Counted from the whole stretch's first letter, positions 1 to 62,758 are shown. The stretch: DNA of 62,758 nt, filler included, from Deltaproteobacteria bacterium (GCA_030698575.1; 10 parts of 10 records of this genome joined end to end with filler, not necessarily neighbours in it), one strand, 5' to 3'. Made by a program: numbers and translations. Notes: generated by a model from the sequence alone, not told the origin.

Positions 1-225
1 GGACGCCTCGTCGCTGCAGCCGAGCCCCTCGGCCACCCCCTTCGCGAAGATCGTTTTTCCCGCGCCCAGGTCTCCGATGAGCGCCACGACAGCGCCGGGG
101 TGGAGCCCCTCCCCGACACTTCGACCGAGGGCGCGGGTTTCGGCCTCGGAGCTTGTTTCAACCACGCGCTCGCCCAAGCCGCTCTGCGCGGGCGACTCTG
201 CTCCCGGAGCCCTGGAAGTCGGCAT
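1..225 (-). CDS. tsaE: tRNA t6A biosynthesis ATPase TsaE (5' part, cut by window edge)
   Basis: Hand translation MPTSRAPG...ETRALGRSVGEGLHPGAVVALIGDLGAGKTIFAKGVAEGLG; Walker A GDLGAGKT; follows nnr as usual. Confidence 0.9.
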   Translation of the reverse strand, partial: MPTSRAPGAESPAQSGLGERVVETSSEAETRALGRSVGEGLHPGAVVALIGDLGAGKTIFAKGVAEGLGCSDEAS

Positions 226-242
226 TTCGGAAATCGGCCTCG

Positions 243-1820
243 TCAGGACGGAACGCCGGCGCGGCCGGCCCTGAGCGCGTCGATGGTCGCGGGAATTCGC
301 TCGATGAGATCCGTGGCAAGCAGCCCGACCCGCCCGTGCTCGGCCGCCGCCCTGTCGCCCGCCAGCCCGTGCAGGTAGACGCCGAGACAGGCGGCGTCGA
401 ACGGCGCGACGCCTTGCGCGAGGAAGCCGCCGATCATCCCCGACAGCGCATCGCCCATTCCGCCGGAGGCCATGCCGGGGTTGCCCGTCATGTTAACGCG
501 CAACTCACCTCCCGGGTCCGCCACGACTGTGCGCGCGCCCTTCAGCACCACGACAACACCCTGCGCCTGGGCCAGGCCCCTTGCCGCGCCGAATCGATCG
601 GCGTTGACCGCGCTGCTGTCTGTGCCGAGGAGCCGCCCCATTTCGCCCGGATGCGGCGTCAGCACGCGCGGCCCCGGCGCGGCCCCGATAGCGTCGGGGC
701 GCCCGGCCAGTGCATTCAGCGCATCGGCGTCGAGCAGCATGGGCAGCGCCACCTCGCGCGCCATCGCAAGAACGAACTCGCGCGTTTCCGGATGCAGAGA
801 GAGTCCGGGGCCCACCGCCAGTGCGGTCTTCCCCTCGGCAAGAGAGGCCAGCCGCTCGCCCGCCTTTCGCCCCAGCGTCCGCGCGTCGGTCTCCGGCACC
901 CCCTCGCACATCACCTCGGTGAGCTTGGCGGAGAGCACGGGAATGAGGCTTTCCGGCGCCGCGAGCGTAACCAGCCCGGTCCCGCACCGCATCGCTGCCT
1001 GCGCGGTCATGGCCGCCGCACCGGTCTTTCCCGGCGAGCCGGCCAGCACCAGCAGGTGCCCGAAGGTCCCCTTGTGGGCGTCCGGTGGACGGGGCGGAAG
1101 CGCTGCCAGCGCGTATGAAGGAGTGATGATCGCCTCGCGCAGGTTTGCGTCGGCGACGTAGGCCGCCGGGATGCCGATGTCCACCACGCGGAGTCTTCCC
1201 GCGAGCGCGGCCCCGGGAAAGAGCACGTGACCTCGCTTGGGCAGGCCGAAGGTCACCGTAAGGTCGGCCTCGACGGCACGACCGAGGACGGCCCCCGTCG
1301 TGGCGTCCACGCCCGTCGGGATGTCCACGGCCAGCACGCGGCGCCCCGGCCTGAGCGCGTTCATCAGATCGACCGCCGCACCGGCAAGCCCGGTCACCGG
1401 CCGCTCGAGCCCCGTCCCGAAAACGGCGTCGACAATCGCCGCGCACTGGGACAGCTCGCCTGCAATCCGCCGGAGGGCCGCCTCGTCGATGATATCGTTC
1501 ACGCGGACGCGCGCGCCGCGCGCCGCCTGCAGCATGCTGGCGGGATGCCCCGGGAGCGCGTCGGCCTTGCCGAGCAAAAGGGCGCGCGCCGGAGTTCCGG
1601 CGGCGACCAGGTGGCGCGCGACGACCAGTCCGTCACCGCCGTTGTTCCCCTTGCCGCAAAAGACCACGACCGCCTTGCCGGCCACCTCGGGGAACTCATC
1701 GAGAAACGCCCGGGCGGCTCCCTCGCCCGCCCGCTCCATGAGGATGTGCCCCGGGATCTCCGCCTCGCGGATGGTGCGCTCCTCGAGCGCGCGCATGTCA
1801 CTGGCGGTGGCGAGCTTCAT
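243..1820 (-). CDS. nnr: Bifunctional NAD(P)H-hydrate epimerase/dehydratase
   Basis: LMERAG, GKGNNGGDG, DAVFGTG, AVDIPTG, HKGTFG, DADAL, LTPHPGE, GGMGDALSG; start MKLATA at 1820 overlaps the acpS stop. Confidence 0.95.
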   Translation of the reverse strand: MKLATASDMRALEERTIREAEIPGHILMERAGEGAARAFLDEFPEVAGKAVVVFCGKGNNGGDGLVVARHLVAAGTPARALLLGKADALPGHPASMLQAARGARVRVNDIIDEAALRRIAGELSQCAAIVDAVFGTGLERPVTGLAGAAVDLMNALRPGRRVLAVDIPTGVDATTGAVLGRAVEADLTVTFGLPKRGHVLFPGAALAGRLRVVDIGIPAAYVADANLREAIITPSYALAALPPRPPDAHKGTFGHLLVLAGSPGKTGAAAMTAQAAMRCGTGLVTLAAPESLIPVLSAKLTEVMCEGVPETDARTLGRKAGERLASLAEGKTALAVGPGLSLHPETREFVLAMAREVALPMLLDADALNALAGRPDAIGAAPGPRVLTPHPGEMGRLLGTDSSAVNADRFGAARGLAQAQGVVVVLKGARTVVADPGGELRVNMTGNPGMASGGMGDALSGMIGGFLAQGVAPFDAACLGVYLHGLAGDRAAAEHGRVGLLATDLIERIPATIDALRAGRAGVPS

Positions 1821-2188
1821 TCCGGGGCTCCTTCGAAAACTACCGCGGCGGCGGCCATGCCGCCGTCGTGAGAAAGGGAGAGGAACGTGCTCGCCGCCGG
1901 GGGAGGCGTGATGTCGAGGCGGGGAGCACCGTCGCGCGAAGCACTCACGTTGAGGCTGCGAAGGGGGAAACCGGGAGATCCGAGCGCCCGGCGGGCCGCC
2001 AGTTTGGCGGCGAGCCGCGCGGCGAGATGCCTGGCGGGATCCCGGCGGCGGAAACAAGCCTCCCGCTCCTCCACCGTGAAAGCGCGCGCCAGGAAGCGCG
2101 CCTCGTGGAGGCGCAGCAGCCGCTCGACCCGGGCGATCTCGACAAGCACGACCGCGGCGCGAACTCCCGCGTCACCCAGCGTCCTCAC
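1817..2188 (-). CDS. acpS: Holo-ACP synthase (divergent)
   Basis: [28 protein letters not shown]; sits between pdxJ and nnr; the N-terminal GxD motif is degenerate. Confidence 0.75.
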
Positions 2189-2940
2189 CCTCCGGCGGCC
2201 CGCGCCGCCGTGATGAGCGCCTTCATCTCCGAGACGGCCCTTTCCAGGCCGACGAAGACCGCGCGAGAGACGAGGCTGTGGCCGATGTTGAACTCGACGA
2301 TCTCGGGGATGGCGGCCACCTCTCGCGCGTTCTGCAGGTTCAGGCCGTGCCCCGCGTGCACCTCGAGATCGAGCTTCGCAGCCGCCACCGCCCCCTGCCG
2401 GATGAGCGCCAGCTCGCGCCCCATGCCGGCGTCGTCGGGGGCGTCGCAGTAGCGGCCGGTGTGGATCTCGATGGAATTCGCGCCGGTCTCCCGCGCGCGC
2501 TCGATCTGTTCGGTGTCCGCATCGATGAAAATTCCCGTGTGGATGCCCGCCGCGACCAGCGCCGCCACGGCTTCCCGCACCGGCGCGAAGGCCGCGCGCA
2601 GATCCAGACCTCCCTCGGTGGTCACTTCCTCGCGACGCTCGGGAACAAGCGTCACGCTGTCGGGCCGGACCTCGAGAGCGAACCTCACCATTTCTGGAAC
2701 GGCCGCCAGCTCGAGGTTCAGGCGCGTCTGGACGATGCGGCGAAGGACCTGCACGTCGCGGTCCTGGATGTGACGCCGATCCTCGCGCAGATGAACCGTG
2801 ATGTTGTCGGCGCCGGCAAGTTCGGCGACAACGGCGGCCGCCACCGGATCGGGGTAGCGGATTCGGCGCGCCTGCCGGAGGGTGGCCACGTGATCAACGT
2901 TGACGCCGAGCCTCGCGGCGCCCGCCGTCTCGACTTTCAT
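2185..2940 (-). CDS. pdxJ: Pyridoxine 5'-phosphate synthase
   Basis: [45 protein letters not shown]. Confidence 0.97.
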
Positions 2941-4391
2941 CTGACTACCTTCCTTTTGAGCCCGTCGGTGGCGGGCTCACCCGTCCCCACGCCGGCCGTG
3001 ATGCAATCCACGAGGTCCTCGGCCATCCGGCGGATCATCGCCTCGTCCTCTCCCTCGATCATCACGCGCACCACGGGCTCTGTGCCCGAGTAGCGGACAA
3101 GCAGTCGCCCCGCGTCGCCCAGCTCTTGCTCGACCTGCCGCATCGCCTCGTCGATCCTGGGGATCCCGTGGAGATCCAGGCGCTCGCGGACACGCGCGTT
3201 CAGGAGGATCTGCGGCACCCGCGTGAGCACGCCGGCAAGTTCCGAGAGCGGGCGCTGCCGCTTCTGCATGATCGCGAGGAGCTGGAGCGCGCTTATCATC
3301 CCGTCGCCGGTCGTGTTGTGATCGAGGAAAATGAGGTGCCCCGATTGTTCGCCGCCGAAGTTGTAGCCGCCACGGACCATCTCCTCCACCACGTACCGAT
3401 CGCCCACCTGGCTGCGGATCATCTTGCCCCCCGCCTCGCGGATGGAACGCTCGAGCCCCAGATTGCTCATGACGGTGGCCACGACGGTGTTCTTGGCCAG
3501 GGCTCCCTCGCGCATCAGCTCCAGGCCGCAGATGGCCATGATCGCGTCACCGTCCACCAGCGCGCCCTTCTCGTCGACGAAGATCGCCCGATCGGCGTCC
3601 CCGTCCAGCGCAATGCCGAGATCGGCGCCGTGCTTCAGGACCGCGGCGGACACCACTTCGGGATGCAGCGAGCCGCAGTCGCGGTTGATGTTCTCGCCGT
3701 CGGGCTCGACGCCGAGGTGGATGACCTCGGCCCCCAGCTCTTCGAGCACCGCCGGTGCAACGCGAAACGCCGCGCCGTTGGCGCAATCGAGCGCGATGGT
3801 CATCCCGTCGAGGGTGAGAGTCTTCGGGAACGTGTTCTTCAGGAAGACGATGTAGCGCCCCCGCGAATCCTCGATCTTGTAGGCCTTGCCGAGCTGCGTC
3901 GCCGTCGGCCGGTGCCCGTCCAGCCCGTCACCGAAGATCAGCTCCTCCATCTGGATCTCCAGATCGTCCGGAAGCTTGAAGCCGTCGCGCGAGAAGAACT
4001 TGATCCCGTTGTCCTGGAACGGATTGTGCGACGCCGAGATGACGATCCCCGCATCGGCGCGCATGCTGCTCGTGAGAAAGGCGATGCCCGGCGTGGGCAT
4101 CGGCCCGACGAGGAGCGCATCGACGCCCATCGACACGATGCCCGACGAGAGCGCGTTTTCGATCATGTAGCCCGAGAGGCGGGTGTCCTTGCCGATGAGA
4201 ATCTGGTGGTGCCGGTGCCCGGGGCGGGCGCTCTGCCGGAACAGGTATGCTGCCGCCCGGCCGACCTGGATCGCCATCTCGCTCGTCATCGGGTGGACGT
4301 TGGCCACCCCGCGGATGCCGTCGGTGCCGAAGAGCCTCCGCTTGCCCGCCGGGGCCGCGTTTCCCTGCCGCCTGTTGCCTTTCGCCGCCAT
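2937..4391 (-). CDS. glmM: Phosphoglucosamine mutase
   Basis: [34 protein letters not shown]. Confidence 0.97.
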
Positions 4392-4405
4392 TCGAATGAA
4401 ATCTC

Positions 4406-5125
4406 CTATCTAGAGGCGCGCCTCGCGGTTTTATCCTTGTCCTGCTTCTCGCCTTCGTCGGCAGGGGCAGGCACGGCCTCGATGGTCACGCTCACCTTCA
4501 CCGTGACGTCCTCCGCCACCATGACCGTCTTCTTCCCTGTGTCGGCCAGCGGCACCTCGCGCTGAAGGCTCTCGGACCGCCCGCTCACATCCACCGGCCG
4601 TGTGGGCACTCCTTCCAGCGCCGCCACCTCGCTCCGCGCCCCCTCCACCATCACGGTAGAGGGCTGCTTTCGCACGCCGGTCACACGGAAGCCCGACGCC
4701 GGGTCGCCGCTCAGGACCGTCAGGATGGGCATCCGCTTTCGCTCCTTCCGCTCCACCTTGACGGAGACGATCGGAGGGGTGATGCGCACGACTTCCAGCT
4801 CACCCGGCAGGCCCAGGTGGTCCTTCGATATCTGGAGGATCTGCTCGCCCTCCCGCTCGTTCGAGAGCGGAATGCGCGCTACCACGTCTGCCGGCAGAAA
4901 ACGGCGAAGGAGAATCGGCGTTCCCGTGACAGCCACCTTCACGGTCAGCACGCTCTGGTCCATGATGAACGAGCCGGGCCCCGGCGCCACGCGCACCGGA
5001 ACCTCGAAGGTCTGATCGACGATCTGATCGCCCTGGAAAACGACTATCCAGAGAACTAACGCGAGGAAAAGCGAAAGGATCTTGAGGCCTGTGTTCTTGA
5101 CAACGAGTTCACGCAGCCATGCCAT
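4406..5125 (-). CDS. cdaR: YbbR/CdaR-like regulator of diadenylate cyclase
   Basis: N-terminal TM ([12 protein letters not shown]), two YbbR-like beta repeats, position between dacA and glmM. Confidence 0.85.
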
Positions 5126-5130
5126 TCGCT

Positions 5131-6006
5131 TCAGCTCCCCTCGCGATCGCCTGCGACCTGGGCCTCCGCAGCCTTGAGGCCGGCAGCACCGACCTCCTGC
5201 GGCGGATCTTCCTGCCCCTTCGCCTGATCCTTCAACTTGCGGCCAAGCGCATCCGTCAGCAGGCTCCGGAGGGCGTTCACGTCGGCGGCCACCTCGATCA
5301 CGCCGCCCTCCACGACGGACATGTTGCTGGTCTGCTCCGAGACCACGACAACGACCGCATCGGTCTCCTCGGTCAGCCCGATGGCCGCGCGGTGCCGCGT
5401 GCCCAGCTCGCGATCGACGTCAGGATTGCGCGTGAGCGGGAGCAGGCAACCCGCGGCCACAATGCGCCCGCGCTGCACCAGAACCGCACCGTCGTGGAGC
5501 GGCGAGCCGGGCATGAAGATCGACACGAGCAGATCGCGGACGACCTTGGCGTCCAGCGGCTGCCCGCCCTCCAGGTGATTCTCGAGGGCTGTTTCGCGCT
5601 CCAGCACGATGAGCGCGCCGATGCGCTTGTTCGCGCAGGACTGGGAGGCCCGGACCACTTCCTCGAGCACCTGCGTTTCCTCACCCCGCCCCAGCTGCGG
5701 GAAGAAAACGCCCCGACCCACCTTCGCGAGCGCCCGGCGGATATCGTGCTGGAATATGACGACGATCAAGATCGCAAAGGAGCCGAGGAAGTTGTCCAGC
5801 ACCCACTGGGTCGTGAACAGCTGGAAGTACTGCGAGATCACGAGCACCGCGACGATGAGAAACAGGCCCACGAGCATCTGGAAGGCCCGGGTACCACGAA
5901 TGAGCAAAAGCAGGGAGTAGATCCCCAGGGCGACGATGAGGATATCGACGGCGTCCTTCACCGAAAACGCCACGTAGATGTCGTTCAAGTAGGTCCACAC
6001 GCCCAT
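5131..6006 (-). CDS. dacA: Membrane-bound diadenylate cyclase CdaA/DacA
   Basis: Three TM helices, IGALIV, PLHDGA, GTRHRAA, VVSEQT. Confidence 0.95.
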   Translation of the reverse strand: MGVWTYLNDIYVAFSVKDAVDILIVALGIYSLLLLIRGTRAFQMLVGLFLIVAVLVISQYFQLFTTQWVLDNFLGSFAILIVVIFQHDIRRALAKVGRGVFFPQLGRGEETQVLEEVVRASQSCANKRIGALIVLERETALENHLEGGQPLDAKVVRDLLVSIFMPGSPLHDGAVLVQRGRIVAAGCLLPLTRNPDVDRELGTRHRAAIGLTEETDAVVVVVSEQTSNMSVVEGGVIEVAADVNALRSLLTDALGRKLKDQAKGQEDPPQEVGAAGLKAAEAQVAGDREGS

Positions 6007-6953
6007 TAGATCTCCCCGCCGGCGTCGCGCACCGCCTCGGCGATGCGGAGCCCGGCCAGGATCGGCGCCACTTCGTGCACCCGCACCATTCCGGCGCCGA
6101 GCAGGGCCGCGATAGCGCAGGCCGCGGCAGTTCCCGGAAGCCGTTCCTCGACCGCCAGGCCGGCAACCTCGCCTATGAAGGACTTGCGCGACGGTCCCAC
6201 CAGGATCGGCCGCCCGAGCGTTTGCAGTTCGCCCAGATGGCGTAGCGCCTCCAGCGTGTGGGCGGTGCGCTTTCCGAATCCGAGTCCGGGATCGAGAATG
6301 ATCCGCTCGCGATCCACCCCGCGCGCCTCAGCCAGCGCCATCGCACCGGCGAGCCCGTCGATCACCTCCGCCATCACTCCTCCGGGGTAGTGCGCTTCAT
6401 CGTACATGCGGCCGGGGCGCCCCTTCATGTGCATAAGGACGAGCCCCGCTTCCCGACGCGCGGCCACGTCGGCCACACCGGGATCGATGGCCAGGGCGCC
6501 CACGACGTTCACCAGCTTCGCCCCGGCGCGCAGGGCCGCTTCGGCTACTTCCGACTTCGTCGTGTCGATCGAGATCGGGACCTGCAGCTCAGCCGCAAGC
6601 CGCTCCACCACGGGAACGATCCGGGCGCATTCCTCGGCGGCGCTCACCGGTTGGGCGCCGGGGCGGGTCGACTCGCCCCCGACGTCAATGACATCCGCCC
6701 CCTCTTCCGCAAGGCGCCTTGCCTGCGAAAGTGCATCTGCGGGCGCCAGGAACCGCCCGCCGTCGGAAAACGAATCCGGTGTGACGTTTACGACGCCCAT
6801 GACAAGCGTGCGCCCGTCGAATCGGAGCTCCCCGCCGCGAAATTTGACGGTAAAGCGCCGGCGCGAGGACTCGCCCGGGCTGACTGTCTCGAGAAGACGA
6901 TTGGGGGTGGGCATTGCTCCGCCATCTCCGTGGCCCGGCGACGCGTCGCGCAT
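6006..6953 (-). CDS. folP: Dihydropteroate synthase (start may be 6914)
   Basis: NVTPDSFSDGG, GGESTRPG, SIDT, DPGLGFGK, SRKSF, RVHEV. Confidence 0.96.
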   Translation of the reverse strand: MRDASPGHGDGGAMPTPNRLLETVSPGESSRRRFTVKFRGGELRFDGRTLVMGVVNVTPDSFSDGGRFLAPADALSQARRLAEEGADVIDVGGESTRPGAQPVSAAEECARIVPVVERLAAELQVPISIDTTKSEVAEAALRAGAKLVNVVGALAIDPGVADVAARREAGLVLMHMKGRPGRMYDEAHYPGGVMAEVIDGLAGAMALAEARGVDRERIILDPGLGFGKRTAHTLEALRHLGELQTLGRPILVGPSRKSFIGEVAGLAVEERLPGTAAACAIAALLGAGMVRVHEVAPILAGLRIAEAVRDAGGEI

Positions 6954-6984
6954 GCCAGGCGGGACACCCGGGAGGCGGGGGGGA

Positions 6985-8883
<1,899 letters not shown>

Positions 8884-9006
8884 AAGGTACCTCCCGGGGG
8901 CCGGGCGCCGGCCGGGTGATCCGGCGCTGAACCCCTCAGGGACTATCGGCCCCCGCGCAGCTTCTGATTAGCTGTCGAAGAGGCTAAAAACCCCTGAAAA
9001 TGCTTC

Positions 9007-9035
9007 ACATTAGCACGCTCCCTGGTGCCCATCAA
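9007..9035 (-). promoter_or_regulatory. Candidate sigma70 promoter for ftsH
   Basis: Minus strand TTGATG-17 nt-TAATGT with extended TG, in the tilS-ftsH spacer. Confidence 0.4.
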
Positions 9036-9054
9036 CTCGTAAATCGCCGCGCCG

Positions 9055-10461
9055 TCAGGGATTTCCATCCGATGTGGCCGCATCAGAGCCCGGTAACGGG
9101 CCGCGCAGCGTGAGAAAGAGCCGCCGACGCGTCGCCCCGGTGGGCTTGCCCCGTTCCGAGGCCCGCAAGCCGGCCACCCAGATGATCTCGTCGCCGGCGA
9201 CCACGATCGGGACGCGGTCCCGCTCGGCACGCGGGACGTCCGCATCGATCAGAACATCCTTCAGCTTCCGCCAGTGGCCGAAGCCCCGGGGCCGCATCCG
9301 GTCGCCGGGTCGCCGCGAACGCACGCGGAGCGGGCCGCCCAGTGTGTCGAGATCGAAGAGCGCTCCGCCTGCGGCATCGGGCAGTGGCGCATCGGCTTCG
9401 AGAACCGTCGCTTCGAGAATGCGCCCGTCCCCGAGGGAAAGGACGCCCGGCGCCGGGAGCAACCGGTCGCGCCCTCGGGGAACATCCGGCCGTCCAACGC
9501 GAAGGCCCGAATGATCCCAGGCCAGCCGCAGACCGCCACCGAGATCGATCCCGCCGGGGGTCGAGCCGGGGCCGAGATGATCCTCCACGCGCGCAACGGC
9601 CTCCGAAACGCGTTCCGCCCCGAGCCCGGCGCCCGCCAGGAGCGAGAGGAGGACGCGCGTCCGGATCGCCTCCGGGAGCTTTGCAAAGGCCGCGAGATCA
9701 GGTCCGTCCGGGTCCGCGCCCGCGGCGACGGCATCCAGCCACGGCTTCCCGGCCAGGCGCGCCTCGCCTGAAAGATAGGTCTCGTCGGCCCGCAGCCTGT
9801 CGGCCAACCGGGCCAGGTGCTCGGTCGACCGGGGTGCCAGCGCCTCCAGCAGCGGGAGCAGTTCGTGACGCACCCGGTTGCGCAGGAAGCGCGGGTCGCG
9901 GTTCGTCGCGTCTTCGCGGGAGGCGACACCGGCGCGCTCCAGGTAGGCCACCGCCTCCTGGCGACGCGCGAGAATGAGCGGCCGGATGACGCCGTCGCGA
10001 CGCCTGGGCAGGATGCCCGCAAGCCCGCGCGGCCCGCTCCCGCGCAGCAACCTGAGAATCACCGTCTCGGCCTGGTCGTCCAGCGTGTGCCCGGTGGCGA
10101 TTCGCGCAGCGCCTGCTTCAGCGGCGACGCGGCGAAGAAAGGCGTAGCGCCGCTCCCGGGCCCGCGCCTCGACACCCGGTCCCTCGAGATCGCCCGGCGC
10201 CAGGCGCTCGACGTGGAACGGAACGCCGGCCTGCTTCGCGTAGGCCTCCACCAGGGCGAGATCCTTGTCGGCGTCCGCGCCGCGAAGCGCGTGGTGCAGG
10301 TGCGCGGCGTGTAGCTGCCAGCGCTCTTCCCTCCCCAGAATCAGGAGAACGTGCAGGAGCGCCATCGAATCGGGGCCGCCCGAAACAGCCACGACGACAC
10401 GGTCGCCCTGCGCGAGCATTCCATAGCGCCTCACGGCGCGCATCACCTGTCCAGGCAGCAT
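9055..10461 (-). CDS. tilS: tRNA(Ile)-lysidine synthase
   Basis: SGGPDS, GHTLDDQAET, IRPL, EDATN, RNRVR; TilS C-terminal domain (GDRM, KLKDVLID). Confidence 0.95.
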   Translation of the reverse strand: MLPGQVMRAVRRYGMLAQGDRVVVAVSGGPDSMALLHVLLILGREERWQLHAAHLHHALRGADADKDLALVEAYAKQAGVPFHVERLAPGDLEGPGVEARARERRYAFLRRVAAEAGAARIATGHTLDDQAETVILRLLRGSGPRGLAGILPRRRDGVIRPLILARRQEAVAYLERAGVASREDATNRDPRFLRNRVRHELLPLLEALAPRSTEHLARLADRLRADETYLSGEARLAGKPWLDAVAAGADPDGPDLAAFAKLPEAIRTRVLLSLLAGAGLGAERVSEAVARVEDHLGPGSTPGGIDLGGGLRLAWDHSGLRVGRPDVPRGRDRLLPAPGVLSLGDGRILEATVLEADAPLPDAAGGALFDLDTLGGPLRVRSRRPGDRMRPRGFGHWRKLKDVLIDADVPRAERDRVPIVVAGDEIIWVAGLRASERGKPTGATRRRLFLTLRGPLPGSDAATSDGNP

Positions 10462-10488
10462 GCCTTCAGTCTAGCAGACTCCCCCAAC

Positions 10489-10518
10489 GAGACACGGCCC
10501 CAGGCGGGGCCGCGTCTC
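10489..10518 (-). terminator. GC-rich hairpin downstream of tRNA-Met (possible terminator or processing site)
   Basis: gagacacggcccc-aggc-ggggccgcgtctc, 13-bp stem with one G-U pair on the minus strand; no clear U-tract. Confidence 0.35.
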
Positions 10519-10673
10519 CGGGTGATTGCCTCTGGTGCAGGCTTGGGTCGCGGGAGGGCGACCTGCCATCTGTCGGAGGGTAAGTGGTGCCGCACGCCCC
10601 GTGGTGTCATGAAAAGTTCAAGAAAGGTGCGACGTCACCGATGGCCCATCGCCACTCGAACGATGACTCAAAA

Positions 10674-10749
10674 TGGTGGCTGCGGGTGGAATCGAACCAC
10701 CGACCTAGGGATTATGAGTCCCTCGCTCTAACCACTGAGCTACGCAGCC
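10674..10749 (-). tRNA. tRNA-Met (elongator), anticodon CAT
   Basis: Reverse complement GGCTGCGTAGCTCAGTGGTTAGAGCGAGGGACTCATAATCCCTAGGTCGGTGGTTCGATTCCACCCGCAGCCACCA; full cloverleaf with CCA; GGCT acceptor and paired 1-72 fit elongator Met. Confidence 0.93.
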
Positions 10750-10853
10750 GTAACGATTTCCGCTTTCCTTGCGGGTCCTTAGAACTCCCGTTCTCAAGCC
10801 CGGTACAAGCGGGACCGCCAGATCAAGCAGAAGGCCCGCAAAATGCCAAGCAA

Positions 10854-11987
10854 CTAGCGGCGCTGCAAGGAAATTATCTGCGCCCCGTCCCGGCCTCTGA
10901 GCGCATCCTGGGCCGCCTTCCCGAACCCTGCCTTCCGCAAGGCTTCCCGCTGGGCCCGTACGTCCGCGTGCAGGTAGCGCTCCGTCACGAGCGGCGAGGA
11001 ATGGCCCATCATTGCCTGCACGTCCCGCAGCGGGGCGATCTGCGCCATCGTCGTCCCGAAACTGTGTCGGGCCGCGTGGACGAGCTTCCCCTTGCGGTAG
11101 ACCCCCGCCTCCTGGGCCGCTTGCCGGAGGAACTTCGTCGGGTTTCGGAACCGCTCACCGTGGCGCCCAGGAATGACCCAAGGCGACTTCACATCGAGGC
11201 CGATCTGATATTCCTCCAGGATCGCCCACGTCTCCCGGTCCAGGAGAGCCACGCGCCGCTGGCGGTTCTTCGGGCTCCACGTCTCTGCGCCGTCCTGCTT
11301 CGGACGAACGTGAACGAGGATCGTACCGTCAGGATCGTCCTTCGCCGCCTCAAGGTCGTCCCAGCGCAACCAAGCGATTTCCTGATAGCGAAGCCCCGCT
11401 GCGAAGGCAAGCAGGTAGTAGGCGCGGGCCCGAGGGTCCAAGGGCTTGGAAATGAGCGCCGCCTGCTCCTCGAATGTGTAGGGCTCGGGCTCGGGAAGCG
11501 CGTCGGTCCTGAGCAGTTCGAGACCAGCCGGTAGCTCGCCGATCAGCTTTCCCTTTCGTGCGTGGTTCAGGAGCCCCTTCAAAGCGCGCAGCTCCCGGTT
11601 GATGCTGTAGGGGGACATGCCCGCGTCGAGCCGTTCCTGCTTGTACGTATTCAGATCGTCCCGGATGAGCGCGTTCAAGGGGGTGTTTCCGAACCGGCGA
11701 ATGACATTCCCCAAGCTGTACGCCGCGCTCCGTTGCGTGGACAGCTTGCGCCCGTTGCTCTTGAGCGCGTCGAGGTAGAGCGAGCGGTACTCCTTCACCG
11801 TGGGCATCTTGGCCTTCTCAAGCACGTCTCCCCGCAGCGCCGCCTCTCGCGCCTCGAGGAAGATCGTCCGCGCTTCGGCGTAGATCTTCGCCCCCGAGCT
11901 GCGCTGGACGCGCCGCCCGTCCGGGAAGGTGATCTGGAAGTACCAGTAGTCCCGCCGTCCCTGCCAAAGTCCCTTGAGTCGTCGCAT
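10854..11987 (-). CDS. Tyrosine recombinase/phage integrase
   Basis: Arm-binding-like N-terminus (WYFQIT...RVQRSSG), GLRYQEI, HAARH, MGHSS, RYLH catalytic set. Confidence 0.93.
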   Translation of the reverse strand: MRRLKGLWQGRRDYWYFQITFPDGRRVQRSSGAKIYAEARTIFLEAREAALRGDVLEKAKMPTVKEYRSLYLDALKSNGRKLSTQRSAAYSLGNVIRRFGNTPLNALIRDDLNTYKQERLDAGMSPYSINRELRALKGLLNHARKGKLIGELPAGLELLRTDALPEPEPYTFEEQAALISKPLDPRARAYYLLAFAAGLRYQEIAWLRWDDLEAAKDDPDGTILVHVRPKQDGAETWSPKNRQRRVALLDRETWAILEEYQIGLDVKSPWVIPGRHGERFRNPTKFLRQAAQEAGVYRKGKLVHAARHSFGTTMAQIAPLRDVQAMMGHSSPLVTERYLHADVRAQREALRKAGFGKAAQDALRGRDGAQIISLQRR

Positions 11988-12015
11988 CGTTCACCTCCGA
12001 ATAAAGAGCCCCCCG

Positions 12016-12165
12016 TCAGCCGTCCCCGTTCGGCCCCTGGACGCCCCGCGGCGCCGGCGGGATCTTGTCGCGCTGGCGCCGGCAGTAGGCCGTTAGCATT
12101 CGGTCCACGAGAATCGGGGCGGGCACGTGCTCGCCCTGCGCCAGAACTTCGACCGCGTAGACCAT
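12016..12165 (-). pseudogene. 5'-truncated paralog of the 81-aa ORF at 12789-13034
   Basis: Hand translation MVYAVEVLAQGEHVPAPILVDRMLTAYCRRQRDKIPPAPRGVQGPNGDG; 34/50 identities by hand alignment; in-frame stop just upstream. Confidence 0.7.
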
Positions 12166-12207
12166 CCACCGTCGTGAACGCGATCACTTTTCGGTCTACC
12201 CAGACTC

Positions 12208-12702
12208 CTACTCGAACACGGTAAGCGACGGCGCCGGCTCCGTTCCTCCGACGCCCGCCTTCTTCTCCAAGGCTCGTACGTGAGCGAGGAATTCTTCGAC
12301 CAGGCGATCGATGTTCAGGATCGTCAACTCTTGCCCTGTTTCCCTGACCGTGGTGGTGCCGCAATACTCGCCGGGCATCTTAGAGTCACGGTTGATTCCG
12401 AAACCCTTCTTGATACTAAACTCATGGACCGCAGCGCTGCGATATTTGCTGTAGAAGATCTCTGCTCCGAGGGCCGCGCACAAGTCTGGGAAGTGTGCCT
12501 GGAGATAATCGAGGTAGGCTGCCTTCGTTCCGGCTGGCCCGCCAGCCGCCAGTCCGTCGAGGAATGTGCTCACAAGGCTTAGCAACGGCATGTGCAGAGA
12601 CCCTTCCGATTTGACGGTCTCGATCACCTTCCGCATCATTCGGAGGCGGAATTCTGGGTCTGAGGTTTTCGTAATATCGTCAACTGAGACTTCGGATTTC
12701 AT
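12208..12702 (-). CDS. Hypothetical protein, putative HEPN-fold RNase
   Basis: Helical-looking protein with IFYSKYRSAAVHEF (R-x4-H); visibly more AT-rich than flanks; start MKSEV at 12702. Confidence 0.55.
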   Translation of the reverse strand: MKSEVSVDDITKTSDPEFRLRMMRKVIETVKSEGSLHMPLLSLVSTFLDGLAAGGPAGTKAAYLDYLQAHFPDLCAALGAEIFYSKYRSAAVHEFSIKKGFGINRDSKMPGEYCGTTTVRETGQELTILNIDRLVEEFLAHVRALEKKAGVGGTEPAPSLTVFE

Positions 12703-12788
12703 CCCTGGAGCTCCCTCCAAGCCGCCGTCTTCCAGCGGCCCTGGTGTCCCTCGCGGGGGTCACCCTCGAGCTTCGGTGCCCCCAGCTA

Positions 12789-13034
12789 TTAGTCCCCGTT
12801 TCCCGGTCCCGCCATCCCCCGCGGCGCCGCCGGGATCTTGTCCCGCTGGCGCTTGCAGTAGGCGGTCAGGACGCGATCCACGAGCACGCTTGACGGGATC
12901 TGCTCGCGCCGGGCCAGCACGTCGATCGCGTAGACCGTCCACGGCGCCACGCTCCACGCCCGGCGCGTCCAGTCCGCCGGCAACACCTTCACCCGCCCGG
13001 GCCGCCGCGCCTTGCCCTTCGGCTTTCGCTTCAC
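12789..13034 (-). CDS. Small basic putative DNA-binding (ribbon-helix-helix-like) protein
   Basis: RRAWSVAPWTVYAIDVLARREQIPSSVLVDRVLTAYC strand-helix-helix pattern; conservative changes versus the second copy support coding. Confidence 0.55.
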   Translation of the reverse strand: MKRKPKGKARRPGRVKVLPADWTRRAWSVAPWTVYAIDVLARREQIPSSVLVDRVLTAYCKRQRDKIPAAPRGMAGPGNGD

Positions 13035-13068
13035 GGTCCCCCCTCTCAGTGCGCAGCTTGCGCGCGGT

Positions 13069-13371
13069 TCAATCGACGACCGGGGTGTCCCCGTGTAGGC
13101 CCTGACATGCCAGCTGGATCACCGCAAGCGCATTGTCCCGGGCCCCGAGTTTCTGCGCGAGCTCCTGAGCCCGGGCCGGCGTGAGCTTCTCATCGTTCTC
13201 GGGATAGTCCACATCCCCGTAACTTTCTCCGGCAAGCCGGGCGATCTCCTCGATCGCGCGGAGGCCATTTTCGAGCCGTCCGATCATCCCCTCCTGCCCG
13301 TTCTTCTTCCCGTGGGCGACGGCCTCGCGCTTGCGCAACGTCACCACGGTCTCTTCTGCTCCGTTCTTCAT
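13069..13371 (-). CDS. Hypothetical protein (element-borne)
   Basis: 100-aa ORF with GGGAGG SD and protein-like composition. Confidence 0.55.
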   Translation of the reverse strand: MKNGAEETVVTLRKREAVAHGKKNGQEGMIGRLENGLRAIEEIARLAGESYGDVDYPENDEKLTPARAQELAQKLGARDNALAVIQLACQGLHGDTPVVD

Positions 13372-13734
13372 GTCGAGCCCTCCCAGGTGTCAGAGCGCCG
13401 GCCGCCCTGGCCGGCTTTCTTTCTCGTACACCTATGCGGCAAACAGGCGGCGGGAGTCAAGCGAATTGATGGTTACCGCGCGGAACCATCAAACCGGGCC
13501 ACGGGGTTCCTATGTAGAACCTCGTGACTCAGAGCTCGCCCTGGCCGAGCTCCTCTTGCAATTGGGCCACTCTGGCCGATTTCTTTTCTTTGCCTTTTCG
13601 GCCCCTTACGCCCAATTCGAGCCCTCGGACGGGGGTACGCGCGTGCTCGCGATCACCAGGCCGCGGATTCAGGCCCGTAGCGAGTTCGGCCGATACTATG
13701 GTAGCCTACAGTTATTCAGCCCCCCGGGGACACC

Positions 13735-14019
13735 ATGCCCAGTGACAGCCAAGCCAAAAGCAAAGTATCCGTGGATCTCCAGGAAGAGGTGAACGCGAAT
13801 TATGCGGTTTTCGCGGAGAAGCTGCCGGATCTACTCGGGACCCACCTTGGGAAGTTCGCCCTCATGCGCCACGGGGAGATCATCGAGTTCTTCGATACAG
13901 CTCGGGACGCCTATGTCGCGGGCCAGAAGTTGTATCTCGATCACTTGTTCTCTGTTCAAGAGGTGATCGAAGCACCTGCGGACCTCGGATTCTTCTCGCA
14001 TGCCTTGCCTCAGCGGTAA
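13735..14019 (+). CDS. DUF5678-like small protein
   Basis: NYAVF..KLPDLL..HLGKFALMRHGEIIEFFDT..DAY..G...Y....FSVQEV pattern. Confidence 0.7.
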   Translation: MPSDSQAKSKVSVDLQEEVNANYAVFAEKLPDLLGTHLGKFALMRHGEIIEFFDTARDAYVAGQKLYLDHLFSVQEVIEAPADLGFFSHALPQR

Positions 14020-14419
14020 ATTCGACCCCGCCGTCGGTCCAATCGTCAATATCGCCGTGCTTGCGCCCGGAAGCTGGACTCCATCCGGTATCACCGTTCC
14101 TAGCGTCGTGCTGTTCCCCGCTCTCATCGACACGGGGGCAACAACGACGTGCATCTCCGGCGCCGTGGCGTCCACTGTCGGCCTCTCCCCGATCGGCATG
14201 CGGCCGATGACCTCCGCGACTCACTCGGTCCCCGTGAACGTCTACCTCGCCGATCTCGTCGTTCCGTTCGGCACGCTTGGCTTCGGACTTCCTGGCCAAC
14301 AAGTCATGGAGTTCGTGACATCCGCGGCGGGTCCCTATCAGGTGCTGCTTGGCCGGGATATCATCTGCCGCGGTTCCCTCTCAATCAGCTTCGACGGTCA
14401 CTTTACTTTTTCCCTCTGA
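14000..14419 (+). CDS. Retropepsin-like (clan AA) aspartic protease
   Basis: ALIDTGATTTCI and VLLGRDII motifs; single domain; overlaps the upstream gene by 20 nt. Confidence 0.85.
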   Translation: MPCLSGKFDPAVGPIVNIAVLAPGSWTPSGITVPSVVLFPALIDTGATTTCISGAVASTVGLSPIGMRPMTSATHSVPVNVYLADLVVPFGTLGFGLPGQQVMEFVTSAAGPYQVLLGRDIICRGSLSISFDGHFTFSL

Positions 14420-14731
14420 AGTCCCAGCCGATTAGACTCGTAATCGTGAGTGTAGGCGATGTGGCCGTGCATCTGCGCGCGAGGATGCCCCAGGATCGAC
14501 GTTCTGCAGGAAAGACAGCCCCCAGGCCAGGCGGAGGAAGGCACCCGGCCCGGGGGCACGCCCCGGGGGTTGGGGCACGAAATACACGGCCGCCCCCGGC
14601 CAGCAGCTCGAAACCTGGCCGAGGGCGACCCGGGCGCGCGGCGACTCACGCGCCCCACTCTTCTATCGCGGCCGGGTGACGTGCTGGCGCGCTCACAGCG
14701 CCCCCTCACTGCCGCGCAGGTTGATCCCCAT

Positions 14732-14831
14732 NNNNNNNNNNNNNNNNNNNNNNNNNNNNNNNNNNNNNNNNNNNNTTAATTAATTAANNNNNNNNNNNNN
14801 NNNNNNNNNNNNNNNNNNNNNNNNNNNNNNN
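14732..14831. other. Artificial contig linker
   Basis: N run with TTAATTAATTAA. Confidence 0.99.
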
Positions 14832-15260
14832 CAGGCCTGCCAGTAGCGCGCCGCCGGGCGTCATCATGCGCCTTGCGATGCGGACGACCGCCCAGCAGGT
14901 GAATGCCCCGATTAGCGCATTCACAAGCGTCACCACGAACAGGCTGGCGCCGAGTGCTCGCATTCCGGCCAGGAACAGAGGAAAGACCGGCCCGTGATGG
15001 TAGATCCCACCTCCCTGGTCGGGGCTCCACCACCCCTTCCCGGACAGCAGATTGGCCGCCACCGTCGTGTACTCGTTCGCGTCACCCGCGATGTACCAGT
15101 CCTCGCCGGGATGGGTCCACCGGCCGTAGAGCACCCAGGCAAGCCGGAGCGCGAGCGCGAGCAGAAAGACGGCGAGCGCCAGCCGATCCTTATAATACGG
15201 GGCAATAGAACGGGGCTCCCTCGGCCGCACCGAACGAGGCATGTCAGGTTGCGGCCTCAC
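14832..15260 (-). CDS. ArnT/GT39-like membrane glycosyltransferase (5' part)
   Basis: FLLALALRL, D..EY...A.NLLSGKG, GPVFPLFLA; cut by contig end. Confidence 0.75.
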
Positions 15261-15967
15261 TTCTTGCTCCCGATGCGATCCCGCAGGCGCTCGAAATCCG
15301 CCTGGGCGCGCTCGTAGTCGTCCGGCCGCCCGATGTCGAGCCAGTAAGCATCCGTCTCCCAGCCGACGACCTTCTGCCCACCGGCCAGGAGTGCCGCTAT
15401 CAGATCCGGGAGATCCATGCGCTCGCCGCGCGCAATGAAGCGCTTCGCCGCCGGCTCGATCACGCAGATCCCCATGCCCACCAGGTAGTCGAGCGTCGGC
15501 TTTTCGACGTAGCGCCGGATCTCGTTTCCTTCCATCTGGTCGATCACGCCGAAATTGATGGTGAGCGGCCGCCGGTTGAGCGCCACGGTGATCACGCCGT
15601 GGTTCGCGTGGTGGTACTCCCAGACCTTTTCGAAAGAAAGATCCGTCAGGATGTCGCCGTTCATCAGGAGGATGGGAGCGTCGAAATCGTCGAGCAGCCC
15701 CACCGAACCCACCGTGCCGAGCGGTTGATCCTCCTGCAGGTACTTGAGCGAGATCCCGTAGCGCGAACCGTCGCCGCAGTAGGCGCGGATCAGCTCGGCG
15801 AGATAGCCGACCGAGAGCGTGACATCACGGAATCCGGCGGACACCAGCTGCCGGAGGACCACGTCGAGGATCGGCACGTCGTCCAGAGGCATGAGGGGCT
15901 TCGGGAAGACGGTCGTGTAGGGACGCAGCCGCGTACCTCTCCCCCCCGCAAGCACCATTGCACGCAT
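15257..15967 (-). CDS. Sugar-phosphate nucleotidyltransferase
   Basis: LAGGRGTRLRPYT..PKPL, EDQPLGT, NGDIL, WLDIG. Confidence 0.92.
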   Translation of the reverse strand: MRAMVLAGGRGTRLRPYTTVFPKPLMPLDDVPILDVVLRQLVSAGFRDVTLSVGYLAELIRAYCGDGSRYGISLKYLQEDQPLGTVGSVGLLDDFDAPILLMNGDILTDLSFEKVWEYHHANHGVITVALNRRPLTINFGVIDQMEGNEIRRYVEKPTLDYLVGMGICVIEPAAKRFIARGERMDLPDLIAALLAGGQKVVGWETDAYWLDIGRPDDYERAQADFERLRDRIGSKK

Positions 15968-15982
15968 TCGCGACACCTCTTC

Positions 15983-18176
15983 CTAGCGGCCCAGTTTCCG
16001 CTCGAGCAGTTCCTCGTACTTGCGCTCGGTCTCCCCGACCATCCGCTCGAGTGAGAACTCGTTCAGAATGCGCTTGGCGCCGCGAGTCCCCATGGCCCGG
16101 CGGAGTAAGGGATCGTCGAGGAACGCCCCGATCCTGGCCGCGAAGCGCTGGCGGTCACCCGCCGCCACGACGTATCCGGTCTCGCCTTCCGTGACCAGCT
16201 CGCTGTTCCCGCCAACGTCGGTCACCACGCAGGGAAGCTCGCAAAGCATCCCCTCCATGATGGCGTTCGAGAGCCCCTCGTAGTGGCTCGTCATGATGAA
16301 GACGTCGAAGGCGCGCAGATAGCTCACCGCGTTCTCCCGCTGCCCGGCGAAGATCACCCGCGAGGCGATCCCGAGGCTCTCGGCCAGCGCCCTCAGCTCC
16401 GTCTCGAGGATTCCACCGCCGATGATCACGAAGCGAAGGCGATCCTTCAGATCGGGCCGCCGGAGGAGGTCGCTGGCGACGCGCAGCAGGAAATGATGGT
16501 TCTTCGGCGGCGTCAGGTTTCCGATCGTGCCCACCACCAGATCGTCGGGCCCGGCGCCGAACTCCGCCCGGAGCTCGTCACGGTCGGCTCCGTTGGACGA
16601 GAGGGGTTCGATCCCGTTGTAGATTGTCATGAGATCGGAGTGGAGCCGGTGGCTCTCGCTGAGAAAGCGCAAATTGGCCTTCGTGTTGCAAATAATGGAA
16701 TCGGTGAAATGCGACAGCTCGCTGTCCATGAAGCGCATGAAGCGGCTCTCGGGCAGGATATAGGTGCGCTCCGACGTGATCTTTAGCGGGATTCCGGCGA
16801 GCACTGCGGCGATCCGGCCGTATGAGTTGGCCGAAGACAGATAGGTGTGCACGATGGCGGGGCGGAACCGCAGCATGATGCGGAGCAGCTTCAGCAGCCG
16901 CGCGGTCTCCACGTTCTTCGTTCGCTCCAGCTCCGTGACCGCCACCCCCTCGGACCGGATGGCGTCGGCCCAGTATCCGCCCCGGGAGAGACTCACTACC
17001 TCGGGCTTGTAGCGCAGCCGGTCGAGCCCCCGCACGAGGTAGTAGAGCTGCTTCTCCGCGCCACCGATCCCGAGCTGTCCGATGACGTAGAGAATTTTCT
17101 GACGGAAGGGATGGAACTCCTCGTAGACGGCCTCGGTCTGCGAAACCATCTTCTCGACCGTGAACTCCCGGCTGACCCGGTCGTAGCCCCGCTTCCCCAT
17201 CTCTCGCGCCAGGGGGGTATCGTCCAGCAGCAGCTTCACCTTCTCGAAAAGCTTTTCGCCATCGTTGGGCGGGACTATGTAGCCGGTCACTCCGTCCACA
17301 ACCGACTCTGCGTTTCCACCCACGTCGGTTGCGACCACCGGCTTGCCGGCCGCCATGGCCTCGAGGATCGTGAGCGGATGCGCCTCGGAGGTCGAAGAGA
17401 GCACGAACACTTCCATGAGCGAGAGAAGCTCGGGAATATCGCGGCGCACACCGGCGAAGATCACTTTGTCCCCGAGCCCCAGATCGTGTTTCAGCGCACC
17501 CAGTTCCTCGCGTAGCGGGCCCTCGCCGACGATGAGAAAACGGACGTCCGGCCGCTCCCGCGCCACCAGTTCGGCCATCCGGAGGAAGGTGCGATGCCCC
17601 TTCAGCAGAATGAGGCTTCCGATGATCCCCACGACCGGCGTCCCCTCCGGCAGGGCGAGCTCCTTCCGGAGCGCCACCGTGTCGCGGTGGTTTCGGTACT
17701 TCGCCACGTCGATGCCGTTGTAGATGGTCTTGTATTTCCGCCGGGATAGCGGGTCCATGGCGACGTGCGAGTCCTTCGCGCGGTTCGAGCAGGCGAGGAT
17801 GCGCCGGTTGAAGAGGCCGAGAACGGCGTTGATGAAGTAGTAGAACTGCCGCTCCTTCCGGAAAAGTCCGTGCTCGGTCCGGATGACTGTGCGGACGCCG
17901 GAGAGGAGCGCGGCGGGAACGCCCCAGTTGTTGGCCAGCGGGGTGTGCACGTGGACGATGCCCACATCTTCTTCGCGCAGGATTCGGGCGAGCTTCAGGA
18001 TGACGCGGGGATCGAAGCCCAGGCGCTTGCCGAGGATGTAGATCTTGACGCCCGCGCCCTGGAGATCTTCCTCGAGCGGGCCGCCCTGGGTGAGCGCCAC
18101 GACAATCGGCTCATAGACCCGGCGATCGTGGTGCAGGGCGTAGTCCGTCACCACCCGCTCGGCGCCGCCGAGCTGG
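15983..18176 (-). CDS. Tandem GT4-GT4 glycosyltransferase fusion (5' truncated)
   Basis: Two GGAE starts and two acceptor motifs (SEAHPLTILEAMAAGKPVVATDVGG; YEGLSNAIMEGMLCELPCVVTDVGG) in one frame. Confidence 0.9.
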
Positions 18177-18276
18177 NNNNNNNNNNNNNNNNNNNNNNNN
18201 NNNNNNNNNNNNNNNNNNNNTTAATTAATTAANNNNNNNNNNNNNNNNNNNNNNNNNNNNNNNNNNNNNNNNNNNN
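18177..18276. other. Artificial contig linker
   Basis: N run with TTAATTAATTAA. Confidence 0.99.
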
Positions 18277-19328
<1,052 letters not shown>

Positions 19329-19347
19329 TTTCGACCTCAGATCTTCC

Positions 19348-19437
19348 GGGGGATTGCTTCGTCGCTACGCTCCTCGCAATGACATGCGGGACGGCCCTCC
19401 TCGCAATGACATGCGGGACGGCCCTCCACGCAATGAC
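19348..19437. repeat. REP-like palindromic element with a tandemly repeated 27-bp arm
   Basis: GGGGGATTGCTTCGTCGCTACG then CTCCTCGCAATGACATGCGGGACGGCC x2 plus a partial third copy. Confidence 0.85.
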
Positions 19438-19444
19438 TGTCGGA

Positions 19445-20347
19445 TCACCAGTTATACCCCAACCTTCTGACCTCGCGCTCATCCCGCGTCCAGTTCGGGT
19501 CGACCTTCACCCAGAGCTTGAGGCCGACCTTCACGCCGAGGAAGCGCTCGGCCTCCAGCCGGGCGGCCGTGCCGATCTCCTTCAGCTTCGCGCCGCCCTT
19601 CCCTATCACAATGCCCTTCTGCGAGTCCTTCTCGACGTAGATCGTGGCCTGGATGCGCGCCAGCTTGCGATCGGGCACCTCCTCGAACTCGTCGATCGTC
19701 ACGGCCGTCGCGTAGGGAATCTCCTCGCCGGTGAGCTGGAAGATCTTCTCGCGGATGATCTCGGCCACGAAGAAGCGCTCGTTCAGATCGGTGAGCTGGT
19801 CCTCGGGATAGAGCGCGGGCCCCTCGGGCAGGCGCGCCACGATCTCTTTCTCGAGCGAATTCACGCCGTCGCCCTCGAGCGCCGAGATGGGCACGATGGC
19901 CGCTCCCGGCAGGCGCTCGGACCATTCGGCTATCTGCGGGAGAACGGCGTCCTTGCGGACGCGATCGACCTTGTTGATGGCGACCACGACGTTCGCCCGT
20001 GAGCCCTCGATAAACTGGAGCAGCAACGCTTCTTCCTCGCCGGCCGGTCGTCCGGCCTCGACCATGATCACCACGACGTCGGCGTCGGCGATGGCCGACC
20101 GCGCCGCGCCCATCATGGCCGCGTTGATGGCCTTCCGCGCGTGGTGGATCCCGGGGGTGTCGAGAAAGAGCAGCTGGGCCCCGGGCAGCGACTTGATGCC
20201 GAGAATCCGGTGGCGGGTGGTCTGGGGCTTGCGCGTGATGATCGAGAGCTTCTGGCCGAGGAATCGGTTGAGGAGCGTCGACTTTCCGGCATTCGGCCGC
20301 CCGAGAAGAGCGACGTAGCCCGTGCGCTGGGGAGTTGGTTGCGTCAC
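19445..20347 (-). CDS. era: GTPase Era
   Basis: GRPNAGKST, PQTTR, DTPG, NKVD, KH domain VIGKGG. Confidence 0.97.
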   Translation of the reverse strand: MTQPTPQRTGYVALLGRPNAGKSTLLNRFLGQKLSIITRKPQTTRHRILGIKSLPGAQLLFLDTPGIHHARKAINAAMMGAARSAIADADVVVIMVEAGRPAGEEEALLLQFIEGSRANVVVAINKVDRVRKDAVLPQIAEWSERLPGAAIVPISALEGDGVNSLEKEIVARLPEGPALYPEDQLTDLNERFFVAEIIREKIFQLTGEEIPYATAVTIDEFEEVPDRKLARIQATIYVEKDSQKGIVIGKGGAKLKEIGTAARLEAERFLGVKVGLKLWVKVDPNWTRDEREVRRLGYNW

Positions 20348-21180
20348 GCCCGCTTGCCCTCACTTTTCCTGGCGCTACGCGGGCGCTTCAGCTCGCCGTC
20401 CGGGCCCACGAGCTTCGCGTAGGCGACGGCCGCGGCGCGCTGCTCGGCCTGCTTCTTGGTGCGACCGGCGCCGTCGGCCACGCGATTGCCCTGGATCGAC
20501 AGCTCCACGGTGAACTCCTTCTGATGATCAGGGCCGGTCGTCGCGCTGACGCGGTACTCGGGCGTCACCTTGTGGCGCGCCTGGCAGGCCTCCTGCAACA
20601 GCGTCTTGAAGTCGCGGTCGCTCTCCTCGTCCGGGAGCTTCTTGAGCGCATCCTCGAAGTGCGAGCGCACCATCTTCGCGGCGGCCCGCAGGCCGCCGTC
20701 GAGATAGACCGCCGCCATCACCGCCTCGTAGCCGTCCGCCAGGATCGACGCCTTGTCGCGACCACCCGAGCGCTCCTCGCCGCGGCCGAGATAGAGAAAC
20801 TTCCCCAGCTCCAGCCGCCGGGCAAGCCGCGCGAGCTTTTGCTCGTTCACGATCGAGGCGCGGAGCTTCGAGAGCTGCCCTTCCGAGTACTCCGGAAAGC
20901 TCTCCATGATCGTCTGGCTCACGGCCAGCTCCAGCACGGCGTCGCCCAGGAACTCGAGACGCTCGTTTGCCTCCGAACGGGGAAGCTTGCGCTCGTTCAC
21001 GAAAGACTTGTGGATAAGCGCGCTCCGCAGCGCATCCTGATCCTTGAAGGTGTGGCCGAGGGATTTCTCCAGGCCGGCCAGATCCTTCTCGTGCGCGGCT
21101 TCGTCCGCGGCCGACGTCTTCAACTTCTCTTTCTTGCGCGCGCGCTTCGGGGTGGGCGTGCTCCCGTCGTCCTTCGTCAT
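20344..21180 (-). CDS. rnc: Ribonuclease III
   Basis: NERLEFLGDAVL and C-terminal dsRBD (DFKTLLQE...KKQAEQRAA); start MTKDDG at 21180. Confidence 0.96.
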   Translation of the reverse strand: MTKDDGSTPTPKRARKKEKLKTSAADEAAHEKDLAGLEKSLGHTFKDQDALRSALIHKSFVNERKLPRSEANERLEFLGDAVLELAVSQTIMESFPEYSEGQLSKLRASIVNEQKLARLARRLELGKFLYLGRGEERSGGRDKASILADGYEAVMAAVYLDGGLRAAAKMVRSHFEDALKKLPDEESDRDFKTLLQEACQARHKVTPEYRVSATTGPDHQKEFTVELSIQGNRVADGAGRTKKQAEQRAAAVAYAKLVGPDGELKRPRSARKSEGKRA

Positions 21181-22493
21181 CCGACTGCTTCTCCCCGTAC
21201 CCGGCCCTCCACGGCCGAGACAAGCTTCGCCTGCACGAGCGTGTTCGCCGCCAGGCGTTCTCCTGAAACCTCGACCGGGATGTAGTTGCGGCTGTAGCCG
21301 CGATAGCACCCGTCGTCGAGGCGCGTCTCGAGAAGCACTTCCAGCCTCTCGCCCATGAAGCGCCCGTAGAATTCCCGTGCTTTCCGCAGCCCGAGCGCCC
21401 GCAACCGCGCCGCGCGCGCCCGGATGAGGGGCGTCGGAACCTGATTGGGGTGCTTCGCCGCCGGCGTGCCGGGGCGCGGGCTGAAGGGGAAGACGTGGAA
21501 GAAACTCACGGGCGAGGCTTCGAGCAGCGTGTATGTCTCCTCGAACTCCGCCCGGGTCTCTCCCGGGAAGCCCGCGATGACGTCCGTGCCGAGACCCAGC
21601 CGCGGCAGGGCCCGCGCGAAGCGCTCCGTCAGATCGCGGAAGCGCGCGGTGTCGTAGGGGCGGCGCATGCGGCGCAGCACGGCGTCGCTCCCGCTCTGGA
21701 GCGGAACATGGAGATGTTCGCAGTAGACGTCCGCGTGGCGTGAAATCTCGTCGATGACCGCGTCGTCGAACTCGCTCGGCTCCATGCTCGAGAGCCGCAG
21801 CCGGCTGACGCCGCCTTCGAGCCTCACGCGCCGGAGAAGCGACGCGAGCGTGTCCGGCGGCGAGAGGTCGCGCCCCCATGAGCCGATGTGCGGGCCCGTC
21901 AGGACGATCTCCCGCACGCCGCGCGCCACATGGCCGGCAATCTCGGCGAGCGCGGCTTCGGCGGGAATACTTCGCGGCAGGCCGCGCGCGTGGGGAACGA
22001 TGCAGAAGGAACAGAAGACGTCGCAACCGTCCTGCACCTTGACGATTCGGCGCGTGCGATCGGGCGCCGGGCCCGGCTCGGGCGGGAGCACCGGCAGCCG
22101 CCGGTCGCGGTAAATCGGAGCGACGCGAACCTCCGCCGAGGCGCGCCGCCCGCGGGCCGCCATCGCGGCGATCTCTCCGGCCAGCGCGTCCTTGCCGCCG
22201 TGCCCCACCACGTAATCAACGGGAAGCCGTGCCGCCTCGGCGGGGCGCACCTGCGCGTAGCAACCCGTGAGCACGATCACCGCATCGGGATTGGCGCGCC
22301 GGTAGCGGCGGGCAAGCTTCGCCGCCTCGAGATCCGCCGCGCGCGTCACCGCGCAGCTGTTGAGCACGATCACGTCAGCCTCGGCCGCGTCGCTCACGGG
22401 GCGCACGCCCCCGGCCGCCGCGCGACCGGCGATGCCTTCCCCCTCGACCTGATTCACCTTGCAGCCGAGCGTGTGAACGTGAAGGCGCGTCAC
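21177..22493 (-). CDS. mtaB: tRNA t6A methylthiotransferase MtaB
   Basis: TLGCKVNQ, NSCAVT, TGCYAQ, KVQDGCDVFCSFC, HVFPFSPRPGT; GTG start overlaps the mnmA stop. Confidence 0.92.
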   Translation of the reverse strand: MTRLHVHTLGCKVNQVEGEGIAGRAAAGGVRPVSDAAEADVIVLNSCAVTRAADLEAAKLARRYRRANPDAVIVLTGCYAQVRPAEAARLPVDYVVGHGGKDALAGEIAAMAARGRRASAEVRVAPIYRDRRLPVLPPEPGPAPDRTRRIVKVQDGCDVFCSFCIVPHARGLPRSIPAEAALAEIAGHVARGVREIVLTGPHIGSWGRDLSPPDTLASLLRRVRLEGGVSRLRLSSMEPSEFDDAVIDEISRHADVYCEHLHVPLQSGSDAVLRRMRRPYDTARFRDLTERFARALPRLGLGTDVIAGFPGETRAEFEETYTLLEASPVSFFHVFPFSPRPGTPAAKHPNQVPTPLIRARAARLRALGLRKAREFYGRFMGERLEVLLETRLDDGCYRGYSRNYIPVEVSGERLAANTLVQAKLVSAVEGRVRGEAVG

Positions 22494-23147
22494 GCGATCC
22501 ACCCTCCCCCGAGAAGCCATTCGCCCCGGTAGAACACCGCCGCCTGCCCGGGCGCGATGGCGCGCGCCGGATGGGCCAGCGTCACCTCGGCCGTGTCGGC
22601 CGTGATGAATCGCACCCTGCCCTCTCCCTCCGCCATCCCGTGGCGGATCTTCACCATCACCCGCGCGTCGCGGGCGCGCCGCGGGCCCATCCAGTTCACC
22701 TCGGTGACCTTGAAAGTGCTCCGGAGCAAACCGTCGGCCGGGCCGACGACGATCCGGTTCAGGGCGGCATCGACGCGCTGCACGTACCAGGGGCCCCCGC
22801 TGAGGCCCAGGCCCCGCCGCTGGCCGACCGTGTAGCGATGGATGCCCGCGTGTTGACCAAGAATGTTCCCCTCTGAATCGACGATCTCCCCCGGCGGCGG
22901 CGCCGCGCCGGCCAGCTCGCCCGCGATGAAACCCTGCGTGTCGCCGTCGGGAATGAAACAGATCTCCTGGCTCTCGGGCTTGTCCGCGAGCGGCAGGCCA
23001 AACTCCCGCGCCGCCTTCCGCACTTCTTCCTTCGTGAGTTCGCCCACCGGAAAGATCGCGCGCTCGAGCTGCGCGGGATTCAGATTGAAAAGGAAGTAGG
23101 TCTGGTCCTTGCGCCGATCGAGGCCGCGCAGCACACGCACGCTGCCG
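22490..23147 (-). CDS. mnmA: tRNA 2-thiouridylase MnmA (3' part)
   Basis: KDQTYFL, ESQEICF, YTVGQRRGLG, PGQAAVFY, LGGG. Confidence 0.95.
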
Positions 23148-23247
23148 NNNNNNNNNNNNNNNNNNNNNNNNNNNNNNNNNNNNNNNNNNNNTTAATTAAT
23201 TAANNNNNNNNNNNNNNNNNNNNNNNNNNNNNNNNNNNNNNNNNNNN
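23148..23247. other. Artificial contig linker
   Basis: N run with TTAATTAATTAA. Confidence 0.99.
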
Positions 23248-24207
23248 AAGGCCGAAGAGCGCCGGGGACAGTATTGGTCGGCCCGTGTTCACGAGCGCGA
23301 AGGACGCTCCGGCGAAGCCAAGCAGCTCTACAACGCCATCATTCGCGCGGCGCCGCTCTCCTACTACCGGTTCGCTGCCGAGGTAAGGCTCAAGAAGCTC
23401 GGCGTTCCCCCGAGAAACGATCTCCGGCCGCTGCCGCCCCTGGGACCGCAGCCTCCGCTCCCGGGGGGCAAGGGGCTGGGCGCGCATTTTGAGCGAGGCC
23501 TCGAGCTGGCACGCCTCCGCCAGAATGCCGACGCCGCGATGGAGCTCGATCTCGTCCAGTTCGGGAGCGATCTCCGGATGTACTTTGCGCGGCTCTTTCT
23601 GGACATCGACGCGAACTACGAAGCGTCGCGCATGATCCTCTCACGCCATGCCGGCGCCATGTCCCGTGACGTATCCGGGATGGAGGGACTTCTGCGTTTC
23701 ACCTATCCGGCGGCCTACGATGTGCGCGTCAAGCGCGAGGCGGCGCGGCGCGGGATCGATCCGCGCATCGTCTGGGCCGTGATGCGAGAGGAGAGCACCT
23801 ACCGTCCCCGGATCATGAGCCCTGCGGGAGCGGTCGGTCTCTTGCAGCTGATGCCGGGGACGGCCGCGCGCATCGGCCCCGAGGCGGGAGTTCCGGGCAG
23901 AGGCATGCGCCTGGAGGATCCCGGCGTGAATATCACGCTCGGTGCCTACTATCTGGGCTGGCTGATGGATCGGTACGGCGGAAAGACGGAGCGCGGGCTT
24001 GCGGGATACAATGCAGGGGAGGACGCTGTGGACCGGTGGCTCGGGGAGATGCCGGCGTCGGTCCTCGCGGAGAAGGACGCCTTCATCGAGGAGATCTCAT
24101 ACAAGGAGACGCAGGGCTACGTGAAGAAGGTCCTCAAGAGCTACAACGTCTACCGGCGGCTCTATCCCGACGCCGCGGCGCCGGCCGCCAGGAAGCGCTC
24201 TCCCTGA
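23248..24207 (+). CDS. Soluble lytic transglycosylase (5' truncated)
   Basis: Frame open from contig start (YWSAR, SYYR); REES, GLLQLMP, YNAG, ETQGYVKKV. Confidence 0.9.
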   Translation, partial: KAEERRGQYWSARVHEREGRSGEAKQLYNAIIRAAPLSYYRFAAEVRLKKLGVPPRNDLRPLPPLGPQPPLPGGKGLGAHFERGLELARLRQNADAAMELDLVQFGSDLRMYFARLFLDIDANYEASRMILSRHAGAMSRDVSGMEGLLRFTYPAAYDVRVKREAARRGIDPRIVWAVMREESTYRPRIMSPAGAVGLLQLMPGTAARIGPEAGVPGRGMRLEDPGVNITLGAYYLGWLMDRYGGKTERGLAGYNAGEDAVDRWLGEMPASVLAEKDAFIEEISYKETQGYVKKVLKSYNVYRRLYPDAAAPAARKRSP

Positions 24208-24227
24208 AGCCGGCTCCCGATGGAAGC

Positions 24228-25793
24228 TCAGATCTTTCTCTCGACCCCCGCCCAGTACCGGCTGCGCAGCTCCCGCTTGAGCGGTTTTCCGCTCGGGTTG
24301 TGAGGGATCTCGTCGATGAAGTCGAAGCTGCGAGGAACCTTGTAGTCCGCCAGGCGCTCCTTGCAGAAGTCGGAAAGAGCCTCTGAGGGCGCTTCGCTCT
24401 CGACTTTCAGCACGACCAGGGCCTTGAGGCTCTCCCCCCATTCCTCGTCGGGCACCCCGACGACGACGCAGTCGTAGACGGCCGGGTGCATCCGCAGGAC
24501 GTTCTCGACCTCCGCAGGGTAGATGTTGACCCCGCCGCTGATCACCATGTCCTTCTTGCGATCAACGATGTAGTAGAACCCCTCCTCGTCGACGCGGGCC
24601 ATGTCCCCGACGCTGAAATATCCCTCGAGCAGGCTTTCCTCCGTCGCCTTTTCGTTCTTGTAGTAGCCCGTGATGAGCATGCTGTTCTTCACGTACAGCT
24701 GGCCAACCTCGCCGGCGGGTACCTCTTTGCCGTCTTCGCCGACGATCTTGATGTCGTTTCCGACGAGAGACTTGCCGCAGGATCCCGGTTTTCGGATCTG
24801 GTCCTGCGGCAGAAGGATGGTATTGATGCCCGTTTCCGTCGCCCCGTAGAATTCGTATAGGCAGTCGGGTCCGAAGATCGCAATCGTCTGCGTCTTGACG
24901 GAATGGTGGCAGGGCGCCGCGCCCGTGATCAGAGCTCGCATGGATGAAACATCGTGTCGTTGTTTCACGAACTCCGGGAGATTGGCGATGCGATTGAGCT
25001 GGGTTGGAACCACGAAGGCGGTGGTGATTTTCTCCTGCTCGACCGTCGCAAGGAAAGCTTCCGGATCAAAATGCCTGCCAATTACGACCGTTGCTCCGAA
25101 GACCAGGTGAATGGCCGTGAAGAACGCGGGGGCCGAGTGATAGAGGGGGCAGGTAACATAATTGACGTCGTTCATCGAAAAGCCGAAGTTCATGATGATG
25201 TCGGTGAGCATTTCGAGGTTGCGCGGCTGGTTGGCGCGGTAGGCTCCCTTGGGGGTTCCCGTGGTGCCGGAAGTGTAGATGATGGTGGAGCTGGCCTCCT
25301 CCGGATCGGCATCCAGTTCGGCGTCGCTGCCGCTTTCCATGAGCGTCTCGTACCGCTTGAAGGCGGGTGGCACGTTGTCCCCGAGAACAATGTAGTTCCC
25401 CTCCCGGATGTGACTTGCCCGGGGCATGACGGGACCCACCACGTTGATGAACTCCTCGCCGAGAATGAGCGCCCGGGCCTCCGAGTTGTTGAGGATGAAT
25501 TCGATCTCGGGCGCTTTGAGGCGGTAGCCGATCGGAACAGCGGAGCTCTTGAGCTTCTGCATCGCGAACATCACTTCGGCCCACTCGGCGCGGTTGTGGA
25601 GCAGTACCGCCACGCGGTCGCCCCGCCCGATGCCCACCTCCCGGAGGGCGCTCGCGAGGCGATTGACGCGCATGTTGAACTCCCGGAAACTGAGCCGAAG
25701 ATCACCGTCTACGATGGCTGTGCGGTCCGGATTGTGAACGGCCTGGAACTGGAGAGTGAACGGAGCAGGCTCGGATGTCTGGCCGTCAGTCAT
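24228..25793 (-). CDS. Long-chain acyl-CoA synthetase / AMP-binding enzyme
   Basis: YTSGTTGTPKG, YGATE, GDMA, DRKKD, SGGVNIYP, NPSGK. Confidence 0.92.
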   Translation of the reverse strand: MTDGQTSEPAPFTLQFQAVHNPDRTAIVDGDLRLSFREFNMRVNRLASALREVGIGRGDRVAVLLHNRAEWAEVMFAMQKLKSSAVPIGYRLKAPEIEFILNNSEARALILGEEFINVVGPVMPRASHIREGNYIVLGDNVPPAFKRYETLMESGSDAELDADPEEASSTIIYTSGTTGTPKGAYRANQPRNLEMLTDIIMNFGFSMNDVNYVTCPLYHSAPAFFTAIHLVFGATVVIGRHFDPEAFLATVEQEKITTAFVVPTQLNRIANLPEFVKQRHDVSSMRALITGAAPCHHSVKTQTIAIFGPDCLYEFYGATETGINTILLPQDQIRKPGSCGKSLVGNDIKIVGEDGKEVPAGEVGQLYVKNSMLITGYYKNEKATEESLLEGYFSVGDMARVDEEGFYYIVDRKKDMVISGGVNIYPAEVENVLRMHPAVYDCVVVGVPDEEWGESLKALVVLKVESEAPSEALSDFCKERLADYKVPRSFDFIDEIPHNPSGKPLKRELRSRYWAGVERKI

Positions 25794-25920
25794 GGATCTC
25801 TCCCGGATTTCGTCGAGGTGCGCGCAGCGGTTGTGTGCAGGCAGACGGAGTTTCGCTTTCAATGTGTGGGGATCCGCGAGTTTATCGGAAGGGGATCGGC
25901 CTTACAAGCTCGCGGCGCGT

Positions 25921-25949
25921 TTGACAGGCCTGGTGGACACTGATAGGAG
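25921..25949 (+). promoter_or_regulatory. Candidate sigma70 promoter for the Tat partner-GMC operon
   Basis: TTGACA-17 nt-TAGGAG with upstream TG; weak -10. Confidence 0.3.
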
Positions 25950-26012
25950 GAAATCGGCTGGACGCCCATCAACGGGTGCTTCCTTCCGGGAGGCGCTCCT
26001 CGGGGATTCCTG

Positions 26013-26654
26013 ATGAAAACAGATGAGAGATCTCGAACCCTCTGGAAGCCGCCGGCGACGGCTGGCGCTGAGGCCGCCGTCGAAGGCTTGACCGTCGAGG
26101 TGAACCGCCGGAATTTTTTGAAAGGCACCCTGGCGGGTTCAATTCTGCTCGCGGGCTCGGGCCTGCTGCCGGCCGGTTGCGCCAGGTACGAAGCGCCCGG
26201 CGCTGAGCTCAAGGTCTTCAGCGAGAAGGAATATGCCGTCATGAAGGCGGCCGCCGACGCCCTGGTGGGGCATGGCGGTGAGGGCGCGCCGAGCGCGACG
26301 GAGGCCGGTGTGGCCGCTCAGTTCGACGCGCAGCTAGCCTTCGCGCCCGAAGAGGTGCGCACCCAGGTGAAGCAGATGCTCCAGATATTCGAGCACGGCA
26401 CCCAGGTCTTCTTCTTCTCGATCAAGCGTTTTACGGAACTGTCGCCGGAGCAGCAGGACAGCTACATAGAAACCTGGATGGAAAGCGGGATAGCCTTCCG
26501 CAAGACCGTCTTCACGGCCATGAGGCGGATATCCTTCGCTATCTATTACGCCACGCCGGCCGTGTGGTCCTCGATTGACTACGACGGTCCCTGGATCGGC
26601 CAGACCGCCATCGGCGGACGCGGCTGGGCCGAAAAGCAGCTTCGAAACTTCTGA
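26013..26654 (+). CDS. Tat-signal, gluconate-2-dehydrogenase-subunit-3-like partner of a GMC oxidoreductase
   Basis: NRRNFLK twin-arginine, PAGC possible lipobox, RFTELS, YY..P.VW..I.YDGP. Confidence 0.8.
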   Translation: MKTDERSRTLWKPPATAGAEAAVEGLTVEVNRRNFLKGTLAGSILLAGSGLLPAGCARYEAPGAELKVFSEKEYAVMKAAADALVGHGGEGAPSATEAGVAAQFDAQLAFAPEEVRTQVKQMLQIFEHGTQVFFFSIKRFTELSPEQQDSYIETWMESGIAFRKTVFTAMRRISFAIYYATPAVWSSIDYDGPWIGQTAIGGRGWAEKQLRNF

Positions 26655-26679
26655 CCGGTATTCTCAGGGAGGGCCCGCC

Positions 26680-28212
26680 ATGGGCGAGGTCTACGAGTAC
26701 ACGGACATACGCGAGGATCGGTCGGAGACGGTGGACGTCTGCGTGATCGGCACGGGCGCGGGCGGGGCGACCCTGGCCTACGAGCTTGCCGCCGCCGGGA
26801 AGTCCGTGGTCATGCTGGAGGCGGGGGGGTACTACCGGGCGAAGGACTTCAACCAGCGCGAGCTGGAAATGAACGCCCTCCTGTTCGTGGACGGGGGAGC
26901 CCAGGCGCCCAAGGACGGCTCGATCACCGTTCTCCAGGGAAGGTGCGTGGGCGGCTCGACGACGGTGAACGCGCTGGTCTGCTTTCGCACGCCGGATTTC
27001 GTGCTCGAGGACTGGGCGGCCAACTACGGGATCGAAGGCTATTCCACGGCCGATCTCGCGCCCCACTTCGCGAGGGCCGAGGAGATCCTGAGCGTCAAGG
27101 AAAACACCGAAATCGAGATCAACAACAACAGCCGGATCTTCCGGAAAGGGTGCCGGGAGATGGGAGTCGCGGTGGCTCCCTTCAGGCGAAATGTGGTCGC
27201 CTGCCAGCTCTCGGGCTTCTGCGTGCAGGGCTGCTCCTACGACGCCAAGCAGGCGGCGCTGGTGACCTATATCCCCCGCGCGATCGCCGCAGGCGCAACG
27301 CTCTATGCCGACACCGAAGCCGAGGAGATCCTGCTGACGGACGGCCGCGCTTCCGGTGTGCAGGCCGTGATGCGGGATCGGAGGACCGGCCAGCCGCTGG
27401 GACAGCTGAAGATCCGGAGCAAGATCGTCATCCTCGCGGCGGGCGCCATTCAGACCCCGCTCTTGCTCCTGCGGAACAAGATCGGCAACTCGAGCGGGCA
27501 GGTGGGCAAGAACCTCGCGCTGCATCCCAACGTTTTCGTGCTCGGCAAGTTCAACGAGGATATCCACCCTTACCGCGGGGCGCTCATGGGCTGCTATTCC
27601 GACGAGTGGATGCACCCGGACAAGGGCGGGATCCTCATTGAAGCCGGCTTCGGCGGCCCCGCTGGGATGTCCGTGCTCCTTCCCGGGTTCGGAAACCCGG
27701 CCCGGGAGATCATGACGGGCCTGAAACACCTGGCCGGGTGGTTCCCCCTGGTGCACGACAAGGGGGTCGGTGAAGTGGCGGTGGGGAAGGACGGCAAGAA
27801 GGTTATCAGCTACGAGATGACGCCGGAGGACGGCGAGAAGCTGAAGTTCGGCCTCGTCCGCTGCAGCGAGATCGCTTTCGCCGCGGGCGCAACCGAGGTC
27901 CATACGGCTTTCACCCGGCCGCTCACCCTCGGTTCGGCGAAGGACGTGGGCCAGATCGACCGCATGCCCACCGGACCAAACGACGTCGCGCTGATCTCCT
28001 ATCATCCCCAGGGATCCTGCAGGATGGGGCCGGATCCCTCTCGCGCCGTCGTCGGGCTCGACGGTCAGGCCCACGACGTCCCCGGACTGTTCATCACCGA
28101 CGCCAGCATATTCCCCACTTCTGTTTCGGTGAACACGCAGATCCCGACCTATGGCATGGCCACGAAGATCGCTTCGGGGATCCTGGCGGACGACGCCAAG
28201 CATTTCGGCTGA
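26680..28212 (+). CDS. GMC family flavoprotein oxidoreductase (long-chain alcohol oxidase-like)
   Basis: GTGAGG, GRCVGGSTTVN, CxxxxxCxxGC, HPQGSCRMG, DASIFP, VNTQ. Confidence 0.9.
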   Translation: MGEVYEYTDIREDRSETVDVCVIGTGAGGATLAYELAAAGKSVVMLEAGGYYRAKDFNQRELEMNALLFVDGGAQAPKDGSITVLQGRCVGGSTTVNALVCFRTPDFVLEDWAANYGIEGYSTADLAPHFARAEEILSVKENTEIEINNNSRIFRKGCREMGVAVAPFRRNVVACQLSGFCVQGCSYDAKQAALVTYIPRAIAAGATLYADTEAEEILLTDGRASGVQAVMRDRRTGQPLGQLKIRSKIVILAAGAIQTPLLLLRNKIGNSSGQVGKNLALHPNVFVLGKFNEDIHPYRGALMGCYSDEWMHPDKGGILIEAGFGGPAGMSVLLPGFGNPAREIMTGLKHLAGWFPLVHDKGVGEVAVGKDGKKVISYEMTPEDGEKLKFGLVRCSEIAFAAGATEVHTAFTRPLTLGSAKDVGQIDRMPTGPNDVALISYHPQGSCRMGPDPSRAVVGLDGQAHDVPGLFITDASIFPTSVSVNTQIPTYGMATKIASGILADDAKHFG

Positions 28213-28319
28213 AGCGAGGACGGATAAGAGGGACCGGAACGGGGAGCACGGACTCGCCGTTCGCGACCAATCGCGGGAGAGTGCGGATGGCTGACGTGAA
28301 GAGGCCGCGTGAGCGGGCC

Positions 28320-28523
28320 ATGGACGAACAGGACGTCGAGAAGATCGTCAATGCGATCAAAGCCTCCAATCTCACGACGTGCTACTTGCTCTACCAGGTG
28401 CTCGTCGAGACCCGAGGCGAGAAGGCCGGATACGAGCAGTTCAAGGCCGACTGGCTCCGGACTTACTTCTCGACCCTCAAGATTGTCGAGAAGGTGAAGC
28501 GTCGATCTTCTGATCGCACCTGA
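28320..28523 (+). CDS. Small hypothetical protein (start may be 28287)
   Basis: MDEQDVEKIVNAIKASNL...; host-like codon usage. Confidence 0.55.
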   Translation: MDEQDVEKIVNAIKASNLTTCYLLYQVLVETRGEKAGYEQFKADWLRTYFSTLKIVEKVKRRSSDRT

Positions 28524-28721
28524 GTCGGCCCGTTATCGAAGGGACGGCACGCATGAAGGGCCCCCTTCAGGAATCACCCCGCGACCTCGTACCCGTTCCT
28601 CTCGGCACCCACAATCTTGTCTGCCTCCAGGGATTCCACGGAAAGGAGCTGGCATGAGGCGCCCGTCGCTTCGCCTCGCGGCCCGGACCACGGAACTCTG
28701 CCAGCCGACGGTTTTCGCGCA

Positions 28722-29456
28722 GTGAGCCGCCGCGACCCCGCGCTCGACAGATTCGTCATCGACTGCCGACGCTTGTTCGAGGTCGAACTCGAGAGCGTCT
28801 TTCTCTATGGAAGCGGTGCGGATGGCGAGTTTCGCGAAGGCCTGTCGGATCACAATCTGGCGATCGTCATGAAACCGGTCCGGCCCGAGGCACTGCGCCG
28901 GGCATCGCGGCGCCTCGGCACGTGGCGAAAGTGGGGCATCGGAACGCCCCTCGTCCTGGACGCTTCGGTGCTGGAGGAGGGGATGTCGGTTTTTCCGATC
29001 GAACTCGGGGAGATGAAACGAGCGCACCGCGTGCTTTTCGGGAGCGACCCCTTTCTGTCCCTCCATGTTGGAACGGAGCGGCTCCGCTGGCAGTGCGAGT
29101 ACGAAATCCAGGCGAAGATTCTTTCCCTCCGTCAGGCTTATCTCCGCGAGGCGGGCTCGCCGGCGGCCACGCTGAGAATAGTGCAGGACTCGCTCAAGTC
29201 CTTTCTCATCATCATGCGTAACGCCTTGACCCTCATAGGAGAATCGCCCCCCTCGCGACTGACCGAGGTGCTCGATCGCGTGGAGTCCCGCTGGGGAGTC
29301 GCGCTGCCGACCTGGCGGCGGGTCCTGTCGACGCGGCAGGAGGGAGGCCGGGTCAAGCGCGCGGAGATCCACCCGCTGTTCGCCGCCTATCTCGATGAAG
29401 CCGCCTCCCTCGTGGCGCACTTCAGCGAGCCCATCGATGGGGGGAGCGCCCCATGA
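28722..29456 (+). CDS. Pol-beta-superfamily nucleotidyltransferase-domain protein (start uncertain)
   Basis: LYGSGA.GEF..GLSDHN, VFPIE, helical C-terminal domain; overlaps the TPM gene. Confidence 0.75.
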   Translation: MSRRDPALDRFVIDCRRLFEVELESVFLYGSGADGEFREGLSDHNLAIVMKPVRPEALRRASRRLGTWRKWGIGTPLVLDASVLEEGMSVFPIELGEMKRAHRVLFGSDPFLSLHVGTERLRWQCEYEIQAKILSLRQAYLREAGSPAATLRIVQDSLKSFLIIMRNALTLIGESPPSRLTEVLDRVESRWGVALPTWRRVLSTRQEGGRVKRAEIHPLFAAYLDEAASLVAHFSEPIDGGSAP

Positions 29457-30268
29457 TCGCGCGACCCGGTTCGGACATCGGATGCTGGATCACGCAGCGG
29501 GCGCTCACAAGACGCATGTTTCCGGCCTGGTGCCTCTTGTCTGCCTTGCTGGCAGTTTTCCTGCCCCTGTCAGCCGGCGCCGCTCCTGAGGGGCCGCCGT
29601 TGCCCGCGCCCTCGGGATTCGTCACCGACAAGGCAGAAGTGATCGATGAGAACAGGGACAAGCAAATTGTAGCGCTGCTCGGCGAACTCGAGAAACGAAC
29701 CGGCGCAGCACTGGCGGTCCTGACCGTGCAGACCACCCATCCGCTGGACGATCTGGAGTACGCACAGCGCGTGATGGACCTCTGGCGCCTTGGAAGCGGG
29801 AGCGGGCAGCGCGGCCTGCTGATGCTGGTCGCGGTGCGCGACCGCCGGGTGCGCATCGTTTCTGGCCGGGGTTTGCAACGGATATTCCCGCAGGAAAAGA
29901 TCGACGCCATAGTCGACGAGCGCATCGTGCCACAGTTCAAGGAAGGGCACTACGGACTTGGAATCCTGAGCGGCCTCTGGGCGCTCTCCGAGGAGATCGC
30001 CATCGAGTCCCGGATCAAGCTCTCCTTCGAATCCCCCAGTCTGACGAACGGAGATCCGGGGAGAACCCAGATTGCCGCCTTCAGCAAATTGCTCGGCGTG
30101 CTGGTGGCGTTGCTGGTGGGTGGCCTTCTCTGGTTCGTCTGGCGGGATTACCGGCGCCAGGGAGCGATCAAGGTGAAGGGCGGACCCGGCGGTCCCCCCG
30201 CGGGTGGGGGGGGGTCTTACCGGGGCGGTCAGGGCGGCGGCTTCGGAGGCGCGGGGCGCGGCAAGTAG
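29453..30268 (+). CDS. TPM-domain (YgcG-like) membrane protein
   Basis: FVTDKAEVI, AVLTV, W.LG...GLLMLVA..DRRVRI..G.GL, TM helix, Gly-rich tail. Confidence 0.85.
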   Translation: MIARPGSDIGCWITQRALTRRMFPAWCLLSALLAVFLPLSAGAAPEGPPLPAPSGFVTDKAEVIDENRDKQIVALLGELEKRTGAALAVLTVQTTHPLDDLEYAQRVMDLWRLGSGSGQRGLLMLVAVRDRRVRIVSGRGLQRIFPQEKIDAIVDERIVPQFKEGHYGLGILSGLWALSEEIAIESRIKLSFESPSLTNGDPGRTQIAAFSKLLGVLVALLVGGLLWFVWRDYRRQGAIKVKGGPGGPPAGGGGSYRGGQGGGFGGAGRGK

Positions 30269-30288
30269 CCCGAAGAGGTGATGACGCA

Positions 30289-31071
30289 ATGACGGAGCAG
30301 GCGATCGAACAGGCCGCGGCAATCCTGTCGCGTGCGAAACGGATCGTGGTGTTCACCGGAGCAGGGATCAGCACGGAGTCGGGCATTCCCGATTTTCGCA
30401 GCCCTGGTGGCGTCTGGGATCGTTTCGACCCTACGGAGTTCACCTACCAGCGATTTCTCTCCAGCGAAGACGCGCGGCGGAAATACTGGTCGCTCTCGAA
30501 GCTCTTCTACGAACCGCTCGTATCGGCGAACCCCAACCCCGGCCATGACGCCGTGGTGGCGCTGGAGCGATGGGGACGGCTCGATTGCATTGTGACGCAG
30601 AATATCGACGGCCTTCACCAGCGGGCGGGCAGCTCTCCCGATCGGGTAATCGAGCTTCACGGGACCGCGCTTTCGGTTTCCTGTCTCTCCTGCCGAAAGC
30701 GGCATTCCCGGGAAGAGGTTCAGGCGCGCGTCGAGGCCGGAGAAGAAGTGCCGCGCTGCGAGGGCTGCGGCGGCATCATGAAGCCGGACACGATCTCCTT
30801 CGGGCAACCCATGCCCGAACGCGAGACGGCCGAGGCCTTTCGGCGGGCCGAAAACTGCGATCTCTGCTGGGTGATTGGATCGTCGCTGGTGGTGACACCG
30901 GCGGCCCACGTGCCCGTGGCCGCGGTCAACGCCGGCGCGAAGCTTATCATCCTGAACGGCTCTGAAACCCCCCTGGATGAAGCCGCGGACGTCGTCCTGC
31001 GGGGAAAGGCAGGCGAAGTGGCGCCCCGCCTGATCGAGCGGGCCCGCGCGCTTGCGGGAGAGACCGCTTGA
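30289..31071 (+). CDS. cobB: NAD-dependent protein deacylase (sirtuin)
   Basis: TGAGISTESGIPDFR, TQNIDGLH, ELHG, two CxxC, GSSL. Confidence 0.93.
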   Translation: MTEQAIEQAAAILSRAKRIVVFTGAGISTESGIPDFRSPGGVWDRFDPTEFTYQRFLSSEDARRKYWSLSKLFYEPLVSANPNPGHDAVVALERWGRLDCIVTQNIDGLHQRAGSSPDRVIELHGTALSVSCLSCRKRHSREEVQARVEAGEEVPRCEGCGGIMKPDTISFGQPMPERETAEAFRRAENCDLCWVIGSSLVVTPAAHVPVAAVNAGAKLIILNGSETPLDEAADVVLRGKAGEVAPRLIERARALAGETA

Positions 31072-32027
31072 GCGCCTCGCAGCAGGGTGGGCCGGGCGCC
31101 CACTTCGACGTTGTCGGCCTGGGGCTCAACGCCGTCGACACCCTCCTCGTCGTCCCCGAGTATCCGCAATTCAACACGAAGATCGAGATAACCGATCACG
31201 CGCAAACGGGGGGCGGGCAGGTCGCCACGGCCCTGGTGGCCTGCCAGCGCTGGGGGCTGCGGACCAAGTACATCGGGGCGGTGGGCGATGACGAGGCGGG
31301 GCGCTTCCAGAGGCGCTCGCTGCGTGAGGAGGGTCTCGACATCTCCGACCTGCTGGAGGTGCCCGGCGCCTTCACGCAAATGGCGACGATCATCGTCGAG
31401 TCGCGCTCGGGTGAGCGCACGATCCTGTGGCGGCGCGACGAGAAACTGAAACGCGATCCGGCCACTCTGCCGGAGGAGGCAATCGCGCGAGGGCGCGTCC
31501 TGCTGGTGGACGGCCACGAGATTCCGCTTTCCATTCGGGCCGCCGGGATTGCACGCGCGCGCGGAATGCCCGTGATTCTCGACATCGATAGCGTGCGAGA
31601 GGGCAGCCGCGAGCTGCTGGCGCTGGTGGACTACCCGGTGGTCAGCGAGACCTTCGCACCCAGGCTTACAGGAAAGGCGGCTATCGTTGAGGCCCTGCGG
31701 GAGGTGCAGCGACTCTCCGCGGGGGGATTCGCCTGCGCCACCCTCGGCAGCGGCGGCGCGCTGGCGCTCTCGCCGGAGGGGGACATGCGCGTCGGAGCCG
31801 CGGGGGTAAAGGCGGTGGACACGACTGGCGCCGGCGATGTGTTCCACGGCGGATTCGCCTACGGGCTGGTCCGGGGCTGGGATCTCGCGCGCACTTTGCG
31901 TTTCGCCGCCGCGGCCGCCTCGCTCAACTGCACCGGCTACGGGGCGCGGGGCGGAATCCGGTCGCTGGAGGAGGTGGAGCGGGAAGCGGGGGCACTCCGT
32001 GTCGAGCCGCTCACTGCTTCTCGATAA
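31068..32027 (+). CDS. PfkB-family carbohydrate kinase
   Basis: GGGQVATA, VGDD, DTTGAGDVFHGGF. Confidence 0.92.
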   Translation: MSASQQGGPGAHFDVVGLGLNAVDTLLVVPEYPQFNTKIEITDHAQTGGGQVATALVACQRWGLRTKYIGAVGDDEAGRFQRRSLREEGLDISDLLEVPGAFTQMATIIVESRSGERTILWRRDEKLKRDPATLPEEAIARGRVLLVDGHEIPLSIRAAGIARARGMPVILDIDSVREGSRELLALVDYPVVSETFAPRLTGKAAIVEALREVQRLSAGGFACATLGSGGALALSPEGDMRVGAAGVKAVDTTGAGDVFHGGFAYGLVRGWDLARTLRFAAAAASLNCTGYGARGGIRSLEEVEREAGALRVEPLTASR

Positions 32028-32919
32028 GGCGGGGAAGGAACTCCTTCGCTTTGTTGACGGGCACCGCGAAACCGATTCCCTGCGCCTCGGCGGCCACCGC
32101 GGTGTTGATGCCGACGACTTCCCCGTGAAGATTCAGGAGCGGACCGCCCGAGTTCCCCGGGTTGATAGGCGCGTCTATCTGGATGAACTTGAGCTGCTCC
32201 GAATCGCTGTCGCGATCAGAAAGCTGCCGCCCGATGAAGCTCACGATGCCCGACGTGACCGTATGTGAAAGGCCGTAGGGATTTCCCACGGCGAGCACCT
32301 GATCGCCGATTTCGAGCGCGTCGGAGTTTCCCAGGGGCAGCACGGGGAGGGGGTGCTTCGGCTGGATCTTCAGGATCGCGACGCCCGCCTCCTCGCTTCT
32401 TCCCAGCACCTCCGCCTCGTACTCGTCACCCTTCTTCTCCCCCTCCTTCATCAGCACGATTTTGGTCTTGCGGCTCCCCTCGACCACGTGATCCGCCGTC
32501 AGGATGTAGCCGTCGGAGCGGATGATGAAGCCCGATCCGAGAGAGGTGCCAAAACGGGGAAGGGGCACGCCGAACTGGATGATCCCGAGCGGATCGCTGA
32601 TTGTGCGCCCGATGGTGGCCTGGCTGCTGAAGATGCTTACTACCGCGGGGTTCGACTTTCGGACCAGATCCCGGAAGGTATTGGTCCGGATGGGAAAATC
32701 TGAACGCCGGGAATTCGCCGGCAGCTCGGTCCAGAGCCGTTCAGGCGGCTGGACCGAGCTCGCCTCGCGCACGACGACCTGGTAGGCCGGCGCCGGGCCC
32801 GCAGCGGTGGAGGACGCGGCCTTCGGGGCCGGGAGCGGCGTTTCGGATCGACAGGCTTCCGTTGCCGGGAGTGCAATCAGCGTGAGTATGAGCAGCGCGC
32901 GCGCCGCATGGTCATTCAT
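32011..32919 (-). CDS. HtrA/DegP-like trypsin protease without PDZ domain, possible lipoprotein
   Basis: GSGFII, TADHVV, AVGNPYGL, DAPINPGNSGGPL, GIGFAVP; ends right after the protease domain. Confidence 0.88.
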   Translation of the reverse strand: MNDHAARALLILTLIALPATEACRSETPLPAPKAASSTAAGPAPAYQVVVREASSVQPPERLWTELPANSRRSDFPIRTNTFRDLVRKSNPAVVSIFSSQATIGRTISDPLGIIQFGVPLPRFGTSLGSGFIIRSDGYILTADHVVEGSRKTKIVLMKEGEKKGDEYEAEVLGRSEEAGVAILKIQPKHPLPVLPLGNSDALEIGDQVLAVGNPYGLSHTVTSGIVSFIGRQLSDRDSDSEQLKFIQIDAPINPGNSGGPLLNLHGEVVGINTAVAAEAQGIGFAVPVNKAKEFLPRLIEKQ

Positions 32920-32969
32920 ACGGCCACCTTATCAAACACCCCGGCGCTTGGCGAGACATCCGCGCGTTG

Positions 32970-33069
32970 NNNNNNNNNNNNNNNNNNNNNNNNNNNNNNN
33001 NNNNNNNNNNNNNTTAATTAATTAANNNNNNNNNNNNNNNNNNNNNNNNNNNNNNNNNNNNNNNNNNNN
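32970..33069. other. Artificial contig linker
   Basis: N run with TTAATTAATTAA. Confidence 0.99.
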
Positions 33070-33087
33070 CCGACGTAACGCCGGCCG

Positions 33088-34377
33088 TCACAGCGCCTCC
33101 ATGATGAGCGCCACCTCGGCGGGCGCGAGCCGCACGCGACCGGCCCCCGGCAGGATGGTCGGCGTGGCGCCGTCCACGCAAGGCCGGAACAGCCGGGCCC
33201 CCTGCGGCTGGGCCGCGCCCGCCAGCGTCACCTCGCGGGGGGCGCTGCCGTTGCGGTTGACGAGGATGAGCCCGCGGTGAGTGCCGCGCTCGTCGGACCA
33301 GCGCTCGATCACGGTCACGTCAGGCGCCCGGGTCGAGTGGAACCGGAGCACGCCCTCGCCGGCCAGGAGAGGATGGCGCCGCTTGAGGTCGTTGGCGCCC
33401 CGGATGAACGGGCGCAGATCGAAGAGCGGCGCTTCCCAGTCCTCCGGCCGTGTTTCCACCACGTGGAGCGGACGCCGGAACCCGAACTCGTAGCCCATGG
33501 TGATCTGCGCGCCCGCCGAGAAGGCGAGCGCGAAGGCGTAGCGCTGGCGCTGCACGGCCTCGCTCCCCCCGGTCTCCGCCGCCAGGCGCGCGGTGTCATG
33601 CGACTCCGGAAACGCGATGGACGGCGCCAGGCCGCGAAACTGCTCGTGCTGCTCCAGGCACCACGGCTCCACGAAGTCCCACCACTTGGAGCTGTTGTAG
33701 AGGTAGCCGAACCCGGCCTCCCCCAAGGCCTCGATCTCCTCGAGGCGGCAGCCGAGAGTCTCGGCCACGAACACGACCTCGGGGCGCCGCGCCTCCGCCG
33801 TGTCCACGAGGCACCGCCAGAGCGCCGCGGGCACCTTGTAGGCCGCGTCACAGCGGAAGCCGGTACAGCCCACCTCGAGGAGGCGCAGGACGAGGCCCTC
33901 CCAGTGCCGCCACAGCGCGTCGCGGTCGGGGGAGCCCGCGTTGTCCACCTCCGCCAGATCGCCCCAGACCGTAACCTTCTCGGTGTCGACCGGGTCGATG
34001 ACCGAGGGGCTCACCACCTGCCCGTTCGCGTCCCGCCGGAACCAGGCCGGGTGCTCGGCGATGAGCGGGCTGTCCTTGGCGGTGTGGTTCACCACCAGAT
34101 CCACCATCACGCCCATGCCGAGATCGCGGATGGCCCGGAACACGGGAGCCAGGCGGTCCAGGCTCGCGCCGGCCTCCCCCGGGGCCAGCGCCGGATTGAG
34201 CCGCTCGTAGTCCTTGATCGCGTAGAGGCTGCCCGAGAATCCCGGGGCGTGCATCGGGTTCACGTAGAGCCAGTTGAAGCCCATCTCGTGGGCCCGCTCC
34301 GCATGGGCCTGCCACAGCGGAAGCGGCCCCGCGAGGGTCGGGAAGAGGTTGTAGATGATCGGCGTCGTGTGACTCAT
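33088..34377 (-). CDS. GH13 alpha-amylase-family glycoside hydrolase
   Basis: DLVVNHT, GFRCDAAY, FVAETLG, ESHDT; start MSHTTP at 34377. Confidence 0.9.
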   Translation of the reverse strand: MSHTTPIIYNLFPTLAGPLPLWQAHAERAHEMGFNWLYVNPMHAPGFSGSLYAIKDYERLNPALAPGEAGASLDRLAPVFRAIRDLGMGVMVDLVVNHTAKDSPLIAEHPAWFRRDANGQVVSPSVIDPVDTEKVTVWGDLAEVDNAGSPDRDALWRHWEGLVLRLLEVGCTGFRCDAAYKVPAALWRCLVDTAEARRPEVVFVAETLGCRLEEIEALGEAGFGYLYNSSKWWDFVEPWCLEQHEQFRGLAPSIAFPESHDTARLAAETGGSEAVQRQRYAFALAFSAGAQITMGYEFGFRRPLHVVETRPEDWEAPLFDLRPFIRGANDLKRRHPLLAGEGVLRFHSTRAPDVTVIERWSDERGTHRGLILVNRNGSAPREVTLAGAAQPQGARLFRPCVDGATPTILPGAGRVRLAPAEVALIMEAL

Positions 34378-34636
34378 CCCGCGCCGGGAGATTCGCAAGG
34401 ACGATGCCAACGGTCGGCGGCGGGCGATCCCGGCGTCGGTCATGCCCGGCGCGGACTTGGAAGCCAGATGCGCCGCGGCCGGGATCGAGGCGCGCCCGAG
34501 GCCGCGACAGGTTGGCGCCGCGCCGCCATCATGACGCGCGCGAACGCCATCACGGATCGGCTCGGCGGGAGCGGCCCGGGCGCCGCCGTGAGCGCCGGCG
34601 GTGCCACGCCACCCGGAGCGCCCGGAGACGCCGGAG

Positions 34637-35086
34637 CTACGGTCGGGGCGCCCGCACGACCGCAGCGTGGCTCAGCTCCGCGCCGCTTCGAGCGCGCAGC
34701 GACCCGCTCTTCGTGGTACCGAGAACCTGGGTCCCGAAGACGCTCCGATGGCCGGCCATGACGAAGCTCACGATGCACACCAGGGCCGCCAGCGGTCCCA
34801 CTGCGGGCCCGAACAACACGATGGCCATCACCGAGGCGGCCAGTGGCGTGTTCGCCGCCCCCGCCACCAGCGACACCATGCCCAGCGCGGCGGCTGTCCC
34901 TCGGTCGAGCCCGAAGATGCATCCGGCGATCGGCGTCCCGAACACCGCGGCAAACCCGGCGCTGATCCCGCAGACCACGACTTCCCTGCGGTCCTCGGGG
35001 CGCAGTGCCAGGAGCGATGCGAGTCCCGAGGCCAGCGCGGCGCCGATCTGGGTCGCGGGGCCGTGCTTGCCCACCGATCCCCCCGC
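34637..35086 (-). pseudogene. Internally deleted ClC chloride channel fragment
   Basis: GGSVGKHGP, GISAGFAAVFGTPIAG joined directly to AALGMVSLVAGAANTPLAA...GHRSVF..Q; about one third of normal length. Confidence 0.7.
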
Positions 35087-35238
35087 TTCGCCAGTCCACG
35101 ATACCCACAGTATCCCCCGGCGGGGGCGCGGGCCCGCAAGGGTCTTGTGGGGCTCGCCTGGGCCGGCCTATCCTTGGGGGCGGCCGGCGCGAAGGCGCAG
35201 GGCCGAGCTTTCGCTGAGAGAGACCCGAGACAGCCACC

Positions 35239-36126
35239 GTGAGCCACGAGAAGCGATCGGGTGCCGCGCTCCTCCGGGCGCTGGGCGACCTCGTCCAGGC
35301 CACCCGGCGCTTCGTCGAGGACCAGGGGTTCGTCCTGGCCTCGGCGCTCGCCTACTCGTTCATGCTCTGCCTGGCGCCCCTGGCCCTGCTCTTCTCCTCC
35401 GGGATCGGGTTCCTCCTCGCCTCCGAAGCCATCGCCGGCGACGTGCTGGGAATTGCCACCGCCCTCCTACCGGCCTACAACCGGGAGGTGCTCGACGCCC
35501 TGGCCCTCCTCACCCGGGAGCGCAAGGTGACGGGCCTGGTGGGTGGCGCGATGCTGGCGGTCTTCGCCACCCAGCTCTTCTCCATCGCGCGCCGTGCCCT
35601 CAACGTCGCCTTCCGCGTCTCGAAGTACCGCGGCGTGATCCACGGCTTCGCCGTCGACCTGGTGGCGCTCCTGACCGTGGGGCTCCTGACGCTGGCCCTG
35701 GCGGCCGCGACCCTCATCCTCCTCACTCTCGCCACCGTGGGCCAGGACGGCGTCGCGGCGCCTCCGATGCTCCGCTGGGCGCGGCAGGCGGCACGCGCCC
35801 CGCTGTACGCCACCCTGCTCGCTGTTCTCTTCTTCGCGTATCGCACCTTCCCCAACACGGGTGTCTCCTCCCGCGCGGCCCTGACGGCCGCCCTCGCGGC
35901 CGGTGCCCTGTGGGAGGTCGCCCGCTGGGGCTTCGGCGCCTATCTGGCGCGGTTCGCCCCCTACGGGCACCTCTACGGCCCCTTCGGGGTCGTCGTGGCC
36001 TCGCTGGTCTGGATCTACGTCTCGGCCGCGATCTTCATCTGGGGTGGGGAGCTGACCGCCCTCCTGACCGAGCGGGCGCAGGGAGCGGAACGCGACGCGC
36101 CGCCCGGGCGCGGGGACAACGGCTGA
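35239..36126 (+). CDS. YihY/BrkB-family inner membrane protein
   Basis: ASALAYS..L.LAP, ALN.AF, YRTFPN, YG.FG......LVWIY......WG.EL. Confidence 0.88.
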   Translation: MSHEKRSGAALLRALGDLVQATRRFVEDQGFVLASALAYSFMLCLAPLALLFSSGIGFLLASEAIAGDVLGIATALLPAYNREVLDALALLTRERKVTGLVGGAMLAVFATQLFSIARRALNVAFRVSKYRGVIHGFAVDLVALLTVGLLTLALAAATLILLTLATVGQDGVAAPPMLRWARQAARAPLYATLLAVLFFAYRTFPNTGVSSRAALTAALAAGALWEVARWGFGAYLARFAPYGHLYGPFGVVVASLVWIYVSAAIFIWGGELTALLTERAQGAERDAPPGRGDNG

Positions 36127-36248
36127 TCCCGAGGTCTTCTCCGCACCCTCCCTGCCGCCGATCGCCCCCCAAGGATCAGGACGAGGAGGCTCACGCATCC
36201 GCACATTGCGCTTGCCGCCCTGGACGATCGGGTTCATGACGCGTGCCC

Positions 36249-36665
36249 TCATCCGCCGGACGGCTTGAACACCACCGTGGCGAGCGGCGGCAGGGTCAGG
36301 ACCAGGCGGTGCGGCTGCCCGTGGTGGGGAGCGGGCTCTGCGTGGACTCCACCCGAGTTTCCCACATTGCTCCCCCCGTAGACCTGGGCGTCAGTGTTCA
36401 GCAGCTCACGATAGAAGCCGGACGCGGGCACGCCGACGCCGTACCGGTGGCGCGGGATCGGTGTGAAGTTGCAGACGAAGAGGAGGAAATCTCGCGGATC
36501 CCTGGCCCGCCGGACGAACGAGACCACGCTCGCTTCCCAGTCGCTGCAGTCCATCCACTGAAAGCCCGCCGGCTCGCAGTCCACTTGATGCAGAGCCGCC
36601 TCGGACCGGTAGAGGCGGTTGAGATCCCGGACCAGGCGCCGGAGCGCCTCATGGTATGGGCCCAT
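36249..36665 (-). CDS. glgB: 1,4-alpha-glucan branching enzyme (3' end)
   Basis: DLNRLY, GFQWMD, CNFTP, ELLNTDA..YGGSN.GN, TLPPL. Confidence 0.92.
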   Translation of the reverse strand: MGPYHEALRRLVRDLNRLYRSEAALHQVDCEPAGFQWMDCSDWEASVVSFVRRARDPRDFLLFVCNFTPIPRHRYGVGVPASGFYRELLNTDAQVYGGSNVGNSGGVHAEPAPHHGQPHRLVLTLPPLATVVFKPSGG

Positions 36666-36765
36666 NNNNNNNNNNNNNNNNNNNNNNNNNNNNNNNNNNN
36701 NNNNNNNNNTTAATTAATTAANNNNNNNNNNNNNNNNNNNNNNNNNNNNNNNNNNNNNNNNNNNN
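36666..36765. other. Artificial contig linker
   Basis: N run with TTAATTAATTAA. Confidence 0.99.
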
Positions 36766-36897
36766 CGAGACACTGCCGGTTCTCGCGGTGACCGTGCCGG
36801 AAAGATCCCACATCGAGGCGGGGGCGGCGGCCATCGCCTGACCCGCGCCCAGCAATACGAACACGATGATCCAAAGACCGAGTTTTGCCTTTTGCAT
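36766..36897 (-). CDS. Secreted protein, N-terminus only
   Basis: MQKAKLGLWIIVFVLLGAGQAMA-AAP signal peptide after a GGGAGG SD; cut by contig end. Confidence 0.55.
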
Positions 36898-36937
36898 GAC
36901 TTGCCTCCCTGTCCGGCTGACTGAAGCCGTTAGAGGC

Positions 36938-38581
36938 TCAGTTCAGCCGGTCGAAGAGAACGCCCGGGTTCAGGATGCCCCGTGGATCTAGACGCTTCTT
37001 GGCGGCGCGCAACGCATCGGCCACCAGCGGGGGGCATTCGTTCAGATACCAGGGCTGGTGGTCGCGCCCGACAGCGTGATGGTGCGTCGTCGCCCCGCCC
37101 AGGCGGTCGATGGCTTCCGACGCCGCCTCCTTGATCGCGTCCCACTGCGCAAGGCGCGCGCCGGGCCGCCCCGGGGCGATGACCGTGTAGTAGGGAGCGG
37201 GCCCATCCGGATAAACGTGCGTGAAGCGGCAGGTGAGCATGCCGCCGCCGCACACGCGGTCGAGAGCGTCAGTCACCGCCTCCTTCACGCCTGCGTGGAA
37301 TTTCTCGAAGCCCGACCAGGTGCAGGCGGTCTCGAAGGTGTCCGGAATGAACCCGGCGCGCACCAGATGGTCCCGAATGTAGGGGGCGTCGAGGAACATC
37401 CGGCGCCACTGGCCTGCTTCTTCGGGCCGCCCCGCCCCCCCGCTGCCCGCCCTGTCGCTCTCCCCCTCACTTACCCGCGTGTCGCCGGCGACGCTGCCGC
37501 CCCGGCCCAGGGCGATCTCGAGGGCCCGGTCGAGCCAGGGGCCGAGCGGGTGATCCGCCGACTCGAAGGCGACGAGCAGCACCGCGCTCCCGTCACTGCG
37601 CACGCTGTTCAGCATCGCCTCGCCCGGGTCGAGGAGCCGGCAGTTCGACGGATGGAGATCGGATTGGGCGAGATCGCGCGCCGCCTCCACCGCCTGCCGG
37701 AAATCCTGGAAGGCCACGGTGGCGCTGGCGCGAAAGACGGGCCGGCGCAGGACGCGCATGGAGGCCTCGGTGATGACGCCGAGGCTTCCCTCGCTGCCGA
37801 ACAGCAGCCGCTTGGGCTCCGGCCCCGCCCCGCTCGACGGAAGGCTGCGGGTCTCAATGATGCCCGCGGGCGTGACGGCGCGGATGCTGTGGGTGAAATC
37901 GTCGATGTGCGTGAACACGGTCGCGAAGTGCCCGCCGGAACGAGTGGCGATCCACCCGCCCAGCGACGAGAACTCGAAGGACTGCGGGAAGTGCCGGAGA
38001 GTGAGCCCCTCGCCCCGGAGCTGCGCCTCGAGCCCGGGGCCGAGCGCGCCTGCCTGGAAGCGCGCGAGGCGGCTCTCGCGATCGAGATCGAGAAGTTTGC
38101 CGAGGCGGGAGAGGTCGAGGCTCACGACACCGGGATAGCGCTCGCGGAGGCCGCGGGGCTCGACACCGCCGACCACGCTGCTCCCGCCTCCGTAAGGAAC
38201 GACCGCGTAGCCGTGGCGGTCGCAGGTGTCGAGCACCTGTACGACCTCTTCCTCGCTCGCGGGGTAACAGACCAGATCGGGCGCCGCGGCGAAGTCGCGG
38301 TCGAATGCGCGCAGCAGATCACGCAGGCCCTTTCCGTAGGTGTGGCCCGCGCGCTCGAGGGGATCGTCGGTGGCGCCGCAGCGCCCTAGCGAGTCGGCGC
38401 CCTCGCGAATGCGATTCGCCGGCAGGGCGATCTCGCCGATCTGCGGCGCGAGGATCGCTTCCGGCGCGGCGATGCCGAAGGTCTCGCAAGCGCGCTTGAT
38501 GAGCGGGCGCGTCACGGCTTCATCCGGCCCGCCGCCCTCCACGCCCCAGCCCCAGAACTTCCTGCGCCGCATGTCGCGCAT
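36938..38581 (-). CDS. FAD-binding oxidoreductase, alkyl-DHAP synthase-like
   Basis: PYGGGSSVVGG, HFPQSFEFSSLGGWIATRSGG, GSEG, THHHAVG, LDP.GILNPG. Confidence 0.85.
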   Translation of the reverse strand: MRDMRRRKFWGWGVEGGGPDEAVTRPLIKRACETFGIAAPEAILAPQIGEIALPANRIREGADSLGRCGATDDPLERAGHTYGKGLRDLLRAFDRDFAAAPDLVCYPASEEEVVQVLDTCDRHGYAVVPYGGGSSVVGGVEPRGLRERYPGVVSLDLSRLGKLLDLDRESRLARFQAGALGPGLEAQLRGEGLTLRHFPQSFEFSSLGGWIATRSGGHFATVFTHIDDFTHSIRAVTPAGIIETRSLPSSGAGPEPKRLLFGSEGSLGVITEASMRVLRRPVFRASATVAFQDFRQAVEAARDLAQSDLHPSNCRLLDPGEAMLNSVRSDGSAVLLVAFESADHPLGPWLDRALEIALGRGGSVAGDTRVSEGESDRAGSGGAGRPEEAGQWRRMFLDAPYIRDHLVRAGFIPDTFETACTWSGFEKFHAGVKEAVTDALDRVCGGGMLTCRFTHVYPDGPAPYYTVIAPGRPGARLAQWDAIKEAASEAIDRLGGATTHHHAVGRDHQPWYLNECPPLVADALRAAKKRLDPRGILNPGVLFDRLN

Positions 38582-38676
38582 GTTTCCCCCGCTTCCATTC
38601 TAGGCTCATCCACCCCTTAGCACATCCACTTGCGACGGTCACCGCCACGGATGTTGCGCGCAATGCCCCCCTCCCC

Positions 38677-38705
38677 TTGACGCACCCGGACCCTTGTCCC
38701 ATTCT
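38677..38705 (+). promoter_or_regulatory. Candidate sigma70 promoter for the second Tat partner-GMC operon
   Basis: TTGACG-17 nt-CATTCT. Confidence 0.35.
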
Positions 38706-38825
38706 GGTCCGGTCCAACCCGAGCGGAGGGCCACTGCCCGCATGATGGATCGCCGCCACCAATCTATCGAATCTACAGGCCCAAGCCGGCAACCCGTGAT
38801 CCCCCTCGAGCGCGCGCTGTCCGGC

Positions 38826-39344
38826 ATGAACCGGCGGGACTTCATCCGGCGTTCCGCCGCCGGCCTCGCTGGACTCACTCTGGCCCAGGCTCTTCTCCCC
38901 GCCTGCTCACCCGGGCGAGCCGCGCCCCCCGATCTCCGCGCCCTGGGCCCCGTCGAATTCGCGACCCTCTCGGCCGCGGCCGATCGCATCATGGACGGCA
39001 TGAACTATCCCGGCGGCGCCGACGCCGTCACGATTCTCTTCGACCAGGATCTCGCCCGCGTGCCACCCTGGATCAGGTCTCTCTTTATCGACGCGGTCCG
39101 GTTTCTCGAATTCTCGCCGCTGCTCTTTTCCTTCCCGCCGGGTCGGTTCAGCACGCGCTCCGCCGAAGCACGCGATCAAATTCTTCGGGACATGGCCGCG
39201 AGCGCGCTTCTCATCCGCCGCCAGGTGTACGCGGGCATCAAGCAGTCCATTCTCTTCACCGCCTACTCGCAGCCGGCAACCTGGGCCCCACTGGGATACG
39301 AGGGGCCGGGCGCCGTCTTCGAGCGGCGCGGGGGGAAGAAATGA
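38826..39344 (+). CDS. Tat-signal partner of a GMC oxidoreductase (paralog of 26013-26654)
   Basis: NRRDFIR, LPAC lipobox-like, RFS, YSQPATWAPLGYEGP. Confidence 0.78.
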   Translation: MNRRDFIRRSAAGLAGLTLAQALLPACSPGRAAPPDLRALGPVEFATLSAAADRIMDGMNYPGGADAVTILFDQDLARVPPWIRSLFIDAVRFLEFSPLLFSFPPGRFSTRSAEARDQILRDMAASALLIRRQVYAGIKQSILFTAYSQPATWAPLGYEGPGAVFERRGGKK

Positions 39345-40867
39345 TAAGGGTCGGCCGCGAGGTCACCAGCGCCACGAAGGATCGGGCCGATGTCTGCGTT
39401 ATCGGCAGCGGCTCCGGCGGCGCCGTGATGGCGGCGCTACTCGCCGAGTCGGGCAAGGACGTCGTGGTTCTCGAAGAGGGCGGCAATTTCACGGCGCGGG
39501 ATTTCACGGGCCGCGAAGGAGAGATGTACCCGCTGCTCTACCGCGACGGCGGCGGGCAGTTTTCCGCCGACGGCGGGGTGAACGTCCTGCAGGGACGCGC
39601 CGTGGGCGGAAGCACCCTCATCAACGCGGCCGATTGCACGCGCATTCCGCCCGAAGTGCTGGAGCACTGGGGCACCGTTTACGACGTGGAAGGCGTGAAC
39701 GAGAAGACGCTCCGCGATTCCTATTCACGCGTCGAGCGCGCGCTCGGCGTGACCGACATCCTGGAAGGGCAGATCAACCGGAACAACGCGCTCCTCCTCG
39801 AGGGCGCGACGAAGCTCTCGATGAAGGGGGGCACCTTCCGCACCAACCGGACGGGCTGCGCCGGCATCGGCACCTGCCTGATCGGCTGCCCGGTGAACGC
39901 CAAGAAGGGGGCGCATCTGAACTACATCCCCCGTGCGCTTGCCGCCGGCGCCCGTATCTACGCCGACGCGCGCGCCGATCGCATCGTCGTCAACAACGGG
40001 GCCGCCACCGGTGTGCGTGGTTCGATCCTGGACAGGGAGCGGGGGATCGCCACCTATCCCATCGAGATCGAGGCGGAGCACATCGTGGTTTCCGCCGGCG
40101 CGATCCACACGCCGCTCCTGCTCGCGCGGTCCGGTCTGGGCGGCGAGCAGGTGGGCCGCAACCTCACCCTGCAGCCGCAGATTCCCTTCATCGCACTGTT
40201 TCCCGAATCCGTCGTCGCCTGGAAGGGGATCCCCCAGTCCACCTATGTCGACGCATTTGATCACAACACCGCCAAGCACGGCCTGGGCGGGTACCGGATG
40301 GAGGGGATCAGCGGAGGCCCGGGCTTCGCGTCGTTCATCTTCCCGGGCATCGGAGCGGCGCACCGGCAGCTCTTCGAAAGGTTCGCGAACACCGCGACGG
40401 CGCTCATCCTCGTTCCCGACCGGCCCGGCGACGGATTCGTGAGCGCCCAGAAAGGCGGCGGCGCGAAGATTACCTACACCGTGCAGGATCTCTGGCGGAA
40501 GAATGCGCGGAAGGGAATTGCTGCGGCGGCGCGCTGCTACCTGGAGGCGGGCGCGGAGGCCGTTCTCTGGGCCGACGAGACTGCCGAGGTGATCCGGAGC
40601 CTGAAGAAGGCCGAAAAGGCCGCCGCGAATGCGCCGCTCGCCGTCTCGTCGGCGCGGCTGGTGAGCGCCCACTGCCAGGGCACCTGCCGGATGGGGGAAG
40701 ATGAGAAAACCTGCGTGGCCGACAGCCGCGGGCGAATGTACGGCGTGAAGGGAGTCACCATCTGCGACGCGAGCCTCTTTCCCAGCAGCGCCTCCACCCA
40801 CACGATGATCCCGACCATGGCCATGGCCGATCTCATCGCACACCACCTCATCGACTCAGGCGCCTGA
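39341..40867 (+). CDS. GMC family flavoprotein oxidoreductase
   Basis: GSGSGG, GRAVGGSTLIN, CAGIGTCLIGC, HCQGTCRMG, DASLFP. Confidence 0.9.
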   Translation: MIRVGREVTSATKDRADVCVIGSGSGGAVMAALLAESGKDVVVLEEGGNFTARDFTGREGEMYPLLYRDGGGQFSADGGVNVLQGRAVGGSTLINAADCTRIPPEVLEHWGTVYDVEGVNEKTLRDSYSRVERALGVTDILEGQINRNNALLLEGATKLSMKGGTFRTNRTGCAGIGTCLIGCPVNAKKGAHLNYIPRALAAGARIYADARADRIVVNNGAATGVRGSILDRERGIATYPIEIEAEHIVVSAGAIHTPLLLARSGLGGEQVGRNLTLQPQIPFIALFPESVVAWKGIPQSTYVDAFDHNTAKHGLGGYRMEGISGGPGFASFIFPGIGAAHRQLFERFANTATALILVPDRPGDGFVSAQKGGGAKITYTVQDLWRKNARKGIAAAARCYLEAGAEAVLWADETAEVIRSLKKAEKAAANAPLAVSSARLVSAHCQGTCRMGEDEKTCVADSRGRMYGVKGVTICDASLFPSSASTHTMIPTMAMADLIAHHLIDSGA

Positions 40868-40923
40868 GGGCAGATCCGTCCGCGAGGGCGGCACACCCTG
40901 CTCAATTCTGAACCGGGGATTGG

Positions 40924-42363
40924 TCAGCCTGTGAGCTTGCGGAAGATGTCGACGTACTGGATGAGATGCCGCACGCCGAGGAAGTGCACGATGGCCCGGC
41001 GCCGGGCGTTGCGGCCGAGGCGGCGCGCCAGATCGCGCGCGCCAAGCATGCGCTGGAGCGCGTCGCCGAACTGCTTCAGGTTTTTCGGATCGTCAATGAG
41101 CAGGCCGTGGATGCCGCTCTTGATCTGGTCCTGGATCCCGCCCACGCGGCTGGCGACGATCGGACGCCCCTTCCACATGGCCTCGGTCACCGTCAGCCCG
41201 AACCCCTCATAGAGGCTCTTCTGCACGACCACCGCGGCGTGGCGCTGGATGGCGTTCACGATGGCCGCGTTCTCCTCGATATCCTGCATGGGAAGCGAGA
41301 CGAGGTGCACCCGCGCGCGTTTTGCGGGGGGTAACGCCTTCCACGCGGCGATGCATTCCGCGAGCACCACTGCCCCCTCGGGATCATCCGAGACGCCGCT
41401 AACATCGGGGCCCACGAGCGCGAGGTGCGCGTCCGCCACACCGTTGAGGTGAGCGGCGAAGCCCTGCATCACGCCTGCCATGTCCTTCAGCCGATCCCAG
41501 CGCGAAACCTGCACCACCAGCGGCGTGTCGAAACCGGGAACCTGGCTGTTGCTGACGATCTCAGCCCGCGAACGAACGACCGCCTCGGCGCCGTTGTGAC
41601 GCCTGAAAATCGGCTCAGTGTCGCTGTGGCCGGCGTTCACGAGCCCCACGTGCCGCAGGATGGCGTGGACCGTGGCCCTCGGTATTTCGTAATTCTTCGA
41701 AGAGAACGGGTCGATGGAGGGCGCCACCGTGAAAGTCCGGCTCCGGTCGATCCAGGGCGGCGCATAAGCGTCGCGGGAGAAGACGTAACCGTGGGCGCTT
41801 CCGACGTACCTGCGCAGGAACTCCCAGGTCTGGCTGATCACGCCCTGCTGATCGTCGTGCCCGATGTGGCAGCGCCAGATCACGAGTGCGCCGAGCTCGA
41901 CCATCGCCGAAACGAGGCCGGCAGTCTGGGGATCGTGGAGAAGGACGAGATCACCCGGCCTGATGAACCGCCTGAGCTCCACCGCGTTGAAGGCCGACAC
42001 GGCGGCGTAGTGAGGGTGATCAGCCTCCCCGGGCTCCTCGCCCTGCGCCAGGAGACCGTGCAGGCCGTTGTGAATCCGCTTGGTGAGTGCGTAGAACTCC
42101 GGATCCCCCTCGATGACCAGCCAGCGCGCGTCGACCCCGGCGTCGCGGGCGTAGGGGAGGATTGAATAGAGGATCTCCGCGACCCCGCCGCCCGTGGCGG
42201 TGGAGTTCACGTTCCAGACTCTGATTTTCGAGAATCCCGTTCGCGCCCAGGCAGCTACGACCTCAACCGCGGCCATGCGCTTGTCGCCGATGGCGGGGCG
42301 GAACCGCTCCAGGGGGAGCGAACCGATATCTACTTCTTGCACAGGCGGCATATCAGAGATCAC
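40924..42363 (-). CDS. Trehalose glycosyltransferring synthase TreT-like GT4
   Basis: VNSTATGGGVAEIL, HDPQ, WRCHI, QVSRWDRLKD, EGFGLTVTEAMWK. Confidence 0.85.
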   Translation of the reverse strand: MISDMPPVQEVDIGSLPLERFRPAIGDKRMAAVEVVAAWARTGFSKIRVWNVNSTATGGGVAEILYSILPYARDAGVDARWLVIEGDPEFYALTKRIHNGLHGLLAQGEEPGEADHPHYAAVSAFNAVELRRFIRPGDLVLLHDPQTAGLVSAMVELGALVIWRCHIGHDDQQGVISQTWEFLRRYVGSAHGYVFSRDAYAPPWIDRSRTFTVAPSIDPFSSKNYEIPRATVHAILRHVGLVNAGHSDTEPIFRRHNGAEAVVRSRAEIVSNSQVPGFDTPLVVQVSRWDRLKDMAGVMQGFAAHLNGVADAHLALVGPDVSGVSDDPEGAVVLAECIAAWKALPPAKRARVHLVSLPMQDIEENAAIVNAIQRHAAVVVQKSLYEGFGLTVTEAMWKGRPIVASRVGGIQDQIKSGIHGLLIDDPKNLKQFGDALQRMLGARDLARRLGRNARRRAIVHFLGVRHLIQYVDIFRKLTG

Positions 42364-42407
42364 TTCGGCGTGGGGGGTAGTGAACTGAAGGAGGGATTGC
42401 CTCTGGC

Positions 42408-43337
42408 CTACTTCGCCCGTTGTAGGAACTCGAAGAATTCGCCCTCGGTCGAGAGAATCAGCCAGTCATTCTTATCCAGAGTCTTCGGATAAGTTTCTAT
42501 CGTCTTGAAAAACTTGTAGAAATTCGGGTCTCGCCCATAGGCGTCGGCGTAAATGGGCGTTGCTTCCGCGTCGGCGCGTCCGACGATCGCCTGTGATTTG
42601 CGGTAGGCGTCGGACGTGATCGACTCCAGCTCCCGTTCCTTCTCTCCGCGGATGCGGGCGCTGTCCCCGAGCCCTTCCGAGCGGAACCGCTCGGCGATGC
42701 GCTTTCGCTCGGCGATCATCCGCTCATAAACCGTCGCGCGGACGGTCTCATTGTAATTGATCCGCTTGAAGCGCATATCCACCACCTCGATCCCGAGATC
42801 GGAGGTGCGTTTCTGAACCTGCGTGAGGATAAGCGCCATGATTCCTGCGCGGCCGCTCTTCACCTCGCCGAGGCGCGTGATCTGCTCTTCCTTCGCCAGG
42901 TCGGGATCGATCTGGACCTCGCGATTGGTCGATCGCACTATCTCCACCAGGTTGTGCGACGCCACGGCGTTGCGGGTCTCGCCGTCGATGATGTCGTCGA
43001 GCCGCGACTGGCCGCCCCGTTCGTCCCGGAGGCGCTGGAAGAAGAGCAGCGGCTGCGAGATTCGCCAGCGCGCGTAAGTATCAACCAGAATGAAACGCTT
43101 GTCTTTGGTAGGGACCTGGTTCGGGTCGCCGTTCCACTCGAGGAACCGCTTGTCAAAGAAGTGCGCCTCCTGAACGAAGGGCATCTTGAAATGCACACCC
43201 GGGTTCTTGATCGGCTTCCCGACGGGACGCCCGAACTGCGTGATGACCACCTGCTGCGTCTCATCAACGATGAAGACGGCGCTGCTCACGACGATGAGCA
43301 CCGCAATCACAATCACTGCTGCGAGTCCGCCCTTCAC
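42408..43337 (-). CDS. hflC: FtsH modulator HflC
   Basis: VITQFG.P, PG.HFK.PF, TKDK, RMIAER..IA..FRSEG, FY.F.K. Confidence 0.93.
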   Translation of the reverse strand: MKGGLAAVIVIAVLIVVSSAVFIVDETQQVVITQFGRPVGKPIKNPGVHFKMPFVQEAHFFDKRFLEWNGDPNQVPTKDKRFILVDTYARWRISQPLLFFQRLRDERGGQSRLDDIIDGETRNAVASHNLVEIVRSTNREVQIDPDLAKEEQITRLGEVKSGRAGIMALILTQVQKRTSDLGIEVVDMRFKRINYNETVRATVYERMIAERKRIAERFRSEGLGDSARIRGEKERELESITSDAYRKSQAIVGRADAEATPIYADAYGRDPNFYKFFKTIETYPKTLDKNDWLILSTEGEFFEFLQRAK

Positions 43338-44350
43338 GATCCGTCCCCCTTCTCTTCCTTTGATCCGAACAGATTCTCGCCGAGCGGCAGCAGCGGGATG
43401 ATGTTCTTCGCCTTGTCGTCCACAATGATCTTGTGGCCGACTTTGGGAAGCACCTCTTCCATCATTTCGACGTACATCCGCCGGCTCGTGACCTCGGGGG
43501 CCTTCTGGTACTCGGCGTAGAGGCGCTTGAACCGCTCCGCCTCGCCCTTGGCGCGATTCACGCGGTTGATCGCGTATCCTTCGGCCTGCTGGACGGTCTG
43601 CAGGGCCTCGCCGCGCGCCTTCGGGATCACACGGTTGTATTCCGCGCGCGCCTGGTTGATCAGCTTCTCCTTCTCTTGCTGCGCCTGGTTGACCTCGTTG
43701 AAGGAGGGCTTGACCTCTTCGGGCGGCGTCACGTCCTGGAGGATCACCTGGTCGACGCGCAGCCCGGTTTCGTACTGATCACAGAGCAACTGCAGCCGGT
43801 CGGCCACATCAAGGGCCAGCTCGGAACGGCCTACGGTGAGGACCTCGTTCACCGTGCGATCACCCACAACCTCGCGCATCACCGCCTGCGTCATGTAGCG
43901 GAAGGTCTCGCCCACGTCGCGCACACGGAAGAGAAACTTGTAAGGATCGACGATGCGGAACTGCACGGTCCATTCGACGACCGCAACGTTCAAATCTCCG
44001 GTAAGCATCAGCGATTCGTCGTCGAAGTCGCCCACCGCGTACTGCGTGTTTATTCCCGGGCGCAGGGTGCGAAATCCGAACTCCTCTTTCATCTGGCGCT
44101 GGGTCTGCACCGTGTAGACGCGCTCGATGCCCATGGGCAGCTTGAAGTGGAGCCCCGGGTCGACTGTGCGGTTGTAGGCGCCGAGCCGGAGGACGACACC
44201 GACGCTCTCCGGTCCGATCTGGTACCAGGATGTGAAGATGATAAAAACGACGAGGATCACGACAACCACGGGAAACCCGCCGCTGGGCAGGAAGCGCCCC
44301 AGCCTGGGAACCCGGTACTGACTCAGATCAATGGGGCCCTTATTCGACAC
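43334..44350 (-). CDS. hflK: FtsH modulator HflK
   Basis: GVVLRLG, MLTGDLN, PPEEV...F.EV, A.GEA.RF, EY.KAPEVT..RMY. Confidence 0.93.
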   Translation of the reverse strand: MSNKGPIDLSQYRVPRLGRFLPSGGFPVVVVILVVFIIFTSWYQIGPESVGVVLRLGAYNRTVDPGLHFKLPMGIERVYTVQTQRQMKEEFGFRTLRPGINTQYAVGDFDDESLMLTGDLNVAVVEWTVQFRIVDPYKFLFRVRDVGETFRYMTQAVMREVVGDRTVNEVLTVGRSELALDVADRLQLLCDQYETGLRVDQVILQDVTPPEEVKPSFNEVNQAQQEKEKLINQARAEYNRVIPKARGEALQTVQQAEGYAINRVNRAKGEAERFKRLYAEYQKAPEVTSRRMYVEMMEEVLPKVGHKIIVDDKAKNIIPLLPLGENLFGSKEEKGDGS

Positions 44351-44391
44351 CCTGCTCCCCCGTGGACGGAGTTGTCGTCGATCGCCGGCTG

Positions 44392-44420
44392 ACTATACCG
44401 ATCGCGGCCCCTGTCAACAA
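44392..44420 (-). promoter_or_regulatory. Candidate promoter for hflKC
   Basis: Minus strand TTGTTG (overlapping TTGACA)-17 nt-TATAGT. Confidence 0.35.
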
Positions 44421-44487
44421 CCGGAGGCCGTCAGGGATCTCACTTCCGCCTGATCGATCATTTCAGGGATTGGGAGGCTCGGCTTCG

Positions 44488-44587
44488 NNNNNNNNNNNNN
44501 NNNNNNNNNNNNNNNNNNNNNNNNNNNNNNNTTAATTAATTAANNNNNNNNNNNNNNNNNNNNNNNNNNNNNNNNNNNNNNNNNNNN
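44488..44587. other. Artificial contig linker
   Basis: N run with TTAATTAATTAA. Confidence 0.99.
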
Positions 44588-44737
44588 AAGGAGTTCGCCG
44601 TCTTTCTGGGCATATACGCGCTGGGAGCGCTTATCTACATCGCCTGCATCGTCATCTTGCCTCTCCTGGATCGCGAGGAGGCCGAGATAGAAATCGTGAA
44701 TGAGGAGCGCGTCGAAACGTCTCCGGCGCTCAACTAA
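44588..44737 (+). CDS. C-terminus of a membrane protein, NrfD/PsrC-like
   Basis: Hand translation KEFAVFLGIYALGALIYIACIVILPLLDREE...* resembles the last helix of NrfD-family anchors. Confidence 0.5.
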   Translation, partial: KEFAVFLGIYALGALIYIACIVILPLLDREEAEIEIVNEERVETSPALN

Positions 44738-44909
44738 ATTGAAACACAACTCGCCCTGTGGCCGGCAGCCTCGGCGTGGGCCGTTGATATGGCTGCCGCG
44801 AAGGCCCTGTTAGGATCGGAAGCTGAATGAGGCGCACCTTCCTGCGTCACAATTGTCTGGTCGGAAGCTTCCGGCCATGTCCCGCTAACCGGAATGAAAG
44901 GAGACGCTG

Positions 44910-45278
44910 ATGCGAAACTTCAAGTTGGGCACGATCATCATGGCTTGCCTCTTCACTGCTGGCCTGCTCTTGGCTCCGTCGATGACGCCGTCGGCGAGCG
45001 CTTACGATGAAGTGGCTACGAAAGCCCTCTACGATGACAAGTGCGCGAAGTGCCACGGCCTGACCGGCAAGGGTGACGGCAAGAAGGGGAAGACTCTCAA
45101 GAAGAAGCCGAGGGACTACACGGACAAGGCAAAGATGGCTGAGTTCACCGATCAGGAACTGATTGATCAGACCAAGGAAGGCAAGAAGCCCATGCCCTCC
45201 TACGGCAGCGGCAAGAACCAGCTTTCGGATGAGCAAATCACGGATCTCATCACCTACATCCGCACCTTCGCAAAGTAA
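44910..45278 (+). CDS. Monoheme cytochrome c
   Basis: Signal peptide, CAKCHG..GKGDG, PRDYT, MPSY axial Met. Confidence 0.92.
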   Translation: MRNFKLGTIIMACLFTAGLLLAPSMTPSASAYDEVATKALYDDKCAKCHGLTGKGDGKKGKTLKKKPRDYTDKAKMAEFTDQELIDQTKEGKKPMPSYGSGKNQLSDEQITDLITYIRTFAK

Positions 45279-45336
45279 GGGAGAGTCGATAGATTCGCGG
45301 ATATGTAGATTGTGACTTCGGATAGGGGAATGGCCC

Positions 45337-45852
45337 GTGGGGAGAGCACTGTTCTGGCTGGTTACGGCCGCTTTCCTCGGGGCCATCCTTTATCTCAACG
45401 TCTTGCCACGTTTCGGTCCGGAGCCCCGCGCGCAGCCCATGCGCTTCAGCCACAAAGCACACTTCGAGGAATCGACCTGTGAGGGGTGCCACGTGTATGT
45501 GATGGAGCATAGGGCGGCGGGGACGCCCACTCTGGAAAACTGCCTGGACTGCCACGACGGCGTCCAGTCGGAGAAGCCGGAAGATCAGAAGGAGGAGGAG
45601 AAGCTGATCGTTTACGAGGAGGAGGAGAGGGAGATCCCCTGGGTTCCCCTCCCGCCTCTCCCTCCGAACACCTACTTCTCCCACTACCGGCACGCGACGC
45701 TCGAAGAAGTCGAGTGCGCCACCTGCCACGGGGACATCGCGGAGTCGCTGTCGCTCCCCGGAAACCCTCCTTACGAGTTCACGATGAAATGGTGCATGGA
45801 CTGCCACGAGGAGCACGAGGCGAGTAACGACTGCCTGCTCTGCCACCGATAG
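45337..45852 (+). CDS. Membrane-anchored pentaheme cytochrome c (QrcA/ActA-like)
   Basis: N-terminal TM, QPMRFSHKAH, five CxxCH motifs (CEGCH, CLDCH, CATCH, CMDCH, CLLCH). Confidence 0.88.
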   Translation: MGRALFWLVTAAFLGAILYLNVLPRFGPEPRAQPMRFSHKAHFEESTCEGCHVYVMEHRAAGTPTLENCLDCHDGVQSEKPEDQKEEEKLIVYEEEEREIPWVPLPPLPPNTYFSHYRHATLEEVECATCHGDIAESLSLPGNPPYEFTMKWCMDCHEEHEASNDCLLCHR

Positions 45853-45861
45853 GAGACCCGG

Positions 45862-48030
45862 ATGGAGTTCACACGGCGTAAGTTCCTCGCCTTGACGGCC
45901 GCAGCCGCGGGGGTGTCGCTGCTTCCGGTCGAGATCGGCGAGCTGGCCGCCGCGGTGAGCGAGAGCGAGCACCAGTGGCCGGGGCCGGGCGTCGAGACAT
46001 GGGTGAATTCCGTCTGCCAGCTCTGTCCGGGCGGATGTGGTATTCGCGTACGTGTTCTGGATGGCTGGCCGGTCAAGGTAAGGGGGAACCCGGATCACCC
46101 CGTTAACCAGGGCGGCCTGTGTCCGAAGGGCGCGAGCGGGCTCCAGGCCCTCTACGATCCCGATCGTATCCGGCGACCGATGAAGCGCGCAGGCGGCCGT
46201 GGTGAGAACAAGTGGGCGGAGATCTCCTGGGACGAGGCGATCGGCCTCGTGGCGGAGAAACTCGGGCCTCTGCGCGAGAGCGGTCATCCCGAGGGGCTGG
46301 TCGTGATCGGCGGGCAGTATCGCGGGCTCATGCGCAACCTGTGGGATCGCTTCCTTGCCGCTTACGGCTCTCCCAACTACGTCGCAACGACACTGGGCTG
46401 CGTGGCCTCGGACTCCGTGTTGCACTTGACGCAGGGGATCGCGGGCCACATTGGCTACGACATCGACCGCACGAACTATGTCCTGAGTTTCGGGGTGAGC
46501 CTCCTCGAGGCGAGCTGGTCTCCGGTCTGGCAGATGCGCGCGCAGGCCGAGCTACGCCAGGGACGCCCCGGCCGCCGCGGCAAGATCACCCAGGTCGATA
46601 CCCGCTTCTCGGCGACGGCCGCGAAAGCGGACACGTGGGTCCCCATTCGTTCCGGAACGGACGGCGCCCTCGCGCTCGGCATCGCACACGTGATCATCAA
46701 GGACGGGCTTTACGACGAGGCGTTCGTCCGGGAGCACGCCTACGGCTTCGAAGACTGGACGGACCGTTCGGGGCGCTCCCAGGAGGGGTTCCGCGAGATG
46801 GTGATGCGCGACTATCCACCCGCGGTGGTCGAGAGCCTGACGGGCGTCCCAAAATTAACGGTGGCTCGCATCGCGAGAGAGTTCGCGAGCGCGCGGCCGG
46901 CCATCGCGATGGCGGACCGCGGCGCCGCCCGTTACTCGAACGGCGTGTACACCCAGTGGGCGGTTCAATGTCTGAACGCGCTGGTCGGAAGCGTGGATCG
47001 GCCCGGCGGAACCCTCTTTCCTTCGGGGGTCCCCTTTACTCCGTTTGAGGCGCTTCCCCGGAACGAAATTGCGGAGCGCGGCCGCGGCCGGCCCAGGCTC
47101 GACGGCGTGGACTCCAGGGATGCGCCGCTCGCGGCGAGCAGCGCCATCCAACACCTGCCGCAAGCCATTCTCAGCGGAGAGCCATATCCGGCGGAGGCAG
47201 TCTTCCTCTACCAGACCAATCCTTGCTTCTCGCTCCCGAGGGAGGTCCGGATGGAGGAGGCCCTGCGGAAGGTCCCGCTCGTCGTCAGCTTCTCGCCCTT
47301 CATCGACGAGAGCACGCGTGCGGCCGATCTCGTGCTGCCCGATCACACGTATCTGGAGAGGTGGCAGGATGACCCGACGCCGCGCAATGTCGGATTTCCG
47401 GTGCTTGGTGTCCGGCGCCCCGTTCGCTCGCCCCTCTACGATACGCGCGCCACATCGGACGTGCTGTTCGCCCTGTCCGAGGCGCTTGGCGATCCCGTGC
47501 GCAAGGCGCTTCCCTGGAAGGACACCGAGAGCTTCCTCAAGGAGCGGATCCGGGGCGTGCACGAAGCCGGCCGCGGCATGATGGCCGCCGCGGTGGAATC
47601 TCCCTGGTACGAATCGTTCCGCAAAGCTGAGGGGACCGCCCTGCCGGCTACTTTCGACGAGTTCTGGGACGCGCTTCTCGAACGTGGCGCCTGGTGGGAT
47701 CCTGAGTACCGCTTCGAGGACTGGGGCCGAACGCTCAAGACGCCATCGGGCAAATTCGAGTTCTGTTCCGACACGGTTCGGGCGGCGCTGACCGACTCAC
47801 CGCGGCGCCCGTCCGCTTCGGCCGTCCCGGCCTCGGCTGAGAACACGAGTGCCACGGACGGTGAGAGAAAATTCCAGGGCTTCCAGCCGCCCGTAACCAT
47901 GGAAGAGGGGACGGAGTACCCGCTTGTTCTCAACGTCTTCAGGCCCACGGTCTTCTACGGCGGCCGGACGGCGAACATGCCATATCTGCTGGAGATCGCG
48001 GGCAAGAACCGCCAGGTGGGCTGGGAGTCC
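45862..48030 (+). CDS. Tat-exported molybdopterin-oxidoreductase-family subunit (QrcB/PsrA-like), 3' truncated
   Basis: TRRKFL, CQLCPGGC...GLCPKG, YDPDR, ISWDEA, GTDGALALG, ADLVLPD..YLE. Confidence 0.88.
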
Positions 48031-48130
48031 NNNNNNNNNNNNNNNNNNNNNNNNNNNNNNNNNNNNNNNNNNNNTTAATTAATTAANNNNNNNNNNNNNN
48101 NNNNNNNNNNNNNNNNNNNNNNNNNNNNNN
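48031..48130. other. Artificial contig linker
   Basis: N run with TTAATTAATTAA. Confidence 0.99.
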
Positions 48131-48973
48131 CAGGAGGCGCGCGACCGGCTCGGGAAGCGCAAGCGTCTTGCCACCCGTCTCGCGGATGGCGACGCTGAGC
48201 GGCACCGCGCCGGGGCCGGTCACGTTGAACACACCTCTGAGCTGCTTCTCGATTGCGAGCGCGATCGCCTCGGCCACGTCCTCCTCGTGAATGAACTGTG
48301 TCATCGGATCGAAGCCCCACATCATGGGGATGCGCTTGAGCTTCAGGTATCGAGAGACAGCCGAGCGCACGTAAAATCCCAGGATGTTCACCGGGCGTAT
48401 CACCACCGAGTGGATGTCGGGGTACTTCCAGAGGAAGGTGGTGGCGATGCTGTCGGTCTCGACGAGATCACGGATCTCGGGATAAGTGCGGCTTGCGTTG
48501 AGCGGGGCGTCTTCGTCGAGGAAGTATGGGTTCTCCGGCAGCGCGCCGTAGACGTAATGGCTCGAGAGAAGCACGAACTGCTTCACGCCGTGCTTGTGGC
48601 AGAACTCCATCACCCGTTTCGTGCCCATCACGTTCACCTCGTGACGGACCTGCGGATCGATCTTGAAGTGGCGGACGAAGGCGAGGTGCACGACCACGCT
48701 GGGGCGCTCCTTCCGGAAGATTTCCTCGAAGGCGCGCTTGCGGAGATCAGTCTGGTAAATGGTGACCTTGGAGGGATGCCCTTCCCAGGGAAGGCGATCG
48801 ACGCCGACAACGCGATAGTTGTCGCTCAGGCGCTGGGTCAGCAGCCGTCCCTGGCCGCCAGAGATGCCGGTGATGAGCACCGTCTCGGGCTCGGTTTTGC
48901 GGACGGATGCGACCGGCTTCCGGGGCTCCGGGGCCGACCCGTTATTTTCGTTGGCATGCTCGTGTTCGCTCAT
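48131..48973 (-). CDS. NAD-dependent epimerase/dehydratase family (extended SDR), 3' truncated
   Basis: VLITGISGGQG, VVHLA, NVMGT, SS..VYGA, QFIHEEDVA. Confidence 0.85.
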
Positions 48974-49021
48974 GGCACTCGAAGTGTAGCGTCCCGTGAA
49001 CCGGGATGGCAACGTGAGCCT

Positions 49022-49594
49022 TCAGGGCCGTTCGTCGATGGCCTGATTGGCCAGCCGATCAGCCTCTTCGTTTTTTTCGCGGCGAATGTGTGCCGCCTTC
49101 CATCGCTTGAAGCCGGCGAGGAGATCCAGGGCTGAGCCGTGCAGAATCTTCAGCGTTTCGTTCTTGACCTTGTAGCGGCCGTCGAGCTGCCTCACGAGAA
49201 GCTCCGAATCACTCCGGATAGTGATCTCCTCGGCCCCGATCCGCCGTGCCTCCTTCAGGCCGATCAGAAGCGCGGTGTACTCGGCCATGTTGTTCGTCAT
49301 CTCACCGAGGAACATCGCAACTCGCGAGACCACGCGCCCGTCCTCCGTCGTGAGGAACGCTCCAGCCCCCGAGAGCCCCGGATTGCCCCGCGAGGCGCCG
49401 TCGGTATAGAGGACCACCTTTCGCGCCTTCACCGGCCCCTTGGGCAGATCGACCGCCGCGGAGGCCTCGAGCAGGATGGCGCGGAGAGTATCGCGGGTGA
49501 GCCCGGGAAGTCTTGCGAGCGTAGCTTCCGCGTCGAGAGTCTCGGCCAGGGTGCGCAGCGCGCGGGCGCGCAGCTCCGGATCGACGCCGCCCAT
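49022..49594 (-). CDS. Ribonuclease HI (RNase_HI_like) with N-terminal helical extension
   Basis: YTDGASRGNPG, TNNMAEY, SDSELLV.Q..G.YKVK, HIRREKN..AD.LAN. Confidence 0.92.
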   Translation of the reverse strand: MGGVDPELRARALRTLAETLDAEATLARLPGLTRDTLRAILLEASAAVDLPKGPVKARKVVLYTDGASRGNPGLSGAGAFLTTEDGRVVSRVAMFLGEMTNNMAEYTALLIGLKEARRIGAEEITIRSDSELLVRQLDGRYKVKNETLKILHGSALDLLAGFKRWKAAHIRREKNEEADRLANQAIDERP

Positions 49595-49595
49595 G

Positions 49596-50321
49596 TCAGC
49601 CTTTCCCCTCTTCAGCTTCGGGAGCGACGTAAATGATGCGCTGGCAGCCGGGGCAGGTGTGGATCGCATCGTCCTTGAAGAGATCGTTATAGATCTGGCG
49701 GAGCAGCTCTCCTCCGCAAGCCTGGCAGATTGAATCGCGCACGCGGGCCACGGCTATGCCCCGCCTGGCTGAACGAACCTTCTCGTAACGCCCGAGTGTC
49801 TCGGCATCGATTTCTCCGGCGAGCCCTTTTCGATCAGCTTCGGCCGCCGCCAGCTCGCCTTCCGCGTCCGCGGTTCGAGCGCGTACCTTCTCTTCTTCTT
49901 CGCGACAGGTCTGCTCGGTGAGGGCCGCCGACGCCTTCGCCCCGGCGAGCCTCGTCTTGCCGGCGTCGGCCTCCTCCATGCCGATCAGGATCTGCTCCTC
50001 AAGATCTCCAATCTTCTTCTCCGTCGTCTCGATCTCGTGGAGCATCGTCGTATATTCCTTGTTCGTCTTCACCTGGCTGAGCTGTGTCTTGTACTTCTTG
50101 AGGCGCTCGCCTTCCGTCTGGGCTTCGCCTTCCCGATCGCGCCGGTTGTGCTCGATGCCTTCGAGGTGCACCTCCGCCGCCTTTACCTCGGCGTGCGCGG
50201 CATCCCGCTTCGCGGAAATCTCCGCGAGTTTTTGCGGCTGCGTGGAGATCTCCGCCTTGAGAGAGCCGATGAGGCTGTCGTCGTCCTGCAGTCGCCTGAG
50301 TTTATCGAGGGTCTCGTTCAT
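49596..50321 (-). CDS. Coiled-coil C4 Zn-ribbon protein (CT398/FlgZ-like)
   Basis: L..LQ..D, KTNKEY, long coiled coil, CQAC...CPGCQRI. Confidence 0.88.
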   Translation of the reverse strand: MNETLDKLRRLQDDDSLIGSLKAEISTQPQKLAEISAKRDAAHAEVKAAEVHLEGIEHNRRDREGEAQTEGERLKKYKTQLSQVKTNKEYTTMLHEIETTEKKIGDLEEQILIGMEEADAGKTRLAGAKASAALTEQTCREEEEKVRARTADAEGELAAAEADRKGLAGEIDAETLGRYEKVRSARRGIAVARVRDSICQACGGELLRQIYNDLFKDDAIHTCPGCQRIIYVAPEAEEGKG

Positions 50322-50413
50322 CTGTTTTCTTGTGCGGGACGTGGGAAGCGGTGGCGGCTCTGCCAGAGGAAGGACATGGGCACATAATACGCTGCCCGGA
50401 GGATTTGGCAAAA

Positions 50414-50490
50414 TGGTGGGCCCTCCAGGACTCGAACCTGGGACCAACCCGTTATGAGCGGGTCGCTCTAACCGACTGAGCTAAGGGCCC
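50414..50490 (-). tRNA. tRNA-Ile2 (CAT anticodon, lysidine-modified)
   Basis: Reverse complement GGGCCCTTAGCTCAGTCGGTTAGAGCGACCCGCTCATAACGGGTTGGTCCCAGGTTCGAGTCCTGGAGGGCCCACCA; C4-G69 and C5-G68 pairs typical of Ile2. Confidence 0.88.
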
Positions 50491-50509
50491 TCAAGGGAAA
50501 GGCGGGCAA

Positions 50510-50539
50510 ACGATAGCCGCTTGCGACCGGAGCCGTCAA
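50510..50539 (-). promoter_or_regulatory. Candidate sigma70 promoter for tRNA-Ile2
   Basis: Minus strand TTGACG-18 nt-TATCGT, 20 nt upstream of the tRNA. Confidence 0.5.
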
Positions 50540-50551
50540 CAACCGCCGCGC

Positions 50552-50668
50552 GGGGGATTGCTTCGTCGGGGCCTCTGGCCCCTCCTCGCAATGACATGCG
50601 GGTGGCGGCGCTGCTCGCAATGACATGCGGGTGGCGGCGCTGCTCGCGAGGACATGCGGGTGGCGGCG
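50552..50668. repeat. REP-like element with a 29-bp arm repeated three times
   Basis: GGGGGATTGCTTCGTCGGGGCCTCTGGCCC then CT(C/G)CTCGCAATGACATGCGGGTGGCGGCG x3 (third copy degenerate); same family as 19348-19437. Confidence 0.85.
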
Positions 50669-50719
50669 CACGGGAGGTGCGCGCGGTGTCTGGCGGTGGG
50701 GACGAGCAGGCGGAGCCGT

Positions 50720-51313
50720 CTACCGGGAGCCGCGCTTGAGTTCTATGAGGATGAGGCGGGCGATGGTCTTCAGCGTGTCGAAGACGCCCTTCCCGCCCCG
50801 GGCCACGGCCTCGAACTCGGTCACGTTGCCGGTCGGGTTGATCAGGCTCTGGAGCTCGGCAAGGGGCATCGCGCTGGGAAGGTCGCGCTTGTTGTACTGG
50901 ATCACGTAGGGGATCTGGTCAAGATCGTATCCCTGTTCCTTCAGATTCGCGCGCAGGTTCTCGGCGCTTTCCATGTTCGCTTCCAGCCGCTCTTCCTGGC
51001 TGTCCGCCACGAAGACCACGCCATCGACCCCCTTCAGGATGAGCTTCCGGCTGGCGTCGTAGAAGACCTGGCCCGGCACCGTGTAGAGGTGGAACCGCGT
51101 GCGGAAACCGCGAATCTCGCCCAGCGAGAGCGGGAGAAAGTCGAAGAAGAGCGTCCGCTCGGTCTCGGTCGCGAGCGAGATCATCTTCCCCTTCGCCTCG
51201 GGGTTCGTCTTGTTGTAGATGTACTGCAAGTTGGTCGTCTTCCCGCACAGACCGGGACCGTAGTAGACGATCTTGCAGTTAATTTCGCGTGACGAATAGT
51301 TTATGAAGGACAT
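50720..51313 (-). CDS. mglA: Small GTPase MglA
   Basis: [54 protein letters not shown]. Confidence 0.97.
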
Positions 51314-51357
51314 GCGGGACGTTCCCCGAAACTCAGTTTGTCTGCGCGTTACCGCTG

Positions 51358-51840
51358 CTAATCGTTGAAAAGGTTGTCGATGTCCTCGTCCGTGATATCC
51401 GCGAACGGGGTATCGGCCCCTCCAGCACCATCCTTCTTCTTCAGCTTCTCGAGGATGCTGGCGAGTTCATCGTTTGCCTTCTTGACGCGAAGCTTGACGA
51501 GACCCAGGCTTGATCGCTCGTCGAAGACCACCACGAGGATTGTGCGGTCTCCGACCAAACTCATGTGAAGGTTGTCACGTTCCCCCTGATGGAAGTGCAC
51601 GGGGAACTCTTTCTCGCCCAGGAGCTTCGCCAGGCCACCCGATGCGGCGAAGTTGCCCGCCGTGAGCGACGCCAGCCCTGCCGTGTCGATGTTCTTCAGC
51701 TCGCCGCACTCCGCCACGAGCTGACCGCTCTTGTCGACGAGGAAGATCGACTTGGCGTTGGCTTCGCGGATGAGCCGTCCGATCACCTGGATGATCTGGC
51801 CATACTCTTCCTCGCGCATCACGAACTGGCCGTTGACCAT
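51358..51840 (-). CDS. mglB: Roadblock-domain GAP MglB
   Basis: [45 protein letters not shown]. Confidence 0.95.
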
Positions 51841-52091
51841 CGCGTCGGGCTCCGCGTCGCTTAACTACGGGGATAGGCTTCCCGGCGCCCCACCGCCCTT
51901 CCGGGGTGCGTGCGCGAGGGGGCTCAGCCTAACAGAGGGGCCTTTGGCCGGGCAAGCATTTCCCCAGTAAGACAAAGACTTCTTCGGCATCTGGAAAGAG
52001 ATCTTTAGGACGGCTTCCGCAGTGCTTGCGGGGGTCAGGAAAGCCCTGCGACGGCCCTCCCTGGGCCCTTTCGGCACCGTCCGGGCGCGCC

Positions 52092-52208
52092 TCACAGATC
52101 CCGGCGGTTTTCCAGGCTCTTCGCAATACTGAGGGGATCGACGTATTCGAGATCGCCCCCCGTGGGAATTCCCTGGGCGAGCCGCGTCACGCGGTAGCCG
52201 ATCGGTTT
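52092..52208 (-). CDS. recR: Recombination mediator RecR (3' end)
   Basis: Hand translation KPIGYRVTRLAQGIPTGGDLEYVDPLSIAKSLENRRDL*. Confidence 0.9.
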   Translation of the reverse strand, partial: KPIGYRVTRLAQGIPTGGDLEYVDPLSIAKSLENRRDL

Positions 52209-52308
52209 NNNNNNNNNNNNNNNNNNNNNNNNNNNNNNNNNNNNNNNNNNNNTTAATTAATTAANNNNNNNNNNNNNNNNNNNNNNNNNNNNNNNNNNNN
52301 NNNNNNNN
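52209..52308. other. Artificial contig linker
   Basis: N run with TTAATTAATTAA. Confidence 0.99.
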
Positions 52309-52603
52309 TAGCACGAGTCCCGTTAAGGGCACCAGCGCAGCGTTACGCATCAACAGGTTAGCGTCTGGTTGGGGTAAAAGTGGTGTGATCCACGCCCCGC
52401 CCTGGTCCTAACGGCTGTTCAGAGACCCCCACCCCCTTCCTTGAGATTCGGGCCGGGTGATCGCGGCCACCCCCGGCAGGCCCGCTTTATGGAACCAGAT
52501 CCGCGCTGGAGGCCATCCATAGCTCCTATGTGTGGGTCCGCGGTTCAAATTTTTTTTTGGCATTTATCAACTTGCGAAACCGCACAGGTTCGAGGTTCAA
52601 GCG

Positions 52604-52999
52604 ATGGGCGATTTGGTGAAGATGGTCGCGGAGCATAAACGCCGTAGGACACAGATTAAAAAGCTAAAACGTCAATCGAGCCAAGCAGAAAAACAAGCGG
52701 AAAAATACACCTACTGGATCGCCGCCCGCCGAGACAAACGCCGGCTTAAAAACGGCTTTACCCCTGCTCTGTACGCTCTCGCGCTCGAGCGCCAAGAAGG
52801 CCGCTGCGCGATCTGCGCCGAGGACCTCGTGCCGATGCCGGCCAAGAAGGTCCACGCCGATCACGATCACCTCACCGGTTTGCCGCGGGGTGTGCTCTGC
52901 GACCAATGCAACCTCGGCCTTGGACGTTTCAAGGACGACCCCGAGACGCTGGAGGCCGCGGTGCGCTACCTCGCGTCGCCGCCTCTGGGCCTCGTCTAA
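52604..52999 (+). CDS. Endonuclease VII-type HNH nuclease
   Basis: Q.GRCAIC, HADHDH.TG..RGVLC..CN.GLG.FKD, A..YL. Confidence 0.9.
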   Translation: MGDLVKMVAEHKRRRTQIKKLKRQSSQAEKQAEKYTYWIAARRDKRRLKNGFTPALYALALERQEGRCAICAEDLVPMPAKKVHADHDHLTGLPRGVLCDQCNLGLGRFKDDPETLEAAVRYLASPPLGLV

Positions 53000-53031
53000 C
53001 AACCGTTTTACGGCGCGAAGTACCTCGAATT

Positions 53032-53270
53032 GCCCCTACGGGCTGGCGAGGGAATAAAGCACGGGCTACCCCTCGTCGGGCCTACTCGGTCCGCGCCCGC
53101 TGCCGCCAATTTTCTTACAGCCTCACCTACCACGTGTAGGGGGAGCACCGGAGGACCTTCGGCAGCGATGCCGCGGGACCTCTGTCACCGAGCAAGTCCT
53201 GATAGGTGGCTGTGATCAGGATCGAAGCCGAGCCCGCGTAGCCCCTCTTAGCTCGGCTGTGAAGAGGGGA
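53032..53270. ncRNA. Candidate structured (pseudoknotted) phage RNA
   Basis: Two crossing perfect 8-bp helices at 53226-53269 plus several hairpins and loop complements; no family recognised. Confidence 0.35.
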
Positions 53271-53597
53271 GAAGCCACCGCTTACACCCAACCACGGAGC
53301 CCCCGCTTGAGAACGCTCGACGAGTACAAGGCCAACCCGCCGACCGTGACGATTTCCTCCGGCGGCGAGCTCCCGCAATACTACCCCGGCCGCCACCCGA
53401 ATGTCGTCTACATCCCGCCCGCACCGCCGCCCCCGCCCGCACCCGCACCCCTGCCCCCGCCCCCGCCCCGCGGCCGCTGGGTCTGGATCTGGGATGAGTC
53501 GCCGTGGTACCCGCCGCCCGCACCGGGGTGGCCGCTGCCTTCTACGGTTTGGTGCGGCGCGCGCGGCGCGGGCGATGGGTCGCCGACTATCCAGTGA
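53259..53597 (+). CDS. Proline-rich hypothetical phage protein
   Basis: ORF whose stop overlaps the terminase GTG (GTGA); start uncertain. Confidence 0.45.
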   Translation: MKRGEATAYTQPRSPRLRTLDEYKANPPTVTISSGGELPQYYPGRHPNVVYIPPAPPPPPAPAPLPPPPPRGRWVWIWDESPWYPPPAPGWPLPSTVWCGARGAGDGSPTIQ

Positions 53598-56086
53598 TCT
53601 CGCTCGCGGAAGAGGCTGCCTCCCTCCAGAGGCAGCTTAACGCGATCGATCGCCAGCTCGCGCAGAACCTGCTGGCGCAGTACAAGCCCTACCCGAAGCA
53701 GCTCGAGTTCCATGCCGCGGGCGCGAACCCTGACGTCCGCGAGCGCCTGCTGATCGCCGGGAATCAGCTGGGCAAACGGCTCCGATTCGACGAACCGGTC
53801 CTCACCCCGACGGGCTGGGTACCGATCGGTGGGCTGCAGGTCGGTGACGAAGTCATTGCCGGCGACGGCTCGCCGACACGAGTCATTGGCGTCTTCCCGC
53901 AGGGCGTACACCCGCTGGTCGAGCTGGAGTTTTGCTACGGCCAGAAAATCATCGCCGACCCGGAGCACCTCTGGTGCGTCCAAACGCCTGCGACGCGCTT
54001 CCGCACGACGAGTAAGTCGCACCCGATGCGCAACGGCAAGCGGCCGTCAACCCCGGCGCCGAACCCCCGCCACGGCGAGTGGGAGGTCCTGACGACCGCG
54101 CAGATGCGCGCGAAATACGGCGATACGCCAACACCCGGAAACCGGTACGCAACCCCGGCGGTTGGCGTCTGCGAGTTCGCGAGCGGTCCCGTGCCGGTGG
54201 CGCCCTACGTGCTCGGCGTTCTGCTAGGTGACGGTGGGCTGACGCATGGTGTGACGATCACCAGCGCGGACGCATCGGTACTCGACGCCGTGCGGACCGA
54301 GGTCGAGCGCTTCGGCGGAGCACTCGTCCATCGCAGCCGGTACGACTACAACGCGATCCGGGCCGCGGCGCTGAAGGATCAGCTGCGCTTGCTCGATGTC
54401 CTCGGACACGGGTCCGCGACGAAGCGCGTACCGCACCGGTACCTGTGGAACAGCGCCGAGGTCAGGCTCGCTGTGCTGCAGGGGCTGATGGATACGGACG
54501 GCACCTGCGAGAAGTCCGGTAACACCAGCTTCACCTCGATATCGAAGGGCCTCGCCGAGGATGTCCTTTTCCTCGCGCGTTCCTTCGGCGGCAAGGCATA
54601 CATCAAAAGCCGGGTGCCGAAGTACACGCACCGCGGCGAGAAGAAAGTCGGCAAGCGCGCCTACACGGCCGTGATCCGCCTCCCGCACGTTCCAATCTTC
54701 AGGCTCGATCGAAAGCTCGCGCGCTACATCCGCCCGACCTCGACGACGGATCATAATCTCATCGTCGCCTTCCGTGACGTCGAGCCCGCCGAGGCGGTCT
54801 GCATATCGGTCGCACACCCGTCGCAGCTGTATGTGACGCGCGACTTCATTGTCACCCACAACACGCTCTCGGCTTCGCGCGAGGTGGCGATGCACGCCAC
54901 TGGCCTATACCCCTCGTGGTGGCCGGGCGCGATGTTCAGGAAGCCCACCGTCGGGTGGGCCGCCTCGATCACGAGCCAGGGGACGCGGGACAGCGTCCAG
55001 CGGATGCTGCTCGGGCTCCCCGGGAGTTGGGGGACCGGCGCCATCCCGAAGGCGATGCTCATCCCGGACGGGATCAAGAAGGCAGCCCACGGGGTTGCGG
55101 ACTCCGTCGAGACGATCACCGTCAAGCACATCCCCTTCTTCGACAACCCACACCGGCTGTCGGACGGGACGAGCAGGATCACCCTCAAGTCCTACGATCA
55201 GGGTCGCGAGCGGTGGCAGGGCGACACCCTGAACTGGATCTGGTTCGACGAAGAGCCGGAGAAGCAGGAGATTTACACCGAAGGGCTCACCCGCACGAAC
55301 GCTACCGGCGGGATTGCCTTCATGACGTTCACCCCGTTGCTCGGCATGAGCGACGTGGTCCGCCGCTTCCTGATCGATAAGGCAGCCGGCACGCACGTCA
55401 CGACGATGACGATCGAGGACGCGCTCCACTACACGCCGGAGCAGCGCAAGCGCATCGTCGCCGCCTACCCGAGTCACGAGCGCGACGCGCGCGCCAAAGG
55501 GATTCCGATCCTCGGCTCCGGCCGGATCTTCCCCTTCGAGGACGCGATGGTGGCGGAGCCGCCACTGCAGATCCCGAACTTCTGGCCCCGCGGCGCCGGC
55601 CTCGACTTCGGGTACGACCACCCGTTCGCGGTGGTCTGGGGCACGTGGGACCGGGACACGGACACGATTCACATCTACGACTGCTACAAGAAGCGCGAGT
55701 CCGCGCCGGCGGTGAATGCGGTAACGATCCGCTCCAAGGGCCTCTGGATACCGGTCTTCTGGCCGCATGACGGCGAGACCCGCGACAGCCGCGGCAGCGG
55801 CATCACCCACGCGCAGCAGTACCGCGACATGGGCGTGAATATGTTCAGGGAGCGCGCGACACACGCGCCCGCGAAGGGGCAGAAGGAGGGCGACGGCGGC
55901 ATCTCGCTAGAGAACGGCCTCACGCTGATGTTCGACCGCATACAGACCGGGCGGCTGAAGGTCGCGAAGCACCTGGTCGACTGGTTCGACGAGTTCCGCC
56001 TCTACCATCGGGAGGATGGCCTGGTCGTCCGTAAGAACGACGACCTGATGTCGGCGACGCTGAAGCTGCTGATGATGGTCCGCCAC
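53594..56086 (+). CDS. Terminase large subunit (P22 gp2-like) with intein, 3' truncated
   Basis: YPKQLEFH, AGNQLGK/T Walker A split by the intein, WFDEEP Walker B, TFTPL, GLDFG, WPHDG, DDLMSA. Confidence 0.93.
53777..54862 (+). mobile_element. Intein (362 aa, class-3 WCT type) with LAGLIDADG homing endonuclease
   Basis: GK|RLRFDEPVLTPTGW; block B EHLW; LGVLLGDG and LQGLMDTDG; block F VCISV; end VTHN|T. Confidence 0.93.
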
Positions 56087-56186
56087 NNNNNNNNNNNNNN
56101 NNNNNNNNNNNNNNNNNNNNNNNNNNNNNNTTAATTAATTAANNNNNNNNNNNNNNNNNNNNNNNNNNNNNNNNNNNNNNNNNNNN
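56087..56186. other. Artificial contig linker
   Basis: N run with TTAATTAATTAA. Confidence 0.99.
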
Positions 56187-56187
56187 C

Positions 56188-56505
56188 CAGCTCGAGCTTC
56201 TCCTTGACAAGGATCGCATTCTTGAACTCTACCTGAACGCCGTCGACTGGGGGCCCGGCGGGCGGGGCATCGGCCGGGCGGCGCGGGCCTACTACGGCAG
56301 GCGCCCGGCTGCGCTCGGCTGGGGCGAGTCGGCTTACCTGGCCGCTATGCTCCCCAATCCGCGCCGCTTCCATCCCGACGTGAGCCCCGCAGCGCTGCGC
56401 GAGCGGCAGCGCCGCCTCGTCATGCGGCTCCTGAGGGAGCGCAAACTGCCGCAGGGTGCCGCCTCCCAGGCGCTCCACGCGCCGGCGCCGCGCGCATCGA
56501 GATAG
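56188..56505 (+). CDS. GT51 peptidoglycan transglycosylase (MtgA-like), 3' end
   Basis: Hand translation LELLLDKDRILELYLNAVDWGPG..GI..AARAYYG...L...ESAYLAAMLPNP. Confidence 0.85.
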   Translation, partial: QLELLLDKDRILELYLNAVDWGPGGRGIGRAARAYYGRRPAALGWGESAYLAAMLPNPRRFHPDVSPAALRERQRRLVMRLLRERKLPQGAASQALHAPAPRASR

Positions 56506-57702
56506 GTGCAGCCCGTGAAACTTCCCCGGAATGTCAGGGTCTTCGGCGTCGCGAGCTTTCTGACCGACGTTCATAGTGAGATCGTCCTTCCGCTCCTGCC
56601 GCTCTTCGTGACACAGGCACTCGGCTTGCCGGCGACCTTCCTGGGTTTCATCGAGGGGGTGGCGGACAGCTCGGCGAGCCTCGTCAAGGTCGGCTCTGGC
56701 TGGCTCTCCGATCGCATGCGGCGGCGCAAGCCCCTCATCGTCGCCGGCTACACGCTCTCCACAATTGTGAAGCCGCTTCTCGCCGCCGCATTCACCGGCT
56801 GGCAGGTGATGGCGATTCGCTTCGGCGATCGCGTGGGGAAAGGAATTCGCAGCGCGCCGCGGGACGCAGCGCTGGCCGACGCGGTGCCGGAGGAGACGCG
56901 CGGGCACGCCTTCGGTTTCCACCGCGCGATGGACACCTTGGGCGCGGTCCTCGGCTCCGCGATCGCCTACGTGCTGATGCGGGAGACCGACGGCGCCTAC
57001 CGGAGCATTTTTCTCTGGGCCGCCCTGCCTGGCGTCCTCGCCGTCCTGACGCTCGCGATCTTCCTGCGCGAGAGCCCGCGCCCGCCTCACGCGCCGGTTT
57101 CCGCGGCCGCTGCGCCGGGCCGACCAAGCGCGCGCCTCGGCTGGTTCCTCGGCATTCACGGGCTCTTCTCGCTTGCGGATTTCAGCTACGCGATCTTCCT
57201 CCTTCGCGCCGAGAGCCTGGGCGTCGCCCCGGCTCTCATCCCCCTGGTCTATCTCGTCTACAACGTCTCCTACGCGGCCTTGCCGGTGCGCGCCGGGCGG
57301 CTGTCCGATCGCTGGGGGCGCGTTCCGGTGCTGATTGCCGGTTATGCCCTCTCGGCGCTCTGTTGCCTGGGCCTGGCACTTGCTTCGGCCGCGTGGATGG
57401 CCTGGGCGCTCCTGGCGCTCAACGGTGCCCGCATGGCGGTGACCTCGACCATCCCGCGCGCGCTCGCTGCCGATCTCTCGTCTTCCGCGCGACGGGGAAC
57501 CGATCTCGGGATCTACCATCTGGTGGTGGGACTGGCGGCGCTGCCGGCGAGCGTCGTGGCCGGCCTGTTGTGGGACGGGCTCGGACCGCGAGCGCCGTTC
57601 CTGTGGGCGGCGGCCGTGTCGCTCCTGGCGCTGGCGGCGATTATTTTATTGCGGGGAAGGATTTCGCCCGCGAAAGCCCGGAGGCGTCAGGAGATCCCGT
57701 AG
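56506..57702 (+). CDS. MFS transporter
   Basis: SFLTD..SE, GWLSDR..RRK, DRVGKGIRSAPRDA, GFHRAMDT, GRLSDRWGR. Confidence 0.92.
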   Translation: MQPVKLPRNVRVFGVASFLTDVHSEIVLPLLPLFVTQALGLPATFLGFIEGVADSSASLVKVGSGWLSDRMRRRKPLIVAGYTLSTIVKPLLAAAFTGWQVMAIRFGDRVGKGIRSAPRDAALADAVPEETRGHAFGFHRAMDTLGAVLGSAIAYVLMRETDGAYRSIFLWAALPGVLAVLTLAIFLRESPRPPHAPVSAAAAPGRPSARLGWFLGIHGLFSLADFSYAIFLLRAESLGVAPALIPLVYLVYNVSYAALPVRAGRLSDRWGRVPVLIAGYALSALCCLGLALASAAWMAWALLALNGARMAVTSTIPRALAADLSSSARRGTDLGIYHLVVGLAALPASVVAGLLWDGLGPRAPFLWAAAVSLLALAAIILLRGRISPAKARRRQEIP

Positions 57703-58685
57703 AGCGTGCGGTAGTCGCGTTCCTTCCGGAAGGCAGCGACCTCCGGGGGGAGCAGGTGTTCCTCTGTCGTCAACTCGCCCAGATCGCCGATCATGCACTT
57801 GACCGAGCCGCCCCCCTTCTTGAGGAATTCCCCCACGTCCACCGTGATCGGCTCCACCCCCGTCTCGCGCACCCGTGCGAGAAGCGCCTCGCTGACACCC
57901 ACGGGCATTAGCAGGCAGTGTTTCCCCCGGAAGCGGAGCGCGAAGCTGTTGGCGGCGTAGAGGGCGGCGTCATCATCGGATAGGGGGATGAGGTGGTCGC
58001 CGCAGTACTTTTCGAGAAGGTCGCGCGAGGCGGGCGAGAGGCCCGGCAGGTAGGCGAGCAAGTGCTTGCGTCCGGGACCAAAGCTCGCGAGCACGGTGTC
58101 GCCGTGGTAGTAGCGCTCGTCGACAAGTTCCAGGCGGAGCAGTTTCCGCGCGGGGACGAGCGCGGCGAGCTCCGCCTCGGCGCGTGGCTCGGATCGGAAG
58201 CCGTACACGCGGCGCCAGGGAGGGAGGCCGAAGCGAGGGACGAAGCGCTGCCGCTCGAGCGGGCCGCAGGTGAACAGGAATACGTCGCCTGCCGGGATGA
58301 AGTCGGCTTCCCCCTCGAAGCGGTAGCGCGACTGCACGGGTGCGAAGCCGAGGCGGCTCAGGAAGTCGCGATAGACCGGCGTCTCCCCGGCGCGCGTCTC
58401 GATGAGATTCGACAGGAGATAGAACCGGGCCGTTGGCGGCGTCTCCCCGGGATCGGGCAGGAACCCCGCGTTGGCCGGATAGACGAGGCCGGGGCACGCG
58501 TCGCTCGGGGGAATGACAAACACGCGCACGTCGAGCGATACCAGCGCGCCGGCCAGGGCATGCCACTGCGCGATGGCCTCTGCCCGCGAGACGCGCTTGC
58601 GCAAGCCGAGGCGGTTGCGGGTGTGCGGATTGGCGCCCCCGCGGACGCTGAAGTGCGCCGGGTCGCCCATGAGGACCGCCCTCAC
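57687..58685 (-). CDS. Pentein (amidinotransferase superfamily) enzyme, ArgZ-type guanidino dihydrolase-like
   Basis: LVYPANAG, R.GE, FEGEAD, YYHGDT, YAANS, EFLKKGGGSVKC. Confidence 0.8.
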   Translation of the reverse strand: MRAVLMGDPAHFSVRGGANPHTRNRLGLRKRVSRAEAIAQWHALAGALVSLDVRVFVIPPSDACPGLVYPANAGFLPDPGETPPTARFYLLSNLIETRAGETPVYRDFLSRLGFAPVQSRYRFEGEADFIPAGDVFLFTCGPLERQRFVPRFGLPPWRRVYGFRSEPRAEAELAALVPARKLLRLELVDERYYHGDTVLASFGPGRKHLLAYLPGLSPASRDLLEKYCGDHLIPLSDDDAALYAANSFALRFRGKHCLLMPVGVSEALLARVRETGVEPITVDVGEFLKKGGGSVKCMIGDLGELTTEEHLLPPEVAAFRKERDYRTLYGIS

Positions 58686-60175
58686 GGCGTTCTCCCAGGC
58701 CAGGGAACGCCTGGCGGTAGCGAGGCGGGGTCGAAGGGCGCCTCGGTCTCGAGGGAAGCCACCGGGTAGGTGCAGTACACGGGCGCCAGGAGGGCGCTCG
58801 GGAAGTCGTTGCCGCTCCGCCTCCGACCGCCGAATGGGAGAGTCGAGGGGGCGCCCGCTGTTCCGCGGTTCCAGTTCAGCACTCCCACCTCGCTGCGGAA
58901 GAACGCCTCCTCGTAGGCCGCCCGGCTGCGCGTGAAGATCGCGAGGGCGAGCCCATAGTCCGTCGCGTCCTGGGCGGACAGCGCCTCGTCGAGCCCGTCC
59001 ACGACGAGCACAGAGACATCGGGGCCGAAGATCTCTTCCTGCTGGTACCGGCTGGCACGATCAACACGCTCGATACGGTGGACGCCCGGCGATACGTAGT
59101 GGCCGCGGCGGGTCGTGTCGGGGCGGTGGGCCTCGAGCAGGGCCTCGGCGCCTTCCTTCTCCGCGCTCTCAACGAGATCGAAGAACCGGTGAAGCGCTCG
59201 TTCGGTGGCGAGGGGCCCCAAAAAGGTTTCCGGGTCGGCCCCGTGCCCGATGCGGGCCGCGCGGGCCAGGGAGAGGAAGCGGGCGAGGAAGGGATCCGCG
59301 ACGCGGCGATCGAGGATTAGGCGGCTGGTCGCCGTGCAGCGCTGGCCAGTGGTTTGAAAAGCCGCGAGGAAGCACTCGGCCGCCGCGCGATCGAGATCAG
59401 CGTCATGCAGCACAATGGCCGCGTTCTTCCCACCCATCTCGAGGGCAAGGATTTTACCGGGCTGATCCCGCGTCGCCTCGCGAACCCGCGTTCCCGTCTC
59501 CCAGCTCCCGGTGAACAGCACCCCCTTCACATCCGCATGCCGCGCCAGGCGGGCGCCGCTCTCCCCGTCGCCTTGCACGAGATTGAAGACGCCCGGGGGC
59601 AGGCCGGCGCCTTCCCAGCACTCGGCGACGATCTGTGATACGCCCGGCGCGATCTCGGAGGGCTTCAACACGACGCAGTTGCCCGTGGCGAGCGCCGGCA
59701 CTATGTGGCCGTTCGGAAGATGGAGGGGGAAGTTGTAAGGGCCGAGTACGGCGAGCACGCCACGAGACCGGAAGCGGCAACGGCCGCCGGCGACCTCGAA
59801 AGGAGCCACAAACCGAAGCGCCTCGTCGAGCGTGACGGCCACCTTGCCGACTGCGGCGGCGACTTCCTGCCGCGCCTCGTGAAGGGTCTTGCCCATCTCG
59901 CCCACGATGGCGAGGGCGGCTTCGTCGGCGCGCTTTTCGAGAAGCGTGGCGAAGCGGCGCAGGACGGTGTGACGCGCCTCCGGGCGGAGCTTCGCCCAGG
60001 CGGGCCAGGCGCGATGAGCGGCCTCGACGGCCTCATCCACCGCGGCGTGGCGAAAGGGGTAGCGGGCGGCCGGGGCGTCGAGATCGCCCGGGTCAGGGCA
60101 CCGGATCTCGCCGTCGGGAGTGCCGGGCGGGACGAACTGTCCCGCCAGATAATCACCCCGCCCCTGGATGGCCAT
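58682..60175 (-). CDS. astD: Succinylglutamate-semialdehyde dehydrogenase
   Basis: GPYNFPLHLPNGHIVPAL, FTGS, KILALEMGG, GQRCT, EEIFGP, GN..PSA.....YCTYPVASLE. Confidence 0.88.
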   Translation of the reverse strand: MAIQGRGDYLAGQFVPPGTPDGEIRCPDPGDLDAPAARYPFRHAAVDEAVEAAHRAWPAWAKLRPEARHTVLRRFATLLEKRADEAALAIVGEMGKTLHEARQEVAAAVGKVAVTLDEALRFVAPFEVAGGRCRFRSRGVLAVLGPYNFPLHLPNGHIVPALATGNCVVLKPSEIAPGVSQIVAECWEGAGLPPGVFNLVQGDGESGARLARHADVKGVLFTGSWETGTRVREATRDQPGKILALEMGGKNAAIVLHDADLDRAAAECFLAAFQTTGQRCTATSRLILDRRVADPFLARFLSLARAARIGHGADPETFLGPLATERALHRFFDLVESAEKEGAEALLEAHRPDTTRRGHYVSPGVHRIERVDRASRYQQEEIFGPDVSVLVVDGLDEALSAQDATDYGLALAIFTRSRAAYEEAFFRSEVGVLNWNRGTAGAPSTLPFGGRRRSGNDFPSALLAPVYCTYPVASLETEAPFDPASLPPGVPWPGRTP

Positions 60176-60190
60176 GAGAGACCTCGCCTG

Positions 60191-61216
60191 TCAGGGAATG
60201 GGCGTGACGGCCACCGGCGCGCCGGCGCGAGCGCCGATCGCTTCGCAGTGCTCGTCCGCCACGACGACCGCCTCGGCATCGAGAACGACCGGCGCCGCAA
60301 CGGCGCGGAAACCCGCCTTGCGCTCGTGGGAAATGATCGCACGACGAGCCTTCGCCGGGTCGGGCGCTTCGGGCCGGACGGAGCGGAGCACGGTATCTCG
60401 AAGGAGCGTCACGTCCTTCATCGGCGCGCCGAGGTAGGGACCGCCGTCGAAGGGATCGATCTGCTCGAGATACCGGAGCCCGATCTTCTCGAGCAGGTGA
60501 CGCGCGCCCCGGGCCCCGGGGGCCACTTCTCCCAGCAGGCGCTGCACCCGCTCGGGGAACATGGTCAGGTAGAGCGGCGACCGGGGGAAGAGCGAGAGGA
60601 TGAAGTTCTTGTCGGTGATGCTCAGACGGTCGGCCTCGCGGTAGTCCAGGCCAGTGAACTTGCGGCCATAAATTTCCCAGAAGAGGTTCCTCCCGGGTTC
60701 ATCGAGCGGCGAGAGAAGCTCGGCCAGCACCTCTTTCTGAAATCGTTCCGGGTGGCGCGCGATGAAGTTGAAGCGCACGTAGCTGAGCTGCATCCCGAGC
60801 TGTTCTGGCGCGCGGCGGTAGTCGGGATGGAGGATGAGGCCCCCGACCTCGGTGGGGCCATCTGTCGTGTAGCCGAGCTGCAGAACGCGGTGCTGGAAAT
60901 CCCGGAGCGGGACCTCGCTGTGACGTTCCTCGGTCTGGACCTCCATGAAGAAATGCGGAGACGTGACAGTGCCGTGCTTGGCGATGACGAGGCTCGTGCC
61001 GATCACGCGGCCGCGCTGCCGGTCCTCGAGAACGAAGACGTATTCCCCGCCGGCCAGCTGCTGTCGGAAACTGCGCTCGGAAGTGGCCAGGAGGCCGCGC
61101 AGGAGCGCCCGGTCCCGTGGCAGGTTCATCGTGTCGAGCAGCTCCGCAAGCGTCTCGATGGCATCGAGATCGCCCGGATGCCCCTCCCTGATGACGTAGC
61201 GCATCTCCTGCGTCAT
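60191..61216 (-). CDS. astA: Arginine N-succinyltransferase
   Basis: YVFVLED, E...LILHPDYR, LS..RF.FIA, VLAEL, FW...GRKF..LDY.EAD, IDPFDGGP. Confidence 0.92.
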   Translation of the reverse strand: MTQEMRYVIREGHPGDLDAIETLAELLDTMNLPRDRALLRGLLATSERSFRQQLAGGEYVFVLEDRQRGRVIGTSLVIAKHGTVTSPHFFMEVQTEERHSEVPLRDFQHRVLQLGYTTDGPTEVGGLILHPDYRRAPEQLGMQLSYVRFNFIARHPERFQKEVLAELLSPLDEPGRNLFWEIYGRKFTGLDYREADRLSITDKNFILSLFPRSPLYLTMFPERVQRLLGEVAPGARGARHLLEKIGLRYLEQIDPFDGGPYLGAPMKDVTLLRDTVLRSVRPEAPDPAKARRAIISHERKAGFRAVAAPVVLDAEAVVVADEHCEAIGARAGAPVAVTPIP

Positions 61217-61237
61217 GGTTTGCCGCCGAGCGTGGCT

Positions 61238-62647
61238 TCAGAGGCAGAGCCGCTCGATCATCCTCGTGTAGAAGGCGATGGCCTTCTCGCATTCGCTGAG
61301 AAGGTTGTGCTCGTTCGCGCGATGCACGTTCCCCACGGATTCGCCCGGCCCGAACACGATCGAGTCGATTCCCATCTGTGAATAGATCGCCGCCTCGGTG
61401 CAGGTTGCCTTCGTGTCCGCCTCGGCGGGAAGCCCGATTTCCGCGAGCACCTCCTGGGCCGTCCCCAGGAGCTGGCCATCGCGGGCGTCGCGCATGGGCG
61501 GGTTCGACCGGAGGTTGTGAATCTGGATGATGCCGTCGGGATGGGCGTTGGAAAGCTGATCCTCGAGTCGGGCGACGGCTTCCGCCACTTCGTCCATCGG
61601 AAGCCCCGGCACCGGGCGAACCTCGAAATTGAGGCGGACGATCCCCTCGACCGTTTCGATCCGGCCGACGTTCATGGTCGTCATCGGGGGATCGAACCCC
61701 TCCTCCTTGAATTCCGCCAGTCGTCCCTCGAGTTCCCGCAGCGCTTCCAGAACACCCTGGAGAACCGGCACCCCGCCCAGCGCCCGGCCCGCGCAGGGCC
61801 CCCGCTGTTCTATGCGGGCGCCCGCGGCAATGGCCTCGCTGGCGACGGTCTCGTCGCTGGCGAGCACGAGCGAGCAGCGGTTCGGAACGACGTTCGTGGC
61901 TGTTCCCCCGTGGATCCCGAAGACGCGGAGAGGATGGCCCCGCCGGAGAAGATCGGAGACGAGTTCGAGGGCCGTGAGAATGGCGTTCGCTCCGAGCGAG
62001 GGGGTGCTCGCATGCGCCGCCGTGCCGGGGAACACGACCTCGATCATCTCGATGCGCTCCTCGGGCGCGGGCGTGCCCGAGGCCGGGTCGATCCGGATCT
62101 CCCAGACGGCGAGCCCCTTGTGTGCGCGGATGGGACGCAGATGGGAGGGCTCGCCCACCAGTGCGTGGGCGAACTGGAAGTAGCCTCCTTCGACCAGCGC
62201 TTGCGCGCCCCGAAGCCCCACCTCCTCGCCATGGGTGCCCACGAGCGCCACCCGGTGCCGGAAGGGAACGCCGCGGAACTCCTCGAGCGCCTTCAGCTTG
62301 CAGAGAAAGTCGAGCTTGGCGTCGGCGCTGCCGAGGCCGTAGATTCGATCCCCGTCGACCGTTGCGCGGAACGGTTCGCCGCCGCAGGAAGTCCAGGCAG
62401 CCGGATCGCCCGGTGGAACCGTGTCAAGGTGGGTGTTCAGCAGAAGATCGTCGCGCGACTTGCTCCCCTTCTCGGCGATCAGGTTGACCTGCTGCACGCC
62501 GCGGAAAGCGGCCTCCTCGAGGCGCACCGTGAGGTCCGTTGGCGCGATGAGCCCGGCCAGATGCCGCGCGATTTCACCGGTCCCGTGCTCGCTGACCGAG
62601 ATGATGCCGATGATCCGGCGCGCCTCTTCCAGAAAATCGAATCCCAT
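61238..62647 (-). CDS. M20 metallo-amidohydrolase (ArgE/DapE-like)
   Basis: HLDTV, GLGSADAK, GEEVG, GEPS, AHAS.P..G.NAI, H.ANE; enlarged dimerisation region. Confidence 0.88.
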   Translation of the reverse strand: MGFDFLEEARRIIGIISVSEHGTGEIARHLAGLIAPTDLTVRLEEAAFRGVQQVNLIAEKGSKSRDDLLLNTHLDTVPPGDPAAWTSCGGEPFRATVDGDRIYGLGSADAKLDFLCKLKALEEFRGVPFRHRVALVGTHGEEVGLRGAQALVEGGYFQFAHALVGEPSHLRPIRAHKGLAVWEIRIDPASGTPAPEERIEMIEVVFPGTAAHASTPSLGANAILTALELVSDLLRRGHPLRVFGIHGGTATNVVPNRCSLVLASDETVASEAIAAGARIEQRGPCAGRALGGVPVLQGVLEALRELEGRLAEFKEEGFDPPMTTMNVGRIETVEGIVRLNFEVRPVPGLPMDEVAEAVARLEDQLSNAHPDGIIQIHNLRSNPPMRDARDGQLLGTAQEVLAEIGLPAEADTKATCTEAAIYSQMGIDSIVFGPGESVGNVHRANEHNLLSECEKAIAFYTRMIERLCL

Positions 62648-62758
62648 AGCCCTCTCCAGAAAGGGGCTCGCGGGCGAGAAGGGCCCCGGCTTGGCCTATC
62701 GTCGGGTTTGCCCGGATTCTTGACCGGAGGCGCCGTCGCGGGGGGCGTGATAAGTTGG

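Follow-up and report, generated by a model that had tools for sequence, protein, structure and literature searches.

The four genes described here lie in a window of 62,758 nt (the whole stretch of DNA that was analysed), made up of 10 contigs joined via N44-TTAATTAATTAA-N44 spacers. All four are found on the last contig piece (56187-62758; Table 1), and the phage-like genes before 56130 have no physical linkage to the cluster. The packed minus-strand order of an M20 amidohydrolase, astA, astD and a pentein, as read in the initial annotation, agrees exactly with the ORF listing, with gaps of 21 nt between the M20 gene and astA (61217-61237) and 15 nt between astA and astD (60176-60190), and a 4-nt overlap of astD with the pentein gene (58682-58685). 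Only 111 nt of sequence are visible 5' of the M20 gene. Since the four-gene arrangement recurs in many unrelated MAGs, it is not due to chance. The window encodes candidates for four of the five activities of the arginine succinyltransferase (AST) pathway, and the visible contig piece holds no aminotransferase gene.

Table 1. Features of the four-gene cluster, with positions in the window
Feature	Position	Strand	Size or location	Basis
M20 (ArgE/DapE-type) metallo-amidohydrolase	61238-62647	minus	469 aa	ORF listing, Pfam/NCBIfam
AstA-family arginine N-succinyltransferase, divergent subtype	60191-61216	minus	341 aa	full-length PF04958
AstD-like aldehyde dehydrogenase	58682-60175	minus	497 aa	PF00171, best NCBIfam matches are AstD models
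ArgZ-like pentein	57687-58685	minus	332 aa	sequence and fold comparison
Shine-Dalgarno-like GGAGAGGG	62650-62657	minus	just 5' of the M20 ATG	read by eye

The AstA protein scores 296.2 bits on PF04958 (Pfam cut-off 29.4; profile positions 2-336 of 337) and 181.6 bits on the NCBIfam equivalog TIGR03244, below its cut-off of 391. AstA scores range from 256 to 316 bits in genomes with the pentein, as against 369-439 bits in genomes with AstB. The neighbouring dehydrogenase scores 384.4 bits on PF00171 (Aldedh), which places it in that family. Both of its top NCBIfam matches (418.8 and 411.6 bits, under cut-offs of 514 and 579; for TIGR03240, 411.6 bits against an equivalog cut-off of 579.3) are models of succinylglutamate-semialdehyde dehydrogenase, and these AstD models outscore the next NCBIfam family by more than 120 bits. 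We propose that this AstD-like protein is an N-succinylglutamate 5-semialdehyde dehydrogenase.

The pentein is shorter than AstB, as had been noted before (332 aa versus about 440-460 aa in the AstB sequences retrieved), and the motifs reported for it (PANAG, FEGEAD, YHGDT and EFLKKGGGSVKC) are all found in the translation. By sequence its closest relatives are the arginine dihydrolase domains of ArgZ/AgrE (E ~1e-24), which are also its closest structures in Foldseek (E 3e-20, TM 0.87 on the target, 24-26% identity; AF2 model with pLDDT 84.5 and pTM 0.86). All Foldseek matches listed (from 121 at E <=0.001) are members of the pentein/guanidino-group-modifying superfamily, and judged by its model the protein is itself a member, with a predicted alpha/beta propeller and C-terminal nucleophilic Cys. 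Its Pfam/NCBIfam matches are weak (PF19420, 32.6 bits, residues 229-300 only). There was no PF04996 (AstB) match in Pfam at E <=0.01 and no AstB chain at E <=0.001 in the sequence comparison with solved chains; hhalign gave a weak alignment with AstB (E 0.087, probability 0.66). With no profile match and a likeness at the fold level only, we rejected the pentein as a sequence member of AstB, and the earlier placement near ArgZ/AgrE is upheld by HMM, sequence and fold searches.

What the pentein has in common with AstB (PF04996; E. coli 1ynf, 1ynh, 1yni) is the fold (Foldseek E 8e-12), the operon slot after astA-astD, the reaction proposed, a complementary distribution among AstA genomes and, weakly aligned, the A-N-A and GGG-x-x-C Cys motifs; it differs in having no significant sequence similarity, a TM of only 0.49-0.62 and a separate lineage within the superfamily. 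With ArgZ/AgrE (6juy, 6jv0, 6jv1, 6lrf-6lrh; NF052232) it shares the Cys, His, Glu and Asn71-equivalent. Unlike them, it lacks a fused ornithine cyclodeaminase domain, carries Gly for Asp before the V-F-T-A-N motif, an insertion of ~24 residues, NPHTR for NPWM and an additional Gly before the catalytic Cys, and has AstA, not the ornithine-ammonia cycle, as its genomic partner.

Alignment to 6jv0 and 6lrf pairs C297, H194, E124 and N72 with Cys264, His168, Glu118 and Asn71 of ArgZ (the title of PDB entry 6juz gives N71S). These four residues are invariant in 121/121 pentein-family members, and together with N19, G66, R98, D196, Q146, R147 and R159 they form the set conserved in 120-121 of the 121 aligned members; R23 is likewise invariant. 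According to a study of human DDAH1 (PMC10958460), Asp73 of that enzyme binds the alpha-amino group of the substrate and Asp79 is the guanidine-clamp Asp of DDAH. ArgZ, AgrE and 9 of 10 ArgZ-like outgroup proteins keep an Asp six residues ahead of the position that binds guanidine, whereas all 121 family members have Gly66 in this column; AstB, in a weak alignment, has Ser there and an A-N-A motif at the place of N72. Transferred by homology from hDDAH1 Asp73, the role of the lost Asp would have been to bind the alpha-amino group. Also peculiar to the family is an Arg-rich insertion of about 24 residues, with the invariant Q146, R147 and R159, which is absent from the 10 outgroup proteins and modelled by AF2 with low confidence (pLDDT 57-63). 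The replacement of Asp by Gly66 and this insertion suggest that N2-succinylarginine would fit the enzyme better than free arginine, an argument drawn from the alignment and from a role carried over from human DDAH1.

The linkage to astA, whose absence would have spoken against the initial annotation, is conserved: in 80 related pentein loci, all of them from MAGs, astA lies within 8 kb (fetched flanks) in 45, an AstD-like gene stands immediately 5' of the pentein gene (<=300 nt) in 31, and 19 have the order astC-like, astA, astD, pentein. None of the AST genes falls inside the fetched flanks of 32 loci. Canonical clusters in the same lineages (L100, L101, L102) read astC-like, astA, astD, astB; the pentein occupies the astB slot of this order, an in-situ replacement. 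The position taken by astC in other operons is held by M20 in operons of the window type. The canonical E. coli operon has the order astCADBE. Our cluster is like it in its AstA and AstD homologues, and relatives have the order astC-astA-astD-X, but X is the ArgZ-like pentein, astE is absent and the first gene in the window is M20, not astC.

The distribution of these genes was followed in two class-level samples of 201 and 141 genomes, in which every absence count is limited by MAG incompleteness and some of the searches scored only the best 8-15 candidates per genome. The first sample has 16 genomes with the pentein and 16 with AstA, 15 of them with both. The sole pentein-only genome (G439) has three in-frame stops in its pentein gene, and the sole AstA-only genome (G316) is also the sole carrier of AstB. 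In the second sample 86 genomes have AstA and 76 the pentein; all 76 are AstA-positive, none of the 55 AstA-negative genomes has the pentein, and AstB occurs only in two genomes (G588, G589), both without the pentein. Taking the two samples together, AstA accompanies the pentein in 91 of its 92 carriers, and 0/91 of those have AstB; the three AstB carriers are all AstA-positive and pentein-free. Fisher p values for the phyletic patterns of the two samples are 1.6e-20 and 2.9e-29, uncorrected for shared ancestry. AstB is missing from 15/16 and 84/86 AstA-positive genomes of the first and second sample, respectively. It was also sought in 10 genomes with the operon and found in none, so the question whether such genomes lack astB, raised by the earlier reading, is answered in its favour by 0/10 and 0/91. 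Conversely, canonical AstA genomes have AstB in 5/5 cases and the pentein in 0/5. The association does not require linkage, as the pentein and AstA co-occur with the genes unlinked in 9 of the 15 genomes of the first sample, and where the pentein does not adjoin astA, AstA is found elsewhere in 5/5 genomes. Neither the pentein nor AstB was detected in eight AstA-positive genomes of the second sample; in six of them astA lies within ~2.7 kb of a contig start, and for these six the missing gene is likely to reflect fragmented contigs.

The M20 protein matches PF01546 (100.6 bits) and PF07687 (M20_dimer, 52.7 bits), and no AstE family (TIGR03242, PF04952) appears among its Pfam/NCBIfam matches. 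Among NCBIfam models it scores highest on ArgE (TIGR01892, 188.8 bits versus a cut-off of 297.7), with all equivalog cut-offs above its scores, and its closest solved chains are ArgE 7rsf (3.5e-42) and DapE 7uoi. It resembles ArgE/DapE in family, two-domain architecture and conserved His, Asp and Glu positions: H73, D75, D109, E141, E142, E166, H212 and H442 do not vary among 11 orthologues and are presumably the metal ligands and base, roles known from DapE/ArgE. DapE cleaves an N-succinyl amino acid. The window protein differs from these enzymes in exceeding the solved ArgE chain by ~85 residues (469 vs 386 aa) and in belonging to a subfamily confined to AstA+pentein genomes. With AstE (TIGR03242), whose fold is M14-like, it shares the proposed reaction and the place in the AST gene set, but its fold and family are unrelated.

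In the first sample this M20 subfamily is present in 10/15 AstA+pentein genomes and in 0/186 others, with no matches between E 1e-40 and 1e-158 among the 201 genomes. By coordinates, M20 lies <=200 nt from astA in 7 of the 10 genomes, and three distinct architectures have it adjoining astA. The pathway does not strictly require M20, which is missing from 5/15 AstA+pentein genomes and from 5/5 genomes of the astC-astA-astD-pentein type. Nor are M20 and the AstC-like gene alternatives to each other, since they occur together in 5/15 genomes, adjacent in G400, G440 and L069. AstE (TIGR03242) above cut-off was found in 0/10 operon genomes and 0/201 genomes of the class sample (211 searched). Its absence does not discriminate, because the canonical AstB genome G316 is also without AstE. 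Of the earlier claim that M20 displaces AstE, the absence of AstE and the confinement of M20 to AstA+pentein genomes stand, while the frequent lack of M20 and the case of G316 count against it; a displaced AstE rests on co-occurrence and not on complementarity. M20 probably performs the last AST step, as an N-succinylglutamate desuccinylase by analogy, though this assignment is weaker than that of the pentein for AstB.

From the observed family-level gene identities, conserved linkage and phyletic patterns we infer the substrates of the pentein and M20 and a catabolic direction, and consider it fairly probable that this four-gene cluster forms the core of a variant AST pathway. AstA would succinylate L-arginine. 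The pentein would then convert N2-succinylarginine to N2-succinylornithine, 2 NH3 and CO2, the AstB reaction carried out by another pentein lineage; its operon slot, the phyletic complementarity and the presumed pocket residues point to this activity. The earlier suggestion of a non-orthologous N-succinylarginine dihydrolase gains computational support from the ArgZ-type fold, the astB slot and the exclusion of AstB, and each in-silico check that it called for agreed with it. A class-III aminotransferase, presumably a generic ArgD-type enzyme encoded outside this operon, would make N-succinylglutamate semialdehyde, which the AstD-like dehydrogenase would oxidise to N-succinylglutamate, and the M20 enzyme would split the latter into glutamate and succinate (the AstE reaction). 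Some relatives carry an AST-linked AstC-like gene, whereas window-type genomes are without this subfamily; in the closest genomes the only class-III aminotransferases are generic ones, which fits the idea that AstC is supplied from elsewhere.

A different possibility is that the pentein hydrolyses free L-arginine (to ornithine, 2 NH3 and CO2) and that AstA succinylates ornithine, bypassing the AstB step and leaving the remainder unchanged. ArgZ and AgrE, the nearest characterised relatives, act on free arginine according to their structure entry titles, the lower-scoring AstA subtype could reflect a changed acceptor, and Pseudomonas AruF/G accepts ornithine. Because AstA co-occurrence and AstB exclusion are predicted equally well by both readings, only the Gly in place of the alpha-amino-binding Asp (a role taken from hDDAH1) and the Arg-rich insertion speak against this bypass; the score on Arg_dihydro (NF052232) is 83.3 bits with a curated cut-off of 450, and catabolism of free ornithine would presumably need no succinylation. 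We regard the bypass as unlikely. A role of the pentein as a DDAH or plain deiminase, placed beside astA without any meaning for the pathway, is very improbable, even though databases name its relatives 'dimethylarginine dimethylaminohydrolase family protein' or 'arginine deiminase-related protein'. Its highest NCBIfam score, 128.6 bits on the Mtb-type DDAH model, is below half of the cut-off of 300 (NF045659; NF045658, 17 vs 450), and the guanidine-clamp Asp (hDDAH1 Asp79) is Asn72 here, as in dihydrolases. Neither the near-perfect co-occurrence with AstA, even when unlinked, nor the pseudogene in the sole genome without AstA would be expected of such an enzyme.

M20 might instead be an ArgE-like desuccinylase of N2-succinylornithine (or N-succinylcitrulline), in a cluster that turns arginine into ornithine or citrulline via succinylated intermediates, or salvages them. 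Its best matches are acetylornithine deacetylases, with the acetylcitrulline deacetylase 2f7v also among the structure matches; it stands in the astC position in genomes lacking the AST-linked AstC-like subfamily, and three loci (L017, L067, L069) have M20, astA and the pentein with no nearby astD. The ArgE score is, however, far under its cut-off, the AstD-like dehydrogenase kept in the window-type operon would be left with no substrate, and the joint presence of M20 and AstC-like genes argues for separate steps of one pathway. This makes the ArgE-like role quite unlikely in our view, and N-succinylglutamate is the substrate we prefer for M20.

The variant has a wide distribution among uncultured bacteria of soil and groundwater, and we found no publication describing it. 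One may go further and suppose that a second N2-succinylarginine dihydrolase was recruited convergently, an ArgZ-like free-arginine dihydrolase retooled for the succinylated substrate via the Asp-to-Gly66 replacement and the 24-residue Arg-rich insertion and forming, with a dedicated M20, an 'AST-II' pathway; we lean slightly towards this view. If it is true, AST-II would predominate over the textbook astCADBE across whole uncultured lineages.

The four clustered genes share the last piece of the window (56187-62758) with a convergent MFS transporter gene, and their coordinates confirm the four tightly packed minus-strand reading frames described in the initial annotation, with gaps of 21 and 15 nt between successive genes followed by a 4-nt overlap. 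The pentein motifs quoted there are likewise found in the translation. Nine N44-TTAATTAATTAA-N44 spacers (14732-56186) mark the window as ten joined contigs, so adjacency across the spacer sites is not physical.

Features of the cluster and its surroundings, in window coordinates
Feature	Position	Strand	Basis
M20 hydrolase, 469 aa	61238-62647	-	PF01546 100.6, PF07687 52.7 (Pfam/NCBIfam)
AstA, 341 aa	60191-61216	-	PF04958 296.2 bits, full length
AstD-like aldehyde dehydrogenase, 497 aa	58682-60175	-	two top NCBIfam families are AstD models
Pentein, 332 aa	57687-58685	-	weak family matches
MFS transporter	56506-57702	+	PF07690 149.8 bits
Phage-like genes, preceding contig pieces	52532-56134		by eye from translations

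AstA falls below the NCBIfam equivalog cut-offs, the two AstD models score 418.8 and 411.6 bits on the third gene, under theirs, and the best equivalog for the M20 enzyme is ArgE, whose cut-off of 297.7 bits is well above the 188.8 bits scored. For the pentein the matches are PF19420 on residues 229-300, Mtb-type DDAH (128.6 against 300) and Arg_dihydro (83.3 against 450), with no AstB match among the Pfam and NCBIfam profiles. The 3' end of the MFS gene overlaps that of the pentein gene by 16 nt and this neighbour is conserved in the closest related locus (L002, 65% identity); it could encode a carrier for a pathway substrate or product, or reflect just synteny. A scan for promoters found none, and its one terminator-like site lies within the MFS gene, making it uninformative. 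Contigs of one groundwater DNA run span the pentein/astD, astD/astA and astA/M20 junctions; that run, in which 94% of the sampled words occur, probably gave rise to the window, so this support is not independent. Matches in one RNA run were short pieces, mostly partial alignments and some mismatched, which do not amount to evidence of expression, and runs with a small share of the sampled words carry no evidence on habitat. Among the phage-like genes, a 155-aa ORF has, by eye, an HNH-like Cys/His pattern, and an 876-aa ORF running into a spacer resembles, also by eye, a large terminase split by an intein-like segment.

A scan of species-representative genomes yielded 242 loci encoding a relative of the pentein. 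The best 80 of these were kept, all of them from MAGs, with labels that include Myxococcota, Binatia/Binataceae, Methylomirabilota, Nitrospinae, Actinomycetes and Verrucomicrobiia. Four architectures were defined by tblastn with the window proteins and Pfam scans of the neighbours. Type A, with M20, astA, astD and pentein, is that of the window and of L002, L025, L038, L051, L057 and L079. Type B (19 loci) has a class-III, AstC-like aminotransferase gene followed by astA, astD and pentein. Type C takes two forms, one with PrkA, DUF444, SpoVR, AstC-like, astA and pentein genes, the other with pentein and astA and convergent M20 and AstC-like genes (L067, L069); in type D, 32 of the best 80, the pentein gene lies apart from all AST genes. 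At least 45 of the best 80 loci have astA inside the fetched flanks and at least 31 an astD-like gene within 300 nt of the pentein gene, both being lower bounds because contig ends cut several loci. Canonical clusters from the same lineages (L100, L101, L102) run AstC-like, astA, astD, astB, so that type B is a canonical operon whose astB position is taken by the pentein gene.

Two of these contexts bring in other genes. The PrkA-DUF444-SpoVR triad stands directly upstream of AstC-like, astA and pentein genes on the same strand in L003 (578-5269 of that locus), L006, L007, L027, L030 and L056; the E. coli homologues yeaG, yeaH and ycgB, like the ast operon, take part in the response to nitrogen starvation. 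At L023 and similar Binataceae loci, an astA-unlinked pentein gene sits in a conserved block of genes for an ABM monooxygenase-like protein, an acyl-CoA dehydrogenase, an SDR, a sugar epimerase/dehydratase, a DegT-type aminotransferase and a phosphopantetheinyl transferase, none of which suggests a functional tie of the block to arginine.

AstA is rare in a phylum-level sample (8 of 301 genomes), and five of the genomes in which it scores high carry AstB without exception (5 of 5) and no pentein (0 of 5). Conversely, AstB (PF04996) was found in none of five type-A and none of five type-B genomes, and all five type-D genomes carry AstA elsewhere, three of them with an M20 orthologue or AstC-like gene beside it. 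The class sample of 201 genomes around G311 holds the pentein in 16, AstA in 16 and AstB in 1, with 15 genomes having pentein and AstA without AstB; in 9 of these 15 the pentein gene and astA are unlinked, being on separate contigs or at a distance of 387 kb. The AstB-bearing genome, G316, has AstA (417 bits) and no pentein. The sole sampled genome with a pentein and without AstA, G439, has three in-frame stops (two TAG and one TAA) inside the match (contig C38, 45273-46226), which looks like a decaying copy following loss of its partner.

A second class sample, 141 genomes around G008, gave AstA in 86, AstB in 2 and the pentein in 76 (the large frame lengths in this search are open frames of high-GC DNA). 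All 76 pentein genomes have AstA, and the pentein is absent from all 55 genomes that lack AstA. The only two genomes here with AstB, G588 and G589, are the two whose AstA scores are of the canonical type, and they lack the pentein. Eight AstA-positive genomes have neither pentein nor AstB, and in six of the eight a contig starts no more than ~2.7 kb from astA. Fisher tests gave 1.6e-20 and 2.9e-29, values that ignore shared ancestry and so overstate independence; the pattern is seen in two classes, in linked and unlinked arrangements alike. The expectation that genomes with the pentein operon lack AstB, which the initial annotation had proposed as a test, holds in all ten genomes taken by locus, and in the two class samples AstB is confined to pentein-free G316, G588 and G589. 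We conclude that the pentein very probably stands in for AstB in removing the guanidino group within an AST pathway, a well-supported case of non-orthologous displacement.

The pentein belongs to a large and tightly conserved family, with more than 2000 matches among 8000 candidates scored and 72 representatives of 50%-identity clusters at E ≤1e-30; none of the 10 clusters looked up included a cultured organism. Its placement near ArgZ and AgrE proved correct. A profile search gave the arginine dihydrolase domains of these cyanobacterial proteins as the nearest solved structures (E 1e-24), and the AlphaFold2 model (pLDDT 84.5, pTM 0.86) matched them in Foldseek at E 3e-20, with a TM of 0.87 on the target and 24-26% identity. 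AstB appeared in the Foldseek list at the level of fold only, beside DDAHs (rank 14, E 8e-12), and a profile-profile comparison of the pentein with five AstB sequences was not significant (E 0.087). A look for fused forms gave only P0121 (874 aa) and P0122 (699 aa), each a single record; both combine an AstD-like and a pentein part and may be true fusions or artefacts of frameshift or gene calling. Long 'astD' ORFs of 600-685 aa were rejected as fusions, being N-terminal over-extensions into astA.

The phyletic data fit equally an enzyme that acts on N2-succinylarginine and one that takes free arginine, with AstA then acting on ornithine; the sequence favours the former. In human DDAH1, according to a review, Asp73 holds the alpha-amino group of the substrate while Asp79 and Asp269 hold the guanidine (PMC10958460). 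ArgZ and AgrE have the motif W-P-D-(M/L)-V-F-T-A-N, with an Asp six residues ahead of an Asn that stands where DDAH has its clamp Asp. This Asp is also present in 9 of 10 ArgZ-like or Mtb-DDAH-like stand-alone outgroup proteins; its equivalence to Asp73 rests on motif spacing, and the ArgZ contacts are inferred from the DDAH1 review. The pentein family has P-G-L-V-Y-P-A-N instead, where all 121 sequences show Gly66; AstB has Ser in this column, in a weak alignment. Relative to all ten outgroup proteins the family also has an insertion of ~24 residues between FEGEAD and YGFRS, of low confidence in the AlphaFold2 model, in which Q146, R147, F148, P155, P156 and R159 are invariant. NPHTR, with an invariant R23, replaces NPWM, and the catalytic Cys is preceded by one additional Gly. 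An enzyme adapted to an N-succinylated substrate would be expected to lose the acidic residue that pairs with a free alpha-ammonium group and to acquire new invariant arginines, as is the case here, and the pentein is likely to act on N2-succinylarginine, free arginine being less favoured by the sequence. The family keeps the Asn that aligns with ArgZ Asn71, the residue changed in 6juz (an N71S mutant trapped on an intermediate), and this favours a dihydrolase over a deiminase.

The M20 enzyme keeps, in all eleven orthologues, the His, Asp and Glu positions that we take to be the metal ligands and general base of DapE and ArgE, and its nearest solved chains are ArgE 7rsf (3.5e-42) and DapE 7uoi. 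Its subfamily is sharply bounded: the 201-genome sample has ten matches at E ≤1e-158 and none between that and 1e-40. All ten fall within the 15 genomes with AstA and pentein (0 of 186 others), at ≤200 nt from astA in 7 of the 10 and ≤2 kb in 8. An AST-linked AstC-like subfamily is present in 8 of 16 AstA genomes against 0 of 185. The M20 and AstC-like genes are found together in five of the 15 and adjoin in G400, G440 and L069, and therefore they presumably fill different steps.

In its present form PF04952 is a hybrid domain of 76 positions, matched in one control genome only; TIGR03242, used instead for AstE, exceeded its cut-off in none of 10 genomes and in none of the 201. Because the product of AstD needs a desuccinylase, the AstE role is the most economical one for the M20 enzyme, and we lean towards its being a succinylglutamate desuccinylase. 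This is less secure than the assignment of the pentein, since several genomes with AstA and pentein (5 of the 15) lack the M20 orthologue. It is missing from all five type-B genomes, and canonical G316 has neither AstE nor an M20 orthologue. Evidently the last AST step is performed by different enzymes in different genomes. The Caulobacter vibrioides control genome matches AstA and AstB and neither AstE model, and beyond the lineages studied it may be common for an AST pathway to have no recognisable AstE. AstC-like orthologues score 655-751 bits in pentein genomes and 458 bits in G316; none was found in type-A genomes (best match 130 bits), which fits the earlier suggestion of a generic ArgD-type enzyme as the source of the transaminase.

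The system is not of a new kind. As a whole it would work like the AST pathway, and its AstA and AstD are homologous to the canonical enzymes, though divergent. The pentein falls outside AstB, ArgZ and DDAH by their family models, while sharing fold and catalytic residues with them, and the M20 enzyme falls outside ArgE, DapE and AstE. The literature searched, main texts mostly from outside subscription journals, describes no ArgZ-like or DDAH-like enzyme in an AST operon; matches to 'arginine dihydrolase' were largely noise from the phenotypic test of that name. Each computational test run supported the interpretation put forward initially, and we consider it fairly likely that this is a variant AST pathway in which the pentein replaces AstB and the M20 enzyme serves the AstE step.

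Database names ('dimethylarginine dimethylaminohydrolase family protein', 'arginine deiminase-related protein') show that the function of the pentein goes unrecognised, and pipelines that use them score the AST pathway as incomplete in such genomes. The finding should be of solid interest to genome annotators, and also to enzymologists. If it is true, nature would offer a pair of sequence-unrelated penteins catalysing one two-step guanidino hydrolysis, with a testable hypothesis of specificity in the Asp-to-Gly change plus the insertion, and the M20 enzyme would be a third kind of N-succinyl-amino-acid desuccinylase alongside DapE and AstE. Arginine catabolism through succinylated intermediates would then be encoded in most of one class sample (86 of 141 genomes) and in other lineages known only from MAGs.
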